Assembly (NCBI GenBank): GCA_963824385.1
Contig: CAWGPD010000002.1
Span: 160,001 to 224,000 of the forward strand
DNA: 64,000 nucleotides
Origin: an uncultured Nitrososphaerota archaeon
GTDB taxonomy: Archaea > Thermoproteota > Nitrososphaeria > Nitrososphaerales > Nitrosopumilaceae
Direction of reading: 5' to 3'
Each line of letters starts with the position of its first letter. Within the stretch, counting starts at the first letter, position 1. The notes below the pieces were generated by a model. The model made no database searches and had not been told where the DNA came from. It saw nothing but the letters and a program-made list of their open reading frames with translations. Shown here piece by piece: positions 1-64,000 of this stretch. The position numbers and the translations under genes are program-made.

Positions 1-827
1 TCGGCTATCTCACCTGCCACTCTTAACAGGTCTATGGCTCTTCTTGCATCACCATGTTCCTGCCCAGACATGGCCGAACAGAGGTTAACTGCTGCCTGCT
101 CTACAGAATTAGGTATAAAGCCAGCCTTGATGCGCTCTTCTAGAATTTCTTTGATCTGACCAACTGTATAATTGGTAAAGACTACCTCTTCCTCACTTAG
201 GCTGCTCAAAACTCTAGGATCTAGTCGTTCCTTAAATGTAAGATCATTAGAGATTCCTATTAGTGTCAATGTGCCTTTTTTTAGCCTCTCATTAGCCCTT
301 GTTAACGAATAGAATACATCTTTGCCTGATTTAGATACAAGTTCTACAAGATAATCTATCTCATCTACTACAAATACTGTATTCAGACCATCTTTTTCTA
401 TTGCTGAAATAATACGGTTGAATACTTCACTAATTGAAAGCCCTGTGGAAGGTAACTCTTTTTGAGATGTAAGACCCAACTGTCTTCCAAGTTTTACTAG
501 TAATCCATAAAGTGTAGTCTCTTCTTTTGCATTTGCATAAAGTAGGTGAATTGGAAAAGAGTTATCCTTTACTCGTTCTTGTATTTTACCCAGGACTTTT
601 TTTACTACTAGGGTTTTACCTGTCCCTGGTTTTCCATAAACTAGCAAGTTTGATGGACGTGATTTTTTTAATAGAGGTAATAGTGATTGGGTGACCTTTT
701 TTTGTTCTTCTTCTCGATGTAATATAATATCAGGAATAAATGAATAATGTAGGACTTCACGATTTTTGAATAATGACTTGCCACTTTCAGCATCATCTAA
801 TAATTTATCAATCGGATCTTTTGTCAA
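1..827 (-). CDS. cdc6: Orc1/Cdc6 replication initiator (5' part; runs off the window start)
   Basis: Manual translation from TTG at 827: MTKDPIDKLLDDAESGKSLFKNREVLHYSFIP..ILHREEEQ..., Walker A (VYGKPGTGKT), Walker B (VFVVDEIDYL), HGDARRAIDLLRVAGEIA; not in the ORF track because it is truncated. Confidence 0.95.
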   Translation of the reverse strand, partial: MTKDPIDKLLDDAESGKSLFKNREVLHYSFIPDIILHREEEQKKVTQSLLPLLKKSRPSNLLVYGKPGTGKTLVVKKVLGKIQERVKDNSFPIHLLYANAKEETTLYGLLVKLGRQLGLTSQKELPSTGLSISEVFNRIISAIEKDGLNTVFVVDEIDYLVELVSKSGKDVFYSLTRANERLKKGTLTLIGISNDLTFKERLDPRVLSSLSEEEVVFTNYTVGQIKEILEERIKAGFIPNSVEQAAVNLCSAMSGQEHGDARRAIDLLRVAGEIA

Positions 828-830
828 TGA

Positions 831-1146
831 CCCACACACCATTGTTTCTTCTCTGTATACATAATGATTCTACCTATTAATCAAATTAGAATTGAATAAC
901 TAAACCAAATTTAGTATATCATTAATTATTTTTATTATTATTTTCATTAAAAAATTTTTTAAATAAAGTTCAGAGTGGAAGTATAGGTGTGTGGGTAATC
1001 CTAAGATGATGTTAACAACCAGTGAACATTCTGTTAATTTTTTACTTGAAAAGGCCAAAATGACCCCTTTATTTCCAGTCCAGGCGTGAAGATGGCCCTT
1101 AACATTGTTAACATCCAAAAGGCAACCCCCTTGTTTCCACTCTAGG
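831..1146. other. Replication origin oriC with four ORB elements and AT-rich unwinding region
   Basis: ORB-like boxes: 831-860 (rc ..CAGAGAAGAAACAATGGTGTGTGGG), 968-995 (GTTCAGAGTGGAAGTATAGGTGTGTGGG), ~1062-1085 (rc CTGGACTGGAAATAAAGGGG), ~1124-1146 (rc CTAGAGTGGAAACAAGGGGG); directly upstream of cdc6; AT-rich tracts at 875-967 and 996-1061. Confidence 0.85.
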
Positions 1147-1284
1147 CATGAAATCTAGGGTTATTTGGATATAAGCCTCAAAGAGCCTGTGAAGATGATA
1201 ATAACAGTCAGGCGTGGCCTAGGCAGTGAATGTTAACAAACCTAGGTGTTAACAAATCTTCTATGATCTGTTCAAGTGTTAACA
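1010..1284. repeat. Array of five exact TGTTAACA palindromes
   Basis: Copies at 1010, 1106, 1231, 1247, 1277; variants CTTAACA (1098) and GTGAACA (1022). Confidence 0.85.
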
Positions 1285-1303
1285 GTGAACCAGATCGATC
1301 CCA

Positions 1304-1699
1304 ATGGCTCGAAAAAGAATAAGAATAGACTTGGAAGATTCGGACGGTGCCAAGTACAACTTTAGCTTAGAAGGTAATGTTACACGTGAGAAGATGCTAA
1401 AGATATTTGAATTAATGAATTTGATAAATATAGAAGAGCCAGAAACGGCTGCTCAGTTAGATTCCATAGGAGCCAAGATATGGCATATTGTAGACAAGAA
1501 TTTCCCAATAGGCAAGTTCACATCATCTATGATCTTGGAAAAATATGAGGATGAATACACAGAACCAATCAAACTAAGTGTAATCTCCACATATCTCTCT
1601 AGATTTGCCGTAAAGGGTAAGGTAGTAAGGGAGAGACAGGGAAAAGAATGGGCCTACCAGATACTAAAGATAGCCCAGAGGGAAAAGAGTACGACTTAG
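1304..1699 (+). CDS. Conserved origin-linked protein with C-terminal winged helix
   Basis: 131 aa; FTSSMILEKY..LSVISTYLSRF..KGKVVRERQGKEWAY fits wHTH pattern. Confidence 0.75.
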   Translation: MARKRIRIDLEDSDGAKYNFSLEGNVTREKMLKIFELMNLINIEEPETAAQLDSIGAKIWHIVDKNFPIGKFTSSMILEKYEDEYTEPIKLSVISTYLSRFAVKGKVVRERQGKEWAYQILKIAQREKSTT

Positions 1700-1848
1700 G
1701 AGATTACTACCTTTTTGACCACTAGGTGGTCGCCATCGATAGTTATTTTGACATAATCTCCCTTTTGGAGTTCCAGAAACTTTCTAAAGTCCTTTGGGAT
1801 GGAAATCGTTCCTGCAGTAGTAATTTTGATTAATTGCTCATTAGACAT
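1696..1848 (-). CDS. AbrB/MazE/SpoVT-family DNA-binding protein (50 aa, missed by ORF track)
   Basis: MSNEQLIKITTAGTISIPKDFRKFLELQKGDYVKITIDGDHLVVKKVVIS*; typical G.I.IPK..R..L....GD.V motif. Confidence 0.9.
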   Translation of the reverse strand: MSNEQLIKITTAGTISIPKDFRKFLELQKGDYVKITIDGDHLVVKKVVIS

Positions 1849-2023
1849 GTTATTACATTATAAGAACAATAATTTAAGAATTTACTATTAATTATAATTA
1901 TTAAATTATAATGATTTTCTATAACTTTGACAAAAAATCAAGGGTCTGATCACCAAATCAACCAAAAATTACTTGGGATGAAAATCTAATTTCCTGATCT
2001 GCTAACTATTGATATCCTAAAAA

Positions 2024-2581
2024 TTATTGAGCCGAGACCATCTTTACGACCCCTATCCTTGTAAGGCCTTTCTCAGTTATTTTATAAGTAAAGGGTTTTG
2101 TTGACATGTCTCTTTCAACCAAACCGTCCTCAAATAACTTCTTTAACATACGTGATGTGTGTTCTCTAGTCCTTCCTATTGTGACCTGGATGTCACGTGA
2201 TGTCATTGGTTTTTCTGTGATTAATCGTAGGACGTGTTCAGTAGCATTACCATACTGCATATTCTGTATTCTTTCCTTTGGTTTCTCTTCTTTGACCACT
2301 ATAGGATCTTGTTGTATTTTTTGCTCCTTTTGCTTTGGAATTTGTGCCTGAGGATTTTCCTGTGGCTCTGGTGTCATTTCTAATGAATCTAAACGAATTT
2401 TCATATCTATTAGTAAATTTTCATAATATTGTAGACGCTCTGTTAGAATTTTTGCATTTTCTGACTCTGGCATTAATCGAGGCTTTACCTTGTTGTATAT
2501 TGTAACTGCCACAAGTCCACCAATAAAAGAAGCAAATACGCCTAAAATCACTCCTACATCTGGGATATCTACTAACATCAC
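2024..2581 (-). CDS. Membrane-anchored winged-helix DNA-binding protein
   Basis: N-terminal TM helix (VGVILGVFASFIGGLVAVTIY), coiled coil, Q/P/E-rich linker, C-terminal wHTH (PMTSRDIQVTIGRTREHTSRMLKKLFEDGLVER...YKITEKG). Confidence 0.8.
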   Translation of the reverse strand: MMLVDIPDVGVILGVFASFIGGLVAVTIYNKVKPRLMPESENAKILTERLQYYENLLIDMKIRLDSLEMTPEPQENPQAQIPKQKEQKIQQDPIVVKEEKPKERIQNMQYGNATEHVLRLITEKPMTSRDIQVTIGRTREHTSRMLKKLFEDGLVERDMSTKPFTYKITEKGLTRIGVVKMVSAQ

Positions 2582-2660
2582 GATGTAACGTCAGATGATG
2601 TGATTTATCATATTTGAGTAAAATTATTTTACATCTTACATATCAATATCAAACATATTT

Positions 2661-2835
2661 TATCACAACATATCACAACCGCTTTATGGATTATTCCTAT
2701 TTTTGAACCTAAATTACAACTTGCATGTTCGATTTAGTAGACTCTTGTATCACAACCATGACTTCTTCCTCACGTTCAGGAAAAACATCACTACTTTTTA
2801 TCACAGAGATTTGCTCAGAGAGGCGATTTATCACA
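2661..2835 (+). repeat. Array of five TATCACA direct repeats
   Basis: Copies at 2661, 2671, 2748 (all TATCACAAC), 2799, 2829. Confidence 0.7.
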
Positions 2836-3107
2836 TCCATATCATCAGAACTAAGCACGCCTAGACCTCTAAGAAGTATCCATGAATAGCATAGAGAAGT
2901 TAACTTGTCCCTAGATTGGCTTACTTGTCGATAAAATGCCCCTTTACTGATAGTAAACTGCGAGTCTGCAAGGTTCTTACGTTTTAAAATAATTTCAATT
3001 TGTCTCTCAGTAAATAGTGATTTTTTTATAATTTGCCTAATAATATTACTAAAATTATCATCAGAGGGTTTGCTCATAGTTATACAAATCTGTATAACTT
3101 TATTCAA
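2709..3107 (-). CDS. Conserved hypothetical protein, probable HTH (start more likely near 3077, MSKPS)
   Basis: FTERQIEII...ISKGAFYRQVSQSRDKL resembles sigma70-r4/Tfx-type HTH. Confidence 0.6.
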   Translation of the reverse strand: MNKVIQICITMSKPSDDNFSNIIRQIIKKSLFTERQIEIILKRKNLADSQFTISKGAFYRQVSQSRDKLTSLCYSWILLRGLGVLSSDDMDVINRLSEQISVIKSSDVFPEREEEVMVVIQESTKSNMQVVI

Positions 3108-3137
3108 TTAAACTTTTAATCAATAGATATTCAACCA

Positions 3138-3893
3138 TTGCATATGCAAAAGACAGAAGAATATCTTCATGCTACTAGAAAGAAAAAGGGAACACTACTC
3201 TTTGTATTGATTGATTCTGAAAACTCTACAGGACATTCAGCTTCTACTCTAGCAATGGAGGCTGAAAAGAATGGCGCATCAGCAGTTCTAGTTGGTGGTT
3301 CATCAGCTACTGATCAACTCACCATGACTGAGACAGTAGCTAGTATCAAAAAAGCAGTCAAAATTCCTGTAATTCTCTTTCCTGGAAATGTTACAGGTGT
3401 AGTTCCTGGTGCAGATGCAATACTTTTTAACTCGCTTTTAAACTCGGATAATCCATACTTTATCTCACAGGCACAAGCCTTGGGGGCACCAAGTGTTCTA
3501 AAATTTGGCCTTGAGGCACTTCCTACAGCCTATATCATTATTGGTGAAGGAACCACAGTTTGGCATGTAGGTTCAGTAAGAACAATTCCATTTGACAAGC
3601 CAAGTTTAGCAGTCATGTATGCTCTCTCTGCTCAATTCATGGGAATGCGATTTGTATATCTTGAAGCAGGCTCTGGAGCCAAATCTAATGTAAAACCTGA
3701 GATGGTTGCAGCTGTAAGGAAGCTTTTCAAAGGATTTCTAATTGTAGGAGGAGGCATTCGTAGCCCAGAAACTGCTGAAGAGATTGCCAAGGCAGGTGCA
3801 GATGCTATAGTAATTGGTACTTTACTTGAGAAGGAGGGAAGTTTTAAGACCATTTCCGATATCGTAAAAGCCATCCAATCTGTAAGGAAATAA
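3138..3893 (+). CDS. Geranylgeranylglyceryl phosphate synthase
   Basis: VLVGGSS, PVILFPGN, ADAILF.SLLNS.NP, YLEAGSGA, VGGGIRS motifs. Confidence 0.95.
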   Translation: MHMQKTEEYLHATRKKKGTLLFVLIDSENSTGHSASTLAMEAEKNGASAVLVGGSSATDQLTMTETVASIKKAVKIPVILFPGNVTGVVPGADAILFNSLLNSDNPYFISQAQALGAPSVLKFGLEALPTAYIIIGEGTTVWHVGSVRTIPFDKPSLAVMYALSAQFMGMRFVYLEAGSGAKSNVKPEMVAAVRKLFKGFLIVGGGIRSPETAEEIAKAGADAIVIGTLLEKEGSFKTISDIVKAIQSVRK

Positions 3894-3894
3894 C

Positions 3895-6800
3895 ATGTCA
3901 GAGAACCTAGCATTGAGACTCAAAGAGGTCCCAATGCCTCGAGACTATTTTGATTATTATACAAAAATATCTGAAGAAGTTTTTACTATCTTTGGACAAG
4001 CCGCTTCTGCCAAGGCAACACTTGCAGATTCTTCTGGTATGGTAGAACCAAAGATTGCTTTTGATCTTGCAGACCGTGTATCCAAAATGCACGACATTGA
4101 TGTAACTGATAATCTACGGGCCCTTATTCAAAATACTCCAAAGGAATTAGCTGCTCTAAAACTTGCAGAGGATATTGCACAGGGCAAATATTCTGGACCA
4201 GATACAGATCTCCAGACAAAACTTGATCTTGCCGTACGTGTGGCTCTTGCTATCGTTACCGAAGGTGTTACCATTGCTCCTCTTCAGGGAATAAGCGAGG
4301 TTAAGATCAAGAAAAATGCAGACGGTTCTGAATACCTCTCTGTATCATTTGCAGGTCCTATCAGGTCAGCAGGAGGTACAGAGGCAGCAGCTACAATGTT
4401 AATTGCAGATCATGTACGAAAGATAGCTGGACTTGGAAAATACAAGGCAAACTCATTTGATGATGAGACCGGACGATTTGTAGAGGAATTAAGGGTATAC
4501 GAAAGAGAAGTTGGAAGTTTTCAATTTCATGTTCCTGATCAAGATGTAGTAAGTGTTATCTCAAATCTTCCAGTTGAACTTGATGGCGTAGATACTGACC
4601 TTGTAGAAATTGTAAGTCATAGAAATATGGTAAGAATAGGTACCAATAGGGTAAGAGGCGGAGCCCTTCGTGTACTAAATGATGGTCTGATTGGAAGATC
4701 TCGTAAACTACTCAAACTCATAGAATTGTACAAACTTGATGGTTGGGACTGGCTCAAAGACCTGAAAGGGGCAATCCAGACAGGTGATGCAGATGCAGCA
4801 GCTCATCGTATGAGAGAAGTGATTACAGGAAGATCCGTTCTTTCCATGCCTAAGAAGCTTGGGGGATTTAGGTTAAGATATGGCCGTTCATGCAATACTG
4901 GATTTGCCTCAATTGGCATCCATCCCGTAGTTGCAGAGATACTAGATCATGCCATAACTGTTGGAACCCAGATTAAACTTGATGTTCCTGGAAAAGCCTC
5001 TACTGTAGCCTTTGTAGATTCTATTGATACACCAATTGTGAGGCTAACTAACGGTAATGTTGTAAAAATTAAAGACACTGCTCACGGAATTCATCTCAAA
5101 CCACAGATTGCAAAAATTTTGCATCTTGGTGACATTTTGATTAGCTATGGCGATTTTCTAGAAAATAATGCCGAGCTTGTACCAACTGGATATGTGGAAG
5201 AATTTTGGGCCCAAGAACTACTAGACAAAGTAACCAAATACGAACCAAATGATACTGAACTTCTAAGCTATGTAAACAAGATACCAGATCTGGAAGAAGC
5301 ATTTAGGATATCATTAAATTTTGGTATTGGCCTTCATCCACAATATCTCTACTATTGGGATCAAATCACAATTGATGAATTTGAAAAAATTCTAAAACCA
5401 ATTAAATTTGAATCTGACCTTATCATTTATCCAATTGATGCCAAAGATATTCTAGAAAAACTTGGTGTTCCACATGAAGTTGCTGGCGACACTCTACTTT
5501 TAAAAAACATAGAAGCCAAGATATTTTTCTATTTGTTATTTAGAAAGCCAATTCAACTTGAGAAGGATCTTACCGTTCCACAAATCATAACTCAATCATC
5601 TGGAATACGAATTCCAAATAAATTTTCAACATCTATTGGAGTAAGAGTTGGAAGGCCTGAGAAAGCTGCACTAAGAAAGATGAAACCTCCTGTTCATACT
5701 CTATTTCCAGTTGGAAACAAGGGAGGGGCATCACGCGATTTGCTAAAGGCTGCAAAACAGCCAGACTTTTACTGTAACATATACAATAGATTTTGCAAAA
5801 ATTGTAATGTTCCTACTATTAGCATAGCATGTCCCAAATGTAAAACAAAAACAAGCACAATTTTCATATGTAAAAAATGTAGAGATGAACTTAATACCAA
5901 TTATTGTGCAAAATGTAAATCACGAGCATATGGTCATTCATACCGTTCATTTCCTCTCAAAGATCTCTTGATTGCTGCACAAGAAAGAACTGGATTTAGA
6001 GCCCAAGAGCCATTCAAAGGCGTAAAGGAGCTCATAAACCAAGACAGGGTACCTGAACCACTTGAAAAGGGTCTGATAAGGCAAAGCCTTGGGCTTAATG
6101 TCTTCAAAGATGGAACAATTAGATTTGATACAACAAACGCTCCTCTATCACACTTCAAACCTTCTTGGATTGGAACCACTCCGCAAAGACTAGTAGAATT
6201 AGGATATACACATGATACAAACGGAAAACCACTTGAAAGCTCTGATCAACTTGTTGAACTTAGGGTACAAGATGTTGTAATTCCAAAAGAATGTGGTGAT
6301 AGTCTTGTTTTTGTCTGTCAGTATATTGATAGAGAACTTTCAAAGCTTTTTGGACGTCTACCATTTTACAATGTCAAAAGTACTGATGATCTAGTAGGAC
6401 ATCTCATAATCGGTCTTGCACCACATACATCAGTTGGTATAGTGGGTAGAATTATTGGATATACCAATACACAAGTATGTCTTGGAACTGCGGTATGGCA
6501 TTCTGCAAAAAGACGTGATGCAGATGGTGATGCAGATTCTATCATGTTACTAATGGATAGTCTACTTAATTTCTCAAGATTGTTCTTGTCTGATAGAATA
6601 GGTGGACTGATGGATGCACCATTGCTTGTTCAACCTATTGTAATTCCTCAAGAAGTACAAAGACAGGCTCATAACTTTGAGGTAGTAAAAGCATATCCAC
6701 TTTCATTCTTTGAAGCTACTCTTAGAAGAGATAAAGCAAGTGAGATCAAAGACGTCGAGATACTAAAATCAAGATTAGAGACAGAAAGACAATTTCTTGG

Positions 6801-7269
6801 ACATGATTTTACACATCCTACCTCTACTCTGACTACATCAAAATCAAGAAGTGCATATTCCACACTTGGTTCATTACTTGAAAAACTTGACATGCAAATT
6901 AGAACTGCAGATATCATAAATGCTGTTGATCCAAGTGAGGTAGTTTCAATGGTGATGACTACTCACCTACTTCCTGATATCATGGGTAACCTTCGAGTCT
7001 ATTCTAGCCAATCATTTCGATGTACTGCTTGTGGTGCAAGTTACCGAAGAGTTCCCCTTGCTGCAAAATGCCTTGAATGTGGACATAAGTTAATTCAGAC
7101 CATGACTAGGCCATCTGTACAAAAATATCTCAAGCTTGCAAAAAGAATGCTCGATAAATACACAATTTCCCCATATCTTAGAGGGAGGGTAATTTCTCTC
7201 TTAGATGAATTAGAACTAGTCTTTGGTAAAGAGGAAAGCAATCAATCTATTCTTACAGATTTTGCCTAA
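3895..7269 (+). CDS. polC: DNA polymerase D large subunit DP2
   Basis: FAGPIRSAGGT, GGFRLRYGR, GRPEKA, Zn fingers, catalytic KRRDADGDAD; no intein. Confidence 0.98.
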   Translation: MSENLALRLKEVPMPRDYFDYYTKISEEVFTIFGQAASAKATLADSSGMVEPKIAFDLADRVSKMHDIDVTDNLRALIQNTPKELAALKLAEDIAQGKYSGPDTDLQTKLDLAVRVALAIVTEGVTIAPLQGISEVKIKKNADGSEYLSVSFAGPIRSAGGTEAAATMLIADHVRKIAGLGKYKANSFDDETGRFVEELRVYEREVGSFQFHVPDQDVVSVISNLPVELDGVDTDLVEIVSHRNMVRIGTNRVRGGALRVLNDGLIGRSRKLLKLIELYKLDGWDWLKDLKGAIQTGDADAAAHRMREVITGRSVLSMPKKLGGFRLRYGRSCNTGFASIGIHPVVAEILDHAITVGTQIKLDVPGKASTVAFVDSIDTPIVRLTNGNVVKIKDTAHGIHLKPQIAKILHLGDILISYGDFLENNAELVPTGYVEEFWAQELLDKVTKYEPNDTELLSYVNKIPDLEEAFRISLNFGIGLHPQYLYYWDQITIDEFEKILKPIKFESDLIIYPIDAKDILEKLGVPHEVAGDTLLLKNIEAKIFFYLLFRKPIQLEKDLTVPQIITQSSGIRIPNKFSTSIGVRVGRPEKAALRKMKPPVHTLFPVGNKGGASRDLLKAAKQPDFYCNIYNRFCKNCNVPTISIACPKCKTKTSTIFICKKCRDELNTNYCAKCKSRAYGHSYRSFPLKDLLIAAQERTGFRAQEPFKGVKELINQDRVPEPLEKGLIRQSLGLNVFKDGTIRFDTTNAPLSHFKPSWIGTTPQRLVELGYTHDTNGKPLESSDQLVELRVQDVVIPKECGDSLVFVCQYIDRELSKLFGRLPFYNVKSTDDLVGHLIIGLAPHTSVGIVGRIIGYTNTQVCLGTAVWHSAKRRDADGDADSIMLLMDSLLNFSRLFLSDRIGGLMDAPLLVQPIVIPQEVQRQAHNFEVVKAYPLSFFEATLRRDKASEIKDVEILKSRLETERQFLGHDFTHPTSTLTTSKSRSAYSTLGSLLEKLDMQIRTADIINAVDPSEVVSMVMTTHLLPDIMGNLRVYSSQSFRCTACGASYRRVPLAAKCLECGHKLIQTMTRPSVQKYLKLAKRMLDKYTISPYLRGRVISLLDELELVFGKEESNQSILTDFA

Positions 7270-8588
7270 CGAATTTTTATGTAGTCATAGCCGCCATGCT
7301 TGCTTTCAAAGCAATAGCGAACTTTCTGAAAGTCTTTTCTAAATTTCCTAACCTGTGTTGCTATCTTTTTCTTGTCTTTTTTATCTATTACAACCTTTTT
7401 GATAAATTCAGCAACTTCTTCCATATCTGATTCTTTCATACCAAGACGTGTTAACTCTGCAACACCAAGTCTCATTCCACCTGGATGAAAGTAATTGCGT
7501 CCAGCCTTGATATCTCCTGGTATGAGTTGTCTGTTAACGATAATGTTTGCTTTTTCAAGATCTGCCTCAATTGTTCCACCATCGCCAAATGAAAGTACAT
7601 TTACTACTATCTGGTGAGATTTTGTAAATCCACGTTTTTCACCAAGTACTGAAAAACCAAATGAGTGAAGAGCCTCTGCAAGAGCTTTTGCATTTTTAAT
7701 TACCTGTACTGCATATTTTTTGCCAAATTCTAACATCTCTGCATAAGCAATTGCCTTTCCTGCCATGTGATGTAAGTGATGATTACTAGTCATTCCTGGA
7801 AATGTTGCCTTTTTGATGCTTTCACCATATTTTTCAAATGAGCAGATCATTCCACCCTGTGGACCAAACAAAGTCTTGTGTGTACTCATTGTCATTGCAT
7901 CTGCGCCTTCTCTTAGAGGATCTTGGAATTGTCCACCTGCAATAAGACCTGCAACATGTGCACCATCATAATTGACAAACATATTGTAACCTTTTAGAAA
8001 ATCTGCAAGTTCTTTTACTGGATGTGGAAACAAAAAGACTGAACCACCAAACATTGCTAATTTAGGAATTCTTCCAGCCTTTTCAAGTTCTTGTACTTTT
8101 TGTTTTGTCTTGTCAACATCAATTGTCATCTCTTCAGCATCAAATGGATAGAACTCTATGTCTAGTCCATGAACAAGACCTGCAGTACCTGCATGTTCTT
8201 TCTTACCATGAGATATGTGACCACCTGATGGAATTGAAGGAGCAAGCATTATGTCTCCTGGATTTGAAAATGCTGAATAGATAGCTAGATTTGCAACAAC
8301 ACCTGAAATTGGTCTTACATCAACAAACTCTGCCTTGAATAATTTTTTTGCTAATTCCATGCACTTGAATTCTACTTTATCAATGTAGGTACAACCAGCA
8401 TAAACTCGCTCACCTGGCCAACCCTCTGCATATCGGTTAGCAAAGTCAGAAACTGTTGCCTCACGAACTGCGGGACTAGTAACATTCTCACTTGCAATTA
8501 GAGGAATTGAATCTGCAAACCACTGATTATGAGTTTTGAGCAAAGAAAGTACTTCGTCATAAGATGATCGCGGTGAAGAACGAGACAT
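7266..8588 (-). CDS. glyA: Serine hydroxymethyltransferase (start probably at MSRSS, 8588)
   Basis: LIASEN, YAEGWPGERVYAG, GGHISH, DGAHVAGL, STHKTLFGPQGG. Confidence 0.96.
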   Translation of the reverse strand: MSRSSPRSSYDEVLSLLKTHNQWFADSIPLIASENVTSPAVREATVSDFANRYAEGWPGERVYAGCTYIDKVEFKCMELAKKLFKAEFVDVRPISGVVANLAIYSAFSNPGDIMLAPSIPSGGHISHGKKEHAGTAGLVHGLDIEFYPFDAEEMTIDVDKTKQKVQELEKAGRIPKLAMFGGSVFLFPHPVKELADFLKGYNMFVNYDGAHVAGLIAGGQFQDPLREGADAMTMSTHKTLFGPQGGMICSFEKYGESIKKATFPGMTSNHHLHHMAGKAIAYAEMLEFGKKYAVQVIKNAKALAEALHSFGFSVLGEKRGFTKSHQIVVNVLSFGDGGTIEADLEKANIIVNRQLIPGDIKAGRNYFHPGGMRLGVAELTRLGMKESDMEEVAEFIKKVVIDKKDKKKIATQVRKFRKDFQKVRYCFESKHGGYDYIKIR

Positions 8589-8714
8589 GTCTAGTTCGAA
8601 CATTTTTCCTAATTTAAAAACATCGTTCAGAATTGGTTGAAAATTATCTATTTCAAGTGTAAATGCTTTTGATCTACATAAGACATAATAAGGGAAAATC
8701 GACCTCTTGCAAAT

Positions 8715-10415
8715 ATGTCTATTCAATCTTCTTCTGGCGGTATACCAGTTGTTATTCTAAAGGACGGTGCTCAACAAACCAAGGGTCGTGACGCTCAGAA
8801 AAACAATATTGCTGCAGCAAAACTGATTGCTGAGATTGTTCATTCAAGTCTTGGTCCACGAGGAATGGATAAAATGCTTGTTGATTCCTTAGGTGATGTT
8901 ACAATTACAAATGACGGTGCTACTATTCTAAAAGAAATTGATGTTCAACACCCAGCTGCAAAAATGCTTGTTGAGATCTCAAAAGCAACTGATAATGAAG
9001 TGGGTGACGGAACAACTTCTGCTGTAGTTCTTGCAGGTGCATTATTAGAAAATGCCGAGTCTTTAATTTTACAAGATGTACATCCAACAATTGTCGTTGA
9101 TGGTTATAGAAAAGCTGCCCAAAAAGCAGTGGAACTATTAGAAAAAATTGCCGATAAAGTATCTCCAACTGATAAAGACGTACTTGAAAGAATCGCAAGA
9201 ACATCAATGCAGACAAAACTTGTCAGAAGAGATTCTGCAAACTTGGCTGATATGATTGTAAAATCTGTACTTGCAGTTGCTGAGAAAAAAGGTGATGGTT
9301 ATCTAATCGATATTGATGATATTAAAGTAGAAAAGAAAGCTGGCGGTTCTATCAAGGACTCTTCTCTTACCAAAGGAATTATCCTTGACAAGGAAGTCGT
9401 TCACAGTGGAATGCCAAAGAAAATTGACAATGCAAAGATTGCACTAGTCAATAACGCACTAGAAATAGACAAAACCGAGTTTGATGCCAAGATAAACATT
9501 ACAAATCCACAACAGATGAAATCATTTCTTGATGAAGAGCAAAGAATGATCAAAAACATGGTAGACAAGGTAATTGCTTCAGGTGCAAATGTTCTATTCT
9601 GCCAGAAAGGAATTGATGACATGGCACAGCATTATCTTGCAAAAGCAGGAATACTTACAGTAAGAAGAATAAAAGAAAGTGATATGACAAAACTTGCAAA
9701 AGCAACAGGAGCTAGATTGATAAGCAATCTTGATGATTTATTTGAAAAAGATCTTGGTTCTGCTGAAATAGTAGAAGAAAGAAAAGTAGAAACCGATAAA
9801 TGGACTTTCGTTGAAGGCTGTAAACATCCAAAAGCAGTTACTCTTCTCCTAAGAGGCGGTTCTCAACGAGTAGTTGATGAAGTAGAAAGGTCAGTTCATG
9901 ATGCATTAATGGTTGTAAAAGATGTAATGGAAAAACCATTCATAGTAGCAGGTGGAGGAGCTCCAGAGACTTATGCTGCAACAAAATTGCGTGAATGGGC
10001 AAAAACACTAGAAGGTAGAGAACAACTTGCGGTAGAAAAATTTGCAGATTCTTTAGAAGTAATTCCAATTACACTTGCTGAAAACGCTGGAATGGATCCA
10101 ATTGATACATTGGCATCATTACGATCAAAACAACTCAAAGGAAACAAATGGACAGGTATTGATGTTATGAAAGGTCAAGTTGCAAGTATGCATGCCAGCG
10201 ATATCTTTGAACCATTATCTGTCAAGATCCAAATTATTACATGTGCAACTGAAGCTGCATCAATGATATTAAGAATCGATGATGTTATTGCCACTGCAAA
10301 ATCTGCAGGACCACCGCCAGGAGCTGAAGGAATGGGAGGCATGGGCGGAATGGGTGGTATGGGAGGCATGGGCGGAATGGGTGGTATGGGAGGCATGCCA
10401 CCAATGGATATGTAA
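8715..10415 (+). CDS. Thermosome (group II chaperonin) subunit with GGM tail
   Basis: [25 protein letters not shown]-terminal (GGM)n. Confidence 0.97.
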
Positions 10416-10448
10416 TTAAAAAAGCCCACATTTCTCTCAAAGGTTTAT

Positions 10449-10751
10449 TTGACTATTCTAAATAGGAATTCTATGCAGTTAGGTGGAACTAAAATTCTAG
10501 CCGGTGCAAAATTTATCTATCTAATAGCATTCTTTGCACTGCTTTCTGGAGCGTTTTATCCTATAATCACTCATAGCAGCTGGGATATTGTAATTCTAGG
10601 AACTTTAATTCTCTTTGTAGGTCTTGCAGGAACTGTTTCTATCTATAAAGCAGCTACTGCTGAAAGGCACAAGAAAGCCTATCTCATTATAGGTTTGGTC
10701 ATAACTTCACTTGCATTGTTCCTTGTGTATGGTGCAATAGGAAGAGGCTAG
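10449..10751 (+). CDS. Small membrane protein (3 TM); start possibly 10473
   Basis: Three hydrophobic stretches. Confidence 0.7.
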   Translation: MTILNRNSMQLGGTKILAGAKFIYLIAFFALLSGAFYPIITHSSWDIVILGTLILFVGLAGTVSIYKAATAERHKKAYLIIGLVITSLALFLVYGAIGRG

Positions 10752-12208
10752 ATATCAAAATAAAGATAGAATTCATGTGGATGAGGTCTTATTGAAACCT
10801 CATGGTCATCTGCTCTTTCTACCTCAATTAATTTATCAAGTGTTTCATTTGAGAAAATTGGTGATAAGAATTTTTTATCACTCTCTAATTCATCAAGTGC
10901 TTCTCCCAAAGTTGCAGGTAAATCTCTTATTCCTTTTGCAATTCGCTGGGCCTTAGTCATCTTGTAAATATCTTCATAAACTGGATCTCCAGGATCCATC
11001 TTCTTTTTGATACCATCTAATCCTGCTGCTTGAACTGCTGCAAATACTAGATATGGATTAGATGAAGGATCAGGAGCTCTGAATTCAATTCTCTTAATCT
11101 TGGCATACTTTTCTCCTCTAAAGTGAGAAGGAATTCTAATTATTGCAGATCTATTACTTGCACTCCATGCAATATACACTGGTGCTTCATAACCTGGGAC
11201 TAATCTGTGATAAGAGTTTGTTGTAGGTGCAACAATTGCAGACAATGCTCTTGCATGATTCATAATTCCTCCGCAATAGTATCTTGCTAACTGACTAACT
11301 TCTTCTTTGTCATCTTTATCAAAGAACATATTCTTGTCACCTTTCCACAAGCTAACATTAGTGTGCATTCCAGAACCTGCATCCATTGAGATTGGTTTTG
11401 GCATCATGGTTGCAACTTTATCATATTTTTTGGCAATGTTTCTAATAACATACTTGTAAGTCTGAGCACCATCTGCAGAATTAGTTAGAGTATCATATCT
11501 GATATCGATCTCACATTGTCCGGCAGTAGCTACTTCATGATGATGATTATCACATAAAATTCCGAAATATTCATTCAAGCACTCGACACAATCGTTTCTA
11601 AATTCTGTTAATGTATCAGCAGGAGTACTTGGATAGTATCCTTTCTTTAACGCCATTGGATATCCCTTCCCATCTTGACTCCATGGTGCCTCTTTGGATT
11701 CTATTGAGTAAGACTGGCCCTTGTAAGGAGTAAGTACATCCCAATTAATTTTATCAAATACAAAAAATTCTACCTCTGGACCCCAGTAACTATTGTCAAA
11801 TCCTTGAGTTTGTAGGTATTTCTCAGTTTTTTGAGCAATGCCTCTTGGGTCAGATTCTAGCCTGCCTTTATTTCTGCTCTTGTACACATCACAAATCAAT
11901 CTAGCAGTCTTTGCATTTTCTAACCAAGGAATTAGTGCAAAAGTATTAGGATCTGGTTTTAAGACCATATCCGAGTCTTCTATTGATGCAAATCCTACAA
12001 TTGAAGAACCATCTAATTTTGGAAGTCCATCTTGCATCTGTTGAGGGGTAAATAGATTTGAAGAAATTGTAGTGTGATGGAATCTGCCTCTAAGACCTGT
12101 AAATTGTAAATCGATGAATTTTATCTGATCATGCTTTATTTTTGAGAAAACATCTTCCGAAGTATAAGAAACTGGTACTGGTTCTCCACCAATCACTTTA
12201 TATGGCAA
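10748..12208 (-). CDS. glnA: Glutamine synthetase type I (start probably TTG at 12208)
   Basis: DGSSI.GF, GPEVEFF, HHHEVATAGQCEI, GSGMH, RLVPGYEAP, RIEFRAPDP. Confidence 0.97.
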   Translation of the reverse strand: MPYKVIGGEPVPVSYTSEDVFSKIKHDQIKFIDLQFTGLRGRFHHTTISSNLFTPQQMQDGLPKLDGSSIVGFASIEDSDMVLKPDPNTFALIPWLENAKTARLICDVYKSRNKGRLESDPRGIAQKTEKYLQTQGFDNSYWGPEVEFFVFDKINWDVLTPYKGQSYSIESKEAPWSQDGKGYPMALKKGYYPSTPADTLTEFRNDCVECLNEYFGILCDNHHHEVATAGQCEIDIRYDTLTNSADGAQTYKYVIRNIAKKYDKVATMMPKPISMDAGSGMHTNVSLWKGDKNMFFDKDDKEEVSQLARYYCGGIMNHARALSAIVAPTTNSYHRLVPGYEAPVYIAWSASNRSAIIRIPSHFRGEKYAKIKRIEFRAPDPSSNPYLVFAAVQAAGLDGIKKKMDPGDPVYEDIYKMTKAQRIAKGIRDLPATLGEALDELESDKKFLSPIFSNETLDKLIEVERADDHEVSIRPHPHEFYLYFDI

Positions 12209-12252
12209 TTTTGCACCTTGATCATAACACAAAGGGGTCTATGATTTAAGTA

Positions 12253-12822
12253 TTGTTGGATATGGAAATGTCAGAAATAAAAATCGATGTAAATTCATTG
12301 TATGCAATTCTTCTTAGAGAAGTAGAAAACGATTCAGTTCAGGAGGTAGATCCTAATCTATATCATAATATTGCAGAATTTCTTGGTAACTTGAAAAATC
12401 ATGATTATGATGGAATAGAATCAAAGATTACTGAATCATTAGTTAAAATGATAACAGAAATGACTTCGATTCTTTTGAAGATAAGAATTGAAAAGGTAAC
12501 ATCTCTGGATGAAATTGATTATTCAAATTTGCTTGATGAAGAGAGATTTATTTTAGATTCTGAAGATGAACTCAGACAAAGAAAGGATACTATTCTTTCT
12601 GCAACACTCAATGGAAGATTAAAGCTTCTTGAGACAGTAGGACAAAATCACAGAGCAAGATCAATTGTAATTCGATTTCTCAAACCAATAGATCAGATAA
12701 TGGGTACAGACTTGCAGACATACGGACCATTTGAATCAGAAGATGTTGCAACTTTACCATTTGAGAATGCACGCTCATTGATTGAAAAAAAAGTGGCAGT
12801 AAAGGTAAGCTGGGAAGACTAG
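12253..12822 (+). CDS. GINS complex subunit (A-B domain order, Gins51-like)
   Basis: Helical N-domain (LKIRIEK, LLDEERFI) and C-terminal B-domain YGPFESEDVATLPFENARSLI. Confidence 0.8.
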   Translation: MLDMEMSEIKIDVNSLYAILLREVENDSVQEVDPNLYHNIAEFLGNLKNHDYDGIESKITESLVKMITEMTSILLKIRIEKVTSLDEIDYSNLLDEERFILDSEDELRQRKDTILSATLNGRLKLLETVGQNHRARSIVIRFLKPIDQIMGTDLQTYGPFESEDVATLPFENARSLIEKKVAVKVSWED

Positions 12823-12852
12823 AAATTAGACAACCTTCTATTGTGATATATC

Positions 12853-13128
12853 ATGCATAACGGAATAGACCTCGACGTATACTTTTTAATTATATTGTAT
12901 CCTATTGCTGGATTATTTATTGTAGAAATGATCTGGAGGGGAATCAAGATCATCCCAAACTGGATAAAACTCTTAACCCAGGCAGTGATGTGCGTGGGTT
13001 TTGGAATAGCATATCTTATAATGACTGTTGCTCATTGGCTAACAGCTGGGGTATTACTTGCCTTGGCATTTGCTCTATTTTATCAGGCAAAACTTTCAAA
13101 ACTTAATCCTAAGAAGGCAATGTATTAA
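12853..13128 (+). CDS. Small membrane protein
   Basis: 91 aa, three hydrophobic helices. Confidence 0.7.
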   Translation: MHNGIDLDVYFLIILYPIAGLFIVEMIWRGIKIIPNWIKLLTQAVMCVGFGIAYLIMTVAHWLTAGVLLALAFALFYQAKLSKLNPKKAMY

Positions 13129-13349
13129 CTAAATTTGCCAAAAATTCGCTTAATGAAACTCTGTCTGCCAATTCCTTTTGTTCTCTGAATCTTTTTTTCT
13201 CCAAATTTCTTTGCTCTTATTTGGAACAACTTTACACATCTGTGATCTTCTGGTAGCCTATGTTCTGCACAAAACTTGTCTTTACAATAATTGCATTCAA
13301 ACGGCAAATCTTGTTTTTTCCCACAATAGGCGCAGTCAATTAATTCCAT
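13125..13349 (-). CDS. AN1-type zinc finger protein
   Basis: CAYC...PFECNYCKDKFCAEHRLPEDHRC. Confidence 0.9.
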   Translation of the reverse strand: MELIDCAYCGKKQDLPFECNYCKDKFCAEHRLPEDHRCVKLFQIRAKKFGEKKIQRTKGIGRQSFIKRIFGKFS

Positions 13350-13465
13350 GATTATAACTAATTAGGATACTAAATTAGTGTTCGTAAGAAAAATTACTTT
13401 CATTATAGATATCAATTAACAAAACTTATTTACGCAAGACAGCATGATGAAAAATAGTTTTCAAT

Positions 13466-14206
13466 ATGATAAAAGGTCATGTAGCTGTGATAACGGGTGC
13501 TAGTAGCGGAATAGGATATGCTACTGCTCTTGCTATAGCAAAAGCTGGTGCAAAAGTTGTAGTTGGCGCCAGAAGAACTGAGAAATTAGAACAACTCAAA
13601 AAAGATATTGAGAAAATTGGAGGAGAATGCATTACAGTTTCATGTGATGTAACAAAACGCGCTGATTGTGAAAATTTGATTAATACTGCTATAAAAAAAT
13701 GGAACAAGGTGGACATTCTAGTAAATAATGCGGGACTAATGCCTCTAAGTTTTGTTAAGAATCTCAAAGTAGATGAATGGGACCAAATGATTGATGTAAA
13801 CATCAAAGGGGTAATGTACTGCACCTCATCTGCAATCCCTCACATGATCAAGCAGAACTCTGGTCATATTGTAAACATTTCATCTATTGCCGGAAGAGTA
13901 GTTTTTCCTGCAGGTAGTGTTTATTGTGCAACTAAATTTGCAGTATGGGCTTTTAGCGAAGGACTCCGACAAGAACTATCTGTTAGAAACAACATTCGAG
14001 TTACAACAATAGAGCCAGGAATAGTAAATACTGAACTTACAAACACCATTACTGACAAATCTCTAGAATCTTTTGTGACACACTCAAAAACAATTCAATC
14101 TCTAAAAGCTGAAGATATTGCAAATTCTATAATGTTTGCACTTGAATCTCCTCCTCACATGAATGTAAATGAAATTGCCATTAGACCTACTACACAAGAA
14201 AAGTAG
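13466..14206 (+). CDS. SDR family oxidoreductase (YdfG-like)
   Basis: TGASSGIG, NNAG, YCATK, NVNEIAIRP. Confidence 0.92.
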   Translation: MIKGHVAVITGASSGIGYATALAIAKAGAKVVVGARRTEKLEQLKKDIEKIGGECITVSCDVTKRADCENLINTAIKKWNKVDILVNNAGLMPLSFVKNLKVDEWDQMIDVNIKGVMYCTSSAIPHMIKQNSGHIVNISSIAGRVVFPAGSVYCATKFAVWAFSEGLRQELSVRNNIRVTTIEPGIVNTELTNTITDKSLESFVTHSKTIQSLKAEDIANSIMFALESPPHMNVNEIAIRPTTQEK

Positions 14207-14221
14207 TTTTGATACATTGCC

Positions 14222-15365
14222 ATGAGACCAATTAATGTTGTAATTTTAGGGGGAGGCTTTGGAGGTCTTGCTGCAGCAAACGAATTACGAGAAAATATTC
14301 CTCAAGATGTACGAATTATAATAATTGATAAAAAAGACTGGTTCATGATGGATCTTGTTAAGCTTTGGATAATTAATGGTACAAGGGAATTTGAATTATC
14401 TAAAAGGCCATTAGAGAGTGTCACAAAGAAAGGTATCGAGTTTGTAAATGAAGATGTAATGAAGATAGATCCTGTTGGAAAATTCATCCGAACAAAATAT
14501 AGACAATTTCATTATGATTTCTTGATAATAGCACTAGGTGTTGAACTTGCACCAGAGAAAATTTCAGGTCTTAAAGAAAATAGTCTCATCCTTTATGATA
14601 TTAATGATGTTCCAAAAATTAGAGATACCATAAAACAAATGAAATCAGGCAAGATTGCAATTGCAATTACTGGCCTTCCATACAAGTGCCCTCCTGCTCC
14701 ATATGAGGCAGCTCTTTCTAATCAGGTCTGTTCTTGAAGAAACAGGAGCAAGTGATTCTATTACAATGGATTTTTACAGTCCAACACCAATTACACTTCC
14801 TGCAGGAGGACCACAGGTAAGCGAAGAAATATTTCAAATCCTAAAATCTAAAAATATAGAGTTTCATGGAAATCATAAAACCATGTCAGTTGAACCTAAT
14901 AAAATAAAATTTGAAAATTCTGAGACAAATTTTGATGTTTTAATTGCTGTTCCTCCCCATAAGGCTCCCTCAGTTGTAATAGAATCTGGCTTTGCAGAAG
15001 AAGGAAAGTTTGTAGCAGTGGATAAAACTTGCGAAACAAAATATGATCGTGTATACGCAATAGGAGATGTAAACCAAATAATGGTAACAGACAAAATTGC
15101 AGTGCCAAAAGCAGGAATTTTTGCTGAAGCAGAAGGAGTAACAGTTGCAAGAAACATCATTTCACAAATACAAAATGAACTGGAACATGCAATCTTTGAT
15201 GGAAAGGGAGGATGCTTTTTGGAAACTGCACAGGGAACTGCGGGATATATTCAAGTTGACATGTTTGCAACTCCAGATCCACTGACTCAATTACAATCTT
15301 CATCTGCAGAACACTTTTCAGAAAAAGAAAAGTTTGAACAAGAAAGACTGAAAAAATGGCTTTAG
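14222..15365 (+). CDS. Sulfide:quinone oxidoreductase-like FAD flavoprotein (one frameshift near 14715)
   Basis: GGGFGG, YKCPPAPYE, VYAIGD, PKAGIFA, GGCFLE split over ORFs 14222-14737 and 14655-15365. Confidence 0.8.
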
Positions 15366-15440
15366 GTTTCATGATGCAAAATTCTTTACTATAATTCAAT
15401 CCCACAATTTAATAATTTCAACAATAGCCAGCACGTTGAG

Positions 15441-15518
15441 GGGGCCGTAGTCTAGCTTGGTTATGATGCTAGCCTGGGGTGCTAGAGGTCGCCGGTTCAA
15501 GTCCGGCCGGCCCCACCA
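15441..15518 (+). tRNA. tRNA-Pro(GGG), CCA encoded
   Basis: Acceptor GGGGCCG/CGGCCCC-A-CCA, anticodon arm CTAGC-CT GGG GT-GCTAG, T arm GCCGG-TTCAAGT-CCGGC. Confidence 0.96.
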
Positions 15519-15613
15519 TGAGACAGATCATGAGATTTTGTCATTATTTACAATCTACTTGCTAATGCCAATTTGTCAAGCCATTTTTTGTAGAATTATA
15601 CTTGTAACTAGTC

Positions 15614-15922
15614 ATGGGAAAAAGAAAATTCACTATTGACCTTGGTGATGAGAAAATTGAGGTAGAAGGACATCAACACAAAAATGTTGCAATCAAATAT
15701 CTCATGAAGCGACGAAGATCTCTTCTTATGACAAGAGACAAAGAAAAGGTAGAGAAACTCTTTGAAGCTGTACCAAAAACAATTTCAATAGTGGGTGGTC
15801 ACCTGATTAAATCCTACAAGATAAACTGGGAAAGAGAAGGAACAACAGAATTTGAAGGTTCTAGATTTGTCTTTACCTTAACTGATCTACCTGACAAATC
15901 TGTACAAATAGTTGCAAATTGA
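15614..15922 (+). CDS. Conserved hypothetical protein
   Basis: 102 aa clean ORF with typical composition. Confidence 0.75.
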   Translation: MGKRKFTIDLGDEKIEVEGHQHKNVAIKYLMKRRRSLLMTRDKEKVEKLFEAVPKTISIVGGHLIKSYKINWEREGTTEFEGSRFVFTLTDLPDKSVQIVAN

Positions 15923-15958
15923 TTTCCCATCGACCTTTTTTAAAGTGAATATATTTTC

Positions 15959-17666
15959 TTACAAGGTAGATTTTATACCTGAATCATAACTTGGAAATCC
16001 CAATACATCTTGATACGCTTTTGGAATCATTTGTTTTGATTGCATCAAAAGATCACTTGCAGCTGAATCAAGAACATACGTAACAGCCCAATCTTCTTCA
16101 CTTCTAATTGACCTGCCAAAGCCTTGTAGTAACTTTGTTAATGTCTGAGACTTGTACCACAAGGGAAATTTTTGCATCTTGATTTTAGTTCGTTTCTCAC
16201 TTAGGTTAGGATATGGTACCTTTGCTATTATCTGAAACCTGGATAAATCATCTTTCAAATCAACTCCTTCCCACAACGATGATGACAACAACACTCCATC
16301 TTCATCAAAAGAGTGTTCTTGCAATATCTCGTCTTGAGTCATTCCATTCTCATTTCTACTGTGACAGATTCTAATTCGGCGCCTATTTTTCTCAGAAAGA
16401 TTATTTTTTATGTCGAAACATCTCTTCTCTGAAGAAGTAAGTATCAATCCTCTTTCATCAGCATGTTGTGACATGATATCATCGATTTTTTTTATGACAG
16501 CAAGTTCATCATCTTTACTTGCAGAATAACTCAGTTTTTTTGTATTAAGAAAATTAATTCTTCTTTTGTCTGGAGCAAAAGGAGATCTTGGAGTGTCTAC
16601 AAATCCAACCTTTGATGGTTCAAGTCCAGCATTTTCACAAAAACTAGCCTTGTCTATTGTAGCTGACATGAATATCTGATGCTCTATGTCAAAGAAAGTC
16701 TTGACATATTTTGAAATGTCTAGCGGTTTAATTGAAACTGACCTGAAATTTCCTCTTTCATCATTGAAGGGATCATTTACTACAAAATTATTCTTGTTTG
16801 AAAATATTTCTGCATGAGAATTTGCCATCTTTTCATATCTAGATTCTAACTTGGATAGTAAAACATAGTCAGGGTTTAGCATAAACGATCTGCTTTCTTG
16901 CAAATCAAGGATTTGTTTTGAGTATGATTTTGCCAAATCATCAAGTAGCTGTATTATCATGCCGATATCTCCAAGATCGTATGTTTTTACATCTATGCCA
17001 CACTCGGAAAGAAATCCATTATAGATATCAACTCCTATGAATTGAATTATCTGGTCTTCCACTTTATGAGCTTCATCAAAAATTGCTATTGGTTTTGAGA
17101 CATATTCTGCATAGGCTTTTCTGTTGAACTTCATCAGACTGAAAGTATGATGCATAATTCCAGATTGAATGGGGAGAAGTTAATGCGCGATATTTTTGTT
17201 CATAATAATGGCAAAATTGCTTGGTGATATCCTCTGGTTCTCCTAGCTTTGGCTTGAAACTACAAATTTCCTTGACTTTTTTTCCATTCTTCATTGTTGT
17301 TTCTTCACATAGACCCTTCTCACAAGTAAGACCCTTCTGAATTGCACTTTTTGTATCTGATGTATCCATTGATTCTTTGTCCATTAATTTTAGACAAGCA
17401 AAGTTTGATTTTCCCTTTACAGGCATTAGAAATTTCAGGTCTTTAGAATACTGATCTTGTAATTGTTTAGAAGCTGTAACTATGAATGAACTACCGTAAT
17501 ATCTTGCCAGGGTTGCAGCAATGAGTGATTTTCCAACTCCAGTTGGTGCTGACAGGACAATTGTCTTGAATCCTGACTTGAGTTGTTGTTCTATTCCTTG
17601 CAAGATCTCTTTTTGTATTTCTCTTGGTTTGAATTCCTCTGGAAAGTGTTCAAGAACTGTAGTCAT
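15959..17666 (-). CDS. DinG/XPD-like ATP-dependent helicase (frameshift near 17140)
   Basis: APTGVGKS, Cys cluster, DEAH, MSAT, WEGVD, QGFGRSIRSEED over two ORFs. Confidence 0.9.
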
Positions 17667-17786
17667 ATTAATTCAGGTTGCTAAAACATTGAAAGAACAA
17701 TACTTAATCGCTTGTTTTGACAAATTACCTAACAATTAGTAAAAACTTGGTCAGTTTGATTTATTATAATTTTATCTCACAAATAA

Positions 17787-18396
17787 TCATCCAATTTTAT
17801 TGAACTTTTGCTGACTCTTCCAGAGATACCAAGTTGTAATAGTTCTATATGGTCTCCACTTTTCACCCTAATTTTTCAACCTCTCTTGGTTTTGGAATTT
17901 CTGGCAAAGAAAATAGTATTTGAACTCCTTTTCTCAAACCAAGATCATCAACAGGAAAAACATCTTGTCTTCCCAAAGAAAAAATAAGAAACATCTCTGC
18001 TGTCCATCTTCCTATTCCCTTGACCTGAGTTAGATGAGTAATTACATCCTCATCACTCATTTTTGAAAGTGATTTCATGTTCAATTTTCCTTCTTCTACA
18101 TGTCTTGCTAAATCCTTTACATACTCAATCTTCATACCTGATAAACCAACTATGCGAAGCTTTGATTTTCTTGTAGAGAGAATTTCAGATGCTGTTGGAA
18201 ATTTTGGATATAGTTTTTTGAATCTCTTAAAAATTGCTTCTGCCGCATTAGTTGCAATCTGTTGAGAAATTATGGATTCTACAAGAGTAGAAAAATGGTG
18301 ATTTTTCCGCTTTAATTTGTAATTGCCAACATTATTGATAATGGAAGCTAATTGTGGATCCTTTTGAAGAAATTCTATTGCATCCTCAATTGTCAT
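17787..18396 (-). CDS. alkA: AlkA/HhH-GPD DNA-3-methyladenine glycosylase (frameshift near 17866)
   Basis: SIISQQI, LTQVKGIGRWTAEM, FPVDDLG; missing tail KWRPYRTITTWYLWKS continues in another frame to TGA at 17787. Confidence 0.88.
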
Positions 18397-18397
18397 A

Positions 18398-19756
18398 CTA
18401 GCTTGGCTCTGGATGTATAGTAACTATGGCATTTTTTATCTGATTTTTTATTTTGCCTTCTATCTCTGATACTATATCATGAACCTCCTCAATTGTAAGA
18501 TCTTTTTCAAACGAACAATCAATATCAATTTTGAATATATCCTGTAGATGTAATGTTATTACTCGACCAACTTTTTTTACTTTAGAATATTCTTTTATTA
18601 TATTGGTAACTTGCTCTTCTATTGTAATATCTTCAATGGGGATGCTATTTGGAATTGAAACATATGGTTCAAGATGAATAGTAATGTGATTTACATTTGC
18701 AACTGCTTTTTTTATTTGAGATTCTATTTCATCTGATACACCATGAGCATCTTCAAGCGACATGTTTCGATCAACCATTACATGCAAGCTTATGAAGATC
18801 CCATTCTCTGCAGAAAAAGAGTTTACATTATGAATTCCTTTTACTCCCTTTACTGAAGTTGAAACATTATTTATGATGTAATCTGCAGGTACATCTTTCC
18901 AAGTTGGCTTGAAGTTAATGGTTACATTAGAATTTGCAATGGCATTTTTGATATTTTTTTCCACATTGGCACTAATTTTATGCGCTTCTTCAAAACTAGA
19001 AGCAGCACTTAGTGATATTGTAATTTCTGTAAAGATATCTGTACCTGATCTGCGTATCTGAACAGACTCTGTCCTCATTACTCCAGACTGTGTTGTCTAC
19101 AATATCATGTACTCTTCTGACCATATTTGCAGGAACAGCATCTGTTAGTTCAAGGCCGCTCTTGTGAATTAGCTTCAAGCTCAATGCAGCAAGTAAAGCT
19201 CCTAGAATTAATGCAGCAATATAGTCTCCTTGATAAAATCCCATGATTACAAATACAATTCCAACCAATGCAACAGAAGTGGCACCCATGTCCATGAGAG
19301 CATGATAAAGGTCTACTCTAAGCGAAGAACCCTCTGTTTTCTCAAGACTCTTCTTAGAATTACTATCCTAAAGAAGATAGTTCCTAGGGTATAGGCTGCC
19401 GCTATGATTGCAAGAACTCCTGGCAAAACCTCTGGCTTTGGTTCCTGGAATCTTGATATTGACTCATAAATGAAAAACGATGAAATAATGAGAATTATGA
19501 TTCCTGCAACAAAACTTCCCATAGTCTCAATTTTTCCATGACCGTAAGTGTGCTCTCTATCTGGTGGTTTTGTTGACCATTTTGCAGCAACAAGCAAAAC
19601 CATAGTTACAATAGAATCTAGTATTGCATGAACACTATCTGTGATTAAAGCTAGACTATTGGAATAAACTCCAATCAAAAATTCTACTGCAAAAGCAGAA
19701 AGTATCACTGAAAGAGAAATCTTTAGTGCATTTGTCTTGATGTCTTGTAAGCTCAA
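18398..19756 (-). CDS. Cation diffusion facilitator transporter with three C-terminal dimerisation domains (two frameshifts)
   Basis: ALITDSVH, KPPDREHTYGHGKIE, repeated EEAH/EDAH/EEVH...IHxEP; three ORF pieces. Confidence 0.85.
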
Positions 19757-19785
19757 CTCTTGTCCAGCCCCAACATCTTTAAGAT

Positions 19786-20519
19786 TTAATCAAAATTCTC
19801 TCTTGACTGTTCATGCTTGTATTTTTTTAGAGGGTCTATCAATTTTTTCTTGTTTGGTATTTTTATGATATTTTTAACTATACTTGAAAGAGCAGAGCCT
19901 ATGAATATGGATTGAGTAGCTGATGTAACATTTGAAGTTCTTCTGTTTGTACTACCACTTTCAAAATCAATTATGCATGGAGATTTTCCTACAATAACAT
20001 GTTTGTGGATATAGTTCAATTCTCCATGATCAAGATGAATTGTATCCAAAGTATAGCAATCTTCTAGAACTTGTCTTACAACTGACTTGAGCTTTGCAGC
20101 ATTACCCCTACCCTTGAGCTCTCTGACCCAATCAGTTATTTTCTGACCCTCCAAGTATTCCATTATTATGAAATTCTTGCTACTGTCTACTAGCTTTGGA
20201 CCTACGTTTACTTTGTTTGCAAGCTTTAGAAGTTTTGCTTCGCTTTTCATCTCCGACCTGCTAGAATCTATTCTACGAATCTTCAGAGTACATCCTTCTT
20301 GTGCAATTTTGACAATACTACAACTCCCACGTAGCCTTTGCCCAAGACATGGATATTATTTAGAATCGTCTCACCTTGAAATGATACTGCTGTAACTCCA
20401 AGTTTTTTAAGCTCAGAATGCCTCTTTGTAAGCTCGCCCTTTGTTGCCTTTGGATATCCTAAGATGAGAGAATATGGTTCTCTGACAAGCTTACTTATTG
20501 GAACCAAAGATGAGTTCAT
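19786..20519 (-). CDS. RIO/Bud32-like Ser/Thr kinase (frameshift near 20290)
   Basis: LGKGYVGVV, (A)LKIRR, IIMEY, DHGEL, IIDFE. Confidence 0.85.
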
Positions 20520-21826
20520 TGGTAGAGGTTAACTCAGCCAGAGCCTTTTTAATGGATTTGCTTGTCACCTGATGACCCTCTAACACCTTAAAACCACGCT
20601 TCATATCTGGAATTATCCCATTTGGAATACCAGTCTTTTGTGAGATTCTTCTTTAAAAGAGACTGCAAGAATTTTTTTGCATCATAAAATTCTCTTTCTT
20701 GTAACGACAAAATCCTTCCATCATCATCAATCCATGTTAACCTGTTCTTAGAATTTCGCAAGATAAAGTTCTCAGATTCTGATTTTCTAAATACATCAGG
20801 ACCGTTCTTGACCATGAATTTTTCAATTATTGGTGAATGTAATAAGAAAAGCATCGCAGCCTCTGATTTTTCATCTGTTATGGTACTCTTGCGTAATACT
20901 TGAAATCCCCCAAGCTCGAGCTGACCTGAAAGAGCTGTTGCTCCTCTTTTTGCTTGACCCCAAATAATATCTGGACTTCTATGTTTGTAATCAAACTTGA
21001 CAACTATGATGTTCTTTAGATTCTTTGTGTTTGGAAATGATTTTTTTCCATTGAAAAATACCAATGATGGTTTTTTAAGATAAGCTCTCGCTGCAAGTAT
21101 GAATCTTCCAAAATTTTGTGCAGAAATTGCCGTACCTAGATTTCTATTGCTATCAATAGGATCTATCAATATCAGGGCAGTTTCAAATTTTTTAGTGGGA
21201 TTTCCTATTACTTGTCCTTGGGAAAAGTTTGCAGCTGCTTCTAAAACCTTGATGAAACTACCATAGTGATAAATCAAAACCTCTGCAACATATCCTCCAA
21301 ATCCCTCCGTGGCTATTTCTGCACCGTAGATATCAACTCCTATTAGAAACTTTTTGAGTAGCCTTACCTCGTTCTTTTTTTCATCATCTAATTTTTCAAG
21401 TATGAATTTGGTGTGAAAAGAAGATCTATCTGCTGCACTCTGCCATTGTCCATTTTCTACGTCATAACATGGAACAACATTTACTTTGGTCTTTTCTGCT
21501 TCTGCCTCAACATACGGATGTTCAGAATATCTAACATATGGTTTGTATTTTTTCATAGAAGCAAAACCAATCTCTTTACCAATTTTTTCAAACTGCTTTT
21601 CTTCTGTTTCTTTTTTCATCTTGACAAAAATATCAAGATCCAACTTGCCCTTGAGCCAGGTTCCCTTTGCATATGAACCACCAAGCTCAACCAAAGTAAC
21701 CTCTGGATATTTTGCAGCTTCTTTCTTTACAAGTTCCACTAGATTATTTGAAAGCAATTGCATTTTCTCTTTTTCTTGTTTTGTGGGAATTGATGCATTC
21801 CTAGCTTGTTCCAGAATATTTCTCAT
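20491..21826 (-). CDS. cca: Archaeal (class I) CCA-adding enzyme (frameshift near 20637)
   Basis: GGSYAKGTW, DLDIF, YSEHPYV, SAADRS, GFGGY, DPID.NRN. Confidence 0.93.
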
Positions 21827-22362
21827 TTTGCTAAAACCACCTGTAAATCAGAGTATATTGGTCCATTTGGAGTTAAGATACTTTGCTTCAACTTTAACTC
21901 TGTTATTACTTCCTTACCTAGGTCAACTGTCTTGAATTTTTCTAGAGTTTGTGAAATATCACCTACATTATTTTTAATTCTAAATATTGTTAAATGAGGC
22001 TTGAATGGTTTGTCTGATTTGAATCCCAGAGGCTCTAGTTTTTTTCCTACTTGAGTAGCAAGATCAACTAGTTGTTCTGATGCAACTTTGTCTATTCCTA
22101 TCCAAATGATACGCGGAAATCTTGGATTTGGAAATGTGCCTATGTGCGTAAATTTTACTTCAATTGGTCTAAACGAAATTGTAGATAATTCTTTTTTCAC
22201 ATTTTCTACAGTCTTTTCATCAATCTCTCCTAAGAAAAGTAATGTAAAATGCATGTTCTGTTTATTTACTGCAGTTGCTTTTATCATAAAATCTGATTGA
22301 ATTTTGGTTATACTGTTTAGTATTTCCTCATTATGAATTTCAACGGCGATAAAAGTACGCAT
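21823..22362 (-). CDS. thpR: RNA 2',3'-cyclic phosphodiesterase (2H family)
   Basis: MRTFIAV, HFTL and HLTI motifs, GPIY. Confidence 0.93.
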   Translation of the reverse strand: MRTFIAVEIHNEEILNSITKIQSDFMIKATAVNKQNMHFTLLFLGEIDEKTVENVKKELSTISFRPIEVKFTHIGTFPNPRFPRIIWIGIDKVASEQLVDLATQVGKKLEPLGFKSDKPFKPHLTIFRIKNNVGDISQTLEKFKTVDLGKEVITELKLKQSILTPNGPIYSDLQVVLAK

Positions 22363-22420
22363 TATTGGAATTCAGATTATAGTATCTATAATGATTTCCG
22401 GTAACTTCATAGACTAGAAG

Positions 22421-22984
22421 ATGAAGTTTGTGAGTGTGTCTAAACTTATCATATGTCTCACAGGAATGCCTGGTGCAGGAAAAACCACAATAGCAGAGGG
22501 TCTGAAATCAAAAGGCTTTGATAAAATTACAATGGGAGATGCTGTAAGGGCAGAAGCCACAAGAAGAAAGATAGAGCCTACTGGAACAAATCTTGGAAAA
22601 CTCATGATTGAGTGAAGAGAGAAAAACGGTCCAGGTGCGGTAGCAGAACTAATAGTAGATGATATTAAAAATTCAAAGTCTGATGTTGTACTAGTTGATG
22701 GGGTTAGATCACTTTCAGAAGTTGATATCTTGAAAAAAATTGGTACAGTAAAAGTTCTGGCCATACATGCATCTGGTGATATTAGATACAAATTTCTCAC
22801 AGGAAGAGGTAGATCTGATGCACCATCTGATCGTGATGACTTTACAAAAAGAGACTCTAGAGAGATTGGAGTTGGTATGAGTGAATCAATAGCTCTTGCA
22901 GATGAAACAATCTCTAATAACAATATGACAATTGAAGAGCTTGTTGATACTGCATACCATGTCATAAAAGGTTGGATGAATTGA
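22421..22984 (+). CDS. UPF0200 / dephospho-CoA-kinase-like P-loop kinase (frameshift near 22612)
   Basis: TGMPGAGKT, MGDAVR, VDGVRS, RGRSD, RDSREIGVG. Confidence 0.85.
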
Positions 22985-23386
22985 GAATTCCTAAAGTTAC
23001 TTGCAAGATTGAAGTCTATGCAGCAGTTAATCCTTCAGAAGATCCAGCCAAGGTGAGACTTGCAGTATCAAAAGTTGTCCAGAGTAACGATTTTCAGTAT
23101 AAAGAAGGAAGCATAAAGGCTACTTCAAATGAACTTGAATCCCTCTTGAAAATTCAAGAGACAATTAAGAAACATCGAGCTTAATCGAGTTTACCGAAGG
23201 CAAATGCGATATAATACAAAGGGCGATACCACATGGTTCTATCTCAATAAACAGGCAGCCTTTGTAGATGTCATAGCAATATGTGATGAAGCAGAAGAAT
23301 CTGCCATGGGTCCAATCAAGGTAATCATCCATTCTAAGGATCTTGACAAAATATCTGATTGGCTAGCCCCTGAGATTGTAGAGTAA
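22972..23386 (+). CDS. UPF0201 putative RNA-binding protein (frameshift near 23180)
   Basis: VNPSEDPAKV and FYLNKQAAFV..ESAMGPI motifs over two ORFs. Confidence 0.85.
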
Positions 23387-23462
23387 CTGGATAAATTTAT
23401 CACATTTACTCAAATAGTATACATTTCTACTTTTTTATGAAAATCCCAAGACAAACAATCGT

Positions 23463-24323
23463 TTGATAGGCAAATTAATCATAATTGGTATTATAGCGGT
23501 CGCATTAATTATTTTAATACCTATCTCATCAAAGATCTTCCAAACAGAGCCTGCACTTAAGACAGTCAAGGAGAAAATTGATAACATTACTAGTAATCCA
23601 TATGTCATCAATGCTTCTAAAACAGTAGCAATTAAGGCATTAAATGAAGGTACAAAACTTGTCAATGCTAATTATACTGGAACATCTGCAGGTACAAACT
23701 CTAGTTCTCTGAATAACAATACTCCTACTACTGTTTACCAGCTTTCTTCACAATATGTAGACCAACAAAACTATACCGGTCAAGTTTTTGATAAGACTGG
23801 CAATACATGTGAAATTTCTGTTCCTGCAATGGCTCAGATAATAAATGGTCAAACAGAACTTACTCACATAATTCGACTTGATCAATGTTTGTCAAATGTT
23901 GGTGATCCTGTACAAGTTACAACACTTACAGCAAAACCTGATGCTCCAACAGTTAATCCTTCAAGCGGGATACAAATAACTCCATATTCCAAAGTTGCTG
24001 GTACATCTTTACCGACTTTACCAAATTACTATAATGTGGTTCAACTAACTACAATAAACCAAGGAAACAATACCATGTTAAATTTTGATGATTCATCTGG
24101 ACAGACAAAATCGGTAATTGTTACAATGAGAAATAATGATACTGTTTTATTTACTGGCACTTTTTATTCTTCAAAATTTACAACTGAAGTTAAAGATGTT
24201 CCAGACACTCCTCACTTGATTGAAATGACTATAGATAATACCATTTATGGAATCTTACATGCATCTGTATACTCTCCTTCAAATGCACAAAACTCTACTA
24301 TGACTGGCATATTGTCACAATAA
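23463..24323 (+). CDS. Membrane-anchored extracellular hypothetical protein
   Basis: N-terminal TM, N/T/S-rich beta-type domain. Confidence 0.7.
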   Translation: MIGKLIIIGIIAVALIILIPISSKIFQTEPALKTVKEKIDNITSNPYVINASKTVAIKALNEGTKLVNANYTGTSAGTNSSSLNNNTPTTVYQLSSQYVDQQNYTGQVFDKTGNTCEISVPAMAQIINGQTELTHIIRLDQCLSNVGDPVQVTTLTAKPDAPTVNPSSGIQITPYSKVAGTSLPTLPNYYNVVQLTTINQGNNTMLNFDDSSGQTKSVIVTMRNNDTVLFTGTFYSSKFTTEVKDVPDTPHLIEMTIDNTIYGILHASVYSPSNAQNSTMTGILSQ

Positions 24324-24401
24324 GTCACAACTAAATTCAATTAGACCGCCTCACGATCATCCTTTTCTAATAGTGTCACATACAAATCCTGATCATATTC
24401 C

Positions 24402-24926
24402 ATGGATTTCTTTACTGGTAAAGAAATAGAGGTTCCTGAAGATGTAAAACGACTCTTACAGTTCAATGAAAAAGTCTTAATTTCAGCAGAGACAGCAAGA
24501 TCTGCAGCTCTGATAAATCCTGAAACTATCTTTGTTACTTCTCAAAGAGTCATAGTACGAAGACCTACAACATTGGGTTTAAGAAAAAATATTGAAGATT
24601 ACAGATTCACAGATATAGCAAATGTCCATCTGAAAAAAGGAATTATCAGATCTGGCATAGTTCTAAAAATGAGATTTCTCTCAGATAATGTAGAAGTAGA
24701 TAATTTTCCAAAAGATGTTGGAGATCGAATATTTAGACTAGTTCAAGACGGAGTTGCAGGAAGATTAACGCTTGCACAACCTCAGGATAATGTTGTCAAG
24801 ACACCAAATGCTATGCAACAAGAGATAATTGAAAAAATCAAAGAACTTGCAAAACTAAAAGATCAGGGAATTCTAACTGATATTGAATTTCAAAGTAAAA
24901 AATCAGAACTATTAACAAGACTCTAA
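24402..24926 (+). CDS. Bacterial-type PH domain + SHOCT domain protein
   Basis: IFVTSQRVIV PH motif; C-terminal IKELAKLKDQGILTDIEFQSKKSELL. Confidence 0.85.
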   Translation: MDFFTGKEIEVPEDVKRLLQFNEKVLISAETARSAALINPETIFVTSQRVIVRRPTTLGLRKNIEDYRFTDIANVHLKKGIIRSGIVLKMRFLSDNVEVDNFPKDVGDRIFRLVQDGVAGRLTLAQPQDNVVKTPNAMQQEIIEKIKELAKLKDQGILTDIEFQSKKSELLTRL

Positions 24927-24927
24927 A

Positions 24928-25485
24928 ATGATTTCAAAAAAACTATTACTAATTATAATTGCATCAATTGCTCTAGGTTCTATAATTGGTATGTCGATTA
25001 ATGCATCTGCTCAAACACCAACCATTCCAAGTTGGGTAAAAAATACTGCCAAATGGTGGGGTGAAGGTCAGATAAGTGATTCGGACTATATTCAATCTCT
25101 TCAATGGCTGATAGATAATGGGATTCTAAACATTTCAAAATCAAATTCAATGCAATCTGTTCCTCCACAATCATCACAAGATCAACAAAATGCACCTCAA
25201 GTGCAATCAAATACTGCAGAGGGATTTAGTGGAACTCAATGTGCTAGGGATCCGATTGCGCCCAGTGTAGTACACATGACAGGAAAATATACGAATGGGG
25301 CACAACCATATTCATTTGTCAGCTTAAAACTAGGTTTACTTGATTCAAGCGGAAATGTTGTTGCTACAGGAGCTGGTATAATATCTAACATTGGTACATA
25401 TTCCACCAAGATATTTGATGCATCTGCAATTTATGCAGGTCAGTTTTCTTCATGTGATATACAAGTTGAAACTCAATTACCATGA
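24928..25485 (+). CDS. Secreted protein with thaumarchaeal IPSWVKNTAKWW domain and FxLYD-like Ig domain
   Basis: Signal peptide; IPSWVKNTAKWWGEGQISDSDY..LQWLI; LGLLDSSGNVV. Confidence 0.8.
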   Translation: MISKKLLLIIIASIALGSIIGMSINASAQTPTIPSWVKNTAKWWGEGQISDSDYIQSLQWLIDNGILNISKSNSMQSVPPQSSQDQQNAPQVQSNTAEGFSGTQCARDPIAPSVVHMTGKYTNGAQPYSFVSLKLGLLDSSGNVVATGAGIISNIGTYSTKIFDASAIYAGQFSSCDIQVETQLP

Positions 25486-25625
25486 TAGAAAATATGGGAA
25501 AGGAGTTTTGTATCAAGTCTTACAGGACTCAAACATTCAGAGATTAGTAATTTAATTTTAAAAAATGAATCAAAATGAGTATTATTATCTCTGAAAAACT
25601 AGATCTGATTTATTAGCCAGAGATA

Positions 25626-28365
25626 ATGAAAAAAAACCCTGAATCTCTCTAGAATATTACTAGTTGTCACTATCACTTCATTATCAATTCTAGTTGGAAT
25701 TACATTCTTAGTGCCTATTTTTGCACAATACCAACCAGGGGGTGGAATTGGCAGCCTAGAAGAAGAGTTGCAACTTGCTAGGGAGAAATCAGAAATACAA
25801 ATTCAAACAACAAGTGGCGGAACTTTACAAGTTGGATTTTTCACAGATCCAATTAATGCAAATACTGGTAATCCAACTCAACTCAAAGTTAGTTTCATCA
25901 ACAAGCAGACAAGTCAGATACAACCCCATATTGATTACAAAATTTCCATATTACAGGGAGGAAATGTAGTGTTTGGAATACCTATAACTCATACTGCAGA
26001 AGGTGCAGTCAGCATTCCCTTTACATTTCAAACAGCTGGTACCTATCAAATCATAGTTGATGTTGAAGGAATACTCTTTCAGCCAATCCCTCCAGAGACT
26101 GCAACATTTACTATCAATGTAGTTGGATCATCTACTCAACCAATGGATTCCACATTTGTAACTGTGACATCGTCCACATCTATCATATCTTCAGGAGGAC
26201 AAGTAACAGTTACTGCAACAGTTACTGATCCTACCAACTTTCAAAATATTCCAACAGGGGCAGTAACATGGAGTGATGAAAACGTTGGCGGCACATTTAG
26301 TCAATCATCATGCATCTTGTCTGAAAATACATGTCTTGTAACATACACTGCACCTTACAATGTCCAAAATTCTATCACTATAACAGCAAATTATGTTGGA
26401 GATTCTACTCATAATTCAAGCTATTCAACATATTTGCTTTCAAGTGGGCCACAGAGTCAAACAGGTGCAATAACTGTAACAACTGACAAGTCTTCATATG
26501 AGCAGGGAGATTCGATAGTTGTTTCTGGAACAGTAAGTCAAGTGGATTCAATAAATCCACAAACACCAGTGATAATTCAGACATATGATGGAAATCATGA
26601 ATTTATCAGAGAAGATCGAGTTATTCCAGCATATGATGGACAATATTCTGTTACACTGAATCCAAATGCATTATGGCAAAATACTGGGGTCTATACATTA
26701 AAAGTAAAATATGACATCCCTAGTACTTTTTCACAAACAACATTTTACTTTAATTCGGGAATTAGTCCTAGTCCAGCACCTATTTCCACACAAAGTATTT
26801 CAAATGAAATCGATATGGTGCCAGGCGCAGGCTCTTCAGCAACTGCAGCCTGTGTTGCTACAAACACTTGCTTTTCACCAAATCCGATGAATATTCCACC
26901 GGGAACAACAGTAATCTGGAGAAATACTGATACTGTAAGCCACTATGTGACTAGCGGTCACTCATATGATAATAGAACAGGAACAATATTTGACAGCGGA
27001 AATCTAATCAAGCCACAGGGTACATACCAATTTACTTTTGCAAATCCTGGAACTATACAACTACTTTTGTACTGTCCATCCATGGATGATGGTCAAGTGA
27101 ATGTAGGTGTAGCATCTGGTATTACACCCATTGCATCTAATCCTCAAACAGCTCCTACAATAACTGTAACAACAGATGGGCTCTCATACAATTTTGGAGA
27201 TACAATTACGATATCTGGAAGTACAATGAATTACATTGATCAACCAGTAACTCTCATCATCAAAAGTCCAGCAGGAAATATCGTAAGTTTGGCCCAAGTA
27301 CCTCTAGGATCTGATAGGACATATTCTACATCAATAGATGCAAACACGCCCCTCTGGCAAGCTTCTGGTACATACACAGTTGTGGTACAGTTTGGCAGCA
27401 ATGCTAACATGGCCCAAACAACCTTTCAATTTACAGGACAACCATCATATCAACAATACCAATATCCTCAATTTCAACCAAATTCGCCTAATGAAATTGA
27501 TATGGTGCCAGGTGCAGGTTCTTCTGCCTCTGCAGCTTGTGTTGCAGCACATAATTGCTTTTCTCCAAATTCATTATACATTGCACCTGGAACCACAGTA
27601 ACTTGGAGAAATACTGATGCTGTAAGTCATTATGTAACTAGTGGTAGATCCACTGATGCTACAACTGGAACTGTATTTGATAGTGGCAATTTAATCAAGC
27701 CACAAGGTACATACCAATTTACTTTTGCAAATCCTGGAACTTACAACTACTTTTGTACTGTCCATCCATGGATGACTGGTCAAGTTATAGTAGGTCAAAG
27801 CGATATGCCAATGCCAACCCAATCTGGTTCTGTATTTATCCCGACTCAACAAGATATTCAAAGCATCAGTGAAGCAGAACAAAGTCAGACAATAGCAGCT
27901 GAAGTAAATGTTGGTGCAGGGCAATCTACAACTAGATCTATTGACAATAATGTCTCGGTTCAAACTATGCAAAATTCAGCTGATTCATTAAATGTAAATG
28001 TAAGTGCACCAAGCCAGACAGGACCAAAAGTGATTGCATTTAATCTCAATACTAGAACAATCAATGTAGCAAATCTAAATAATCTTGGTGTAATGTATGA
28101 TGGAAAGTTAATTCCTCCCGCAGCAAACGTAGATGATGTACTACATGCAAAATCAACAGACAATCCAAGTTTTGCAATTATAGTTACACAAAGTGGAGTA
28201 CAGATACTTGTCCTAGTTCCACACTTTTCAACTCATACAATTACTATAATGAACATGTCTCAGATTATGACTTCTACAGTTCCTGAATTTCCATTTGCTG
28301 CCATTGTATTGATTATAGCAACACTTTCTATTGTTGTGGTATCAAGAATGAGACATTCTCTATGA
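25626..28365 (+). CDS. Multidomain surface protein with two cupredoxin (plastocyanin-like) domains, Ig-like domains and PEF-CTERM anchor
   Basis: Two CFSP...PGTTV.WRN.D.VSH.VTSG repeats; second has YFCTVHPWM; C-terminal VPEFP + TM + basic tail; signal peptide upstream of 25711 probably starts at ATG 25626 via an indel in the A-run. Confidence 0.85.
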
Positions 28366-28658
28366 ATAAAGCTGGGAAAATAGCTGGATATTTGCTGGGA
28401 ACTATATTAATTTTAGTTGGATTTTTTTCATTTACGCAGGCAATTCTAACATCACAAAATCCTCTTGCCGTAGGTACAGTTAATGTGGAATTATTTTTAA
28501 CGTTATTTCTATTTGCAATAGGTGGTGCTGTGATATATTACACTGGTAAAAATTCTGAGAAGCGATCAAAATACATCTGTGGACACTGCAATGCTATTTT
28601 TGAAAGCGAAATTAATCTAAAAATACACTACGATTCTAAACATTTTTCAAAAAACTAA
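28362..28658 (+). CDS. Two-TM protein with C-terminal C2H2 zinc finger
   Basis: YICGHCNAIFESEINLKIHYDSKH. Confidence 0.8.
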   Translation: MNKAGKIAGYLLGTILILVGFFSFTQAILTSQNPLAVGTVNVELFLTLFLFAIGGAVIYYTGKNSEKRSKYICGHCNAIFESEINLKIHYDSKHFSKN

Positions 28659-28746
28659 CGTGATAATATTTTAACTATTAGAGAACTTTGTTAGTGTACA
28701 ATGTGTCGTAATTCTTTATAATCTTCTCATCGTAATAACATCGAAA

Positions 28747-29289
28747 ATGAATTCAAACATAAACAAACTCCAACTTTTGTCACTAACGGCAATTCTTGGA
28801 GTTGTAATGGTGGCATCACTTGCATCATCAAGTGCGTTTGCCGAGGTAAGCAATGTACCAAACAATTACAATAAAATTGCATATACTGCATACCATCCAA
28901 ACCCACAGTTTGTAAGTACTGCATACCATCCAAACCCACAGTTTGTAAGTACTGCATACCATCCAAACCCACAGTTTGTAAGTACTGCATACCATCCAAA
29001 CCCACAGTTTGTAAGTACTGCATACCATCCAAACCCACAGTTTGTAAGTACTGCATACCATCCAAACCCACAGTTTGTAAGTACTGCATACCATCCAAAC
29101 CCACAGTTTGTTGATATGAAAATGCGTGCAGATCAAAGATTTGTAGACATGTCATTTTTTGCAGACCATAGATTTGTCGACATGAATTACCATCCAATCC
29201 AACAATTTGTAGATGCGGCATATCACCAAATCCAACCGTTTGTAAGTACTGCATTTCATCCAGACCAAAGGTTTGTGAACAGAGCATAA
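28747..29289 (+). CDS. Secreted protein composed of twelve 11-aa repeats
   Basis: Signal peptide ending AFA; 7x TAYHPNPQFV(S/D) then 5 diverged units ending in FV(D/S/N). Confidence 0.85.
   Translation: MNSNINKLQLLSLTAILGVVMVASLASSSAFAEVSNVPNNYNKIAYTAYHPNPQFVSTAYHPNPQFVSTAYHPNPQFVSTAYHPNPQFVSTAYHPNPQFVSTAYHPNPQFVSTAYHPNPQFVDMKMRADQRFVDMSFFADHRFVDMNYHPIQQFVDAAYHQIQPFVSTAFHPDQRFVNRA
28885..29115 (+). repeat. 33-bp tandem repeat, 7 near-identical copies (coding)
   Basis: ACTGCATACCATCCAAACCCACAGTTTGTAAGT starting at 28885, 28918, 28951, 28984, 29017, 29050, 29083. Confidence 0.97.
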
Positions 29290-29552
29290 GCACCCCAAAT
29301 AATGCGGAATTGTCCCAAAGCCTTTTCCACATTTTCTTATTTCAAATTTCAAGTATTATCCCGAGTATTTACTTAGCCTGAACATCTAAATTCTAAGCAC
29401 TAATCCCAATAGGGTTCATCTTTTAATTTACGAACAAAGTGGGCCCAAAATAAGCCCACGTTGGTACGAATCCCCCCGGACTAGAATCTAGAATTAAATT
29501 TTTAGTAAGTAATTTCATAACTTAATTTTATAAAATATGAAAAGGTGTAACG

Positions 29553-29639
29553 GCGTGACCCTGTATAGGCAAAAGCTTTCTCTTGCCATTCGTACATTTT
29601 TTTGTACTTAACTATATACCATTTTTCGCAGGGTCACGC
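29553..29639 (-). ncRNA. Candidate structured RNA / palindromic element (type A)
   Basis: 11-bp stem GCGTGACCCTG/CAGGGTCACGC enclosing a second stem and two hairpins; a G-U pair favours the minus strand. Confidence 0.45.
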
Positions 29640-29825
29640 AAACTCATTTGCCAGAATTTGCATCTTTCTGCATTATTTACTATACGTCTTCATCTTATTT
29701 AATAATTAGTATGATTTATTACATAAATATACTCTAATTTTTATAATTTATTATTACCTACTAATGAGTAATCAATATTTCCCATCAACTTTATGAAATT
29801 AATCTAAAATCTACCTAAATCGTTC

Positions 29826-30546
29826 CTAATTTGATATTGTACTAACTAAAACTGGAAGGGTACTTGCAGCAGATGATCTTAGAGATATGTCCATGCTTGA
29901 TGACAATGGTGTCTGCTCAATATTTACTTCAATCATTGTAGCACCATTTTGTTTGGCATATACAGGCAGAAGATTAGCTGGTGATACAGCAAGCGAAGTT
30001 CCAACAACAACCATTACATCACAAGAACTCAGCTTGTTCTATTGCAGACTTCCAGACATCCTGTGGAAGTGATTCTCCAAACCAAACAACATCAGGTCTT
30101 AGCATATTTCCACACTTGCAAAGTGGAGGAAGTTGGGAAAAACTTGATACTATCTTATCCCTAAAATCGCAAACAGTGCATTTTATTGTAATGATACTGC
30201 CATGCAGTTCATAAACTCTAGTACTTCCTGCCCTCTGGTGTAATCCATCAATATTTTGAGTCAATACAGAAACTTGTTTGTATTTTTCAAGTTCTGCTAT
30301 TGCAGTATGCCCAGGATTTGGATTTGCACCAAGTATATTCTTTCTTCGTTCTTCATACCACTCCCAAACAAGCTTTGGATCTTCATAAAATGCATCTATT
30401 GTTGCAAGCTTCATTGGATCATACTTTCTCCAAAGGCCATCTTTTCCACGAAATGTGGGAATTCCACTCTCTTGAGAAATTCCAGCTCCTGTAACAAATA
30501 CAATTTTTTCTGCTTTCTTTAATTGGTTTGATATTTTCTCAAACAT
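29826..30546 (-). CDS. cobB: NAD-dependent deacylase (sirtuin) (frameshift near 30020)
   Basis: TGAGISQESGIPTFRG, TQNIDGLH, ELHG, RPDVVWFGE, VGTSL.V.PA. Confidence 0.93.
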
Positions 30547-30547
30547 T

Positions 30548-31447
30548 TCACTTGATGTTAACTTCTAAAAGATCCTTTGCTGCAATTACTGAATCATGAA
30601 TTGTCTTTGCTTCATTGACAAGCTCTTTGACATCTTCATATCTTGCTGAAAAATGTGTCAGGATTAAATTGGAAACTCTGGCTCTTTTTGCAAGTTCTGC
30701 TGCTTCCTTTGCTGTAGAATGATAATTTTCTTTTGCTTTATCCCTTAGTGTATCTGAATAAGTAGAATCAAATGTCATATAATCACAATCTTTGAAAAAT
30801 TCCTCAAGCTTCTGGGTAGGTCTTGTATCTCCTGATATGCCAATCTTCTTGCCTTTTCGTTTCTCTCCCATGACATCTGAGGGCTTGATTGTCTTGTCTC
30901 CTATCTTGATTTCAGTATCATTTTGAAGTTCATGCCAGAGTTTTCCCTCTGGAATGCCCAATTCCTTGGCCTTTTGTGGGTAAAACTTGCCAGGCTTGTC
31001 TTTTTCAGTAAAGAGATAGGAGTATGCAGGAATCGAGTGCTCTGCTTCACAGACATGAACGCTATACGTAGGGTCTTCAAAGACTAATCCCTCCTTTATC
31101 CTAATTATTCTAACAGGAAAAGTTAGACCAAAATTTAGTATCTTAAGATTTGCTGCAATAAACTCCTCAATTCCTGTTGGACCATAGATATCAACAGATT
31201 CTGTTCTGTTTTGTAATGACATTGTCTGCAAGAGACCTAAAATTCCAACACAATGGTCTCCGTGTAAATGGGTTACAAAAATTCTGATTTTTTTATTCCA
31301 TCCAAGCTTTGATTTTTGAAATGCAATTTGAGCGCCCTCTCCTGCATCAAACATCAAAATCTCTCTGTCTAATACAAGACAAATGCAGGTCATGCCGCGC
31401 TCAGCAGTTGGCTGTGCGGCTGATGTTCCCAAAAATACTAGTTTCAT
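30548..31447 (-). CDS. rnz: Ribonuclease Z
   Basis: [37 protein letters not shown]. Confidence 0.96.
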
Positions 31448-32380
31448 CTTACAGCAATAACCCTCGTCAGGCTCTTATGCCTATAGATCTCGTATTTCTT
31501 TGCTTTGTTTAATTCATCCACATCTAGACCTTTTTTGTACACTATTACAAGCTTTTTTCTCTTTGGAATTGTGGAAACAAAATCTTTGATTAGTTTCTTT
31601 GGAGAAATAGATGCCCTTGATGAAATTCCATAAGGCAGATCTGTTACTATTGCATCTATTGTACTCTTGATATTTTGTATTTCATTATAGCCAGAATTTA
31701 TCACCTTTGACTTGAATTGATTTGCGGCAAGATTTTTTTTGGTTATATCACACATTAATGGATCAAAATCAATTCCAATGGATTTGATTCCCATTGATTC
31801 TGCTTGCAGCAAAATTGTTCCAGTACCACAAAAGGGATCGCAAAGTGTTTTTCCTTCTTTTAGCTGTGAAAGGTTTACAATACATCTGCTAAGCTTCAAG
31901 TCTAATTCATGAGGATGCTTGATTGCCTTTATTGGAAACTTTGGCTCAATTTTTACGTCTGCACAGCCAATATACTGCTCTGAATCTGTAATGATGAGAT
32001 ATACTGTAAGATGAGGATTTGATAGCGATACCTTGGATCCCCATCTATTTTTGAGCACTTGTCCTACTTGTTTTTCTAATAAAGATGGACTAATCTTTCT
32101 TGATGACAAATTTATTGTTCTACAGACAAATGACAGAGGTTTTGGTATGGGCGGATCAATCTTTGATATATCATCAAAGGTATCTATAATATTTCCAGAA
32201 TTTCTGACAAATGTTGCTCTACTTGATATTTTTTTCCATGACACTTTGGATTTTAGTATAACCAGTCTTGGTTCTGAGCTTGATTTTGTTTTAGGATCAT
32301 AAGCTTTTTGATATTGAAATAACTTCATCTCTTGCAAGGTCTTCATATTGACCTGGTAATACAAAGAAGCTTTGCAACAT
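31444..32380 (-). CDS. THUMP + SAM methyltransferase, Trm11/TrmG10-like (true start ATG 32380, frameshift near 32305)
   Basis: [18 protein letters not shown]-terminus [20 protein letters not shown] in another frame. Confidence 0.8.
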
Positions 32381-33257
32381 TCAGATTATAGCCTTTGCAA
32401 TTATTGACGAGACATCTACAAGAGATGTCTTGTTTGGTATGGTATTGGTGCTGATTATCTTTGTTACTCCAGATTTTATTATATTTTTTTCTGCGTCTCC
32501 GATCATCAAAGCATGTGTACAACATGCATAAATTTTACCACTTTTTTGTTTCTTTAAAAATTCTGCCGCCTTGGCAATACTTCCTCCAGTACTTATCATA
32601 TCATCAACTATTATCATGTCCCTTCCTTTTACTCCATCATATTTTTTTGTCTTGATCTCTACTTTGCCAGTTTTTCTATCTCGATGTTTTTCTAGAGCAA
32701 TAAAATCAACACCAAGAAGATTTGCAAAATTTTTAGCCCTTTCTATTCCTCCCTTATCTGGTGAGACAACAAGAGGATCATTAAGTGATAATTTTTTGAA
32801 ATACTTGACCAATTCTTCTATTGCACTGACATTTTTTGCAGGAATCTGTAGTTGTTTTAATGCAGTAATGCTGTGAATATCTACAACAATTATCTTGGTT
32901 GCACCAGCCGCCTTGAACATTTTTGCAACAAGTTCCATGGTAATTATTTCACCAGGCAGAAATTGTCTATCTTGTCTTGCATATCCCATGTATGGAATTA
33001 CTGCATAAACTTGAGAGGAACAAGATCGTGCTTGTGAGACAATAGTGAAACTGCGAATTAGATTAGAATCAACTGGAGGATAAATTGACTGGACCACTAT
33101 TATTTTCCCCTTTGGCTTGTCCTTGAGAGTAATCTTGCTTTCTCCATCTGGGAATACTCGTAATTCACATCCAACAAACTTTGATTTTAATTTAGAAGTC
33201 TATTCTTTTTGCTAGTTGTTCTGAAGATGGGCCTCCAATAACTGTAAAAGCAGTCAT
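32381..33257 (-). CDS. prs: Ribose-phosphate pyrophosphokinase (frameshift near 33200)
   Basis: VFPDGE, PYMGYARQDR, VSPDKGG, VDDMISTGGS; ATG at 33257. Confidence 0.93.
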
Positions 33258-33446
33258 CAATCAAATCGAGCCTTGAGCTATTCTTAAGTTTTGAGGGGAA
33301 GTAATCTACATGGAAAATTTTGCCCTTAAAAATAGCGGGGGTATGGACACAACTTTTTGATTTGACTAGCTATGAAAATTATAATGAAAAGACAGGGTAT
33401 AATTCTATAACGCTAATTTAATCAAGATATCTAAAGTATAACGGAT

Positions 33447-34205
33447 GTGAATATTTCACGATTAATAGTTGGATATATCTATGACCCGTTTATAGTTTGG
33501 GCCATTTTTTTCAGCATTCTCATTAATCTTGCTTTTATTTCTGCAATTGAAGACTTTGTTAAATGGATCTTGGAAAGCCAAATTTATCTGGTTATTTTTA
33601 CCACTTCTTTTGTATTTTCATATTTTAGACAAACATATCCGCTATACAAAAAAATCAAAGATATCAAAAAAGCCAAACTTCATGATAAATGGGTAGTGCC
33701 ACGAATAATGTCTGACAAAGTAGTACTTGACATGTTGCTGTGGTTAGGTGGCGGTGTTTTGTTTTTTGCTGAGCTTATGATGAGTTTTGGTGCATTGGAT
33801 CATAATGCAATTGCTAACAAGATGACATATTCTCAACTAGAGTCAGAACTCCCCATTTTGGGTTTTGTTTGCATCCCTCTCATATCTACTTATTACAATA
33901 TGCGTCTTGATAATTATCTCAAAAAACTTGAAATCAAACTTGAAAAAATTAATTCTGAGACAATTGGCCCATTACTCATTATGACATTCTTTATGACATT
34001 AAGTGTATGTAGCAACACAAAATTTTTTTGCCCATTACTAGTCTCTGATAAATCTTCCACTGGAAACGCATATAAAAATAAAGGTCATGCACAATACCCT
34101 AGTAACTCTCGCACAGGTTTAAAGAACAGAATTTACATCATAGAACAATGCAAACCAGAATTGTCTCCTTTCTTCCTAGTGCAACTGAAATATTATACGA
34201 GCTAG
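33447..34205 (+). CDS. Hypothetical multi-TM membrane protein (3' end uncertain; overlaps next gene)
   Basis: Several hydrophobic segments in the first ~190 aa. Confidence 0.5.
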   Translation: MNISRLIVGYIYDPFIVWAIFFSILINLAFISAIEDFVKWILESQIYLVIFTTSFVFSYFRQTYPLYKKIKDIKKAKLHDKWVVPRIMSDKVVLDMLLWLGGGVLFFAELMMSFGALDHNAIANKMTYSQLESELPILGFVCIPLISTYYNMRLDNYLKKLEIKLEKINSETIGPLLIMTFFMTLSVCSNTKFFCPLLVSDKSSTGNAYKNKGHAQYPSNSRTGLKNRIYIIEQCKPELSPFFLVQLKYYTS

Positions 34206-35068
34206 GGGCAGGAGACCAAGTTCTAGCTGTTACCCATGAGTGCAATTATCCTACAGACGCCAAAACAAAACCCAAAGTAATTCATGCCTCATTTGATCCA
34301 GAGAAAATGTCAAGTAAAGAAATTGACAATAAAGTAATAGATCTAGTACATACGGGAAAAGACATTTACATTTTAGATGAACAAGTACTACAAAAAGCAA
34401 ATCCAGAACTTATTGTAGCACAGGGAATATGCGAAGTGTGTTCTCCATATACTAGCGAAATTAACAGAGCAGTAGAATTGCTTGGAGGAAAAACCGAAGT
34501 TCTAATTTTAGATCCCAGTAACTTGGATGATATATTACAAGATATAATTAAAATAGGAAATAAAATTGGAAGACAAGAAAAGGCAAGAGACTTTGTTATA
34601 CAATTACAAAAGAGAATAGATTACATCAAAAATATTCAAAAAATATCACGACCCAAGGTACTTTGCATAGAATGGCTAGATCCATTGTTTACAGCTGGTC
34701 ATTGGGTTCCTCAGATGGTAGAGATGGCAGGTGGTATAAATGGAATAAGTTCTACAGGAGATAAATCAAGAAGAATGGAGGTTGATGAGATAATAAAATT
34801 TGATCCTGATATTCTAGTACTAATGCCGTGTGGATTTGATGTCAAGAGAACTATACTAGAGTATGACAAGTTACTTGAAAATGAAAATTGGAGTTCACTC
34901 AAGGCAGTAAAACAAGGTGAGGTCTATGCGGTAAATTCAAATGAATATTTTAGCAAACCTGGACCAAGAACAGTTGTAGGTCTTGAGATTTTAGCCAAGA
35001 TAATTCATCCAGATACATTTCGGGATATACACATTCCAAAACAATCCCTTCAAAAAATTGAATGCTAA
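34148..35068 (+). CDS. Cobalamin/iron-siderophore-binding protein (BtuF-like)
   Basis: RIVSFLPSATEIL, VTHECNYP, EWLDP..AGHWVP, YFSKPGPR. Confidence 0.88.
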   Translation: MQTRIVSFLPSATEILYELGAGDQVLAVTHECNYPTDAKTKPKVIHASFDPEKMSSKEIDNKVIDLVHTGKDIYILDEQVLQKANPELIVAQGICEVCSPYTSEINRAVELLGGKTEVLILDPSNLDDILQDIIKIGNKIGRQEKARDFVIQLQKRIDYIKNIQKISRPKVLCIEWLDPLFTAGHWVPQMVEMAGGINGISSTGDKSRRMEVDEIIKFDPDILVLMPCGFDVKRTILEYDKLLENENWSSLKAVKQGEVYAVNSNEYFSKPGPRTVVGLEILAKIIHPDTFRDIHIPKQSLQKIEC

Positions 35069-35080
35069 ATAATAAAACAG

Positions 35081-35116
35081 TTGCATCCTCACAGGGTAGC
35101 TGTATTGAGGATGCAA
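35081..35116. other. Strong hairpin immediately downstream of BtuF-like gene
   Basis: TTGCATCCTCA (35081-35091) / TGAGGATGCAA (35106-35116) with inner CAG/CTG. Confidence 0.6.
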
Positions 35117-35304
35117 TCTATGATATTGATTATTATACTAAACTTGATTTATTTATCTAAGCTCTAACTTTTACTTTCTTATTCTAAAATCTTAGAATCA
35201 TCTGTATTACTCTCTAAAACAATAATTCAAAATACTAATTGAATCTAAAAATGAATTTTATGACATAAAAAATTTCAAATTAGGCTTAAAAGTTAGGTAG
35301 TGTA

Positions 35305-36144
35305 TTGGACCTAGTATTTTCTGACATCCATGCTGATATCAATGCGCTTGATCTGATAATTGATACTGTATCAAGTGAAGAATTTATAAAAAAATATGGC
35401 TCTTTCTCTAGAATCATCAATCTAGGTGATTTGCTTGAGCGTGGCATTTACCCAAAACAAGTCATATCAAAACTAAAATCACTTGAGAAAAATTATCCAA
35501 TTTTCTCTGTAGTGGGAAATCATGATGAAGGATTCCTAAGCGGTAAAAAAGTTAGTGCCAGTTCTTTTGAAAGTATGGATGCACATGAAAAACTCAATGA
35601 TGAAGATCTTTCCTTCTTTAAGAAAAATAGTGATGGAACATTTGGTAACCAAGAGTATATTGATACAAAGAATGGTCTTTTTTGCGTTCATGGAGGACCA
35701 TTGGACCCAAAGAAAATAACTCCTAGAAATGCTGACAATGAAGCTTGGCTCTATCAAAGAAATTGGCAGCGACTTACTGATGAAGGCTTTGAATTCTTTA
35801 GCTATCATGGATATCATTACAAGGCATCATCTGCTTTTAATGAGGTTGGAAAACATGTTAACAATCACATCATACTGTGTGGACATCAGCATATGGAGAC
35901 GGCAATAACTAGTAGGGGAGGTAAAATTCATGATATATACTCCAAGATCAAGCCAAAAAAAGAAATGATCTCTGGGCATATATTGGAAAGTAAAGAAATT
36001 GATATAGATCAAACCAGCAACTATCTAATCAGATTAGGATTGGGAGGACCTGCAGGATATTATGGTGTAGGTTCATCTGTTCCACATTTTGCTATAATCC
36101 AATACAACCCCAAAAAAGTAATACTATTTACAGTAAACCCTTGA
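35305..36144 (+). CDS. Calcineurin-like metallophosphoesterase
   Basis: SDIHAD, LGDL, GNHD, VHGG, GHQH. Confidence 0.9.
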   Translation: MDLVFSDIHADINALDLIIDTVSSEEFIKKYGSFSRIINLGDLLERGIYPKQVISKLKSLEKNYPIFSVVGNHDEGFLSGKKVSASSFESMDAHEKLNDEDLSFFKKNSDGTFGNQEYIDTKNGLFCVHGGPLDPKKITPRNADNEAWLYQRNWQRLTDEGFEFFSYHGYHYKASSAFNEVGKHVNNHIILCGHQHMETAITSRGGKIHDIYSKIKPKKEMISGHILESKEIDIDQTSNYLIRLGLGGPAGYYGVGSSVPHFAIIQYNPKKVILFTVNP

Positions 36145-36162
36145 AATATTAACAGAAATATA

Positions 36163-36705
36163 ATGAGCGGAACTGATATTCTAAGAAACGATCACAGGCA
36201 GATACGTAGACTAGAAAAAGTAATTGTCAAATGTTATACTCAACTCTATGAAGGCAAAGATATTCCATTTTCTGATATTGAAATAATGGTGTTAATCATG
36301 TCAGAATTTCTGGATGCAGTACATTATGCAAGAGAAGAAGACCAGTATTTTCCATGCGTTGTAACATATGATTCTCTAAAACAAGAGATCCGAGCATTTA
36401 TGATTGAACATGAATTTGGAAGAAGAATGGCATCCAATGTTTCAAAATATTTACAACAGTGGAAATCCGGAGAAAACCAAAGAGAGTCAGTTGCAAGATT
36501 TCTAAAGGCGTATGCAGTAAACCTTGACGAACATCTAACTAAGGAAGATAAATTCTTTGATATTGCAGAAAATCAAGTTCTATCCCAAGACGAAGAAAAA
36601 ATGATGTATGAAGAATTTCGAGCAGTGACTGCAGTTATTACAAAACTTGATGAGATGATAAAGTCAATAGATTATCTAGAGACTACGCCTTGGATGAAGA
36701 ACTAG
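36163..36705 (+). CDS. Hemerythrin (HHE) domain protein
   Basis: LRNDH, HYAREED..FP, EHE.GR, HLTKED. Confidence 0.88.
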   Translation: MSGTDILRNDHRQIRRLEKVIVKCYTQLYEGKDIPFSDIEIMVLIMSEFLDAVHYAREEDQYFPCVVTYDSLKQEIRAFMIEHEFGRRMASNVSKYLQQWKSGENQRESVARFLKAYAVNLDEHLTKEDKFFDIAENQVLSQDEEKMMYEEFRAVTAVITKLDEMIKSIDYLETTPWMKN

Positions 36706-36838
36706 TTCTCAAAGACTGATCTTACTCTTGGATAAACAGAGACTTCTTGTTCTGATGTGAATTTTTGTTGCATATTTATTCATGGGATGCATAATTATTA
36801 TATATCATCACCATAGTATGATAACTAAACATACTAAC

Positions 36839-37583
36839 ATGAGCAATATAGTAAATCTCCGTATACACATAGCGCCTGTTGGCTTTGAAATAGATAGAAT
36901 AGCAATTCCTGCTAAACAGATGAAAGCAGACCGAGTATGGCTCATCATGCATGAAGAACCATCAAAGGATAGGGCACAAGGTTTTATGGAGAAAATTAAG
37001 ACGCAGCTGAAAAAAAGAAAAGATCGAAGTACAAATTGCACACTCTAACAGATTTGATCTTTTCAAAATCTTAAGAGCATTAAAAGAAATTGTACAAAAA
37101 GAGGAAGGTAATGATATTTTTGTTAACTGTTCCTCGGGATCAAAAATTCAGGCAATTGCATGCATGATGGCATGCATGATGTTTCAGGGAAAGACAAAAC
37201 TTACACCATATTATGCAGAACCAGAAAGTTACTCTAGTGTAAAAGGAGAACAACTATCATTAGGCCTTAAATCAGTTGTAAAATTACCCGCTTACGAAAT
37301 TCATACCCCCAAGCCAGTTTTGGTACAAGCTTTGAAAATAATACAAGAAAATGGAGGCAAAATTACTAAAAAAGAAATGGCAAAGATTGCATACGAAAAA
37401 AAACTTGTTATCGTAAATGCAAGGGAAGAGAATTTTCAGCAAGCTAGATTTGCAAGTCTTGACAAAAACATTATCCAGCCACTCCTAAATGAATGGAAGT
37501 TTATAGAAGTTGAAAGAATTGGAAGGACTAGGTGGATAAAAATAACACCTGAAGGACTAGGAGCGGTAGAGTTTCTTGGCTAA
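36839..37583 (+). CDS. HFX_2341/DUF6293-type regulator (Rossmann/CARF-like + wHTH); frameshift in A-run near 37015
   Basis: IHIAPVGFEIDRI, ADRVWL, FVNCSSGSK, YYAEP..Y, C-terminal wHTH IIQPLL.EWKFIEVERIGR...ITPEG. Confidence 0.8.
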
Positions 37584-37801
37584 CCACGTGTGGCAAGCTC
37601 AGGTTTGAGAGTCCAAGCAATACCCATTGCAGTGAAAGGTATGGCAATTATTAGTGCTATTTCCAAATAGGTTTTGAATTGTTCGGATTGCTGAGGAGTT
37701 GGATTAGAGCCCACTAGGAAAGGTACAGGTAATGCAGAGGCAAACCAAATAATTGAAAGCATAATGACTATCTTAAGAGTACGTTTCCTTTTTGGAGTCA
37801 T
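37580..37801 (-). CDS. Small two-TM membrane protein
   Basis: 73 aa, two hydrophobic helices. Confidence 0.7.
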   Translation of the reverse strand: MTPKRKRTLKIVIMLSIIWFASALPVPFLVGSNPTPQQSEQFKTYLEIALIIAIPFTAMGIAWTLKPELATRG

Positions 37802-37843
37802 GGTATAGTCTTAGACTAGGTTCTATTAATTTGATTAGGGTGA

Positions 37844-38588
37844 TTATTTTGTTATAGCACCCCCATCTATGGGTAAAATTGCACCAGTGATCCATGAGGA
37901 ATCTTCTGAAACAAGATAAAGTATAGCCTTTGCAACGTCTTCTGGGACTCCTATTCTTCCAATTGGATGCTCTGCCACTGCCATTGATCTATCAATTTCA
38001 TTTCCAAGATATGGTTGCGTCATATCGGTCTCCACAATTCCAGGACAAACACAATTTACGCGTATTTTATACTTGGCGTACTCTATTGCCCATGCCTTTG
38101 TAAGCAAGACCAATGCTCCTTTTGAAGCAGTATACGCATCTGCTTCAAAATTTTCAAATGATTTCAATCCTGCATCTGATGAAACATTAACAATACAACC
38201 ACCTGTTTTCATCAAATGTGGTATCACAGACTTTTGTGAAACGAAATTGTCCGGTCAAGTTTACATCTATTACTTCATTCCATTCTTCTTCGGAAATTTC
38301 ATGTAGAGGTTTTACTTTAGGAAAAATACCTGCATTATTTACTAGAATATCGATTTTACCAAAATGCTCCAGAGTACTTTTTACTACATTTTCTACATCG
38401 GTTGTCTTTCGAATATCACCAACAATTGCAATAGCATTTTTTATTTCTTTTACTGCATTTTCAAGATTCGTTTTATCCTTTGATGTAATTACAACATCTG
38501 CACCATGTTGTGCAAGTAAAATTGCGGTAGATTTTCCAATTCCTCTACTACCACCAGTAACAATTGCGACTTTACCGGAGAGTTTCAT
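37844..38588 (-). CDS. SDR oxidoreductase, FabG-like (frameshift near 38230)
   Basis: TGGSRGIG, NNAG, YTASK, IRVN.VCPG, ITGAILPIDGG. Confidence 0.9.
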
Positions 38589-38831
38589 CTATTCTAAATT
38601 TGTACATTGTATAGATTAGTTTGTCGAGGATAAAATCTTAAAATCTTCATTATTGACGAATCATCAAAAAGGTATATTGCACTGATATCGTGATTGCAAG
38701 TTGTGCAAGGGTTTTTTATAATATTTTAGTAAAATACTATAGAAACATGAAAAAATATATGTAAAATGATAAATATGATGATGTATTATACATTATAATG
38801 CAGAATGATGCAAAATCTACTGCTTAAACGA

Positions 38832-38920
38832 GCGTGGCTCCGTAGACTGAAATAATAGAATCCGCACTTGGGTGAGGATAAAAGAGGTAATCTCTACTTG
38901 TCTACGAACAAGAGCCACGC
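38832..38920. ncRNA. Candidate structured RNA / palindromic element (type A, second copy of architecture)
   Basis: GCGTGGCTC/GAGCCACGC and CGTAGAC/GTCTACG stems enclosing two hairpins. Confidence 0.45.
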
Positions 38921-39024
38921 CATTAAATTTCAAAATACTGTATAGTGAAAATTATTTTTTGATCAAGAATTTTTAAATTAAGAAATAATTTTGAATTGAA
39001 GAGATTAAATTTTTTATAAAAAGT

Positions 39025-39939
39025 TTAGAGCTTGAGAGATTCTTTTAATCCCTTGTATCTATTTCTGATTGTTACCTCAGTTACTCCTGCGGCTTGTGCA
39101 ACATCTTTCTGTGTTTTGTTTTCTCCATTCATAACACATGACAAATACAATGCAGCAGCTGCAAGTCCCATTGGATCCTTTCCTGCAGAAATCTCAATTT
39201 CTGCAGCATCTTTTAGGATCTGAAGAGCTCTTCTTTTTGTTTTCTCACTCAAACCAGCTTTACTTGCAATTCTTGCAACACATTTTATTGGATCAACAAC
39301 TGGCATTTTCAAATCAAGTTCTCGCAACAAAAGTCTGTAACATCTTGCAACATCTTTTCGTTTAATATTGATTCCATTTGCAACATCAGTAAGTGTTCTT
39401 GGAGTTTCAGTATCTCTACATGCTGCATACAATGCAGCAGCTACAAGTCCTGGAATTGATCTGCCTCTGACAAGGCCTTTGTCAAGTGCCTTTCTGTAAA
39501 TATAAGCAGTTTTTTCAATTACTGCATCAGATAATGCAAGTTTGTCTTTTAATCTATCAAGCTCACTGAAAGCTTGTCTAAAGTTTCTATCAACTGGCTC
39601 ATGAACTTGACTTCTGCTATCCCAAGTTCTCAATCTCTCAATTGTACTTTTCATAGATGCAGAAAGTGGTTTTCCAGATGCATCTTTGTCGGCAGGACCA
39701 ATTATTGTTGCAAGTCCCATATCATGCATTGCTAGTGAAGTTGGAGTTCCAGTTCTACTTCGATCTTCGTGTTCCTCTTTAGAAAATGATCTCCATTCTG
39801 GACCAGATTCTTCTACACGTTCAGTAAGTACAAAACCGCAACCTCCACAAAACATTTCTCCTGTAGTATTATCAGTTACCATTGGACCTTTTCCACAACG
39901 AGGACAACGTCCGCCGCCACCAAAAGATTCGCGAGCCAT
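39025..39939 (-). CDS. tfb: Transcription initiation factor B
   Basis: Zn ribbon CPRC..CGGCG, GPEWRSF, GLVRGRS, GKDPMGLAAAALY, VTEVTIRNRYK. Confidence 0.96.
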   Translation of the reverse strand: MARESFGGGGRCPRCGKGPMVTDNTTGEMFCGGCGFVLTERVEESGPEWRSFSKEEHEDRSRTGTPTSLAMHDMGLATIIGPADKDASGKPLSASMKSTIERLRTWDSRSQVHEPVDRNFRQAFSELDRLKDKLALSDAVIEKTAYIYRKALDKGLVRGRSIPGLVAAALYAACRDTETPRTLTDVANGINIKRKDVARCYRLLLRELDLKMPVVDPIKCVARIASKAGLSEKTKRRALQILKDAAEIEISAGKDPMGLAAAALYLSCVMNGENKTQKDVAQAAGVTEVTIRNRYKGLKESLKL

Positions 39940-40276
39940 TTTATATCTTATAAGAATTTCGGTTAACATAGATAAAAAGGTTTAACTATGAGTAGGAATT
40001 GTAGAATTTATTAAAATTTAATAAGAATCTTATGGAAATTGTAATAATTACATTCTAAATATATAGAAATTATAATTTATGGATTACATTCTTTTTGGAA
40101 TAATCTATTTTTTTTGAATTAATGATTGTTCTAAATTTATTTATCTTGGGACATCTCAATACTATTTTAATTTATTAAATATTATAATTATTTTTCAAAA
40201 AATTATTTCAAAATTATTTGCGGTCTGATGCAAAACCTTAAATACATTTTCTTTGAAGAAGCGATACTAAATAAAA

Positions 40277-40436
40277 TGGAACAATGTCCACTTTGTTGTG
40301 AATTTCAGCAGTCGAATCAGGCGCTGACAATTCACCTAAAGAAAATCCATCCACAGAGAAATACTGCAATTCAGATAATGCGATAAATCTCTGTGCGGGG
40401 ATAGGCGTAGGATATATCCAATCGAGGTTATCCACG
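40277..40436. ncRNA. Candidate multi-hairpin structured RNA
   Basis: Consecutive stems GTGAATT/AATTCAC + TCAGC/GCTGA, CACAGAGA/TCTCTGTG, CGT(A)GGATA/TATCCACG in a GC-richer patch. Confidence 0.4.
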
Positions 40437-40570
40437 AATTTTTGGTTTTTTATTAAAAATAGAGAAAAGTGTATGCTGAATTGAATGTAAACCATTTGTC
40501 AGCTAAATTTAGCACACTGTTAACCGTATTTCACACCTGAAATTAAAAACCAATTAATTTAGTGATATTC

Positions 40571-41210
40571 ATGACATCATTTGGAAATAACTGGCAAAAA
40601 CCACAAACACCAAGCATTGGTGAAAAATTTCATGATGCAATAAAGCCACAAGGAGCATTAAAACCAAGACTGGAGAATGGTGTAAAACGACTCCAGACTC
40701 AAATTGGAAAACTTGATGGAATGATTACAAAACTAAAACAAAAAGATGCAAAGTTATTCCAAAGAATTGTAATTGCAACACAAAATCATGATATGGTTGC
40801 AAGTAAGGTTTTATCAAAAGAATTATCTGAAGTTAGAAAAGTAACAAAACTTTTAGGAAATGCTCGAATTGCTCTAGAACAGATTGAGCCTAGACTTACC
40901 ACATTCCACGACTTGGGAGATACTGTGGTAACTATAATGCCAACAATAGGTTTGATGAAAAACCTAAGATCCTCGCTTGTTAAATTTATGCCTGAAGCAG
41001 ACCATGAGACTAACTGGAATGACCGAAATGCTAGGTGGTCTTATGACTGATACATTCCACAGTGGAGACTTTGGAGTTGACTCTGAGGCTACAAGTGAAG
41101 AATCAGAAAAGATTCTTCAAGAAGCTTCAGCAGTTGCAGAGGCAGCAGTCAACGACAAACTACCTTCTATGCCTGTGGGTCAATCTTCCTCCTCGACCCG
41201 TTACGTCTAG
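40571..41210 (+). CDS. cdvB: ESCRT-III/Snf7-family CdvB paralogue (frameshift near 41010)
   Basis: PLKPR-like motif, ELSEVRKV.K.L..ARIALEQI..RL.T..DLGD.VV, ESEKILQEA. Confidence 0.85.
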
Positions 41211-42473
41211 ACTACCTTGTGTGATAATCTGTAGCGGAAATATATCTGGAATAAGACTAGTGACACTACTAGTATAACTGAAGCAGAAATGAACATAGTT
41301 GCATATCCTAGGAATTTTGTTAGCTCACCAGTTACAAGTGAACCAACAAATATTCCAACTCCTGTTACTGCACTATTTACCCCTAGATACTTTCCTTCAA
41401 ATCCTTGTGGAATACTCTTGAAAAATATAACCGAACTAGATGTACTAAAAATTGAAAATCCGATTACCATTAGACAAGCTGATGCTATTGTCATTGCAAA
41501 TCCAGATATTCCTGTCAGGAAAAGTAATGAAACAGCAGGAATAGCTACTGCTAAAATTCGTGGTATGTATGCTAATATCGTTGACCTTTCTTCTCCAAAC
41601 TTTGATATTATTTTTGGAGCAATAAAGAAAACCAATAGCATCAGCTACAGTTTGAATCATATAGTTTAGAAATACATCGGAGTTTGAAAAATTTTGATTT
41701 TTCAAAAATGGCGTCCAGGCAGTAAAGTAAATGTTACTGCCAAAATAGAAAAAAAATGACGCCAAATAAAATATGCCTATCTCATGACTTATCTTTCCTC
41801 TAAATATTGTAGTTATGTGTCTAAAATCATATGCCTCCAGGGCCTTTGGAAAGACAAAATGATAGTTGCTAATTGAATAACGCAGACCATGTAAAGAGTG
41901 TGCAATACTGCTTCTCTCAAGATGGATTCCATCACCTTTTACGGCTGTACTTAAAATCATAGATGCACCACTTGATGCAGCACATATTAGAAAATATGGT
42001 CTAATATCAAAATTAAAACTTCCAACTGTTCCAATAGCCATGGCTATTAGCATTCCAATAGTACCAATAACTGATGTACGCGCAAACAACCAACTCCAGA
42101 GATTTTTTTGTACTGATTCCATTACAAGAAGCTGTGTAACTGGACTTTTTGCTACTAGAAAAAAACCAAGAATTGTTGCTAATCCATAAAGAATGTAAAT
42201 TGAATTGGTAAGATACATTCCAAGACAACAAAGTAAAACAAAAAAGGATGAAAGAACAAGTATTGATCTCTTAGCATGAAATCTATCAATTATTCTACCC
42301 CACGCAAGTGAACCTATTGCTACAGATCCATTCTGAAGTGCAGATATTATAGCTACTTCACCTATGTTGCCCCCCAGAAAGATCACGTATAGTGGAATTA
42401 CAGTGCTTAATCCTTGAGCAGTAATCTGTGATGGTAACAAATACCATATCCATCGTTTAGCTTTGAGTTGCAT
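41207..42473 (-). CDS. MFS transporter (frameshift near 41645)
   Basis: WGRIIDRF motif A, ~12 TM across two ORFs, EGKYLG. Confidence 0.85.
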
Positions 42474-42548
42474 CTTTCTAGATAATCAACGGCTAGCCGT
42501 TATTGTATAATGCATTTGAAAAATCTCCATAGTTTTGTCTATCTTTGT

Positions 42549-42751
42549 TATAGGTGGAAAAATATTATCATGCAAGAGGGGGGGACCACACATGGTTAGT
42601 GTGATACACTCAAAGCATGATGACCATTGTCATCATTTTCCTTCGGGGGTACCTTGGGACGCTCATGTTGAAGGATTTAACCTTGCAACACCACACATCG
42701 CTTGCATGATTCCTATCTAAGGAGGATGTCCATTGATAGGGACTACCTATA
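42549..42751 (+). ncRNA. Candidate ~200-nt multi-branched structured RNA
   Basis: Nested stems TATAGGTGG/CTACCTATA, ATCATGCAAG/CTTGCATGAT, ATGATGAC/GTCATCAT, cUUCGg tetraloop, TGTTG.AAGG/CCTT.CAACA, TTCCTATC/GATAGGGA. Confidence 0.6.
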
Positions 42752-42889
42752 CGTGAATAAAATATTTAAAGTTTATGTATAATTTGATACTAAAACTTTG
42801 AATTTACCTAATTAACCAAAAGTTATCATATAATTTTCAAAATATCTTAAAATTTCTCTATGAAAGCTTTTATGATACGATGATGTAAT

Positions 42890-43234
42890 TTGGTCATGAA
42901 AAAAACTGGGGATGTGTATCAACTTATTTACGAATCAAATCTTGACAGCAAGTTAGAACAGATTTTGATTGGATTGGTAAAGGACAATCCTTCTCCAAAG
43001 ATTGAATCAATAATTCAAAAATTCCTTTTATATGTTCAACACTCTACAGAAAATTTCTGGACTACCTACTATAGTGCAAAAACATATGAAGAAAAACTGG
43101 ATTGTTACTATCAATATTCTAAGAATCAATGTCTTGCAACTGAGGTGCTGATAAGAGATCTAAACTCATTATCTTCTGATGATGAAATAAAAGAAAATCT
43201 TGATGCACTAGTAAAAGAGAGTTTTACATTCTAA
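42890..43234 (+). CDS. Hypothetical protein
   Basis: 114 aa helical ORF. Confidence 0.7.
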   Translation: MVMKKTGDVYQLIYESNLDSKLEQILIGLVKDNPSPKIESIIQKFLLYVQHSTENFWTTYYSAKTYEEKLDCYYQYSKNQCLATEVLIRDLNSLSSDDEIKENLDALVKESFTF

Positions 43235-43825
43235 GTTAGTGAAGACTCTGTCTTTGGTCGAGTCTCTTTGAATTTTGCAATCTTATTGCCTTCTTCGTTT
43301 ACAACCTGATCAATACTGATTAGCCTTTCTCGTAGGTTAGTAATTATTGTTGCAACATCGTCTGCTTCTTTTTCAACTTGGCCTCTTTTTTGTTGTAATG
43401 TCTTAATACCTTGTTTTTCTTCTTCTATGTATTGACCTACTTTGACAAGTTTCTCCTTTAGATTCTTGATATCTACTGATTCATCTTCGATGTTCTTTTC
43501 TAGGTTGGTTCGCTTGTCTTTGAGGTCCTTAATCATTAGACCTACATAGTCAATTGCTTCTTCTAACTTGGTTCTCTTATCCATCAATGCCTTAATTCCT
43601 ATATCCTCAGCTTGATGTACTCATACGAGTTTGTTGAATAGGTTCCGGTATTTTTACTTGTTCTGAGGGGCTAAAACGGGACTCTTCTATAACTTCTGAT
43701 GTTTTTGTGGTATCTGTCTTTGGTTCGTATTGAAAAGTCTTACCTGACTGGTCAGTCACATTATCCTTTGTTCCTGAAGAAATAGATTCAAACTCATCTT
43801 TTTTCTTTCTAAACTTGTCAAACAT
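43231..43825 (-). CDS. Coiled-coil hypothetical protein (frameshift near 43605)
   Basis: MFDKFRKKK N-terminus plus heptad-rich C-terminal ORF. Confidence 0.65.
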
Positions 43826-43975
43826 ATCGCTTATGGGGTATGTTATTTTTAATATATAAAAAGTTAATAAATGAAAACTATTTTTTGGCTAGATTTTGTG
43901 CTTATTTTAAATCAAAAATCCATAAAACATTGGATTAAGATATATTTAGAGAAAAACATCTTTGGTTCGAGTCAC

Positions 43976-44353
43976 TTGAAAAATAACAAAGTCGACCTTC
44001 TTCCAATTGTTGAAGGCATCATAGGATTAGATCCGATGATGAGATTTGCAGCAATAATAGACCTAAAAGGAAACATATCTGAGGCCATAATGAAGGAAGG
44101 CAAGACTTCACTCAAGTCACAAAAGGAAGAAGAGCACTTTTGTAAGCAAGTTGCAGTTAGGAGGAAAATCCGACAACAATTCGATAAGAGTCTTGGACCA
44201 GTTAATTATGTACATATTGAACGCCAAAAGATTACTCAGATTGTTATCTATCCTAAACGAAAGACTGTCTATGTTACAATGGAAGCAAATATGGATATGA
44301 AACGTAAGCTTGAGATTGTAAAATCAATTAAACAAAAAACTACAAAATTATAA
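43976..44353 (+). CDS. DUF6659-like (roadblock/profilin-like) thaumarchaeal protein
   Basis: DPMMRFAAIID.KG, FDKSLGPVNY..IER.K. Confidence 0.7.
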   Translation: MKNNKVDLLPIVEGIIGLDPMMRFAAIIDLKGNISEAIMKEGKTSLKSQKEEEHFCKQVAVRRKIRQQFDKSLGPVNYVHIERQKITQIVIYPKRKTVYVTMEANMDMKRKLEIVKSIKQKTTKL

Positions 44354-44525
44354 AAAATTAAGGAAAATAAATTTTTCCAGATTATTAGATCTACCGATTA
44401 TCTGCCCCCGCTTCACCATAATTGAAAAATTGACTATTTCCAAGTCTGAAACAACCGTTCCGCTATGTGTTCCGCTGTGGAATTTCATACTGTCCCTGAT
44501 AAAACATCAATTCCATAGTATATCC

Positions 44526-44813
44526 ATGTCAAAACAACAATACAGGTCAGAAATAGGTATCATTGCCGATATTCTTGGTGTAGCTATGGATGGAGGAGCA
44601 CAAGGGGTAATCGTCTCAGCAATATCTAGAAAAGCAAATCTATCGCATTATGCGGTTCTTGAAAAATGCCAGAAATTAATAGATGCAGGATTGGTAGAAT
44701 CAATGAAAGCTGAACGAAACAGGTTGTTTAGAGTTACAGATAAGGGAATAAGATTCTTCCAAGAATTCCAAAGATTTCAAGGTGTGATGCAAGGATTCAA
44801 TCTAAGGTATTAG
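44526..44813 (+). CDS. Winged-helix transcription regulator (HTH_45-like)
   Basis: YRSEIGIIADIL, ISRKANLSH, LIDAGLV, VTDKG. Confidence 0.88.
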   Translation: MSKQQYRSEIGIIADILGVAMDGGAQGVIVSAISRKANLSHYAVLEKCQKLIDAGLVESMKAERNRLFRVTDKGIRFFQEFQRFQGVMQGFNLRY

Positions 44814-44902
44814 CAATGCCTCAGAAATATCATATGGTTAAGGTACAAAAAGTGTTACCGGAAGGAATCATTTTTGTAAGGATCAAATGTATTCTCACAG
44901 CA

Positions 44903-46013
44903 ATGGTTAAAGCACCAGTCTATAGTCGCATGTCTTGTTTTACTTACTCTTTCTACCCTTGTCCAGTATGCTATAGGTGATCCAAAAACTCTTGATTTTA
45001 CAATCTACACTGATGGAACTACCCATGTTTTTTATCAAACTGATGTAGATTCACAATCACCCTATTCTACTCTAAATCTCTATGGTAATAGTATTGAAAA
45101 TCTTATTGTACAGGATGAAAATGGAACATTACTTTCAAGTAAAGAAAATGAAAATACCACAACAGTTGAAACTTTAGGATCTTCTACAGTTAAGGTAGAT
45201 TATGATACTCCAGATTTAATCTCAAAGAATGGAAAAACTTGGACTTTTCATGTAAATTCACCAATTGATTATTCCATACTTTTACCAAAAAATTCAGTAA
45301 TTGTTGGAATGAGTGTATCTCCATTAAACATGCAAATAGTTGATGATCAATCACTTATTTCATTACCAAGTGGTTCATCTGAGATCAACTATATCATTGG
45401 GGTATTAGGTACAAGTCAGACAGCTACTTTAGCAATACAACAAGCTCAAGATTTTATTAATACCATAACATCCGCAGGTGTACAAACTCCAATGGCTCTT
45501 GCAAAGCTTGAGGAAGCCAAATCAGATTTTAGCCAAGGCAAGTACTCTGATGCTGAATCACTAGCTAACGAAGTCAAAAGTCTTGCACTTCAGGAACAAC
45601 AAATTACTAATTCTGTACCAAAAACATCATCTGATAATTTACTGACTTATCTTTTAATTGTAGGAGGCATTGTTGCAGCAGGAGCAACCGGATTTATAAT
45701 AATTAAAAGAACAAAATCTAGTAATATCGTAACTTCAAGTTATATTACAAAGAACAACTACATTGCACCAGACAAGGAGACAATTTACAAACTCAAACCA
45801 GAATTACGTCAAGATGACAAGGATATTGTAGCATTTATCTCTGAAAAAGGGGGCAGAGTATTTGAAAGTGAACTGCGAAAAAAGTTCTTGATGCCACGTA
45901 CAACAATGTGGCGTGCTGTTAAGCGACTTGAGAGAGAAAATATCATTAAAATAGAAAAAGTTGATCAACAAAATCTCATTAAACTTAGAGAAATGGGAGT
46001 GGATGAGAAATGA
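44903..46013 (+). CDS. Membrane-spanning regulator: extracellular domain, TM, cytoplasmic wHTH (frameshift near 44920)
   Basis: Frame of 45309 is open back to ~44920 with a signal-like LVLLTLSTLV; C-terminal GGRVFESELRKKFLMPRTTMWRAVKRLE. Confidence 0.8.
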
Positions 46014-46840
46014 AGGCTTTGGCAATTATCTTCTTGGCTTTAGTTGGAACATTGGTTCTTAATGGCCCAATTCAATCCTACGCAGATCCTCAACTTGATG
46101 CATTTCTACAAATTGCTACACAAGCAAGAGAAAATCTAAGGATGAATATTTCACAAATTAATAATGTCCCTAGTGAAATTACGGATCTCTTCAAACAAGG
46201 CTCTAATGAAACTGATGCACTATCTAATGCAATAAATGATAATGATATTGCATCAGCAAGACAACATTTCCTCTCTGCCATGAATTTCTTCAAATCTACT
46301 AATGATAAAATAAATTCTCTTAATGCAACACAAGTAAATGATCAACAACAGACCAACGTCCTACAATTACAAAGTGAAATTTCAAGAACAGAAAAGATTG
46401 GTGAAATGCTAAAAACAATATCAATAACAAACAATGCAAATCTTAATTTCACACAATTTGAACAACTAATTCAGAAAGCAGGACAAGATCTTGATAATGG
46501 TAATATTAGTGAAGCATCAAAATCAATTGAGGAAGCAAATCACATTGTAATTGATATTCATCATTCCCTTACGGAAGTTGCAAAACAAAGAACTTCTGAA
46601 CGTGCAAAGGACTTTACAGAAAAACAGATTGAGAGACTCGATAAAATAGAAAATACGACTAAAAATTCTATTGCACAGGCTCCACAAGTTCCACTCATGA
46701 CTAAAACTATCTCTAATTTTACAATTTATGAAAATCCAAAAGACATGGTTACAAAGCTAAAGAAACTTACTGCGGAGGGTAAAGTTGATGAAGCTTTAGA
46801 AATGATAAAATCATTTGAATCTTATCAAAAAGAGAAATAA
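46010..46840 (+). CDS. Secreted alpha-helical hypothetical protein
   Basis: Signal peptide; helical repeats. Confidence 0.7.
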   Translation: MKALAIIFLALVGTLVLNGPIQSYADPQLDAFLQIATQARENLRMNISQINNVPSEITDLFKQGSNETDALSNAINDNDIASARQHFLSAMNFFKSTNDKINSLNATQVNDQQQTNVLQLQSEISRTEKIGEMLKTISITNNANLNFTQFEQLIQKAGQDLDNGNISEASKSIEEANHIVIDIHHSLTEVAKQRTSERAKDFTEKQIERLDKIENTTKNSIAQAPQVPLMTKTISNFTIYENPKDMVTKLKKLTAEGKVDEALEMIKSFESYQKEK

Positions 46841-47013
46841 AAAACTGGTGAGAATCCATGATGCTTTCAAAATAATGAAACTATAATTATAGGAACTTAG
46901 GAAAAATTAGTCTAAAATAAAAGAATGAAAAAGAAATATCCTGAATTACTGCTCTTGGTATGGCACAAATCTTACATAAAATTCATATAGATTTTTACTA
47001 GAACCCAAGTAGA

Positions 47014-47211
47014 TTGGCTTCAAAGCAAATTTCTGTAGGCATAGGAATCCCAATGATAATAGTTGGTGTTATACTTGCTTTCCTTTTAGCGCCAATGCTA
47101 GATATCTTAAAAGATACAGTAGAGTTTGTAGGTAGTCTTATAGGAATACTTGGAGTCCTAATTTTTATTGCAGGATTATTTTCAAGAAAAGTGCCTTCAA
47201 TTACATCCTAA
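47014..47211 (+). CDS. Small two-TM membrane protein
   Basis: 65 aa hydrophobic. Confidence 0.7.
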   Translation: MASKQISVGIGIPMIIVGVILAFLLAPMLDILKDTVEFVGSLIGILGVLIFIAGLFSRKVPSITS

Positions 47212-49568
47212 ACTTTCATAATTCCAATTGATATGAGATGTTGAATGGATGCCCAGAATGTATTGTCATCAATCTGACCTGAAGACCATAGATTTACATT
47301 TCCTTTTAGCCAACTTGGAATTTCTACATTAACATCTTGATTTATTGACGGTGTTTTGATTAGACCCTGGTTTATCATATATCTAATTGCTTGAGAGAAA
47401 TCATTCTTATCTAAAGCCCCTTCTGACCACCAAATAGCTGTATTTCTTATCCAACTTGGTAAGATACTATTATTCACTCCACCATAAAGTGCAAATTTCT
47501 GTACGTTGTTATTTTTCTTATCCACAACATAGATGTTGTCTGAAGCATCGATTACAAGTCCTACTGGTTGTTCAAACTGACCTTGTCCAGTACCTTCTGT
47601 GCCCCAACTTAAAAGGAAATTTCCATTACTGTCAAACTTTTGGATCCTATGATTATCAGTATCTGCCACATAGATGTCATTTTTAGAATCAATAGCTATT
47701 GCTGATGGCTTGTTAAATCTCCCTTCCTCAGTTCCACTAGAACCATAAAAGTTTAGAAATTCTCCAATATTGGAATATTTCAATATCTTGTTATCAGTAG
47801 AAGCGGCATACAGATTATCTTCTGGGTCAAATGCTAATGCTCTGATGCCTGAGAAACTTTCTCCTTGTAAAAGTGATGAATCTATTTGTTCAGTATAGGT
47901 ACCTTTGCTATCAAATAGTTGAATAGATTTTTTTTCTACATCTCCCACAAAAAGTTCACCATCATGGTTTGAATTTATTGAGACTGGTATGTGGAACATT
48001 CCAGGATTATCGCCATATGTGCCCCAAGAATAAGCAAAACTTCCGGTTTTGTTATACATGTTTATTCTTGAATTTCCTGTATCTACCACATACACATATT
48101 TTTCATTAACAAATATACCTGATGGATTTTTGAATTGTCCCATTGCTGATCCTGCATCACCCCAAGAAAGGAGTAGATTATCATTCTCATCAAATTTCTT
48201 AACCTGGAAATTTCCAGAATCTACTACGTATGTATTATTGTCTGAATCAATAGTGATACCCCTTGGAGACTTGAATGTTGTTGAATTAATTATTGAAACA
48301 AAAGTAGGTATGTTATATTGAACCGCATCAAGCATTTCTGAATCCTGTACAGGTGAACCAATTACATAAAAAGATGAAGATCTCTCAATGCCGTCATAAT
48401 TTACATTAATGTTCCATTGTCCTACGGAATCATTTATTGCAATCTTATGAGGTATGATAATTTCTGTTGTATTTACTGGAAATGATATTCTTTGACTAGT
48501 TTTACCATCTGGATTTGTAATCCAAATATCTATTGAATCCGTAATAACCTGTGAAGTATGTATTTTGACGTGAACAATTTCTCCTGGTCTATAATTTAAT
48601 TTATCTGGAGACACCATTAGTTCAATGTTAGGTAACTCGTGAGGATTTTTAATCACATTATAGGAACCAATGCTTGTGGCACCAGCATAGTGCACTTCAT
48701 ATCTGTATGTACCAATTTCTTTGGAAAAATTCTTGAGGACTAGTGTATCATGGTCAGAACGTGGATTAAATTGATTACTAGTTGTATTTCCTAAAGGATC
48801 TGTTATCTTCAATGTAGCAGTTGACTCTGTTAATCTTGTAAATATCGTATCAATTGTCACATCACTTCCTTGATAGTATGTGGCTGAAGTTTGTGTTGTT
48901 ACATCCATTAGTTTACGTATATCTCCCAAAAGAAATGGTATTTCAGCAACAGAATTAAAGTATTTAATTTTTAATTTGTATAACCCTGGTGGGTTAAAGT
49001 TAGAAAGTTGATACATTGGAAATTGATAAGATGTACTATGTTGAACTGCTGGTACTTCAATCGGGTCTACGTTGATTGCAGGATTTCCATCACTATCATA
49101 AAAGTTCAGAAGATAAGATTGTGCAAAGGCAGCATCTGGAACATAGTAAGCTGAAGTGATGTTGATGTTCATTATGTCGGGTTCATAGTAAGTTACTTTA
49201 TCGATGAATACTGCCAAATTGAGCGGATTGACAATAAAATTAACTGTCTGACTAATTCCTCCATATTGATAATTAATTGACCACGGACCAAACTCATTAT
49301 CAAATGCATCACGTATAATTTGATGAACTGTTTGACCTCCCTTTATTTGAGTATCAATTATTCCTGATATTGTTGAATTATCAGGTCTATGAGCTACCCA
49401 ATTGACAGAACCTCCATCATATCCTGAAATTACAAGATTGATCTTTATCCAATCATTTGCACCAAATTCTTGTTGTTGCGGAGTAGCAGTTATGGTATAG
49501 GCACTTGCATTTTGATTAGTAACAAAAACTAAGATTACAAATAAAAACAAAGGAATTAGTTTTTTCAC
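47208..49568 (-). CDS. Secreted Ig-like + NHL beta-propeller protein with C-terminal PSW..N.A.WW domains
   Basis: Signal peptide; repeats F..P.GI.ID....YV.D..N.RIQKFD; PSWIRNTAIWW, PSWLKGNV.LW. Confidence 0.88.
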   Translation of the reverse strand: MKKLIPLFLFVILVFVTNQNASAYTITATPQQQEFGANDWIKINLVISGYDGGSVNWVAHRPDNSTISGIIDTQIKGGQTVHQIIRDAFDNEFGPWSINYQYGGISQTVNFIVNPLNLAVFIDKVTYYEPDIMNINITSAYYVPDAAFAQSYLLNFYDSDGNPAINVDPIEVPAVQHSTSYQFPMYQLSNFNPPGLYKLKIKYFNSVAEIPFLLGDIRKLMDVTTQTSATYYQGSDVTIDTIFTRLTESTATLKITDPLGNTTSNQFNPRSDHDTLVLKNFSKEIGTYRYEVHYAGATSIGSYNVIKNPHELPNIELMVSPDKLNYRPGEIVHVKIHTSQVITDSIDIWITNPDGKTSQRISFPVNTTEIIIPHKIAINDSVGQWNINVNYDGIERSSSFYVIGSPVQDSEMLDAVQYNIPTFVSIINSTTFKSPRGITIDSDNNTYVVDSGNFQVKKFDENDNLLLSWGDAGSAMGQFKNPSGIFVNEKYVYVVDTGNSRINMYNKTGSFAYSWGTYGDNPGMFHIPVSINSNHDGELFVGDVEKKSIQLFDSKGTYTEQIDSSLLQGESFSGIRALAFDPEDNLYAASTDNKILKYSNIGEFLNFYGSSGTEEGRFNKPSAIAIDSKNDIYVADTDNHRIQKFDSNGNFLLSWGTEGTGQGQFEQPVGLVIDASDNIYVVDKKNNNVQKFALYGGVNNSILPSWIRNTAIWWSEGALDKNDFSQAIRYMINQGLIKTPSINQDVNVEIPSWLKGNVNLWSSGQIDDNTFWASIQHLISIGIMKV

Positions 49569-49666
49569 TGATTCCTGTCAGATTCTCACAAATTAATTAC
49601 TTTGGCAGAAAACCGTTCATAAGAAGATCCAATTAAATAAATAATGAACAAGCACAGACTGAATAC

Positions 49667-50379
49667 TTGAACGTAAGACTCTATGAAATATTCACATCCG
49701 TTGAGGGGGAAGGAATCTTGTATGGTACAAAAACACTCTTTGTGAGGCTATCTGGATGTCCTTTCAAATGCTTTTATTGTGATACTAAAGGTGCACTTCC
49801 AATGGATTCCGGAAAAGAATATTCAATTAGTAAAGCAAAAGAGATAATCAAGCAAAATCTGAAGAAAAATACATACAAAGTTAATTTTACAGGTGGGGAT
49901 CCATTGGCTCAATCTAAAGCCGTTGCAGAACTTGCAAAATTTGTTCAAGGAAAAAAAATTCCTACATATTTAGAATCTTCTTGCTATGACTCTTCAAAGT
50001 TTGCACAAGTTCTTCCTTACATGGATTTTATAAAAATTGAATTTAAAACTCCAGAATCTGGTTTTGTTGATACAAAACATTATTCCAAACTTTTAGAAAA
50101 TGAGCTTGAATGCCTTAGAATAGCCAAGAAATCAAAGAAAATTACATACATCAAAGTAGTAATAAGTTCAAAAACTCAGTAGGTTCATTTAAGAAACTTC
50201 TTAGACAAATATTCAAAATTATATCTAAAGTAGAACTTGCAGGATTTATAATACAGCCTACGTATGGTATTTCAGAGCCTAGTTTGGAACAACTATTCAG
50301 CTTTTATGATGCAGTTTATACTTATTATGATCAAGTTAGAATAGTACCACAGCTACACAAATTCATAGGTGCACCATGA
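49667..50379 (+). CDS. queE: 7-carboxy-7-deazaguanine synthase, radical SAM (frameshift near 50180)
   Basis: EIFTSVEGEG, FVRLSGCPFKCFYCDT, FTGGDP; tail IIQP...RIVPQLHK continues to TGA 50379. Confidence 0.9.
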
Positions 50380-50939
50380 TGAATAAAGATAGAGTAAAAC
50401 GACTAATACGAGAAATAATTGCAGAGATAGGCGAAGATCCTACAAGAGAGGGTCTAGTTGACACACCAAGTAGAATAGCCGATATGTATGAAGAGATCTT
50501 CAAGGGGTATGAAGGAGAGTCAGAACTATCAGTAAAGTTTTCTGAAGATTCTGATATTGTGATTGCAAAAGACATTCAATTTTATTCCATGTGTGAGCAT
50601 CATATGTTACCATTCTACGGAAAAGTAAGTGTAGCATATGCACCAGATGGCAAAGTATTTGGGATATCTAAATTGGTGCGTCTTGTAGAAAAATACTCTG
50701 CTAGATTGCAAATACAAGAACGAATTACAAAAAATATAGCTGATGAATTATACTCTGAAGGAATCAAAGGTGTAATTGTAATTGCAGAAGGTGAACATCT
50801 TTGTATGAAAATGAGGGGAGTAAGAAATGATGCTATAGTAACAACAATAGCCTCAAGAGGAATTTATGATAAAAAAGAAGCAAGATCAGACGTTCTAAAT
50901 TTGATATATAGTGGAAAATCCAAGCCAAATGTTATCTGA
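50376..50939 (+). CDS. folE: GTP cyclohydrolase I
   Basis: REGL.DTP.R, SMCEHHMLPF, RLQIQER, HLCMKMRG. Confidence 0.95.
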   Translation: MMNKDRVKRLIREIIAEIGEDPTREGLVDTPSRIADMYEEIFKGYEGESELSVKFSEDSDIVIAKDIQFYSMCEHHMLPFYGKVSVAYAPDGKVFGISKLVRLVEKYSARLQIQERITKNIADELYSEGIKGVIVIAEGEHLCMKMRGVRNDAIVTTIASRGIYDKKEARSDVLNLIYSGKSKPNVI

Positions 50940-50977
50940 TCTATAAAATTAAATAATAACATATACTGCAATACTTC

Positions 50978-51232
50978 ATGGGCGCACATAACAACATCCA
51001 TGTTCCAAAAGAGTCTTGGCCTTACTTTATGTGGTATGCCATAGAATTTTTCATCACCCTTGGAGTTGGATTGGGAATTTCTTACGAGTCGATGGATTAT
51101 TTTAGGAAAATTGGGTTTGATGATTCCATGACAACATGGGCTTTTTGGGGGATGGTAGGTGTTGTACTCCTAGCCTATTATCTAATTGTAAGACCTATAA
51201 TACTTAGAAAACCAGTATTGTCAAAAATCTAG
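50978..51232 (+). CDS. Small two-TM membrane protein
   Basis: 84 aa, two hydrophobic helices. Confidence 0.7.
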   Translation: MGAHNNIHVPKESWPYFMWYAIEFFITLGVGLGISYESMDYFRKIGFDDSMTTWAFWGMVGVVLLAYYLIVRPIILRKPVLSKI

Positions 51233-51906
51233 AGTCTTGTTGAATACTTGGTTTTATCTAAAATCTTAGATTGACGAAACGCTAATTTTCTATTATTACA
51301 AGATTCGCATTTTCCACAATGAATCTTGGTATTTTCATAACAACTCCAACTTTTAAAAATACGTCCGCCCAATTCCGTATATCCATTCTTTAGAAGATCA
51401 CTCTTTGAGAGATTTTCCATAAATGGACTCCAAATTCTAATCTTCTTTCTAAGACCAAGTTTTATTCCATCAATCTCTCCTTCATTCAAGGCCTTTGAGA
51501 GTAATCTTGCAAATGATGGCCTACAATCTGGATATTCCATGTCTCCTAAATGAGCACCATACGCAACAAGTTCAGCTTTTTTTGAAAATGCCCAAGCAGA
51601 AGCTATGCTAAGAAAAATAGCATTCCTTATTGGAGCAACTATTGAATAATCAAATTTTGAGGGAATTTCTATTTTAGAATTGGTTAGAGCATTTGTCTTT
51701 TCATACAAATCTTTCATAAACCCTATGTCTACCACTTTATGTTCTTTGAATTTTAATAATCTTGAAAATTGTTGTGCAACTTTTACTTCTTTACTTGCTT
51801 TCTGACCATAAGAGAAAGTTATTCCATAAAGATCATATTGTTTTTTAAGGTATGTGGCAGTACATACTGAATCTAAACCTCCACTAAAAACTATGATGGC
51901 TTTCAA
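51229..51906 (-). CDS. queC: 7-cyano-7-deazaguanine (preQ0) synthase
   Basis: FSGGLDS, YGQK, P.RN.IF, YPDCRP, SWSCY...HCGKCESC..R. Confidence 0.95.
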   Translation of the reverse strand: MKAIIVFSGGLDSVCTATYLKKQYDLYGITFSYGQKASKEVKVAQQFSRLLKFKEHKVVDIGFMKDLYEKTNALTNSKIEIPSKFDYSIVAPIRNAIFLSIASAWAFSKKAELVAYGAHLGDMEYPDCRPSFARLLSKALNEGEIDGIKLGLRKKIRIWSPFMENLSKSDLLKNGYTELGGRIFKSWSCYENTKIHCGKCESCNNRKLAFRQSKILDKTKYSTRL

Positions 51907-51944
51907 TTTGAAAACATTCCAATTAGACCAAATAAAATGTTTGA

Positions 51945-52772
51945 CTATGCAATAGAGAGTAATACTGCTCCAGACAAAATCATAATAGATCCCATGATAA
52001 CCCTGAGTATGTTCCGCTTGTGAACTATTTCTTTAAAATACAAAACTCCCCAAGATACCGCAAAAAGTGTAGCTGTTTGAGAAATAGGATATGCCACTGT
52101 AATCCCTATTGAAGCTATAGCTATCAGGACTGACAAGCTCCCTAAATTAAATAAACTCCCTGAAACTACTCCAGCTATAATCTCCTTCTTAACCCATCTT
52201 CGTGATAGAAAAAGTAAAGGTATCCCAATTGCAAAAATAGATAGACTAGATGAAAAGAATCCTGATTGAAGTGTATGTGTTGCCTGCATTGGTATGACAT
52301 ACGAACCTCCTACAATACCAGAGGCTGCAGCAATAACGTATCCTTTTCGTTGAACAACCGAGGCCTTTGCAGCACTTGCAACTAATGGTAAACCTGCTAA
52401 TAGTAAACCAATAGCACCAATGGCTAATATCATATAGTTGAATTTCTCTCCAAAGAACAAAATTCCCCAGAGAAACGAAACTAGAATACTAAAACCTGCA
52501 AGAAATGGAGAAGTTCTAGAAAGTCCTATCAATCTAACAGAATAAAGTGCAAGTATATTTCCTGCAGTCCATATTGCTCCGCTAAGAAGACCACTAGGTA
52601 AAATTCCAAATCCCCAAAAAAAAGCAATTGGTATTGCAAAAAGAATAACTCCTATTCCAGTAGATCCTTGCAGCTGCCAAATGCTTACAACATTAACTTT
52701 TTTAACTGGAACAAAAAAAGTTCCCCAACAAATAGCCGAACCAATAGCTGAAGTCAACCCAGACGAATTCAA
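51945..52772 (-). CDS. DMT-superfamily (GlcU/GRP-like) transporter
   Basis: CWGTFFVP.K, SGAIW..GN, IGLSR, VAYPISQ, WGVLYFKE. Confidence 0.8.
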   Translation of the reverse strand: MNSSGLTSAIGSAICWGTFFVPVKKVNVVSIWQLQGSTGIGVILFAIPIAFFWGFGILPSGLLSGAIWTAGNILALYSVRLIGLSRTSPFLAGFSILVSFLWGILFFGEKFNYMILAIGAIGLLLAGLPLVASAAKASVVQRKGYVIAAASGIVGGSYVIPMQATHTLQSGFFSSSLSIFAIGIPLLFLSRRWVKKEIIAGVVSGSLFNLGSLSVLIAIASIGITVAYPISQTATLFAVSWGVLYFKEIVHKRNILRVIMGSIMILSGAVLLSIA

Positions 52773-52863
52773 AGGTGGTTTGACTGTAAGAATAGCAGTA
52801 TAACTCGGTTTCTATTCTAGATGTATACTCTAAGTTTAATTTCTGCTAAAATATTTTTCTTAT

Positions 52864-53616
52864 ATGAAATATCTGAAGGTTGAACAAGAGGAAGAAGTTG
52901 TTCAAATCACCATCAGCAGACAAGATAAACTAAATGCAATGAATCTAGATGTCATGGATGAATTTATTTCTCTATTGGATGAACTTGAAAAAGATTCTTC
53001 ACGAGTAATTATTATCACCGGTGATGGTCCTAAAGCTTTCTCAGCCGGTGCAGATATCGAATATATGAGTAATATCGGACCAACTGAGGCAGAAAAATAT
53101 GCACTTCGAGGACATGAAGTTCTAAACAGAATTGAAAGATTAGAAAAACCTGTAATTGCCGCAGTTAATGGTTATGCATTGGGGGGAGGATGTGAACTTG
53201 CACTCTCATGTGATCTCAGATTTGCTTCACCTAATGCACAACTTGGTCAACCAGAAGTTACATTAGGAATCTGTCCAGGATGGGGAGGTACACAAAGACT
53301 ATTACGAATTGTGGGTCCTGCAAGAGCCAAAGATCTTATATTTTCTGGCAGAAAAATTACAGCAGAAGAAGCATTTTCAATGGGGCTAATAAATAAAATA
53401 TTTCCTTCTGAGAGTTTACTTTCTGAAACTAAAGCATATGCTAAAGTGTTATCAAAAAATAGTAGTTTTGCAATAGGAATTTCTAAGATGCTTGTAAACA
53501 GGGGAACAGATGCTAATCTTGACACCGGATTGAAACTTGAAATCTATTCGTGGGCTGTATGTTTTTCAACAAAAGATAGGGAAGAACGAATGCGTAAATT
53601 CATTGAAAAAAAATAA
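52864..53616 (+). CDS. Enoyl-CoA hydratase (crotonyl-CoA hydratase/3-hydroxypropionyl-CoA dehydratase-like)
   Basis: KLNAMN, AFSAGADI, AVNGYALGGGCELA, QPEV..G..PGWGGTQRL. Confidence 0.9.
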   Translation: MKYLKVEQEEEVVQITISRQDKLNAMNLDVMDEFISLLDELEKDSSRVIIITGDGPKAFSAGADIEYMSNIGPTEAEKYALRGHEVLNRIERLEKPVIAAVNGYALGGGCELALSCDLRFASPNAQLGQPEVTLGICPGWGGTQRLLRIVGPARAKDLIFSGRKITAEEAFSMGLINKIFPSESLLSETKAYAKVLSKNSSFAIGISKMLVNRGTDANLDTGLKLEIYSWAVCFSTKDREERMRKFIEKK

Positions 53617-54531
53617 CTATAATACAAAAGCACCTTTACTTGGCCTGCAAATTATCGTAGTACATTTTATATCAACCGACGCAAATCCCTTTTCCATTGC
53701 TTTACAGATCTTATTATGATCTGCAGATTTTGATGTAAATGAGATTATTGATGGGCCAGCACCGCTTATTGTGACACCTAACGCACCTGCTCCAAGTGCA
53801 TTTGTTTTCACTTTGTCAAAACCTGGAATCAAATGTTTCCTTGCAGGTTCAACAATTACGTCTTTTATTGAATGACCAATTAGTTCCACATCTTTCTTGA
53901 TAAATCCAGCAGTTATTGCAGATGCATTAGAGAGATTCTTCACATAATCTGATAATTTTACTTGTTGAGGCAATACACCTCGGGACACCTCTGTCTTTTT
54001 CTTGGGAACTGTAATTTTTGGTATTGCTATACATAAAACCAAGTCCTTTGGAGGATCAATTCTTATCACATCAAGAGGATCTGTCCTTACTATTACAAAT
54101 CCACCAAGAACTGATGCACTAACATTATCATAATGAATAGATCCTGCACTTGCTCTCTCTCCCATCCCAGCAAATTTTACCAAAGTATTTTGATCAAGTT
54201 CAAGACCAAATAGTGCATTAAATGCAACTGCTGCAGCAGCCGCTGATGCCGCACTACTACCCATTCCAAATCCAGCCGGAACTCCTTTCTTAATTTTAAT
54301 TCGAAGTCCAGATTTTATCTTAAATTTTTTTGACATTTCTTTTATTACTAGTCCTGCAGTATTTTTCTCTGGTTCAAGAGGAACTGATCCTGAACTCTCA
54401 ATGGTAATTTTGTTTCCTTTTTTTGTTAACTGGATCTCATCATAAAATGCATCAAGAGCCAAACCAAATACATCAAAACCAGGACCTAGATTGGCAGTAG
54501 AACATGGTGCTCTTGCAATTATACTTTGCAT
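53617..54531 (-). CDS. thrB: Homoserine kinase
   Basis: STANLGPGFD, P.GFGMGSSAAS, HYDN, ISGAGPS. Confidence 0.95.
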   Translation of the reverse strand: MQSIIARAPCSTANLGPGFDVFGLALDAFYDEIQLTKKGNKITIESSGSVPLEPEKNTAGLVIKEMSKKFKIKSGLRIKIKKGVPAGFGMGSSAASAAAAAVAFNALFGLELDQNTLVKFAGMGERASAGSIHYDNVSASVLGGFVIVRTDPLDVIRIDPPKDLVLCIAIPKITVPKKKTEVSRGVLPQQVKLSDYVKNLSNASAITAGFIKKDVELIGHSIKDVIVEPARKHLIPGFDKVKTNALGAGALGVTISGAGPSIISFTSKSADHNKICKAMEKGFASVDIKCTTIICRPSKGAFVL

Positions 54532-55289
54532 TAATCTTCTACCTCTTCTCCTAAATTGAGTACACGGCTAAGAGCAGCTTGAAGATTAACCATTCCTTCA
54601 CCAGTGGCACTAGAAATTGGAATCATTCCTTGTGCAAATCCTCCTAAATTCAGACTTCTGAGAATATTGGTTGCAAGAACATAGTTTTCACCATCAGCAT
54701 CTTTAGCTAGAGCATCTTCAAGACTTGACATATTTGTTGACCATTTCAGTATGTCTTTAATCTTATCTTCAATAAGATCTGTTTTTGTTAGAACATTTAT
54801 CTGCGATAAACCAAGTCTCAATTTTACTGAAGTAGCAAGTAATGCAATTGAAACAAAATTGGTAGGTGATGTGATCAACGATCCATCATGAAGAAATATT
54901 GATACTTTTTCTTCTATATTCAAGTTTTGTATGAGAAAAGGTCCACTTGCTCTATAGGCAAACAACTCAATTTGACCCGGTGTATCCACTATGAGATAAT
55001 CTGGATTCACATTGTCTACTTCTTTTTGTAGATCATCTATTTTTGATGCAATAAGATCATTTGCCATAATCATGGATCCATTGGGTCCCAGATCATATTG
55101 TTTCATAATCGCTACAATATCGATATAGTCTCTAACATCAATGTCACACGTATATGGTAAATTTTCTACACCTGGATCTAAGTTTAGCATTCCAACAAAG
55201 GCGCCATTTCTAGAATAATAGTCAAGAATTTTAGAAGCTAGTAATGACTTTCCAGATCCTGCAGTTCCGACTAAAAAAATTGCCTTCAT
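54531..55289 (-). CDS. GPN-loop GTPase
   Basis: GTAGSGKS, NLDPG, LGPNG, DTPGQIELF, TKTD. Confidence 0.93.
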   Translation of the reverse strand: MKAIFLVGTAGSGKSLLASKILDYYSRNGAFVGMLNLDPGVENLPYTCDIDVRDYIDIVAIMKQYDLGPNGSMIMANDLIASKIDDLQKEVDNVNPDYLIVDTPGQIELFAYRASGPFLIQNLNIEEKVSIFLHDGSLITSPTNFVSIALLATSVKLRLGLSQINVLTKTDLIEDKIKDILKWSTNMSSLEDALAKDADGENYVLATNILRSLNLGGFAQGMIPISSATGEGMVNLQAALSRVLNLGEEVED

Positions 55290-55347
55290 TTTTCTGATAA
55301 TTTATTTTATGTTGGGCTTATATTTCCATCCATGAGTAAGGCAGGCA

Positions 55348-56364
55348 ATGAATTGGAAACTCCTTGCTATTCCTGTTAGTGTAATTCCATTTCTTATCAT
55401 TGCTATTACATTTAATGTAAGTTTAGAGAATATTCTTGCAATAGGTATCGTACCTTTCGTGGGTGCTTCAATAGCTATGGCAGGCAAGCTATTCACTCAA
55501 GGACTAAAATTTAATTATCTTGTAAAAAAATTCTTGGGTCCTGTAGATGTAAACTGGCGAACAATTTCTGTAAGAGTAGGGAGTGAATTTGTCACATCTA
55601 CTACTCCATCTTTTGTTGGTGGCGAGTTGGTTAGAATAATGTGGTTAGGTAAGAAAGGCGTTCCTATTGGAAAAGCATCTTGGGTAACAATAATTGAGAT
55701 CGTAACTGAAGTACTAGTTTCAGGAGCATTTGCAATTATTGCTGCAGTGATTTCATTTGTAAATGGTGCTTATGCTATAGGAATAACAATTCTTGCAATT
55801 AGTATTCCAATAACAGGACTCTGGTCTACAATGTTCTTTTTATCATCAAAAAGAACATTCCAAGTTCCTGGTTGGGCTTCTAGAATTGCTACGAGGATAG
55901 GAAAAGAACGCTCAGCAAAATATATTGACAAGACCAATCTTTGGATGAAAGAAATTTGTGATATGAGTAGACAAACTCTTCATACAAAAGAAATTAAAAA
56001 AGCATTTGTAGTCTCAATAATAATTTCTATATTTACATGGTCGCTTTATGGTCTTTCTTTTATGATAATTGCAAATGGTGCAGGCTATGTGATAGACTTT
56101 TTCCACTCTCTTATGGCTACAATGGCATCAATTGCTGTTGGTAATTTGCCAATTACTATTGGTGGATCAGGTCTGACTGAATTTTCAATCTGGGCATATT
56201 TGGGACACTTGAATAGCTTGACATTTGAGGCTGCCAAGAATAGTCTCCAATGGAATATTGTTATCGGATGGAGAATAGCAACTTATCATGTTGGTCTTGT
56301 AATAAGCTGGATATTTCTTATGAAAGTAGTCTATCCAAGCATAAAGAAGACTAAAACTGTATAG
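55348..56364 (+). CDS. Flippase-like (lysylphosphatidylglycerol synthase TM) membrane protein
   Basis: TPSFVGGE, LPITIGGSGLTE, WRIATY. Confidence 0.85.
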   Translation: MNWKLLAIPVSVIPFLIIAITFNVSLENILAIGIVPFVGASIAMAGKLFTQGLKFNYLVKKFLGPVDVNWRTISVRVGSEFVTSTTPSFVGGELVRIMWLGKKGVPIGKASWVTIIEIVTEVLVSGAFAIIAAVISFVNGAYAIGITILAISIPITGLWSTMFFLSSKRTFQVPGWASRIATRIGKERSAKYIDKTNLWMKEICDMSRQTLHTKEIKKAFVVSIIISIFTWSLYGLSFMIIANGAGYVIDFFHSLMATMASIAVGNLPITIGGSGLTEFSIWAYLGHLNSLTFEAAKNSLQWNIVIGWRIATYHVGLVISWIFLMKVVYPSIKKTKTV

Positions 56365-56400
56365 AAAGCACTTTATTTTCAAACTTTTAATTTTTAGTAG

Positions 56401-57198
56401 TTGGATTATTCTGGTAAAGTAGTTGTTATCACAGGTGCATCAAGCGGGATTGGCGAACAATCAGCTGAAGAATTTGCAAAATTACACGCCAACGTCATAC
56501 TTGTATCCAGAAATGAAGGAAAGTTAAAGGAAGTGGCAACAAAATTATCAAAATACAAAACGAATGTTTTTGCCTATGCATGCGATATATCCAAAAAAAA
56601 TCAAGTAGAAATAATGGGAAAAATTGTAATTGAAAAGTTTGGTACAGTTGATGTACTTGTAAATAATGCCGGTTTTGGCATACATAATACTGTAAATGAA
56701 ACAAAGATAGAAGAAATGGAATCACAGATGATGACAAATTTCTTTGGGACAATGTATTGTATCAAGGCATTTCTGCCAAAAATGTTAGAACAAAGATCTG
56801 GGCATATTGTCAATGTTGCATCTGTGGCAGGTAGTATAGGAATTCCTGGAATGGCATCTTATTGTGCTTCCAAATTTGCCATGCTTGGATTCTCAGAATC
56901 ATTATTTCATGAACTAAAAGGAACAGGAGTGGGAATAACCATAGTTAGTCCAATAATGGTAAGAACAAATTTTTTTAATCATGCGTCTTTTGGTAAAATG
57001 CCGAGATATTCATCTACATCACTTAGTCCAAAGACTGTGGCAAATGCAGTTGTAAGAGCTGCATCATCTCCTAGACTTGAGATTGTTGTCCCACAATTTG
57101 TAAGATTTGCAATATGGATAAAGCAGACTTTACCTTATTTGACAAACCCAATAATTGGTGGAATCTTTAGAAGATCAATGAAATCTAAAGCGGATTGA
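56401..57198 (+). CDS. SDR family oxidoreductase
   Basis: TGASSGIG, NNAGFG, YCASK. Confidence 0.92.
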   Translation: MDYSGKVVVITGASSGIGEQSAEEFAKLHANVILVSRNEGKLKEVATKLSKYKTNVFAYACDISKKNQVEIMGKIVIEKFGTVDVLVNNAGFGIHNTVNETKIEEMESQMMTNFFGTMYCIKAFLPKMLEQRSGHIVNVASVAGSIGIPGMASYCASKFAMLGFSESLFHELKGTGVGITIVSPIMVRTNFFNHASFGKMPRYSSTSLSPKTVANAVVRAASSPRLEIVVPQFVRFAIWIKQTLPYLTNPIIGGIFRRSMKSKAD

Positions 57199-57209
57199 AA
57201 AAATAATAT

Positions 57210-57611
57210 TTATTCATCTTCTGACTCGTCTTCGCCTGCGGAATCAGAGTCAACATCCATTAGTTCAAGTTCTGTAAGATCAAACTGATAAATAATATCC
57301 GTAGTATCTCCAAACTCCTTTGTGAAAAATTCAATGGTTTTTTTACTCAATGGAGCCTTGAAAGATTTGATTGAAAATTCATAAACAGTTCCCTTCATAA
57401 GGTCTGAAGGCTTTATTTTCTTTGGTAAATTCATTCCTTCTACAATTCTTCTCCCATCTTCAACAGCCTCGTAAAACTGAGCATCAATTTTCATTTCTTT
57501 ATCATAAATCTCAAGTATGTATCCAGTTCTTGTAAGAGATTCTGGTTTACCAAACTTTGGATTCTTTATTTCTTCCAGTATATCCTTTGGAATTTCTTTT
57601 TCTTTTCCCAT
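57210..57611 (-). CDS. Conserved hypothetical protein with acidic tail
   Basis: 133 aa clean ORF. Confidence 0.7.
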   Translation of the reverse strand: MGKEKEIPKDILEEIKNPKFGKPESLTRTGYILEIYDKEMKIDAQFYEAVEDGRRIVEGMNLPKKIKPSDLMKGTVYEFSIKSFKAPLSKKTIEFFTKEFGDTTDIIYQFDLTELELMDVDSDSAGEDESEDE

Positions 57612-57628
57612 TATAGTTCACTTTGTTT

Positions 57629-57859
57629 CTAACCTTGTTTATCTTTCTTACTTGCTGTCCACCAATCACGATATTCATCGTGCTTGTCTTCACGTGTTTT
57701 TTCTCGTTTGTTTAATCTATATCTTATATCACTTACCTGTTCTCTAGTAGCAAACAAGCCACATTTTTTGCAAATGAAATGTTTCGTGTTAGCATCAAAT
57801 TTCATTTCTATGACTACCTCTTTGGCTGCACATTCAGGACATTCAGTCAATGACGGCAA
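57629..57859 (-). CDS. Small zinc-ribbon protein
   Basis: CPEC...CKKCG. Confidence 0.75.
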   Translation of the reverse strand: MPSLTECPECAAKEVVIEMKFDANTKHFICKKCGLFATREQVSDIRYRLNKREKTREDKHDEYRDWWTASKKDKQG

Positions 57860-57895
57860 TCATCAAAGTTATCCATAAAAGCTTTTGGTAAGTTT

Positions 57896-57960
57896 CTGGT
57901 ACGCGGACTATGTCTTCATCCCCAAAGGTCAGTTCGCCCATCTAAAATGCCGCGTACCAG
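57896..57960 (-). ncRNA. Candidate K-turn guide-like sRNA
   Basis: Minus strand CUGGUACGCGG-CAUUUUAGAUGGGCGAA-CUGA-CCUUUGG-GGAUGA-AGACAUAGU-CCGCGUACCAG; TTATAA about 25 nt upstream. Confidence 0.55.
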
Positions 57961-57995
57961 TACTTTATGTTTGTATTAAAAAATTATAATTCTTT

Positions 57996-59228
57996 CTAGT
58001 CTTTCAACATCTCAGAGATTATTTTGGCTGTATTTTTAGTACCATCTGTTTTGTAGTTTTTTGAAAATTCTAAAAGATTTTCTTGATACTTGTTGTAATC
58101 ATGATTGATCTGATGAACCGCTTTGACAGTCTGTTTTACTGTTGTAGCCAAAATTCCAAGATTCTTGTCCTGTGCCCACTTTATCTGATTAGTATGTTCA
58201 TCATACACAGGTATTCCTATGATTGGCTTTGCTTTTCCTCCTAATATCTCCCCCATGGCAGTATGGGAGCCATTAATCACTGCATATTTGCATAAATTCA
58301 GGACCGTATCTTTTTCCTGTTCTGAGAGGAATCCTATGTCCATTCTAATCCAATCTACTTTTTTTTCTAAAGCTTCAGAGATTGAATATGTTTTTCCATC
58401 TTTTCCTAAAACTTTGTCTAATGATGGATCATTATTTGCATGTGAGATGATTCTTCTTTCACTATCCATTTCATGACTTTGAAAAGTCCTTTCATAATTT
58501 TCTAGGGTTATTTTCTTTGTTGATTTATTACCTGTTATCATCCAATATCCAAAATTATCTACATTTTCAATTAATTTTTCTTTATCAGATTTGGGTTTAG
58601 AATGTATTATTCCACCATTTGAAAAATGACCAACATATACAACTTTTTCCTTTAACTTGTCAGGAAAATTAAGATTGTATTCACATATGGTATAAGGTGG
58701 TGGAGAGTCTGCAACTACTATCTTTGTTGCTCTTTCAATATTTTTTGATACATATATCACTCCAGGATAAAGATAAAATCTAGAGGCCCAGAGTTTTGGT
58801 CTAAACTGGTTTGTAATAAAAACACATTTGACGTTTCTTCTTTGTGCAATTGCATTTGATCCCACATCTCCATCATTTATGACAAGATCAAATTTTTGAT
58901 TATTGTAAAGTCTTCCTTCATTTCTTAGGTAGTTAGTTACAACTGAAAGAAGTGGAGGTCTACCATGTAATGGTAAGAGAAAATTAAGTGAAGACAAAGC
59001 AATACTGGGACCTTTTTTACCGTCTATCGGTGTTGGCATCTCTATATTGTGAATTTTATCTTTTTTCTGAGGAAAATTTTGTAATAGCTTTTGATAAATT
59101 TCACCACTGCTTGTATAATGCATCTCAACCTCATCCTTCATCATATCCTGAATAGTCTTGTCCAGGTGCATCATTCTTGTATAATGGCCATTTCCCCAAG
59201 GATAGATGAATCCCCCTATCTTTTTCAT
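57996..59228 (-). CDS. GT-B glycosyltransferase (GT28/MJ1255-like)
   Basis: WGNGHYTR, DLVIND, ITNQ, INGSHTAMGE, PIIGIP...EH..Q. Confidence 0.85.
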   Translation of the reverse strand: MKKIGGFIYPWGNGHYTRMMHLDKTIQDMMKDEVEMHYTSSGEIYQKLLQNFPQKKDKIHNIEMPTPIDGKKGPSIALSSLNFLLPLHGRPPLLSVVTNYLRNEGRLYNNQKFDLVINDGDVGSNAIAQRRNVKCVFITNQFRPKLWASRFYLYPGVIYVSKNIERATKIVVADSPPPYTICEYNLNFPDKLKEKVVYVGHFSNGGIIHSKPKSDKEKLIENVDNFGYWMITGNKSTKKITLENYERTFQSHEMDSERRIISHANNDPSLDKVLGKDGKTYSISEALEKKVDWIRMDIGFLSEQEKDTVLNLCKYAVINGSHTAMGEILGGKAKPIIGIPVYDEHTNQIKWAQDKNLGILATTVKQTVKAVHQINHDYNKYQENLLEFSKNYKTDGTKNTAKIISEMLKD

Positions 59229-59260
59229 ATAGGAAAGGTAAATTTGACCTGTTTAAATTC

Positions 59261-60385
59261 TCAATGATTTGATTTTAATAAATCAATTATATCATGTATA
59301 TTTTTTGGACCGACAGTAATTGATAGATACCTGAGAGTCTTTAGTGCATCTTTTGAATACTTGGATGCTTCAGACTTAGAGATTTTTTTATCACTGAGAT
59401 GTTTTTTACATAGATCTTCTAAATTTGAAATGTATTTTTCTAATCCTATCTCTTTTGCATTTTCTAAAATTCCAGAATCTATACCTGAGAGTGAAAACCA
59501 TGGAATTATCTTATTTTGAAATACCAAGTTTGAGTTGTATTCACAAAATGTTGCTGAAAAAATCATCGGAGATATTCCTAAAGAAATTCTTCCAATCTTT
59601 TCCTTTGATGCCAATGATATCATAATCTGAGTTATTGTGATAATCGTAGTCAGTATGGTTGAAGATCTATTGATCTTACATACACGAAGAGTGATATTTT
59701 TTTCGACTAGTCGTGGTAATATTTTATTTATCATCTTAGCCAATTTGAGCAAATCTGATTCATTACGATAACAAACTAGTATGTTTACTTCAAAACCCAT
59801 CTTTATGGCCTGAAGACAAGATATTGCAGATAGCTCATCATGTATACAACATAGGATTTTTTCTTTTTGTGAGTTGTATGGAAGTCCACTTAACCCCTTG
59901 TCTACAAAGATGCAAACATAGGCAAAGGAATCAGTCAAGTATGTGTATACTAGTCTGTCATAGTTTGATTCAGAGCCTGGTTTTGCTTCAATAGACGTAC
60001 TCTTATCTACCAAAGCAGTAGTTGCCGCAATCTCTAAATCTTTTGCAAGGAATTTTTCTGTTTTTCCATCTACTTTGATGTAAAACCTTTCTCCTTTCAA
60101 AAGTAAACTTAATGCAGTATTTGTAATCATGGATATAACAGAATCAAAATTATTATCTACTTCTTTAGCAATTGCTATTTGCTCTATGCCAAATAACATA
60201 TTTACTGTTGATGATGCAAGTACTGGATCAGCTGCCTCTACAACAATAATTGAACCATTTTTTCGTATGTTGTAATATTGTTGATTTTCTAATTTGAGAA
60301 TTTTTGATATGTTTGATGATAAATTATTTATTTTATTTAATGAATAAATTGATGGAAAAATAACAAGTACTGTTTTTTCTGACAT
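59261..60385 (-). CDS. ThiI-like THUMP protein with degenerate PP-loop
   Basis: LFGIE, THUMP-like F.IKV, GL.GLP, then CIHDELS where ThiI has SGGxDS. Confidence 0.7.
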   Translation of the reverse strand: MSEKTVLVIFPSIYSLNKINNLSSNISKILKLENQQYYNIRKNGSIIVVEAADPVLASSTVNMLFGIEQIAIAKEVDNNFDSVISMITNTALSLLLKGERFYIKVDGKTEKFLAKDLEIAATTALVDKSTSIEAKPGSESNYDRLVYTYLTDSFAYVCIFVDKGLSGLPYNSQKEKILCCIHDELSAISCLQAIKMGFEVNILVCYRNESDLLKLAKMINKILPRLVEKNITLRVCKINRSSTILTTIITITQIMISLASKEKIGRISLGISPMIFSATFCEYNSNLVFQNKIIPWFSLSGIDSGILENAKEIGLEKYISNLEDLCKKHLSDKKISKSEASKYSKDALKTLRYLSITVGPKNIHDIIDLLKSNH

Positions 60386-60472
60386 TCTGTTTTCATTGTT
60401 TTATCTTATTTATAACTCTAGAATGAATATCTTACCTAAATAATTATATGACGAATAAGGACAAATTTTATC

Positions 60473-61192
60473 ATGTCAAAGTTTACTGCTGAACAAATCC
60501 AGCAGTTAAATGGAAATCTGAAAACTCCCCAAGAAGTTCTCAAATGGTCATTAGACAATCTTCATCCTAGAATTGCCATGGCATCAAGCTTTGGTGCAGA
60601 AGATGTAGTTGTAATTGATATGATTTTAAAAATAAACCCAAAAGCAAGAATCTTTACGCTTGATACAGGCAGACTCAATCAAGAAACATATGATGTCATG
60701 GATGAAATACGAAAAAAATACAACGTGAACATAGAAGTTATGTTTCCGGATCAAAATGAAACAGAACAAATGGTTCGTGTCAACGGAATGAATTTATTTT
60801 ATAATAGCATTGGCAACAGAAAACTTTGCTGCGGTATAAGAAAGGTTCATCCTCTCAATAGGATGCTATCAACATTAGATGGATGGATTACAGGATTACG
60901 GGCAGATCAGACTGAGGTGAGATCAAATGCAAATAGAATTGAGGTTGATGAACAGCATAACGGTATAATCAAGATAAATCCAATAATAGAATGGACATGG
61001 GAACAAACCTGGGATTATATCAAGAAAAATAATATTCCATACAACAAATTACATGACAGTGGATTTCCAAGTATTGGGTGTGAACCATGTACACGTGCAA
61101 TCAAACCTGGAGAGCCCTTGCGAGCTGGTCGCTGGTGGTGGGAATCTGATTCACAAAAAGAATGTGGATTGCATGCTGACCACGGTAAGTGA
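60473..61192 (+). CDS. cysH: APS/PAPS reductase (Fe-S type)
   Basis: SSFGAED, LDTG, CCGIRKV.PL, WITGLR, SIGCEPCT, RAGRWW, KECGLH. Confidence 0.95.
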   Translation: MSKFTAEQIQQLNGNLKTPQEVLKWSLDNLHPRIAMASSFGAEDVVVIDMILKINPKARIFTLDTGRLNQETYDVMDEIRKKYNVNIEVMFPDQNETEQMVRVNGMNLFYNSIGNRKLCCGIRKVHPLNRMLSTLDGWITGLRADQTEVRSNANRIEVDEQHNGIIKINPIIEWTWEQTWDYIKKNNIPYNKLHDSGFPSIGCEPCTRAIKPGEPLRAGRWWWESDSQKECGLHADHGK

Positions 61193-61197
61193 TATAA

Positions 61198-62337
61198 TTG
61201 GAAAGTACCGGAATAGCAAAACCACATGGTGGCAAATTAGTAAGTAGAATTACAAAAAAAGATCCAAGTGAATTATTTTCAGTTTCTATTAACACTGATC
61301 TTGCAAATGACGTAGAAAATATAGCTGATGGAATTTTTAGTCCACTTGAGGGATTTTTAGTACAAGAAGACTTTGAGAAGGTAATCACTGGAGGTAGATT
61401 GGCAAATGACTTGCCATGGACAGTCCCAATTGTACTTGATGTTGATAAGGAAATAGTGATAAAGATGAAAGATGCAGGAGATGTTGCTCTAAATGTTGAT
61501 GGGAAAAATTTTGCCATCTTGCATGTTGATGATATTTACAATTTTGATAAAAGCGCTGTTACAAGTGGAGTCTATGGAACATCTGATCCAAAACATCCAG
61601 GTGTAGCAAAAACCATGAGTATGAAGGAATTTCTGGTTGGTGGAAAAATTGACTATGTAAAAAGACCAGATGAGACTCCAATTAGAAGATACAGAAAAAC
61701 TCCTATTGAAACAAGAAATTTCTTTGAAAATGCTGGATGGAAAACGATTGTGGCATTTCAAACAAGAAATGTTCCACACGTAGCACATGAGATGCTTCAA
61801 AAAGCATCTCTTAACACACATGATGGACTGTTTGTAAATCCTCTTGTTGGAAAGAAAAAATCAGGAGACTACAAAGACGAGGTAATAGTTGCTACTTATG
61901 AAACTCTCATTGAACATTATTATCCCAAAAACAGATGTTATCTTGGTACTTTACATACAGAGATGAGATATGCAGGCCCAAAGGAAGCAATCCATCATGC
62001 AATAATGAGAAAAAACTTTGGATGTACTCATATAATAATTGGACGAGACCATGCAGGTGTGGGTACGTACTATGATCCATTTGCTGCACATAAAATATTT
62101 GATTCATATCCTGACATTGGTATAGAACCAATTTTCTTTCCAGCATTTTTCTATTGTAGAAAATGTTTATCATTTGCAAGTGAAAGAAATTGTCCCCATG
62201 GACAGGAATATCAAGAAAGTCTTAGTGGAACAAAACTTAGAGCAATGATTCTTGATAAACAAAATCCATCTGAATATATGATAAGACCTGAAGTATCCAA
62301 AGTGTTAATGAAATGGGATAACCCGTTTGTGGACTAG
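61198..62337 (+). CDS. sat: Sulfate adenylyltransferase
   Basis: [39 protein letters not shown]. Confidence 0.96.
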
Positions 62338-62349
62338 ATTTTTATTGAA

Positions 62350-63039
62350 ATGAATTTAGCACATATTATGAGATTCTTACTAGTTGCTCTTTTGTTAACA
62401 AGCTCATTCTTGCCAGTATATGCACAAGAATCTACAATGAATAAATCTGAACGTTATGATTATCTTGAAGTACCATATAGCGCATTTAATGTTCTAACTA
62501 ATGATTCTACAGTTTACAAGCTTGATCACGAACATGTAACCAACTGGCAAGTCGAGATAGAGAACAAGTTAACATATGTAAATCCTAATTCATCTGCAGT
62601 CATAAGACTATACGAGGATCCAAGCCAGCCAAAATTCATAGAAATTGGTATGGGCAATGCTCCTAACTATCGTTTCTGGGTTGCAGTCAATACTCCAGAA
62701 GATGGATATTTCATAGTACAAGATGACGACAAACTTGGATGGAATCCAAGCCAGCCTATTATTGCAACTCACTCTAGTAGTGGAGGTCTTTCAGTAAGTG
62801 TAGGTCAAAAGGTTGCTGTTGACAATTTGGATATTGCAGGTTTTACAGTTAGAGATGTTACTGTACATGGAATGAATTCACAATATGATTCTCCTCCAGT
62901 AAGTGCTGGTAAGGTAACACTAAGTTTTATCTCAGGAGATCCTTCTCAGAATCCTATCTTCTTTATGCCTATGATAGTCTTGGCAGTTTCAGTAGGCTTG
63001 ATTGTAGTGTTATTGAAAACCAAGAAGAGAACTACCTAG
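62350..63039 (+). CDS. Secreted protein with C-terminal TM anchor
   Basis: Signal peptide, beta-rich domain, C-terminal TM + KTKKR. Confidence 0.7.
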   Translation: MNLAHIMRFLLVALLLTSSFLPVYAQESTMNKSERYDYLEVPYSAFNVLTNDSTVYKLDHEHVTNWQVEIENKLTYVNPNSSAVIRLYEDPSQPKFIEIGMGNAPNYRFWVAVNTPEDGYFIVQDDDKLGWNPSQPIIATHSSSGGLSVSVGQKVAVDNLDIAGFTVRDVTVHGMNSQYDSPPVSAGKVTLSFISGDPSQNPIFFMPMIVLAVSVGLIVVLLKTKKRTT

Positions 63040-63685
63040 TTTTGTAATAACTACACTCTTTTTTTATCTGACAGACTGGACACATTGGTGAAATTGGCTT
63101 GCATATATTCTGACCATACATGACAAAAGTATCGTTTATTCTAATCCAGTATTTTTTTGGGATCTTTTTCATTAATTCAACCTCTGTCTCCTCTGGAATT
63201 TTTGTTTTGACAAGTCCTAGTCTATTGGAAATCCTGTGAACATGTGTGTCAACAGGAATTGCAGGTTCATCAAATGCATACACCAGAACACAATTAGCAG
63301 TCTTTCTTCCTACTCCTGGAAGACTGATCAACTCCTCCATAGTCTTTGGAACTAGACCTGAATATTTTGAATCTATAATTGATGCAACTTCAATTATTCT
63401 TTTTGCCTTGACATGATAAAAACCAGTTCGCTTGATTATTTTTTCAACATCTGATAGTTTTGCTCTTGCAAGTGATCTAGCCGTCTTGTATTTTGAAAAT
63501 AATTCTCTTACTACAACTGATGTGCTTTCATCTCTTGTTCTTGCAGAAAGTATTGTTCCTATTAGAATACTTAGAGGACTACCATTTTCAGCCTCACGCA
63601 GTTCTCTTAGTGCAGTCATCCTAGGTGGTTTAACATGATTCATTGTTGTAATCATTCCATCTAGAATTATTCTAATCTTATCCAA
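63032..63685 (-). CDS. nth: Endonuclease III (HhH-GPD, 4Fe-4S)
   Basis: ILSARTRD, LPGVGRKTAN, VDTHVHR, C.PISP.C..C....C. Confidence 0.95.
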   Translation of the reverse strand: MDKIRIILDGMITTMNHVKPPRMTALRELREAENGSPLSILIGTILSARTRDESTSVVVRELFSKYKTARSLARAKLSDVEKIIKRTGFYHVKAKRIIEVASIIDSKYSGLVPKTMEELISLPGVGRKTANCVLVYAFDEPAIPVDTHVHRISNRLGLVKTKIPEETEVELMKKIPKKYWIRINDTFVMYGQNICKPISPMCPVCQIKKECSYYKTR

Positions 63686-63736
63686 TTGATTTTATAATAA
63701 ACCACACAAGTATTATATCTGTTATAACAAAGTGGT

Positions 63737-64000
63737 ATGTTGGAATTAACAAAGGAAGAAGAATCTGCTTTAGACGGAAAGCAAGGTGAAACTCTTGCTC
63801 TTGCATACAGAACACTTGTGGCAATTGGAGAGGCATCAGGTTCTGATAGACTAATTCCAATAGAATGGGCACATCTATCTGGTGTCAATTATAATACAAT
63901 AGGGGATGCAGGAAGAGACTTTCTTTCACATCTAAGTCAGGACGCTAAATTCAAGGTAAAGACAACGGTCAATCCAATGGGTTTTGATTTTGATTCCGTT
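63737..64000 (+). CDS. Aconitase X large subunit / phosphomevalonate dehydratase large subunit (5' part)
   Basis: MLELTKEEESALDGKQGE...LIPIEWAHLSGVNYNTIGDAG...TTVNPMGFD. Confidence 0.85.
   Translation, partial: MLELTKEEESALDGKQGETLALAYRTLVAIGEASGSDRLIPIEWAHLSGVNYNTIGDAGRDFLSHLSQDAKFKVKTTVNPMGFDFDSV

Follow-up and report, generated by a model that had tools for sequence, protein, structure and literature searches.

What do the four small genes between a predicted replication origin and the genes for geranylgeranylglyceryl phosphate synthase (GGGPS) and PolD do, and do they act together? Outside the Sulfolobales, how origins are controlled beyond Orc1 and how chromosomes segregate are described as open questions (PMC7617429, PMC5120986). 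We analysed a stretch of 64,000 nucleotides (the window) from an uncultured Nitrosopumilaceae archaeon, whose own genome (G000) is 86% complete and whose taxonomic family is referred to as the host family. The first to fourth small ORFs are called wH1, AbrB, TMwH and H4, in order. The initial annotation had read them as a single four-protein module for origin tethering and segregation. Our preferred reading, to which we give a probability of about 0.5, sees the locus as an ancient cassette beside the origin, made up of three protein-motif units that can separate from one another: wH1 would pair with motif A as an origin factor, TMwH with motif B as an anchor, and H4 with motif C as an autorepressor. 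The features of the locus are as follows.

3-842, minus strand: orc1/cdc6, 5' part, the gene running past the window edge (TIGR02928 above cut-off)
827-855, minus strand: ORB-like box, degenerate, overlapping the cdc6 start and paired with the box at 971-999 as an inverted repeat (I3)
860-965, no strand: AT-rich stretch (87% A+T), likely unwinding element
969-997, plus strand: ORB-like box (sequence)
1010-1289, no strand: motif A array (WGTKAA), interleaved with the ORBs and conserved phylum-wide
1063-1083, minus strand: ORB-like box with G-string (sequence)
1126-1146, minus strand: ORB box with G-string; an ORB lies at a similar distance from wH1 in many families
1304-1699, plus strand: wH1, 131 aa, beta-beta-alpha domain and winged helix, likely motif A binder (model, motif behaviour)
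1696-1848, minus strand: AbrB/MazE-type protein, 50 aa (TIGR01439, PF04014)
2024-2581, minus strand: TMwH, 185 aa, with a membrane helix predicted at the N-terminus, then coiled coil, linker and winged helix; likely motif B binder (PF13463, hydropathy, sequence)
2152-2834, no strand: motif B array (RTCAC/ATCACA; word counts)
2709-3077, minus strand: H4, about 120 aa and all-helical, with a weak HTH of the LuxR/sigma-4 type; likely autorepressor (model, motif C)
3081-3096, no strand: motif C, one copy of the palindrome TATACA-N4-TGTATA immediately ahead of the H4 start, with GGGPS about 40 bp further on
3138-3893, plus strand: GGGPS, the locus boundary (TIGR01769 above cut-off)

The PolD large subunit gene begins at 3895, after GGGPS, and the full cdc6 product, seen in locus L162, has 407 aa. 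The boxes beside cdc6 are presumed to be ORBs from the general ORB consensus. With G-string ORB boxes around an AT-rich stretch and next to orc1/cdc6, the region has the make-up of an ORB-type archaeal oriC and is treated here as the predicted origin. The motif A array includes five TGTTAACA palindromes, at 1010, 1106, 1231, 1247 and 1277. The four ORFs, the origin and the two arrays lie where the initial annotation had placed them. Both arrays exceed chance (motif A, 16 versus 2.5 expected at 701-1303; motif B, 9 versus 2.0 expected at 2501-2900), and the third motif, the palindrome at 3081-3096, had been overlooked. Each gene has one copy in the window's genome.

The H4 ORF was first read as 2709-3107 on the minus strand, and its most likely true start is the ATG at 3077. 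Base 2741 is missing from all three independent DNA runs that cover the position; the H4 C-terminus in the window is therefore an assembly error that alters its last residues. Relative to short-read contigs, surplus bases are found at 971 (969-971) and at 2741. One RNA run covered the region only thinly, with no expression to be read from it. Upstream of the window, the coding sequence of the PolD small subunit is broken into two frames (L162:10168-11617), probably by a similar slip, and the SMC match in this genome contains one stop, probably of the same origin as the errors at 971 and 2741.

How widely the arrangement is kept was examined in 221 genomes drawn across the phylum, 32 of which belong to the host family. 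All 32 contain wH1, TMwH and H4; across the phylum the genes were found in 148, 128 (a few being weak generic matches) and 116 of the 221 genomes, respectively. The arrangement wH1-TMwH-H4 recurs in 14/14 loci drawn from 14 further families of this taxonomic order, with cdc6 inside the fetched stretch in 12. The linkage to the origin expected by the initial annotation holds for this trio: ORB-like boxes lie within 6 kb of wH1 in 36/40, of TMwH in 31/35 and of H4 in 26/31 families examined. Of the two genes, wH1 and cdc6, it is wH1 that stays closer to the ORBs. ORBs adjoin wH1 in G122, G047 and G220, where the orthologous cdc6 is 91, 190 and 230 kb off; in G122 this applies to all three ORB matches. 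Eight families (56 genomes) gave no match to wH1, TMwH or H4, except for one weak TMwH row.

The AbrB gene matches TIGR01439 (38.9 bits, cut-off 28.3) and PF04014 (35.1 bits, cut-off 24.7). It is present in 17 of 18 host-family loci and in none from any other family examined. Among the phylum genomes, wH1, TMwH and H4 have been lost or relocated separately. Judged by these comparisons of sequences, the conserved unit is the three genes, and AbrB appears as a family-specific passenger. The single four-protein module does not survive the restriction of AbrB to the host family and the separate losses and moves of the three core genes. Named relatives of wH1 are from Nitrosopumilaceae and kin, which identifies the host as an ammonia-oxidising archaeon. 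Cultured species among the wH1-family matches are Nitrosopumilus maritimus, Nitrosarchaeum koreense and Thermofilum pendens. A scan of genome contigs with one distant wH1 returned only itself and two weak bacterial rows, and all named matches of the sequence searches fall within the phylum. For the locus proteins, ESM Atlas yielded archaeal clusters only and PDB sequence searches nothing useful. No literature on the trio genes was found in a search of openly accessible papers; supplementary arCOG tables may list them. The cassette is real, conserved and undescribed in the literature found.

The wH1 model comprises a beta-beta-alpha domain and a winged helix (pLDDT 75.7). Its best match is to Fur (Z 11.1), among many winged helices, and Foldseek gave no match at E 0.001. 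wH1 has only a generic wHTH in common with TMwH (hhalign probability 60); the wHTH domains of both resemble the common regulators Fur, BlaI, ArsR and MarR. Motif A is concentrated at the origin. The window's genome holds 39 copies of TGTTAACA, 5 of them within 270 bp at the origin, and any other 400-bp window has at most 1. Among non-ORB words upstream of wH1, WGTKAA ranks first within the family, the order and the phylum, as TGTTAA in ammonia oxidisers and TGTGAA elsewhere. At ORB clusters adjoining wH1, 547 copies were counted versus 170.5 expected (60 loci); z is at least 2 in 47 of these origins and below 2 in 13. Outside the host family, motif A has no fixed spacing from the ORBs.

Loci in which genes have moved or been lost allow each motif to be assigned to its likely protein. 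At seven origins whose wH1 gene lies on a different contig or at a distance of 20 to >500 kb, motif A is kept (52 versus 17.4, excluding L064 and L109, where a second ORB pair was picked; the cases come mostly from related families, f25, f31 and f43 clustering in the tree, plus one independent case). The G032 origin has 15 copies versus 2.9 expected, though two genes separate wH1 from it. Motif A is also present at origins that cdc6 has left (L053, L073, L110), and it does not follow displaced wH1 genes. At the five loci lacking wH1, which represent two families, it is not enriched (19 versus 14.3). The origins of families that lack all three genes told little: only 1 of 24 cdc6 loci had at least 2 ORB matches, and motif A occurred 3 times versus 2.2 expected. 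Since motif A persists at ORBs without a wH1 gene and elsewhere without cdc6, it is not tied to either promoter alone. What these loci share is the origin, which suggests that wH1 acts there in trans. Motif A is likely bound by wH1, which is likely an origin accessory factor.

Two further observations were set aside as evidence of binding. A residue in the wH1 recognition helix varies with the motif (Thr with GTGAA in 31/39, non-Thr with GTTAA in 16/18), and the tree-corrected test failed with 5 independent pairs (median p 0.5), on a wH1 tree of 57 of 72 loci that left out 10 family loci, L100, L104 and rows missed by the helix pattern. TGTTAACA is rarer than its reversed control in 5/5 genomes, and palindrome avoidance has other causes. 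Other origin repeats (GTATAA, GTAGAA) occur where the recognition helix differs, in L065 and L078 (f41) and in L074 (f52).

TMwH ends in a wHTH that matches PF13463 above cut-off. Its residues 9-27 form a hydrophobic helix (Kyte-Doolittle 19-mer score of 2.3 at residue 9), and a heptad stretch at residues 41-72 is followed by a linker rich in P, Q, E, K and S. Only about 8 residues lie ahead of the membrane helix, so there is no outer sensor domain. The helix is present in 25 of 35 families and absent in 10. Some of the anchor-less relatives (L057, L077, L052, L096) have a short aromatic-basic N-terminal stretch, which could be a membrane-targeting motif.

The motif B array has 7 sites in the TMwH ORF, 3 intergenic ones and 4 in the 3' part of H4. 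Around the gene, motif B is enriched at least 1.5-fold in 26/34 families with TMwH (below 1.5-fold in the other 8) and in 0/8 without it, the families not being independent and f20 being counted in the anchored group although it has no helix. Three of the eight families without TMwH have kept H4, yet motif B is unenriched there. At origins no enrichment was found (105 versus 113). TMwH lies 13-33 kb from the origin in the four displaced genomes measured, and motif B travels with it. The array follows the TMwH gene and its promoter and not the origin. Its peak is at -300 to 0 of the TMwH start, like that of an ordinary operator, and in the host family a second peak lies in the wHTH-coding part. 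Within coding sequence of the host family, motif B exceeds the synonymous-codon expectation in TMwH (161 versus 46.8, somewhat inflated by frames that take in upstream codons) and in H4 (81 versus 27.0), with no excess in cdc6 (64 versus 55.2) or GGGPS (29 versus 31.5). The palindrome-forming Ser-Arg codon pair TCA-CGT is kept in 18/18 host-family loci, whereas TCA makes up 29% of Ser codons and CGT 10% of Arg codons.

Counts of ATCAC[AG] in the window's genome single out one leading cluster, with 10 sites in 800 bp against a mean of 0.82 and 6 in the runner-up; with the looser RTCAC count, one unrelated window ties with the TMwH array. Along contig C2 in 20-kb bins, ATCAC[AG] has no broader rise near oriC, a comparison in which such short sites limit power. 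RacA with ram and Noc of Bacillus combine a DNA binder, a coiled coil and membrane contact with sites near oriC. Unlike the ram sites, motif B forms one local cluster and is not spread around oriC. From its co-occurrence with the gene, motif B is likely bound by TMwH. The array fits a centromere-like array that doubles as an operator, or an extended operator.

The H4 model is all-helical (pLDDT 86). Its best VIA-align match is to the DNA-binding domain of EsrB (Z 6.3, rmsd 3.6, 59 residues), a weak LuxR/sigma-4-type match. Foldseek found nothing at E 0.001, the 43 members compared with Pfam shared no consistent family, and ESM Atlas gave a 0.82 lead to a Hadarchaeota cluster. Of the four DNA binders claimed initially, the wHTH, AbrB and TM-wHTH folds were supported, and the HTH-like nature of H4 weakly so at Z 6.3. 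Motif C stands before H4 in 59/63 loci and 31/33 families, against a background of 0.061 per 100 bp, and also precedes H4 where H4 has relocated. A perfect copy occurs in 13/17 host-family genomes. It abuts H4 in the 8 relatives with both positions known and is the sole copy in 6. Motif C looks like the autorepressor operator of H4, and the divergently oriented GGGPS-PolD genes may be under its influence as well. A second perfect copy in the window's genome, at C4:321652, is intergenic, just before a 110-aa hydrophobic ORF, and is not a recurring site in relatives.

As the initial annotation had stated for the window, ParA/SegA ATPases seem to be missing: no full-length ParA was found in the window's genome, at 86% completeness, or in two complete relatives, G205 and G041. 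PF13614 matches in these three are a P-loop piece only (profile 2-43); longer ones occur in G038 and G032. SMC was found in 5/5 genomes, by matches below the curated cut-off. Profile searches found no NTPase domain in wH1, AbrB, TMwH or H4, and none of the four matches PF02195 (ParB N-terminal domain). An unlinked PF02195 protein is encoded on contig C3 of the same genome. In one genus without TMwH (L066, L163-L166), H4 has a ParA gene as its immediate upstream neighbour in 5 loci, and 3 loci have a ParB gene on the other side, beyond wH1. This neighbourhood is missing in the sister genus and adjoins archaellum-like genes in some loci; we give it little weight as evidence.

A possible mechanism can be put together from these units. 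Soluble wH1 would bind the WGTKAA repeats between the ORB boxes and act as an accessory or control factor of the origin, perhaps influencing initiation. TMwH would dimerise through its coiled coil, sit in the membrane and coat the RTCAC sites in the promoter and ORF of its own gene; it could thereby hold origin-proximal DNA at the membrane. H4 would repress the H4-TMwH operon from one palindrome. Any role in segregation would rest on SMC and not on ParA. wH1 is likely an origin factor, and origin tethering by TMwH is possible.

Several known systems resemble parts of the cassette, as far as the cited accounts describe them. UBP of Sulfolobus oriC1 is a small, sequence-specific binder of a non-ORB motif, ucm, in an ORB-type origin, and its authors ask about analogous proteins in other lineages (PMC12141716). 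On the comparative evidence, wH1 would likewise be a small binder of a non-ORB motif within an ORB-type origin. However, UBP is a beta-rich saddle restricted to Desulfurococcales and Sulfolobales, with one ucm between the ORBs and >300 genome sites (PMC12141716), and contact with the N-terminal tier of MCM is among its features. The model of wH1 is a winged helix, and the motif A repeats lie on the flanks of the ORBs as the genome's one cluster of this motif. H4, being all-helical, also differs from the saddle. We infer by analogy that wH1 may work like UBP with another fold. WhiP at Sulfolobus oriC3 is a winged-helix initiator at an origin without ORBs (PMC4010727). The wH1 gene is similarly a winged-helix gene fixed beside an origin, but one at which ORBs and Orc1/Cdc6 are present. 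The WhiP family was not among the Pfam, NCBIfam and PDB matches of the locus proteins. N. maritimus has one mapped origin (PMC4010727).

On the described features of RicO from Staphylococcus aureus, TMwH is similar: one protein unites a DNA-binding domain, a coiled coil and a predicted membrane contact, its probable sites lie near oriC, and G000, like S. aureus, has SMC without full ParABS. The differences are substantial. The domain order is reversed, the RicO/RacA type having an N-terminal HTH and a C-terminal membrane or pole contact; TMwH has a predicted transmembrane helix and RicO an amphipathic one; and TMwH has one array on its own gene, whereas ricS comprises nine sites over ~700 kb around oriC (bioRxiv 10.64898/2026.03.06.710092). 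Tethers of the RicO/RacA type are further marked by a mislocalised origin and faulty segregation when they are lost. SegAB and the AspA-ParB-ParA system of pNOB8 use small binders with sites beside their own genes, perhaps both centromere and operator (PMC5120986). The trio is alike in its probable small site-specific binders with sites beside their own genes, and AspA, which appeared as a weak Foldseek row (E 0.012), is a wHTH too. It differs in having no ParA/SegA ATPase in the locus, or full-length in the genome, and no ParB domain. The haloarchaeal oapABC/arvABC genes form a conserved three-gene cluster at oriC, on the side far from orc1 (PMC7002104), as the trio does, although the proteins (a small GTPase, DUF2073 and DUF2072) are unrelated. 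Despite their conservation at oriC, oapABC proved to act in vesicle formation (PMC10927574). Position alone therefore proves nothing, and motif behaviour matters. On the features tested, the trio is not a member of the ParABS, SegAB, WhiP or Oap systems.

The same findings can be read more conservatively. wH1, TMwH and H4 could be ordinary transcription factors that each regulate their own gene and have stayed close to oriC because of gene dosage or the timing of the cell cycle, with the motifs as their operators; the membrane helix would then only sequester or tune TMwH, and H4 might also control GGGPS-PolD. Such a role would suit the single, operator-like palindrome of motif C, the motif B peak at the TMwH promoter, the resemblance of both wHTH domains to Fur, BlaI, ArsR and MarR, the 10 of 35 families that dispense with the anchor, and the oap precedent (PMC10927574). 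It explains less well why motif A persists at ORBs without a wH1 gene and elsewhere without cdc6, why motif B lies in coding sequence as well, and why TMwH has no outer sensor domain. In addition, there is no second comparable TGTTAACA or ATCAC[AG] cluster and mostly no second perfect motif C, so that no wider regulon is visible, although 5-6 bp sites in single promoters would escape detection. We regard this explanation as unlikely, if still a contender.

The initial annotation's own model, one dedicated origin-tethering and segregation machine whose proteins cooperate like RacA/ram or RicO/ricS, draws on TMwH, which unites a membrane helix, a coiled coil and a wHTH, on the dense array ~1.5 kb from oriC and on the helix in 25/35 families. 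The lack of a full ParA in G000, G205 and G041, the limited distance between TMwH and the origin (13-33 kb) where it was measured in four displaced genomes, and ParA upstream of H4 (5 loci) with ParB opposite (3 loci) in the TMwH-less genus can be added. Yet the genes were lost and moved independently, AbrB is not conserved, SMC is present, and the sites are not spread over the origin domain as described for ricS (bioRxiv 10.64898/2026.03.06.710092). The ParA/ParB neighbourhood, too, is that of one genus, missing in its sister and near archaellum-like genes in some loci. A single cooperating machine is in our judgement improbable. For a further reading, chance neighbours of the origin or the remnant of a mobile element, speaks the AbrB/MazE-type gene, a type common on mobile elements. 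Single-copy genes in 32/32 family and 116-148/221 phylum genomes, in fixed order and with conserved motifs, speak strongly against this, and with phylum-wide synteny contradicting it we consider it scarcely credible.

A bolder version of the three-unit cassette is a tentative and rather doubtful one. TMwH, on its centromere-like array, would be the first archaeal origin-membrane tether and would work with wH1, a new winged-helix origin factor filling the role of UBP in Sulfolobus, both inherited across ammonia oxidisers, Bathyarchaeia and relatives and replacing ParABS/SegAB. To our knowledge, no other archaeal protein is known to hold oriC at the membrane, as TMwH would if the tether exists. 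The locus provides three named protein-site pairs with exact predictions, found in cultured species. They thus open origin control and origin anchoring, neither of which is understood in this lineage, to direct tests.

Other genes recur beside the trio or at the origin. A further small HTH gene of ~100-120 aa is found at the ORB cluster in f18, f23, f40, f42 and f53 (L064:8245-8550, L093:5413-5781, L095, L098, L110). These families include both that lack wH1, and the gene possibly encodes a replacement origin binder. In f40 (L064, L109) two ORB clusters lie ~2 kb apart with the small HTH gene between them. Several Bathyarchaeia-type families have a NurA-like and HerA-like gene pair between wH1 and TMwH (L056:6431-8966, L067, L069). 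Many of the deeper families (L063:7427-8062, L065:5573-6178 and others) have a gene with XRE-HTH and CBS domains next to the trio, and it often takes the place of TMwH as the convergent neighbour of wH1.

Follow-up and report, generated by a model that had tools for sequence, protein, structure and literature searches.

Multi-core peptide precursors of the cyanobactin and YcaO type are characterized by a constant recognition sequence flanking each core, and their clusters encode a YcaO cyclodehydratase and dedicated proteases. In fungal KEPs, Kex2 dibasic sites (KR or RR) are found between the repeats. These fungal proteins consist of a signal peptide followed by tandem repeats, as set out in the available part of PMC7329392. 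Curlins carry the motif N-x-psi-x-psi-x-Q-x-G and form a two-sided parallel beta-solenoid with ∼22–23 residues per rung, according to the available sections of PMC10192328. An 11-residue period also marks hendecad coiled-coil stalks, which include DUF1640/CCDC90-like and DUF3782 proteins and trimeric autotransporter adhesins (PMC4786415 and PMC2373917, both in the sections available), as well as the Pentapeptide_3 family (PF13576). The gene described here lies in a 64,000-nucleotide stretch of archaeal DNA, the whole of which is referred to below as the window. Its product is a member of a previously undescribed family of secreted tandem-repeat proteins, narrow in distribution and part of an archaeal envelope regulon.

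Translation of the open reading frame and hydropathy bear out the original prediction of a signal peptide followed by twelve 11-residue repeats, which are seven of TAYHPNPQFV[S/D] and then MKMRADQRFVD, MSFFADHRFVD, MNYHPIQQFVD, AAYHQIQPFVS and TAFHPDQRFVN (Table 1). The leader of the window protein, P0001, reaches a Kyte–Doolittle mean of 2.6 over 11 residues, and 21–29 of the first 36 residues are identical in nine relatives. On the same scale no hydrophobic segment was detected beyond residue 33. TRF reports a 33-bp unit at 28884–29111 (6.9 copies, 100% matches). At the DNA level the seventh unit differs from the six identical ones at 3 of 33 nucleotides and the last five differ at 8–18 of 33, in agreement with the proposal that seven near-identical copies expanded recently whereas five are divergent. 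The first two of the five variant units are free of Pro and similar to paralogue units as well as to hendecad coiled-coil repeats. Of the 12 units, 10 contain Pro, which makes up 13% of P0001; His accounts for 8–9% of the repeat tracts, roughly one residue per unit. As anticipated, no Pfam or NCBIfam domain of P0001 scores over the cut-off. The FV pair, which had been called invariant, is present in 12 of 12 units of P0001 but occupies positions 1–2 in just 23 of 64 distinct units of the family, and the claim stands for the window protein alone. An antisense reading frame (28727–29332) was rejected because it lacks a signal peptide and because the conserved promoter spacing points to the ATG of the forward strand.

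Table 1. Features of the repeat gene and its surroundings, in positions of the window.
Feature	Position	Strand	Remarks
Repeat open reading frame	28747–29289	+	180 aa; translation
Signal peptide, aa 1–32, predicted cleavage AFA/EV	28747–28842	+	hydrophobic leader; relatives
Lead-in of 14 aa	28843–28884	+	end already in repeat register
Twelve units of 11 aa, all together	28885–29280	+	followed by RA and stop
Seven recently expanded 11-aa units	28885–29115	+	two Pro each; 33-bp minisatellite, six identical copies
Five variant 11-aa units	29116–29280	+	
C-terminal RA and stop	29281–29289	+	without stalk, C-terminal module or transmembrane segment
Palindromic operator TTGT-N6-ACAA	28688–28701	+	59 nt before ATG
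TATA-box-like TTTATAA	28715–28721	+	25 nt before ATG
Insertion of 5.2 kb, five genes including the repeat gene	24341–29523	.	not present at this site in G083, G025 or G003
Dispersed element, ∼55–70 bp, GTGGGC/GCCCAC inverted repeat	29423–29493	.	near right end of insertion

Contigs of public sequencing runs were compared with the gene for 4 of 20 listed runs, those with small word shares (X14–X17, X19 and X20) being left out. An artefact of assembly, which had been named at the outset as a finding that would count against the gene, can be practically dismissed, because in DNA run X1 a 63-nt repeat contig has a depth of 75.8 against 11.1 for the flanking contig, a ratio of 6.8 compared with the 6.0 expected from the assembled array. 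Contigs of X1 and X2, which represent two DNA studies, one of them possibly the source sample of the assembly, match 28400–28913 and 29082–29392 with zero differences. The exact number of repeats is an estimate, as no single contig spans the array. A second strain in X2 holds the 3′ end of the gene with 8 differences in 134 nt. Absence of transcription had been listed as a further adverse finding. RNA libraries X13 and X18, from two studies, contain contigs identical to 29102–29337 and 28760–28897, and the loose ends of these contigs correspond to both paralogues in X13 and to a single one in X18. On the strength of these assembled contigs, which may stem from DNA, the gene is likely to be transcribed; a gap in RNA cover upstream of it was given no weight.

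The host is an acid-soil ammonia-oxidising archaeon closely related to Ca. Nitrosotalea bavarica, and the core DNA adjoining the repeat gene is 95% identical to that of Ca. Nitrosotalea bavarica SbT1 (G025). The host genome (G000) harbours exactly three genes with the 11-residue repeat, each of a different architecture. P0001 is free. In P0002, encoded on contig C1, a Ser/Thr/Asn-rich stalk with 15 NxS/T sites stands ahead of the repeats, and in P0003, on contig C3, nearly Pro-free repeats are followed by a Pro/Thr linker and a 38-residue C-terminal module. AlphaFold2 models this module as two helices (pLDDT ∼70); its profile matches eight reading frames of the host genome, all of which look secreted by eye, and the module may act as a surface anchor.

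A pattern and HMM search for homologues, suggested with the original prediction, was fruitful: intact members were found in 4 of 63 genomes of the genus (G000, G025, G081 and G083), and remnants in G024 and G003. The remnants were not counted as intact, given that G024 holds the first 33 residues only, followed by unrelated GC-rich sequence, and that the G003 copy is cut off by a contig edge; matches in G035 and G028 were dropped as signal-peptide matches to other proteins. The sequence beyond the signal peptide in G024 (C30, L003:1600–2457) looks bacterial and the contig is probably chimeric. The family was not found in 24 other genomes of the order, and in the class as a whole 2 of 301 genomes matched, both within the genus. 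A scan of metagenomes returned five family loci among 552 pattern matches, and two of the five, from different strains, differ by exactly one 11-residue unit. HMMER over 1.84 billion representatives gave 121 hits with one family member (P0012), and a further search added P0132. Nothing emerged from a word-based homologue search with P0001 among 5301 candidates or from a shorter-length search with query A3 among 274. In the ESM Atlas the best score for P0001 was 0.82 and the repeats of paralogue P0008 had no usable match. In the PDB, 0 sequence matches were obtained for A3 or for the module of C-terminal type in the window gene at 24928. An exact look-up showed 9 of 10 family proteins to be absent from the collection, and the literature search found no description of the 11-residue repeat family. 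The original description of the product as secreted, archaeal, uncharacterised and recently expanded is supported.

The insertion that contains the repeat gene is missing in three of three relatives aligned at its junction, and P0001 is therefore a stalk-less, module-less paralogue inside an insertion. The insertion site appears to be a hot spot between a 286-aa gene and Sir2: G081 shows the same, empty gene adjacency, and G024 holds other cargo, Kdp-like genes by eye. The upstream neighbours of the repeat gene are a 98-aa membrane/C2H2-like gene and an 884-aa cupredoxin protein, and downstream lie Sir2 and RNase Z; the earlier statement that no protease or modifying enzyme adjoins the window copy is thus correct. 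The 884-aa protein (25711–28365) is a secreted mosaic of two cupredoxin-like domains and Ig-like domains, with a PEFG-CTERM-like tail (23.1 bits against a cut-off of 25); its first cupredoxin copy seems damaged at the Cys/His/Met end, possibly by a frameshift near 27070. The dispersed element near the right end of the insertion has five more copies in the host genome and many in relatives, some of them directly after cupredoxin/PEFG-CTERM genes, and is possibly a recombination site or a miniature mobile element at variable gene cassettes.

Several other loci of these genomes contain repeats. A large secreted protein encoded divergently from the module-bearing paralogue in three genomes (L023:562–3357, G000 C3:172800–174266 and L021:2142–3023) combines V-Q-x-V/QSVPV pentapeptide-like repeats with Ig-like domains and is a possible second aggregation-prone surface protein. 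Another secreted 11-residue repeat protein of the host (C3:133201–134170; L072:4202–5171) is Ala/Gln-rich, has the helical pattern of a hendecad coiled coil, lacks a Pfam match and appears split in the assembly. Outside the window, which spans C2:160001–224000, a 60-bp unit is tandemly repeated at C2:248549–260725 in ∼200 copies over 12 kb. The region C1:209554–210998 and several genes on C1, C3 and C4, such as the SagB-family gene, are split into frames, which suggests residual indel errors in the assembly.

Approximately 60 nt upstream of the start codon are common to all three repeat genes, and in eight of nine family promoters the palindrome stands 59 nt before the ATG and is followed by a TATA-like box; the transcript of the repeat gene would be leaderless. 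The combined operator and TATA element has eight sites in the host genome (window 28688–28721; C1:212035, C3:175044, C3:189324, C4:11340, C4:20138, C4:176440 and C4:354205), occurs in 41 of 63 genomes of the genus and gave 0 control matches. Downstream of the eight sites are the three repeat genes, three genes for PepSY-type secreted proteins with His/Gly/Met-rich tails (two of them checked against Pfam), a gene for an HTH_45 regulator, which may regulate itself, and one further secreted gene. Thirty loci were fetched out of more than 100 operator matches and their downstream genes sorted by eye into 11 PepSY-type, 4 large surface, 2 other secreted, 2 repeat-family and 4 HTH_45-type genes, 6 copies of a 76-aa protein and 1 unclear case; judged in the same way, 19 of the 30 have a signal-peptide-like start. 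The operator, of which the literature search found no description, marks a genus-wide envelope regulon, and it is from this regulon that the family appears to have taken its promoter and signal peptide.

The likeness to curli CsgA/CsgB, as far as the available sections of PMC10192328 describe them, resides in a secreted, repeat-only protein with several paralogues per genome, half repeats of ∼11 residues and Gln recurring every 11 residues, and P0001 is modelled, at low confidence, as a two-sided beta-solenoid without caps. The family differs from curli in lacking the N-x5-Q-x-G motif, in being Pro- and His-rich and in being archaeal. Two regular expressions for curlin motifs given in those sections matched none of eight proteins, and none of seven members had a Pfam curlin match; the family models have pLDDT values of 36–45, whereas the mean for curlins in the same source is 83. 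Two AlphaFold2 runs with different queries and the same nine aligned relatives placed one strand in each unit of P0001 (pLDDT 45, pTM 0.35) and of P0008 (pLDDT 36 over the repeats). Both models align to parallel beta-solenoids (VIA: best Z 11.6, rmsd 3.0, 148 aligned; Z 7.4, rmsd 3.0, 125 aligned), matches that reflect the topology of the model and not homology, and Foldseek gave 0 matches at E≤0.001. A prediction of a three-copy complex scored 0.00, which is evidence in neither direction. A 22-residue super-period is present in 4 of 10 proteins (p<0.05), P0001 not being one of them (p=0.87). The suggestion of a self-assembling, curli-like or beta-solenoid fibre thus draws support from two low-confidence models, but not from the curli motif, which is absent.

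An alternative to strands is offered by hydropathy, in which the 3.67-residue helix harmonic is the strongest (3.05) and exceeds the 2.2-residue strand harmonic (2.61). The repeats might build a hendecad (11/3) alpha-helical coiled-coil stalk, probably trimeric, with the window copy as a Pro-broken derivative, a reading that we consider improbable. With hendecad stalks, as far as described in the available text of PMC4786415 and PMC2373917, the family shares the 11-residue period, F/I, M/I/V and V/A/T at 3-4-4 spacing (F1-x4-x8, unit positions 1, 4 and 8 corresponding to the hydrophobic a, d and h), D-Q-R/K-F and H/Y-x-D segments and a variable copy number; the H/Y-x-D/N at positions 7–9 is reminiscent of the YxD motif in right-handed stalks of adhesins (PMC2373917, same text). 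The profile hits include head–stalk–membrane-anchor proteins with near-identical units (P0032 and P0036) as well as P0065, whose CCDC90-like match is weak. Against a hendecad set, units free of Pro score +8 to +10 bits each, and +6.2 on positions outside the selection pattern, and on such unfixed positions 71 of 71 distinct units are closer to hendecad coiled-coil than to Pentapeptide_3 beta-helix matches; this comparison is biased because the sets, 15 hendecad coiled coils picked by eye and 33 sequences Pentapeptide_3-like by pattern, come from the 121 hits of the family's own profile. On the other hand, Glu and Leu amount to 0.1% and 1.8% in the family against 9.3% and 7.6% in the comparison set, Pro takes a core position of the expanded units, and the family has an N-terminal signal peptide without a membrane anchor or Pfam match. 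Helix is absent from the repeats in the best AlphaFold2 model, also in the case of the paralogue that has next to no Pro. With Pro in 10 of 12 units, P0001 reaches −0.4 bits and is incompatible with a continuous helix; sequence that would allow one is confined to the module-bearing paralogues (1–2 Pro units). The Pentapeptide_3 beta-helix shares with the family the 11-residue period and spacings of 5 and 6 between aromatic residues. The final unit of P0001 scores +5.4 bits against it, and of the 33 hits with its pattern four were checked by eye, all Pfam-confirmed or pattern-matched and three of them Pfam-confirmed. Its small Ala positions are, however, Gln/His and Met/Ile/Thr in the family, the units average −10 to −14 bits and 0 of 7 members match the PF13576 model; this calls for a small residue two positions ahead of each Phe, whereas 57 of 64 distinct units have Gln/His at position 10.

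The remaining rivals dispense with a regular fold or with a function of the intact protein. An exported, uncut and largely disordered polymer, with multivalent His/Tyr/Met sites that would bind metals or surfaces, for instance as a copper or iron buffer at the envelope, is unlikely but deserves consideration: the repeat tracts lie on the charge–hydropathy boundary between order and disorder (P0001 and P0003 on it), and once His is given a charge, 6 of 7 whole tracts lie on that line or below, towards disorder. The high His and Pro content, the low pLDDT together with weak selection on the sequence, the His/Gly/Met-rich tails of the co-regulated PepSY proteins and the presence of the cupredoxin protein in the same insertion point the same way. 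Disorder accords poorly with an 11-residue register kept in all but one unit, and copper control with the motif published for copper limitation in N. viennensis (PMC7785015, in the part available): it is not found at the repeat-gene promoter at up to 3 mismatches, and the window as a whole has 4 matches against 2.9 expected. Weak selection is apparent from a pN/pS of 0.6 in the repeats (103 close pairs), a figure that is the same when the antisense strand is read, and from equal entropy at the three codon positions; for this reason the register and the conserved columns may be a legacy of a single ancestral 33-bp unit. The same figures would suit a window copy that is a young duplicate, produced by minisatellite slippage under weak selection, with little function of its own and transcribed because it inherited a promoter. 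Consistent with such an origin, the insertion is absent from all relatives aligned, this is the sole copy with neither stalk nor C-terminal module, and so few genomes of the genus hold an intact family. A lack of function is nevertheless quite improbable, in that 103 repeat units were read without a stop codon or frameshift, the signal peptide (pN/pS 0.43) and the C-terminal module (0.26) are under purifying selection, the operator and TATA spacing are intact and the second strain in X2 also holds the 3′ end. The last rival, a multi-core precursor cut by an extracellular protease into 11-residue signalling or chelating peptides, formed half of the original prediction and is now very hard to credit. 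P0001 shares with KEPs (PMC7329392, in the part available) a signal peptide followed by tandem units, with FV in every one; in all four genomes with an intact stalked paralogue a SagB-family dehydrogenase gene adjoins it or is found close by, the host has two S8 peptidase loci (on C4, not the window's contig), and PepSY proteins share the operator. Yet FV fails as a conserved junction across the family, dibasic (KR/RR/KK/RK) or GG sites are absent from the repeat tracts in 10 of 10 proteins, the repeat proteins have no Cys, YcaO exceeds the cut-off in 0 of 63 genus genomes (G000 being 86% complete) and no dedicated enzyme adjoins the window gene. The SagB-like gene occurs in 55 of the 63 genomes, most of which lack the repeat family, is convergent with the stalked paralogue and has no operator. 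A stalk and a C-terminal module make little sense on a sacrificial precursor, and their presence on the paralogues suggests an intact, displayed protein.

The reading that we prefer, tentatively, is that the product is exported, remains uncut and self-associates as a His/aromatic subunit of a cell coat or matrix. It is supported by the occurrence of the same repeats on stalked and module-bearing paralogues and by the shared operator. Also in its favour are the single strand per unit in both AlphaFold2 models and their alignment to beta-solenoids, the 22-residue super-period of four family proteins, a strong 2.2-residue harmonic and the matching contigs of the RNA libraries. The protein would be exported by Sec and cleaved after residue 32. 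Each unit would then contribute a seven-residue strand, F-V-S-T-A-Y-H, and a Pro/Asx turn, and the units might stack two per rung into an uncapped beta-solenoid able to add to other copies. The module-bearing paralogue may hold the assembly at the surface, and a row of His residues, one per unit, could make assembly sensitive to pH and metals. Counted against a coat or matrix subunit are the low pLDDT, the Foldseek result, Pro in most units, a helix harmonic above the strand harmonic, units that all score closer to hendecad coiled coils than to Pentapeptide_3, weak constraint, strains that differ by a single unit, the absence of curli motifs, RNA evidence confined to contigs and the lack of a 22-residue period in P0001. 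The coat or matrix subunit, the disordered polymer and the hendecad stalk agree in making the product an intact envelope protein. A bolder version, which we regard as doubtful, envisages a three-part, curli-like archaeal fibre co-induced through one envelope operator, of recent origin in acid-soil Nitrosotalea, with the repeat gene providing a free subunit, one paralogue a surface-held nucleator and the other a glycosylated stalked subunit; the His row would keep the subunits soluble at pH 4–5 and lock them into beta-solenoid fibres when metal is bound or the pH rises. On this three-part scheme a hendecad coiled coil may have been the ancestor of the repeat, which would make it a switch from helix to beta still under way.

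The general importance of the family, which is in neither Pfam, NCBIfam nor the PDB, is limited by its narrow distribution and weak selection. Nitrification in acid soils is driven by Nitrosotalea, whose proteins of the outer coat or matrix are poorly characterised. If the product self-assembles, it would represent a short, easily expressed archaeal matrix polymer with a built-in response to pH or metal, and a tractable example of how a minisatellite, together with a borrowed promoter and signal peptide, can give rise to a surface protein.
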